A stretch of 12,255 nucleotides of DNA from Candidatus Heimdallarchaeota archaeon (GCA_016839945.1 JAEOTE010000169.1:1-12255); one strand, 5' to 3'. Shown: positions 1 through 12,255, numbered from the stretch's first letter. The notes: generated by a model not told the origin, from the letters alone. Translations and numbers: made by a program.

Positions 1-843
1 ATTCCCAGAGATAAGAAATGGGTTTTGATTATCTCTACTATGTACGGTTGTCCCATTGGTTGCCTAATGTGTGATGCTGGAGAATATTTTCATGGAAATA
101 TCTCCAAAGAGGGAATGTTAGAAGAAATTGATTATATGATTAAAGCTCGATTTCCAGATGGTAAAATTCCTATTGAGAAGTTTAAAGTACAATTTGCAAG
201 AATGGGAGAACCCACTCTAAACAAAGCAGTTCTTGATGTCTTGAGGATGCTACCATCAAAGTATGATGCTCCAGGATTAATGCCATGTATAAGTACTATT
301 GCACCTAAAGGTTCAGAAAAATTCTTAGAAGAATTGATTGAAATTAAGAACCAACTCTATTCTAGTGGCAATTTTCAGTTACAATTTTCTATACACTCAA
401 CAAACGAAGATGAAAGAAAGAAATGGATGAGCTCAAATATTTGGTCATTAAAGAAAATAGCTGATTATGGCAATTTATGGTTTAAGGAAGGAGATAGAAA
501 AATTACACTAAACTTTGCAGTAGCTGAAGATTCAGAAATAGATCCAGACATAATTTTGGAATTCTTTAATCCTAGTAAATATTGGATTAAACTAACTCCT
601 GTTAATCCAACAAATAGAGCACTACATAACAAACTTCAGAGTGGAATAACAGAAGAAAATTCAGAATTTATTCCTCTTCTAGAAGAATTCAGGAAAAGAG
701 GTTTTGAAGCTTCAATAAGTATAGGGGAATGGGAAGAGAACGAGATAGGGTCAAACTGTGGTCAGTTTGCAACAAAATATCAAGATGATGAAGTAACAAT
801 TAGAGAAAATTATACTACAACTAAATATCATCTATCAGATTAA
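1..843 (+). CDS. RlmN/Cfr-like radical SAM protein (5' end truncated by the window edge)
   Basis: Frame +1 is open from base 1 (IPRDKKWVLIISTMYG...), so the track start at 25 is not the real start. CxxxCxxC motif CPIGCLMC (49-72), MGEP (202-213), SIHS, KLTPVNP and C-terminal SNCGQ match the RlmN/Cfr motifs MGEP, SLHA, NLIPxNP and AACGQL. Confidence 0.88.
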   Translation: MPRDKKWVLIISTMYGCPIGCLMCDAGEYFHGNISKEGMLEEIDYMIKARFPDGKIPIEKFKVQFARMGEPTLNKAVLDVLRMLPSKYDAPGLMPCISTIAPKGSEKFLEELIEIKNQLYSSGNFQLQFSIHSTNEDERKKWMSSNIWSLKKIADYGNLWFKEGDRKITLNFAVAEDSEIDPDIILEFFNPSKYWIKLTPVNPTNRALHNKLQSGITEENSEFIPLLEEFRKRGFEASISIGEWEENEIGSNCGQFATKYQDDEVTIRENYTTTKYHLSD

Positions 844-861
844 CTAAAGATGCCTTGTTTT

Positions 862-1701
862 TCAATTACTTTGTTTTTTATGTATAAGCTCATTGATTGT
901 TTGAGCTATCATATTTTTTGGAGATTCAGCATCTCCAAGAATTTTTATACTGTCAATATCAATTTCACCCAATCCTCTTCTTCTAGCTTCTTGAAGTACA
1001 GGCATTTCTGTAGGTTCAAAACCAACTAAATAGGCTCCAACTGCTTCAACTGCAAATGCATCTCTTCCAACTATGAGTTTCTTTGAAGAAGCAGTTTTCC
1101 TCTCCTCACCATGCCCTAGATAAGTATGTGTTCCATCTAATATCGCTAAATCAATTCCACCTACTGCTTCATACATATCCAAAAGAGCTGTGGGGAGTTT
1201 TTTATGAAATCTGTATTTCTTTGTATCAGGAATTAAACCCAATAGATTCTTAATAATAGAACCCAAATTCATTAAATCTTCATCCCCAGCCTCTTCATAT
1301 CTTCTTGGTACATGAGTACTGATGAATATATTAGGTTTAAAGAGTACATGTGACAATGGAACATCTTCTCCGGCAACATTGACCATTTTTGTTTTTTTGT
1401 CATGTGAAAGATTGAATGGCTTAGCTCTCTCATTAAAACAATCTTTCCAGATTTCTAAACGTTCCAATCCTGGCCCTGCACCACTATCTGATTCCACAAC
1501 TCGAATATCTGTAATTTTAGAGAATGATTTAATGATAGAGTTAAGTGTTTTTACTGTTGTGCAAATATTTGTATCTGGATTGTAAATTCCAACCTTAATA
1601 GTCAATTTCTTTTCTGAATTATTAAGATCATTAATCCCACCAATCAAATCTATTGCTTTATTGAATTCATTAATATCTACTATAGCAACTTTTGGAACCA
1701 T
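862..1701 (-). CDS. DUF362 domain-containing protein (divergent)
   Basis: 279 aa ORF. VVESD, IKNLLGLIP..KYRFH, DLAILDG, GRDAFAVEAVGAYLVGFEP and RRGLG match the DUF362 pattern. A GAAGGTG SD-like motif lies 7 nt upstream of the ATG. Confidence 0.8.
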   Translation of the reverse strand: MVPKVAIVDINEFNKAIDLIGGINDLNNSEKKLTIKVGIYNPDTNICTTVKTLNSIIKSFSKITDIRVVESDSGAGPGLERLEIWKDCFNERAKPFNLSHDKKTKMVNVAGEDVPLSHVLFKPNIFISTHVPRRYEEAGDEDLMNLGSIIKNLLGLIPDTKKYRFHKKLPTALLDMYEAVGGIDLAILDGTHTYLGHGEERKTASSKKLIVGRDAFAVEAVGAYLVGFEPTEMPVLQEARRRGLGEIDIDSIKILGDAESPKNMIAQTINELIHKKQSN

Positions 1702-1708
1702 ATATTGA

Positions 1709-1715
1709 CACCTTC
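1709..1715 (-). promoter_or_regulatory. Shine-Dalgarno-like motif GAAGGTG for the DUF362 gene
   Basis: The minus strand reads GAAGAAGGTGTCAATAT-ATG, with an archaeal-type GGTG core at normal spacing. Consistent with translation from a wHTH-DUF362 bicistronic mRNA. Confidence 0.55.
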
Positions 1716-1745
1716 TTCGTATTTAGTTTATTTCATTAGAACATA

Positions 1746-2426
1746 CTAGTCCAAAGCTTTCAGCAATTTAATATATTGAGCTTGATTTACAATTAAATCC
1801 AAAATACTAATCGTTTGTAAAGCGGAGTTTATTTCATGTAAAGAAAGCTTCTCAACTATTTCCACATATTCATTAGGTTTTTCTTTAAACAGCTTCTTTG
1901 TTATTTTCTGAAAAGAAACTTTCATTTGAGAAGAATATTCTCTTATTAATTCATCTTCAGGTTTTGGAACTTCATAAATTAGTTCTATTAATCTAGCCAA
2001 CCCATCAATACTCGCTTTTGATGAACTTATCAGTTTCTCATAATATTTATCGTTAAGAAATAATTTTGCAGTTCTAGCAAAAAGCTTCTCTATCATTGGT
2101 TTATCTATTCTTTTTCCAATACAGATAACAAAACCTGCTTTAACTAGATCTTGTACATACCTATAGAGAGATTGATCTGAACGTCTTCTCTTTTTTACTA
2201 ATTCTTGAATTATCTTTTCATCTTTCTTATATTGTTTCCTTACTTCTTTTTCGATGAATTTTGTATAATCCCTTTCTATTTCTTTAACTGTTTTGTATCC
2301 CTCTCTTAATGATTCTAATATTGGTAAATATTTAGGGTCAGTTACGATCTCTAGTTTACTCTCATCACTAATGAGAATCACTGATTCTTGTTCAAAATTC
2401 GAGTCAATAACATCATGGAACTTCAT
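1746..2426 (-). CDS. ArsR-like winged helix-turn-helix transcriptional regulator with an insertion in the HTH and a helical C-terminal domain
   Basis: DPKYLPILESLREGYKTVKEI (helices 1-2), SDQSLYRYVQDLVKAGFV (recognition helix) and wing ...EKLFARTAKLF. This layout is typical of the ArsR-like regulators expanded in Asgard archaea. Confidence 0.75.
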   Translation of the reverse strand: MKFHDVIDSNFEQESVILISDESKLEIVTDPKYLPILESLREGYKTVKEIERDYTKFIEKEVRKQYKKDEKIIQELVKKRRRSDQSLYRYVQDLVKAGFVICIGKRIDKPMIEKLFARTAKLFLNDKYYEKLISSSKASIDGLARLIELIYEVPKPEDELIREYSSQMKVSFQKITKKLFKEKPNEYVEIVEKLSLHEINSALQTISILDLIVNQAQYIKLLKALD

Positions 2427-2479
2427 GGAATTTTCCTTACCTAGTATAAATTGCTAAATATTAGCTTTCTCACACATTA

Positions 2480-2510
2480 ATAAGCTTTATCATTCAATGA
2501 GAAAGCTTAT
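2480..2510. promoter_or_regulatory. 31-bp near-perfect palindrome: candidate operator and/or back-to-back BRE-TATA promoters
   Basis: ATAAGCTTTATCATT-C-AATGAGAAAGCTTAT, with 14 of 15 arm positions complementary. It lies in the divergent wHTH/SDR intergenic region, and a third half-site AGCTTTCTCA is at 2463-2472. Confidence 0.65.
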
Positions 2511-2515
2511 AAATA
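2500..2515 (+). promoter_or_regulatory. Archaeal BRE-TATA promoter of the SDR gene
   Basis: Purine-rich AGAAAG followed by CTTATAAATA. The TATA starts 38 nt before the ATG at 2545, and an identical 10-mer sits at near-identical spacing upstream of the sirtuin. Confidence 0.6.
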
Positions 2516-2544
2516 TTTATTAGAATAATTATAATGAAAAGATT

Positions 2545-3255
2545 ATGAAAAAAGTGTTAATTACTGGAAGTAGTAGAGGATTGGGATTAGAGTTTACAAA
2601 GCAATACCTTGAGAAAGGGGAAACTGTACTTGCTAGTTGCAGAAATCCTGATAGTGCTAAAGAGCTCCAAGAATTGAAAAACAAGTATCCTGACACTCTG
2701 CAAATTTTCAAACTGAATGTAGCCAAAGAGGAGGAGAGAAATAAGATATTTAAAGAAGTAAAGATGAATGTAGATAGTATTGATATTCTAATCAACAATG
2801 CAGGAATAGTTTCAGGGAATGAAGAAAAATCATCTGTTTTAGGAGAGATTTACAAAGAAGATTTCAGTAAAGTGTTTCTCGTTAATTCAATAGCACCCTT
2901 GTTAATAAGTGAAAAATTTTTACCTTTATTAGAAAGAAGTGAAAATGCAAAGATTGCAAACATTACTTCTCAAAACGGAAGCATAGCGAAAAGAAATGTT
3001 GGTGGGAAATATAGTTATGCAGCAAGCAAAGCAGCATTAAATATGATTACTAAGATTCTGTCTAATGATTTAAGAGAAAAAGGGATAACTACTTTGGCAA
3101 TTCATCCAGGATGGATTTACACGGATATGGGTGGTCCCAATGCCCCCTTACAAAAAGAGGAACCCGTTTCTGAAATGATTAATCTAATAGAAAAAACAAC
3201 TATTTCAGATTCTGGTAAATTTCTTGATAGAGAAGGTAACGAGCTACCTTGGTAG
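2545..3255 (+). CDS. Classical short-chain dehydrogenase/reductase, CsgA (C-factor)/sniffer-like, probably NADP(H)-dependent
   Basis: TGSSRGLG Rossmann motif, CRN (basic residue favouring NADP), NNAG, catalytic YAASK, HPGWIYTDMGG and the C-terminal G..LPW characteristic of this subfamily. Confidence 0.93.
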   Translation: MKKVLITGSSRGLGLEFTKQYLEKGETVLASCRNPDSAKELQELKNKYPDTLQIFKLNVAKEEERNKIFKEVKMNVDSIDILINNAGIVSGNEEKSSVLGEIYKEDFSKVFLVNSIAPLLISEKFLPLLERSENAKIANITSQNGSIAKRNVGGKYSYAASKAALNMITKILSNDLREKGITTLAIHPGWIYTDMGGPNAPLQKEEPVSEMINLIEKTTISDSGKFLDREGNELPW

Positions 3256-3272
3256 ATTAGCAAATGATTATG

Positions 3273-4466
3273 TTATCTACTTTTACTTTTATTTCTGATA
3301 ATACTAGCTATTCCTGTTAAGCTTAGAATTCCAATAATTCCAATCAAGATGTTACTATTTGCTTTTTTACCAGTGATTATTTCTTTCCATTTACTTTTAT
3401 TTGTATCATATTCCCATAAATCATCAAAAATTGTTGTATTAGGATCTTCATTGCCACCAAACAGTATAACTTTTTTTGCTTGTTCGTTATACACCATTGA
3501 ACAAAACATTCTTTCTTCTGGACCTTGATTTGTTTCGATTTCTACCCATTGATTACTTTCTTCAATGTATTCCCATGTATCTCCCCAACAGTCAAACGAG
3601 TAACTGTTTTTTCTACCACCAAACATTATGATTTTTTCATTTGTTTCATCATAAATCATATCATGCCAATAACGGATGGAGGGAGGAGAATCTACTGTCA
3701 TTTCAGACCATTGTTTGTTAGAACAATTATATAACCACATATCATTGTTTATTGTATCAGAGGAATCAAATGCATGACCTGCAAAGAGAACACCTAAATC
3801 TTTACTACTACTATATACTATTCTATGTCCATATCTTGAAGATGGATGGCTCGAGAGATTCTGTTTTTCCCAAAGATTATCATTTATGTTAAATATCCAG
3901 GTTTCATCAGAATATCCGACAGGTGTGTAACCACCAAAAAGCACTATTTCATTGTTAGGAAGATCAAAAAACATTTCTGCATCTGCACATTTTGGGGGAC
4001 AAATTTCAACTTCTATTTTACTCCATTGATAAGTACTAAGCTTAAATTCCCAAGTATCGTTGAGAAATCCAGCATGACTAGAACCTCCAAAAAGTAATAC
4101 TCTGTGATGGATTGGTTCATAGACCATACTAGGTCCATTTCTATTTGATGGTTGTGCAATACTTGTTATTTCAATCCATGAATTATTTGAATAATGATAT
4201 ACCCATGTATCGTTGAGATAACTTCCTTGATAATTCAAGTTATCTTTCATTCCTCCAAATAGGATTATTTCACCATTAATTGGATTATAAATCATATTAT
4301 GACCCGCTCTAGCACTTGGATATGGGATATTATCTGCAGTAACACTAAATGGAAGTGAATAAAGAAGGTAAAAAATTGAGATTAATAATATACTTGTTAA
4401 AAACTTACAATTATTCTTCACTTCTAAAACCCACACTTTGCTAAATTCCTTCAAAGCCATATGCAC
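3273..4466 (-). CDS. Secreted, membrane-anchored Kelch-repeat beta-propeller protein (6 blades); probable true start is GTG at 4421
   Basis: Six repeats of the form P-x-x-R...(M/I)(I/V)Y...LFGG...D(T/M/L)W-x-(Y/F). There is a signal-peptide-like N-terminus (KNNCKFLTSILLISIFYLLYSLPFSVTA), a C-terminal hydrophobic helix ILIGIIGILSLTGIASII and a basic tail RNKSKSR. Confidence 0.88.
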   Translation of the reverse strand: MHMALKEFSKVWVLEVKNNCKFLTSILLISIFYLLYSLPFSVTADNIPYPSARAGHNMIYNPINGEIILFGGMKDNLNYQGSYLNDTWVYHYSNNSWIEITSIAQPSNRNGPSMVYEPIHHRVLLFGGSSHAGFLNDTWEFKLSTYQWSKIEVEICPPKCADAEMFFDLPNNEIVLFGGYTPVGYSDETWIFNINDNLWEKQNLSSHPSSRYGHRIVYSSSKDLGVLFAGHAFDSSDTINNDMWLYNCSNKQWSEMTVDSPPSIRYWHDMIYDETNEKIIMFGGRKNSYSFDCWGDTWEYIEESNQWVEIETNQGPEERMFCSMVYNEQAKKVILFGGNEDPNTTIFDDLWEYDTNKSKWKEIITGKKANSNILIGIIGILSLTGIASIIRNKSKSR

Positions 4467-4604
4467 TTATAATAATAATGCAAAAAATTCCAGATTCACT
4501 TTGAACTCGGTTTGTTAGTTTAATGCTTAAATGTCCTTAAATCAAGAAATTATATACTTCTAAGCTAAAACATATAAGGTTTAAAGAAAAAAAACGATAT
4601 ACAA

Positions 4605-5177
4605 ATGAAAAGCCAACATTTCTCTGACTTTCATAAATCAAACATCCATTTTGTTAAGAATCATTTAGAGGAAATTGGTGTGAAGAAAGGGTACAATATA
4701 CTTGATTTTGGCTGTGGAGAAGGATCTTATACTTTACCTACAGCGAATATTCTAGATGGAAAAGGTAAGGTTTTTGCTTTAGATGAGGATAAATCAAAAT
4801 TAGAAAAACTACACTCAAAGGCAAAAAAAGATGGTGTGGATGAGATTATTCAAATTGTAAAAACTGATGGACAGTTTGTATTCCCTATAGAAGATGAAAT
4901 AGTTGACTTGACTCTTCTTTATAATGTAACTTGTTGTATAATTAAGAAAGATGATTTTACTAATTTTCAAAAGCTTGTGAAAGAAATACACAGGATAACT
5001 AAAAATAAAGGGAAAATTGTCATTGGTATAAAAGAGGGAAAAACAATGCTGGAAAGAATAGAGAATGGTGTTCCTTTAGTCAAGGATTTCTTTATTCTTG
5101 AAAAAAAAGAAAAAGGAAAATATTTTGATGGGGAGAAGCTAAGGAACGGTTTATTTTACTATCTTAAAAAAAGATAA
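4605..5177 (+). CDS. Class I SAM-dependent methyltransferase
   Basis: Motif I ILDFGCGEG, acidic end of beta2 (ALDED), VDLTLLY and EIHRITKNKGKI (RxLKxxG-like). Confidence 0.88.
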   Translation: MKSQHFSDFHKSNIHFVKNHLEEIGVKKGYNILDFGCGEGSYTLPTANILDGKGKVFALDEDKSKLEKLHSKAKKDGVDEIIQIVKTDGQFVFPIEDEIVDLTLLYNVTCCIIKKDDFTNFQKLVKEIHRITKNKGKIVIGIKEGKTMLERIENGVPLVKDFFILEKKEKGKYFDGEKLRNGLFYYLKKR

Positions 5178-5178
5178 T

Positions 5179-6060
5179 TTAATGTGGATGCCATTCCACA
5201 TTTCCTTCATTATCAATTGTTGCCCCCGAATGACGAAGTGCCCAACAAGAAATAACTACACCCACAGGTAAACTCGCAGGATGTCTTGCTGCAAATTCCA
5301 TATGAACATCTAAAACAGATGGTCCTTCACCTAGACCCATAGCCCCGATTTCTAGTTTATTTAGTACATTGAGAAGTTCTTTCTCTATAGAAGCTATTTT
5401 CTCATCTTTATGATACTGATAGAGTGGTCTCAGAAGTGCTTTCTTTGCTAGGTTCATACACATGTCTTCACCACCACCAACTCCTACACCTACTACGTAG
5501 GGTGGGCATGCAAGAGGACCAGCAGCTGCAAGTGCTTCAACAACAAACTCTTTTACACCTTTGATGCCTTTTCCTGGTGGTATCATTTTCATTTTTCCAA
5601 CATTGGAAGAACCTCCACCTTTAGGCATAGCTATGATCTCACAATTATCTCCTTCAACTAAATCAAAATAGAACCAAGGTACAAAGCCACGTAATCCTAC
5701 ATTGTTTTTGGTGTTGCCTTCAAACATGTCAACTGCATTTGGTCTCAATGGAACATTTTGAGTAGCTTTTTTTGTGCCTTTAATCAAAGCAGTTTTCACT
5801 TCAGATCTTAAAGGAAATTTATCCCCAACTTTTACAAAAAACGAAACAAGTCCAGTATCTTGACACATTGGTTTACTTTGATCTTCTGCGATGCTAACAT
5901 TCTCGTTTATTGCTTGTAATTGTGATTTTCCTAAAGCTCCTTCGGTTTCTTTTTCACCTTTTAGAAGAGATTCCTTAACTTCAGTAGGTAATTTTGTCGC
6001 AGCTATTTTCAATAATTTTGCTGCTGTATCCTCAATAACTTGTGCTATATCTTTCATCAT
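5179..6060 (-). CDS. Class I Fe-S fumarate hydratase, alpha subunit (TtdA/FumA N-terminal family)
   Basis: Cluster-ligand motifs CQDTG, ACPPY and SCWA, plus PLRPN and HPASLPV. KGGGS is fumarase-type, whereas E. coli TtdA has AGGGC. Confidence 0.93.
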   Translation of the reverse strand: MMKDIAQVIEDTAAKLLKIAATKLPTEVKESLLKGEKETEGALGKSQLQAINENVSIAEDQSKPMCQDTGLVSFFVKVGDKFPLRSEVKTALIKGTKKATQNVPLRPNAVDMFEGNTKNNVGLRGFVPWFYFDLVEGDNCEIIAMPKGGGSSNVGKMKMIPPGKGIKGVKEFVVEALAAAGPLACPPYVVGVGVGGGEDMCMNLAKKALLRPLYQYHKDEKIASIEKELLNVLNKLEIGAMGLGEGPSVLDVHMEFAARHPASLPVGVVISCWALRHSGATIDNEGNVEWHPH

Positions 6061-6657
6061 TTACAACTCCTGTAAAATTTTTTCCTTATTTGCTTCAATA
6101 TTTTTCTTTGATTCATCTGTAAGATTTCCACCATGTGTATCGATTGTAACAGTTAATGGCCCAAACTCTTCTACTTCATAAACCCATAAACATTCAGGCA
6201 TTCCTAGTTCCTCTAACCAGAAAACATCTTTAACTTGCTTTATTCGATCTGCAGCTAATAATGCTGCTCCTCCAGTAAAGTATCCATATATGCATTTTTC
6301 ATCTTGACATGCTTTTGATGTTCTTTCACCCATTCCTCCTTTACCAATGATCACAGATGGATGAAAAACTTTAATGAATTCATCTTGGAAAATCTCCATT
6401 CTTGCTGAAGTTGTGGGACCTGCTGCTACTACAGTCCACTCTCCTTGTTCATTCTTTTTCATTACAGGACCACAATGAAAAAGTCCTATTCCTTCAAAAT
6501 CAACAGGTGGTTTCTTACCCTCTTTATGTAATTCTAATGCTTTAAGATGTGCTTCATCTCTAGCAGTTACCACAGTACCTGTTAAATATACAATATCTCC
6601 AATCTTAATCTCCTTCAACTTTTTGGGAGGGATAGGAGTAGTTAAATGGAATTCCAT
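6061..6657 (-). CDS. Class I Fe-S fumarate hydratase, beta subunit (FumA C-terminus/TtdB family)
   Basis: TARDEAH, HCGPV, GPTTSARM, IGKGGM, LGMPE and DTHG motifs. Directly adjacent to the alpha subunit. Confidence 0.94.
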   Translation of the reverse strand: MEFHLTTPIPPKKLKEIKIGDIVYLTGTVVTARDEAHLKALELHKEGKKPPVDFEGIGLFHCGPVMKKNEQGEWTVVAAGPTTSARMEIFQDEFIKVFHPSVIIGKGGMGERTSKACQDEKCIYGYFTGGAALLAADRIKQVKDVFWLEELGMPECLWVYEVEEFGPLTVTIDTHGGNLTDESKKNIEANKEKILQEL

Positions 6658-6693
6658 GTCGTCATAAAACTAATAGAGTTTTTGAATTTTATT

Positions 6694-6717
6694 AAACAAC
6701 CTTGTTTGGAAAACAAG
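6694..6717. promoter_or_regulatory. Overlapping inverted repeats (AAACAA/TTGTTT half-sites): candidate operator between fumarase and sirtuin
   Basis: AAACAA-CC-TTGTTT (6694-6707) and CTTGTTT-GGA-AAACAAG (6701-6717), positioned between two divergent TATA-like boxes. Confidence 0.4.
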
Positions 6718-6722
6718 AATGT

Positions 6723-6738
6723 CAAAATCTTATAAATA
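6723..6738 (+). promoter_or_regulatory. Archaeal BRE-TATA promoter of the sirtuin gene
   Basis: CAAAAT followed by CTTATAAATA. The TATA starts 37 nt upstream of ATG 6767. Confidence 0.6.
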
Positions 6739-6766
6739 GGTGTTATAATTATCAAAGTGGCAAATA

Positions 6767-7537
6767 ATGCGAAAAAGAGATGAAAAAATTACTAAAGTTG
6801 CAGAACTAATTGTTCAAGCAGAAAGTATAATGTTCTTTACTGGTGCTGGAACAAGTGTTCATAGTGGAATCCCTGATTTTCGATCTCCTGGAGGTATTTG
6901 GGAAAAATATAGTCCTGCTGAATATGCAACACTCGCAGCTTTTCATAAAAACCCAGAGAAGATATGGAACTTCTTCCGAGACATGTATGTTAAATTTTCT
7001 GAACCTGAACCTAATCTGATTCATCATGCAATAACTGATATACAACAACTCAAAGGAGAAAACAAAGTACATATAGCTACACAAAATATAGATGGTCTTC
7101 ATCAGAAATCTGGTTCAACAAATGTTTTTGAGTTACATGGAACAACCGAAAAATTACATTGTCTAAGATGTTTATATGAAGAACAAGTTGAACCAGAAAA
7201 GCACTTAGAATTATTACCTTATCCAATTTGTCCAAAATGTAAAAAACCTTTGAAACCTAGTGTTATTCTCTTTGGTGAATCTCTTGATATGAATATTTTT
7301 CGACCAGCGATGAAGATTGCTAAAAGAAGTGATATTGCGATAGGAGTAGCTACTAGCTTAGAAGTATTTCCTGCAGCAGATATATTGCTTGCTCCTCCTC
7401 CAAATAAAACAAAAAAAGCATTATTCAATCTCACAAAAACCTACTACGATAAATTAATTCATTATGTAATTAAAGGAGATGCAATAGAAACACTTCCTCA
7501 ATTAGTTGAAGAAGTCAAAAAATTAGAAAAAAAATGA
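6767..7537 (+). CDS. cobB: NAD-dependent protein deacylase, Sir2/CobB sirtuin family
   Basis: GAGTSVHSGIPDFRSP, TQNIDGLHQ, catalytic ELHG, Zn ligands CLRC/CPKC, KPSVILFGE, TSLEVFPAA and FNLTKT. Confidence 0.93.
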   Translation: MRKRDEKITKVAELIVQAESIMFFTGAGTSVHSGIPDFRSPGGIWEKYSPAEYATLAAFHKNPEKIWNFFRDMYVKFSEPEPNLIHHAITDIQQLKGENKVHIATQNIDGLHQKSGSTNVFELHGTTEKLHCLRCLYEEQVEPEKHLELLPYPICPKCKKPLKPSVILFGESLDMNIFRPAMKIAKRSDIAIGVATSLEVFPAADILLAPPPNKTKKALFNLTKTYYDKLIHYVIKGDAIETLPQLVEEVKKLEKK

Positions 7538-7572
7538 ATTATCTGCATTAAGGGAAACAAAATTATAGTAGT

Positions 7573-7586
7573 AGAAACTTTAAAGT
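7573..7586 (+). promoter_or_regulatory. Putative BRE-TATA promoter of the acidic/Tubby-like gene
   Basis: AGAAAC followed by TTTAAAGT. The TATA starts 37 nt upstream of ATG 7616, the same spacing as the other promoters in the window. Confidence 0.45.
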
Positions 7587-7615
7587 ATTCAATTTACTAA
7601 ACTATTGTTGTAAGG

Positions 7616-8695
7616 ATGATTAAGATGTTTAACGAAGAATATGAAAGGAAAGAAGAAGAAAGGAATAAAAGTCCATTTCAAGACGAATTACAAGATGCGA
7701 TGGAAGAACAAAGAGAAGAAGTTGATGAAGATATTAGGGAAGAAGAAGATATAAAGGAAGAAGTAAGAGATGAAGACTACATGGAAGAAAGATTTGTTCA
7801 ACAAGAAAGAGATGTAGTTCCAGAAGAGGAAGAGGAAGAGGAAAAAATGGAAGTTAAACCAGTTGTAACAGAAGAAAAAGCTGTAACAGAAGAAAAAGCT
7901 GTAACAGAAGAGAAAAAGAAAGAAGAAAGAATAGTTTATTCACACATCGATATTGATTTATGGCGAACCAAACTCCATAAGGAAGAATGGGGGATTAGAC
8001 TAGATGCACAGAGAGCTCAAAAAGATAGACAATGGACTCGAGATATGGATATGATTGGAGAAATTAAGGTGGATAAGGAACCATTTGGCGGTTTAGCTAT
8101 AAGAGAAAAAATATGGAAACATCAAGATCAGCTTGAAAGACGATTTGTTATGAAAATATTCTCACCTAGTGGTTACTGGAGAGGAAGTATCGAGAGATTG
8201 CAAGGTGAAAGTTTCGCTAATTCACTAGCAACTAAAGAACCATGTCCTTCCTATGTATGTATTTCTAAACATACTCGCAATTTATTTAGAGTAAAACGTT
8301 TAGCACATTTTCCTCGGTTCCAAGGAGAAGTATTTGGATTCAGTTATTTAGATGAAAATGACATTTTTCAATCATTTGTTATTGATGATAAACGCCCCAC
8401 ATTTGGCTCGGATTGGATTGTTAAGGATATACGAGATAAACAAGTTGCGAAAATAAATGGGAAGTTTGCAAATATAGGAGGAAGATTCAAAATAGATATT
8501 TTTGATCCGATATTAGCTAAAGATAAAAGCTTTACCATGATAATGATCTTATTTGGTTCTACTTTACGTTTTCACAAACAAATTAAGAAAAACATCAAGA
8601 AATCTCTTAAGCTGCTTAAGAATACAGATGCACAAATAAAATTAGACGATAGTGAAGCCAACTTATACCTTAATCCAAGAAAACTATCCATTTAG
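7616..8695 (+). CDS. Hypothetical protein: acidic disordered N-terminus plus a probable Tubby/LURP-one/scramblase-like beta-barrel domain
   Basis: 359 aa ORF with 45 D/E in the first 105 aa. The C-terminal part is a run of beta-hairpins (DWIVKDIRDKQVAKINGKFANIGGRFKIDI) followed by one hydrophobic helix (FTMIMILFGSTLRF), the pattern of Tubby C-terminal-like folds. The fold call is inference. Confidence 0.75.
   Translation: MIKMFNEEYERKEEERNKSPFQDELQDAMEEQREEVDEDIREEEDIKEEVRDEDYMEERFVQQERDVVPEEEEEEEKMEVKPVVTEEKAVTEEKAVTEEKKKEERIVYSHIDIDLWRTKLHKEEWGIRLDAQRAQKDRQWTRDMDMIGEIKVDKEPFGGLAIREKIWKHQDQLERRFVMKIFSPSGYWRGSIERLQGESFANSLATKEPCPSYVCISKHTRNLFRVKRLAHFPRFQGEVFGFSYLDENDIFQSFVIDDKRPTFGSDWIVKDIRDKQVAKINGKFANIGGRFKIDIFDPILAKDKSFTMIMILFGSTLRFHKQIKKNIKKSLKLLKNTDAQIKLDDSEANLYLNPRKLSI
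7864..7915 (+). repeat. In-frame 18-bp tandem repeat, about 3 copies (TGTAACAGAAGAAAAAGC), encoding VTEEK(A)
   Basis: Exact copies at 7864-7881 and 7882-7899, and a degenerate partial third copy from 7900. Confidence 0.9.
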
Positions 8696-8745
8696 TTTCT
8701 CTTAAATTTCTTTTTTTCTCTTTCAGGATTTTTTTATTCTTATAT
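8696..8745 (+). terminator. Putative archaeal oligo-T/pyrimidine-rich terminator
   Basis: TTTCTCTTAAATTTCTTTTTTTCTCTTTC...TTTTTTT directly follows the TAG of the 7616 gene and contains two T7 tracts. Confidence 0.5.
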
Positions 8746-8773
8746 CCTTTTATATCTAAAAGGCATTAAATGA

Positions 8774-10201
8774 ATGAAGGAAGAGCAGATGAATAAAGAG
8801 ATCAAGATACGTTTTGGATTGGCTTTTGATTTAATTATTGAATCAAATGAAGAAATCGAAGACTCAGATTTACTTAGATTCCTTAAATCTAATCCTAAAA
8901 AGAATAACGAATATCGAGCTCTTCCACATTTATACCAAAAAATCATTGATTTGTTTGAAGATAAAGGGTATTCTGTAGATTCTGCTGTTTTGAATGAACC
9001 AAATTTAACAGAACAATATTCTAACAAAGTTATTGTAAACTTAAAACTTCGGGAATACCAACAAGAAGCTCTAAGACTATTCTTTGAAAATAAAGGTAAA
9101 GGTGTGGTTATACTCCCAACTGCAGCAGGAAAAACAGTAATAGGTCTAAAAGCAATTGAGGAGCTTAAGCAAAAAACAATTATTGTTGTTCCAACAAAGA
9201 ATTTACTTTATCAATGGATAGAATATCTAACAAGATATACAGCATTAAGAAGAGACATGATAGGACAACTTGGTGATCAAGTCAAGGATATTAAGGAGAT
9301 CACTGTTACAACATACGATAGTGCGAGAATACCAGCTAATATTAACAAACTAAGAAAGGATTTTAATTTACTAATTTTTGATGAAGCACATCATGGTGCT
9401 GCTAAAGAAACTCTAAAAGTGCTAAAGGGGCTTCCTGCAATTTATAGACTAGGGTTAACAGCTACACCTGATAGGTCAGATAAGGGAGAAGAATTACTTT
9501 TTAAATTAATAGGAAAGCCAATCGTTGTTACCAAGGTTTCAGAATTAGCAGAGAAGGGTTATGTTGCAAAATATGAATTAAAAACACTGAAAGTTCCTTT
9601 GGAAGATGAAGAAAGACAGCTATATGAAAAATATATGAAGACATATAGAGGTTATTTAAAAAGAAGAAATATACAAATAAAAACACCTCAAGATTATGAA
9701 AAGTACCTAATTTTTAGAGTAAATCAAGACATAGAAGCGAAAGAGGCTCTAGATGCCCATAGAAACGCAAGAACACTTGTTTTTTCCTCTAAAGCAAAAT
9801 TGAAAGAAATAGAAAAGCTGCTAATTGAACACGAAGATGATCAAATGATCATTTTTTCGGAATTTAATGAAATGGTTTATGATATAAGCAAAAACCACCT
9901 AATACCAGCTATAACGCATGAAACGAAAACATCAGAGCGAGAGGAAATCCTGGGAAAATTTAGTGAAGGATTATACACAAAAATAGTAACAGGAAAAGTT
10001 CTGGATGAGGGGTGGGATTGTGGGAATGTTAATGTTGGTATAATTGTAAGTGGAACTGGTCAAGCTAGACAGTTTATACAAAGATTAGGGAGAATTTTGA
10101 GACCAAAAGAGGGAGATGCGGTTCTCTATGAGTTGGTAACTCCAGAGACTCTTGAAGCTGGGACTGTTAAAAGAAGAAGAAAAACAGAGGTATTTGAATG
10201 A
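8774..10201 (+). CDS. xpb: XPB/Rad25 (SSL2)-family SF2 DNA repair helicase
   Basis: LREYQ Q-motif, PTAAGKT, DEAH, TATPDRSD (RED-motif position), VLDEGWD and QRLGRILR. Coupled to a DUF790 gene. An alternative ATG start is at 8789. Confidence 0.9.
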   Translation: MKEEQMNKEIKIRFGLAFDLIIESNEEIEDSDLLRFLKSNPKKNNEYRALPHLYQKIIDLFEDKGYSVDSAVLNEPNLTEQYSNKVIVNLKLREYQQEALRLFFENKGKGVVILPTAAGKTVIGLKAIEELKQKTIIVVPTKNLLYQWIEYLTRYTALRRDMIGQLGDQVKDIKEITVTTYDSARIPANINKLRKDFNLLIFDEAHHGAAKETLKVLKGLPAIYRLGLTATPDRSDKGEELLFKLIGKPIVVTKVSELAEKGYVAKYELKTLKVPLEDEERQLYEKYMKTYRGYLKRRNIQIKTPQDYEKYLIFRVNQDIEAKEALDAHRNARTLVFSSKAKLKEIEKLLIEHEDDQMIIFSEFNEMVYDISKNHLIPAITHETKTSEREEILGKFSEGLYTKIVTGKVLDEGWDCGNVNVGIIVSGTGQARQFIQRLGRILRPKEGDAVLYELVTPETLEAGTVKRRRKTEVFE

Positions 10202-11919
10202 GAATTTCTTTATCAAATCTAGAATTTAATATCCAAGGATCTGGAGCAAATGCTGTTTTTCAACCTATGTTTCTTCAAACAGAGGAAAGTAATAAGGTTC
10301 AAGCTTTCATCCAATTTCTTGAGGAAAATGTAAATATCAAAAAATCAAAAATTCCTTTTAATCTTCTCTCAGGTCTTTTTCCTTCAGAAAAAATATCCAA
10401 ATCTCTTACTGTTTCCTCGAATAGATTTTACTCTTTTTCATCTCAGTCAATAAGTGATTTGCTAGGAATATCGAAAGAAGAAGAAAAAACTCCAATCCAA
10501 AGTGAGAATATTGCGGATTTTCTTTCAAAGTCAGAAAAAATTAAGACACCAATAATCAATTTGACTCCTCAGCAAATTAGAGGAAAAATCTTTGATTTAG
10601 CTAATAAATCCTCAAAAGGTTTTGTTTCATTGGAAAAACGAATAGATCTAGTTGCAGAAATTGAAAAAGAACTGAATATTCCGAAGAATAAGCTTGATGA
10701 GCTTCTCTACATTGATACAGATTCCGAACAAATTTTGATTAAAAATAATGATGTTGAGCCTATTCAATTGATTTGCTATTTCAACTATGACACAATTGAA
10801 ACTATTCTTTGTTTTGCCTTAAATCTTCAAATAATAATGAAAAAACTCCCTGGATATTTAGCGAAGAACTTGGTTTTCATTTCAAAGAAGAATTATGTTT
10901 TTACGGACATTACGTTGAGTGAAGAAGGTTATCAAATAAGTATCGAACCACCACTCGAATTGTACCGTGATACAAGCAGTTGGGGAAGAAACATCTCAAA
11001 TGTAGCAACCTATATTTTACGAACAATTCTTCGTGAAGAGATACCATTCCAATTAAAAGCAGCTGTTCGTCCAAGAAAAAGAAGAGCTAGTTTTACTCTC
11101 AGTTCTGAATATTTACCTTTATTGCCTTCATTCAAAAAGAGTGAAGATGAGGAGTTCAAACCTGAAATCGATTCAAAAGTTGAAAGTAAATTCTTGAAAA
11201 CATGGAGAAATTACAAAGGATGGAAAGCTAAACCTGAACCAGAAGCGATTATAGCTGGTAAGAAAATGTATGTACCAGATTTCTTACTTCAAAGAGGGGA
11301 AAAAGAAGTTTATCTAGAGATTGTTGGTTATTATACAATGAAATATATTCAGAAGAAAAAAATGCAAATGAAAGAGCTTTCAAGGTTAGGGATCCCTATA
11401 ATTTATTTGATAGATGAAAGTATAGAAAGCAATTTTTCAGATGTAAAAGGAGTAGTTACAACTATCTTTTCAGGAACTGATATACCCAACAATGAGGTTG
11501 CAAGGTTACTTGAAGAGAAATATACTGATTACGAAGAAAGACTTCCTATTTTGAAAGAGAGAGTCGAAGTTTTATGTTATGAAATAAATGATAAGTTGCA
11601 GTTAATGACAATTCAAAGAGTACAACAGAGACTAGAAACATATACTACAGAAGAAGCCAGTAAAGCATTAACAGAAAAGGATATCTCAAATCTACTGAAA
11701 GAAAACAAAATACTCTTTTTATCTAGTTTTGGACTTGTTAAAGAGGATGTTGTGAAAGAGGTTCAAACATTCATGGAGACAATCGACACTATAAGTTTAT
11801 CAAAACTTAAAGAAGAATTTCTTGATTATAAAGAAGCTTTGATTATCATTTGTCAGCATCTAGGACACAATGTTAACTGGAAATCAATTAATGATATCGA
11901 AATTTCTACAACAAAATAG
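10198..11919 (+). CDS. bax1: Bax1 / DUF790-family endonuclease (XPB partner)
   Basis: DSKVESKF...GW...PEPE...VPDF...YLEIVGYYT..Y..KK matches the DUF790 nuclease signature (DSxxE...EPE...PDF...EIVGFWT). ATGA 4-nt overlap with the XPB stop codon. Confidence 0.88.
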   Translation: MRISLSNLEFNIQGSGANAVFQPMFLQTEESNKVQAFIQFLEENVNIKKSKIPFNLLSGLFPSEKISKSLTVSSNRFYSFSSQSISDLLGISKEEEKTPIQSENIADFLSKSEKIKTPIINLTPQQIRGKIFDLANKSSKGFVSLEKRIDLVAEIEKELNIPKNKLDELLYIDTDSEQILIKNNDVEPIQLICYFNYDTIETILCFALNLQIIMKKLPGYLAKNLVFISKKNYVFTDITLSEEGYQISIEPPLELYRDTSSWGRNISNVATYILRTILREEIPFQLKAAVRPRKRRASFTLSSEYLPLLPSFKKSEDEEFKPEIDSKVESKFLKTWRNYKGWKAKPEPEAIIAGKKMYVPDFLLQRGEKEVYLEIVGYYTMKYIQKKKMQMKELSRLGIPIIYLIDESIESNFSDVKGVVTTIFSGTDIPNNEVARLLEEKYTDYEERLPILKERVEVLCYEINDKLQLMTIQRVQQRLETYTTEEASKALTEKDISNLLKENKILFLSSFGLVKEDVVKEVQTFMETIDTISLSKLKEEFLDYKEALIIICQHLGHNVNWKSINDIEISTTK

Positions 11920-11989
11920 ACTAATTTTACATTAGAATTACCAAATCTAACGAAAAATTCATTTAGTGTAAAACTAGTTTGTAATCATT

Positions 11990-12255
11990 ATGCCAGATAA
12001 GATTGCAATTATTGGAGGGTCAGGAGTATATGATATTTTTAAGAGACCACAGAAGGTTTCTGTAAAAACACCCTATGGTAAAGCAGGCAGTATTAGAAAA
12101 GTTACACACAAGGATGTAGAGGTGTTTTTCCTCCCTAGACATGGTCCAAAACATTCAGTTCCACCTCATCTTATAAATTATAGAGCTAATATCTATGCAT
12201 TATATAGTTTAGGAGTGACTAAGATTTTTGCAACTAATGCTGTAGGTTCAATTGA
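11990..12255 (+). CDS. mtnP: MTAP/MTIP-family purine nucleoside phosphorylase (3' end truncated; absent from the ORF track)
   Basis: Manual translation from ATG 11990 gives MPDKIAIIGGSGVY...KTPYG...FLPRHGPKHSVPPHLINYRANIYALYSLGVTKIFATNAVGSI. It contains GGSG, TPYG, RHG..H..PP, NYRANI and AVGS, and is open to the window end. Confidence 0.93.
   Translation, partial: MPDKIAIIGGSGVYDIFKRPQKVSVKTPYGKAGSIRKVTHKDVEVFFLPRHGPKHSVPPHLINYRANIYALYSLGVTKIFATNAVGSI

Follow-up and report, generated by a model that had tools for sequence, protein, structure and literature searches.

The radical SAM open reading frame (ORF) at the start of the DNA analyzed here very probably encodes the radical SAM subunit of a three-gene cassette, not an RlmN or Cfr methyltransferase. 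The window, meaning the whole stretch of DNA analyzed, is a complete contig of 12,255 nt from an 88%-complete genome assembly of a Heimdall-type Asgard archaeon. In relatives the three cassette genes overlap and occur in the order isochorismatase-fold cysteine hydrolase, thioredoxin-reductase-like flavoprotein, radical SAM gene. This context is the strongest argument that the protein has a non-ribosomal job.

Frame 1 is open from the first base of the contig to a TAA at 841-843 and encodes 280 residues. Full-length relatives, the closest of which reach 96% identity, are 314 aa long, so 34 N-terminal residues are missing at the contig edge. A search of the 88%-complete assembly did not recover the lost residues at any other site. 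The preliminary description had assigned bases 1-843 to the enzyme, which holds for the ORF but needs the correction that this copy is cut by the contig start and lacks its 5' 34 codons. The motif codons that it listed (Ile, cluster Cys, MGEP and two further Cys) are all in place (Table 1). The three cluster Cys of CPIGCLMC are encoded at 49-51, 61-63 and 70-72, and the Asp codon occupies 73-75. A decayed RlmN pseudogene was ruled out by the intact frame, the 96% identity to a full-length protein, and the strong conservation of the family.

Table 1. Coordinates of the radical SAM gene, its motifs, and the other genes of the window.
Feature	Coordinates	Strand	Evidence
Radical SAM gene, 3' part (280 codons plus TAA)	1..843	+	96% identity to 314-aa homologue
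Ile at the RlmN Cys118 position, 7 residues ahead of the first cluster Cys	28..30	+	HMMER and profile-profile alignment
CxxxCxxC [4Fe-4S] cluster motif plus clade-specific Asp	49..75	+	Conservation in 75/75 homologues (Asp)
MGEP, the radical SAM 'GGE' SAM-binding motif, common to RlmN/Cfr	202..213	+	Alignments
Cys in MPCISTIAP, not conserved	286..288	+	Cys 28, Ser 29, Ala 7, Thr 6, Val 1 in 75 homologues
Cys of the C-terminal GSNCGQ loop, RlmN Cys355 equivalent	757..759	+	HMMER and hhalign to RlmN CGQ
DUF362 protein	862..1701	-	
Kelch-repeat protein, 397 aa	3273..4466	-	Strong matches to eukaryote-type Kelch beta-propeller families
Class I fumarate hydratase alpha and beta	5179..6657	-	
Sir2-family deacylase	6767..7537	+	
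XPB/Rad25-type helicase and DUF790 protein	8774..11919		ResIII, Helicase_C, ERCC3_RAD25_C (helicase)
PNP_UDP_1 phosphorylase, start	11990..12253	+	

The XPB/Rad25-type helicase gene overlaps the gene for a 573-aa DUF790 protein by 4 nt. DUF790 is the family of Bax1, the archaeal XPB partner nuclease, and the two genes are an ordinary archaeal repair pair. Eukaryote-type Kelch proteins like the one encoded here are typical of Asgard genomes. The fumarase genes are syntenic in relatives, the DUF362 and radical SAM genes converge, and only the beginning of the phosphorylase gene is present, at the contig end. None of the fumarase, Sir2, DUF362 and PNP_UDP_1 genes is linked to the cassette.

The relation to RlmN and Cfr was examined with sequence models, profiles and a predicted structure. 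Pfam gave a radical SAM match to the window protein below threshold only. The best NCBIfam matches were the RlmN and Cfr models, which spanned nearly the whole core and scored far under their curated cut-offs: 34.8 vs 290 bits for TIGR00048 (RlmN), 34.4 vs 530 for CfrAB (NF000424) and 30.5 vs 550 for TIGR04432. TIGR00048 also had a sub-threshold match in one of the control genomes, that of Methanocaldococcus jannaschii. In RlmN, C355 is the methyl carrier and C118 is held to act as base. HMMER searches against PDB sequences paired KKWVLIISTMYGC with DRATL(C118A)VSSQVGC of E. coli RlmN, so that the Ile falls on residue 118. Four genuine RlmN were taken from bacteria in whose genomes the window's radical SAM family is found as well. 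Profile-profile comparison (hhalign) between these and 40 family members gave a probability of 99.4% and an E value of 1.3e-21. A hydrophobic column of the family lies on RlmN Cys118, and NCGQ lies on the RlmN CGQ. Identity of window-type proteins to RlmN/Cfr is only 17-19%.

The AlphaFold2 model of a full-length homologue has a pLDDT of 94.6. When the model was searched against the PDB using Foldseek, the 11 best matches were all RlmN/Cfr (E 7e-15 to 3e-8, TM about 0.7). The next radical SAM fold appeared only from about E 4e-5, and spore photoproduct lyase was among the weaker matches. Judging from the profiles and the predicted model, the likeness of the family to RlmN is not a chance resemblance. 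The original designation as an RlmN/Cfr-like radical SAM enzyme was thus borne out by HMMER, hhalign and Foldseek.

The family and RlmN/Cfr (PDB 3rfa, 5hr7, 6fz6, 9p0p) have in common the core fold with CxxxCxxC, the MGEP, SxH..R and NP motifs, a Glu in the N-terminal strand before the core that is conserved in the alignments of both groups, and a Cys in the C-terminal CGQ loop, whose methylation in the family is predicted only. They differ in that the family has no equivalent of the resolving Cys118, reaches roughly one tenth of the curated cut-offs, and carries Asp after the cluster motif where RlmN has Ala or Ser. The hhalign alignment starts at RlmN column 91, and full-length homologues have about 50 residues ahead of the cluster motif. 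The N-terminal helical RNA-binding domain of RlmN therefore has no counterpart in the family, and the proteins are 314 aa long as against about 350-400 aa. The pI is 5.0 for the window protein and 6.3 for the family median, compared with 8.6-9.2 for 3/4 RlmN, which would count weakly against an RNA substrate. Finally, the family is linked or fused to the cysteine hydrolase and the flavoprotein, and is found beside true RlmN in genomes.

These differences bear on the initial claim that the protein cannot be a canonical m2A/m8A methyltransferase. The part that stands is that it is not a canonical RlmN/Cfr, given the scores, the missing C118 and RNA-binding domain, and the presence of true RlmN in carriers. 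To say that it cannot methylate was an overstatement, as a carboxylate could stand in for C118 as base. JGI labels many members of the clade '23S rRNA (adenine2503-C2)-methyltransferase', a label made doubtful by the absence of a Cys118 equivalent and of an RNA-binding domain. A 2010 survey of Cfr/RlmN reported the family to be absent from Archaea except for one species (PMC2836569), which implies that the C118-less clade was not counted within it.

Conservation was scored in 40 diverse aligned sequences and in 75 genomic homologues at 48-82% identity. The position seven residues ahead of the first cluster Cys (-7) is Ile in 51, Leu in 15, Met in 5 and Val in 4 of the 75 homologues, and Cys in 0/115 sequences when both samples are combined. 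The 40-sequence alignment shows no variation at the three cluster Cys or at the CGQ Cys. The C-terminal motif is CGQ in 72/75 homologues and CGM in 2/75, and Asp directly follows CxxxCxxC in 75/75. The C118 loss first noticed in the window sequence is thus family-wide, no conserved Cys being found at that site, and the methyl-carrier Cys said to be retained is near invariant and aligned with the RlmN CGQ. Two other suggestions did not survive the comparison. The Cys in MPCISTIAP had been put forward as a substitute resolving residue; it is Cys in only 28/75 homologues and cannot be the family's resolving residue, so this candidate was rejected. The Met before the third cluster Cys had been pointed out as replacing the usual aromatic residue, but it is the family norm (Met 53, Phe 13, Ile 9 among the 75 homologues) and says little.

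In a quick maximum-likelihood tree the proteins lacking C118 all grouped together, separate from true RlmN, with an SH-aLRT support of 99. C118 was therefore lost, and the Asp gained, once and early, and these two changes mark out a large group that is sister to RlmN/Cfr. The clade comprises 657 clusters at 50% identity (E up to 0.001).

The neighborhood comparison suggested in the preliminary description was run on relatives and revealed a conserved cassette upstream of the radical SAM gene, in a region that here lies off the contig. A scan of 185,579 species genomes yielded more than 528 loci, and neighborhoods were examined in the best 80. In about 70 of these best 80 the same two genes lie directly upstream (downstream in two cases). 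The closest relative, 91% identical, has the full three-gene overlapping cassette, and in 6/9 close relatives a 216-aa isochorismatase-domain protein and a Pyr_redox_2 flavoprotein of roughly 310 aa precede the radical SAM gene. All three pairwise fusions exist (flavoprotein-radical SAM, radical SAM-hydrolase and hydrolase-flavoprotein). The hydrolase keeps the Asp-Lys-Cys triad and is nearest by sequence to EntB-type isochorismatases. The flavoprotein is nearest to thioredoxin reductases and keeps the FAD and second dinucleotide motifs, with a conserved F-Y-E-V-Y in place of the redox CxxC.

The window's own 88%-complete assembly yielded neither the hydrolase nor the flavoprotein gene, and the first base of the window already lies within the radical SAM gene. 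Since both partners are present in the 91%-identical relative and at most loci, we infer that they lie upstream of the contig start here. The window protein itself fits the cassette type, with a full length of about 310 aa, a hydrophobic -7 residue, CxxxCxxC followed by Asp, and a C-terminal NCGQ.

Archaeal carriers of the cassette are Heimdall- and Loki-type Asgard archaea, Thermoplasmata and Bathyarchaeia. Bacterial carriers include Chloroflexota, Zixibacteria, Latescibacteria, Cloacimonadota, Eisenbacteria, WOR-3, Fermentibacteria, Ignavibacteria and others. Promethearchaeum syntrophicum and Lokiarchaeum ossiferum are cultured Asgard carriers. A homologue was present in 77/301 sampled Clostridia genomes (26%), and 30/30 loci inspected were of the cassette type. 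The cassette is spread by horizontal transfer through anaerobic archaea and many bacterial phyla.

Among 88 operonic neighbors no other recurrent transporter, regulator or pathway gene was found. At most 3/88 share a Pfam family, and these are cassette genes in another order, so the cassette is self-contained. Upstream of the cassette, members of the Heimdall genus carry a class I SAM methyltransferase gene (277 aa) and two genes of flavodoxin-like or FMN-reductase type (L016:10580-12810; same in L020-L023). These upstream genes are local and are not conserved outside the genus. PADLOC returned no match that would point to a defence system, ESM Atlas gave matches only to 'radical SAM protein' clusters, and no description of the cassette-type radical SAM family turned up in the literature searched.

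The missing C118 raises the question of how an adduct would be released. According to the titles of PDB 5hr6 and 5hr7, C118A RlmN remains cross-linked to tRNA, and the family lacks that Cys. The protein might then form a stable covalent methylene cross-link, or be a single-turnover sacrificial protein, because the adduct could not be resolved. We regard this as highly improbable. The strongly conserved reductase and hydrolase and the invariant Asp suggest a catalytic cycle, and there is no sign of a gene for a partner 'substrate protein' among the operonic neighbors.

Several known functions were then compared by distribution. Genuine RlmN was found above the cut-off in 4/5 bacterial carriers, and replacement of RlmN was rejected on this ground. 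RaSEA, the beta subunit of archaeosine synthase, is likewise an archaeal radical SAM enzyme, and works in complex with a partner enzyme, ArcS (PMC11298593). Within the archaeal order, however, the window's gene is present in only two of four families and absent from 11 genomes of the two others, whereas ArcS (DUF5591) is present in 30/31 related genomes. The two are not co-distributed, so the gene product is not the obligatory partner of ArcS and an identity with RaSEA was rejected. Replacement of de novo preQ0 synthesis was rejected for the clade, QueC being present in 31/31 relatives. Relatives have QueC and ArcS whether or not they carry the cassette, so nothing links the cassette type to 7-deazaguanine.

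A 'DV/DC' branch inside the C118-less clade keeps the C-terminal Cys as TCGN, not NCGQ. The best curated match of the full-length homologue is the phage family phrog_24834 (121 bits, E 1e-34), which falls in the same C118-less clade and also has Asp after the cluster motif. It differs in being a sister clade with CxxxCxxC-DV/DC and TCGN, a length of about 330-350 aa, and usually no TrxR-like flavoprotein. Our metagenome scan returned this phage-type subgroup. Phage-type loci from human gut and rumen metagenomes (L115, L117, L119, L122 and L125) contain tRNA arrays, tmRNA, a group I intron, Pistol ribozymes and RAGATH-14 RNAs, and genes near the phage-type radical SAM gene encode RtcB, Thg1, TyrRS and a CCA-adding-type enzyme. 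At four phage-type loci (L166:3872-7070, L175:3992-8162, L169:3980-6544 and L172) the radical SAM gene is directly followed by an isochorismatase-domain gene and NAPRTase, or by FMN_red and NAD synthase. That a flavin reductase and an isochorismatase-fold enzyme recur here, as partners not orthologous to those of the cassette, argues for a real functional partnership. The neighbors linked to NAD salvage may indicate a nicotinamide/NAD link or merely an auxiliary-gene island.

The placement of phage-borne relatives amid tRNA arrays and tRNA repair genes could be taken to favor an RNA (tRNA or rRNA) C-methyltransferase, in which a carboxylate replaces Cys118 as base and the partners or another factor recognize the RNA. 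RlmN and Cfr are the only close structural relatives, and both the C355 equivalent and the Glu common to RlmN are conserved. We nevertheless consider an RNA methylase distinctly unlikely. The protein is acidic and without the RNA-binding N-terminal domain, carriers retain true RlmN, and a patchy, horizontally spread distribution (two families of the order; 26% of Clostridia) ill suits a housekeeping mark. The family is moreover linked or fused to an amidohydrolase-type enzyme and a flavoprotein, an association that we do not know for any RNA methylase.

The DV/DC branch also includes proteins fused to the transporter QueT, alone or together with an MTA/SAH-nucleosidase-like domain. Our metagenome scan did not return these fusions. 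Two proteins, P0220 and P0245 (820 and 814 aa), are triple fusions of QueT, C118-less RlmN-like radical SAM and MTA/SAH-nucleosidase-like domains, and P0198 is without the last domain. P0245 comes from a Bacilli MAG, and its NCBI name refers to the nucleosidase only. Such proteins recall QueL, a queuine lyase of the radical SAM type that is encoded in the queK-qrtT-queL salvage operon (Yuan et al. 2019, cited in PMC11130926 and PMC11477304). QueL acts on a free base and not on RNA, and QueT of the fused relatives belongs to the same transporter family as QrtT. The fusion partner thus hints at a possible link between QueL and the clade, although the source names of the fused proteins did not identify them as QueL. 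Unlike the queL operon, cassette loci have neither QueT nor a nucleoside hydrolase or preQ1 riboswitch in their vicinity, and their distribution is unrelated to that of QueC or ArcS. A preQ1 riboswitch was not found at any of 36 loci examined, and no radical SAM gene adjoined the QueT loci in six Clostridia genomes.

These relatives make it conceivable that the cassette protein does not methylate but carries out another radical reaction on a small molecule, for example as a lyase, reductive cleavage enzyme or isomerase. In that case the 5'-deoxyadenosyl radical would take a hydrogen from the substrate, the C-terminal Cys would be a hydrogen donor or thiyl relay, the flavoprotein would re-reduce the system, and the hydrolase would process a fragment. 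Other radical SAM enzymes are known to use a Cys as hydrogen donor. The missing C118, the newly invariant Asp and the missing RNA domain mark a changed reaction, the QueT and nucleosidase-like fusions and the precedent of QueL fit with a lyase, and spore photoproduct lyase is among the weaker fold matches. We judge this explanation somewhat doubtful, though as the leading alternative it deserves serious weight. The CGQ loop is near letter-for-letter that of RlmN, which is most simply explained by retained methyl-Cys chemistry, and the riboswitch, QueT-locus and QueC/ArcS results speak against a 7-deazaguanine role of the cassette type.

The reading that we tentatively prefer, while rating it at rather less than even, is methyl-Cys radical chemistry on a non-ribosomal substrate, with product release that does not use a second Cys. 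The invariant CGQ Cys, the hydrophobic -7 residue, the Asp after the motif, the Glu shared with RlmN and the cassette context are, as far as can be read from sequence, what would be expected of such an enzyme. A first SAM would methylate the C-terminal Cys, as in RlmN. A second SAM would be cleaved reductively, and the resulting 5'-deoxyadenosyl radical would activate the Cys-bound methyl group. The methylene radical would then attack an sp2 carbon of the substrate, which would be non-ribosomal and is probably a small molecule, and the thioether adduct would be freed without a second Cys; the candidate base is the clade-invariant Asp by the cluster motif. Reducing equivalents from the partner flavoprotein possibly aid adduct release. 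From its fold, the flavoprotein is most plausibly also the electron source for the cluster, and the hydrolase, likewise placed by fold, may act on the substrate just before or after the radical step.

Two considerations weigh against methyl-Cys chemistry. A Cys that is conserved close to the radical site might just as well donate a hydrogen atom. If the TCGN sister clade, some members of which are fused to QueT, proved to be the known queuine lyase, the same Cys would sit in a non-methylating enzyme.

To our knowledge, the class A radical SAM methylases so far comprise only RlmN and Cfr, both of which act on RNA and both of which use two Cys. The cassette may constitute a third kind, a methyl (or methylene) synthase acting on a small molecule, with adduct release by a carboxylate base and/or flavin-derived reducing equivalents. 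We hold this fuller version to be rather unlikely, and we know of no precedent for flavin-coupled resolution among radical SAM methylases.

The window itself adds only modestly to the picture, as it holds a truncated copy of one of the three cassette genes. Its importance lies in the group to which that gene belongs, a large sister clade of RlmN/Cfr (thousands of sequences) that has a single Cys, has gained an invariant Asp and is linked to a hydrolase and a flavoprotein. Once found, the substrate would show either that methyl-Cys radical chemistry reaches beyond RNA or how the RlmN scaffold came to be rebuilt for another reaction. It would also provide an annotation for genes now called 'radical SAM protein' or, wrongly, given the name of the 23S rRNA methyltransferase.
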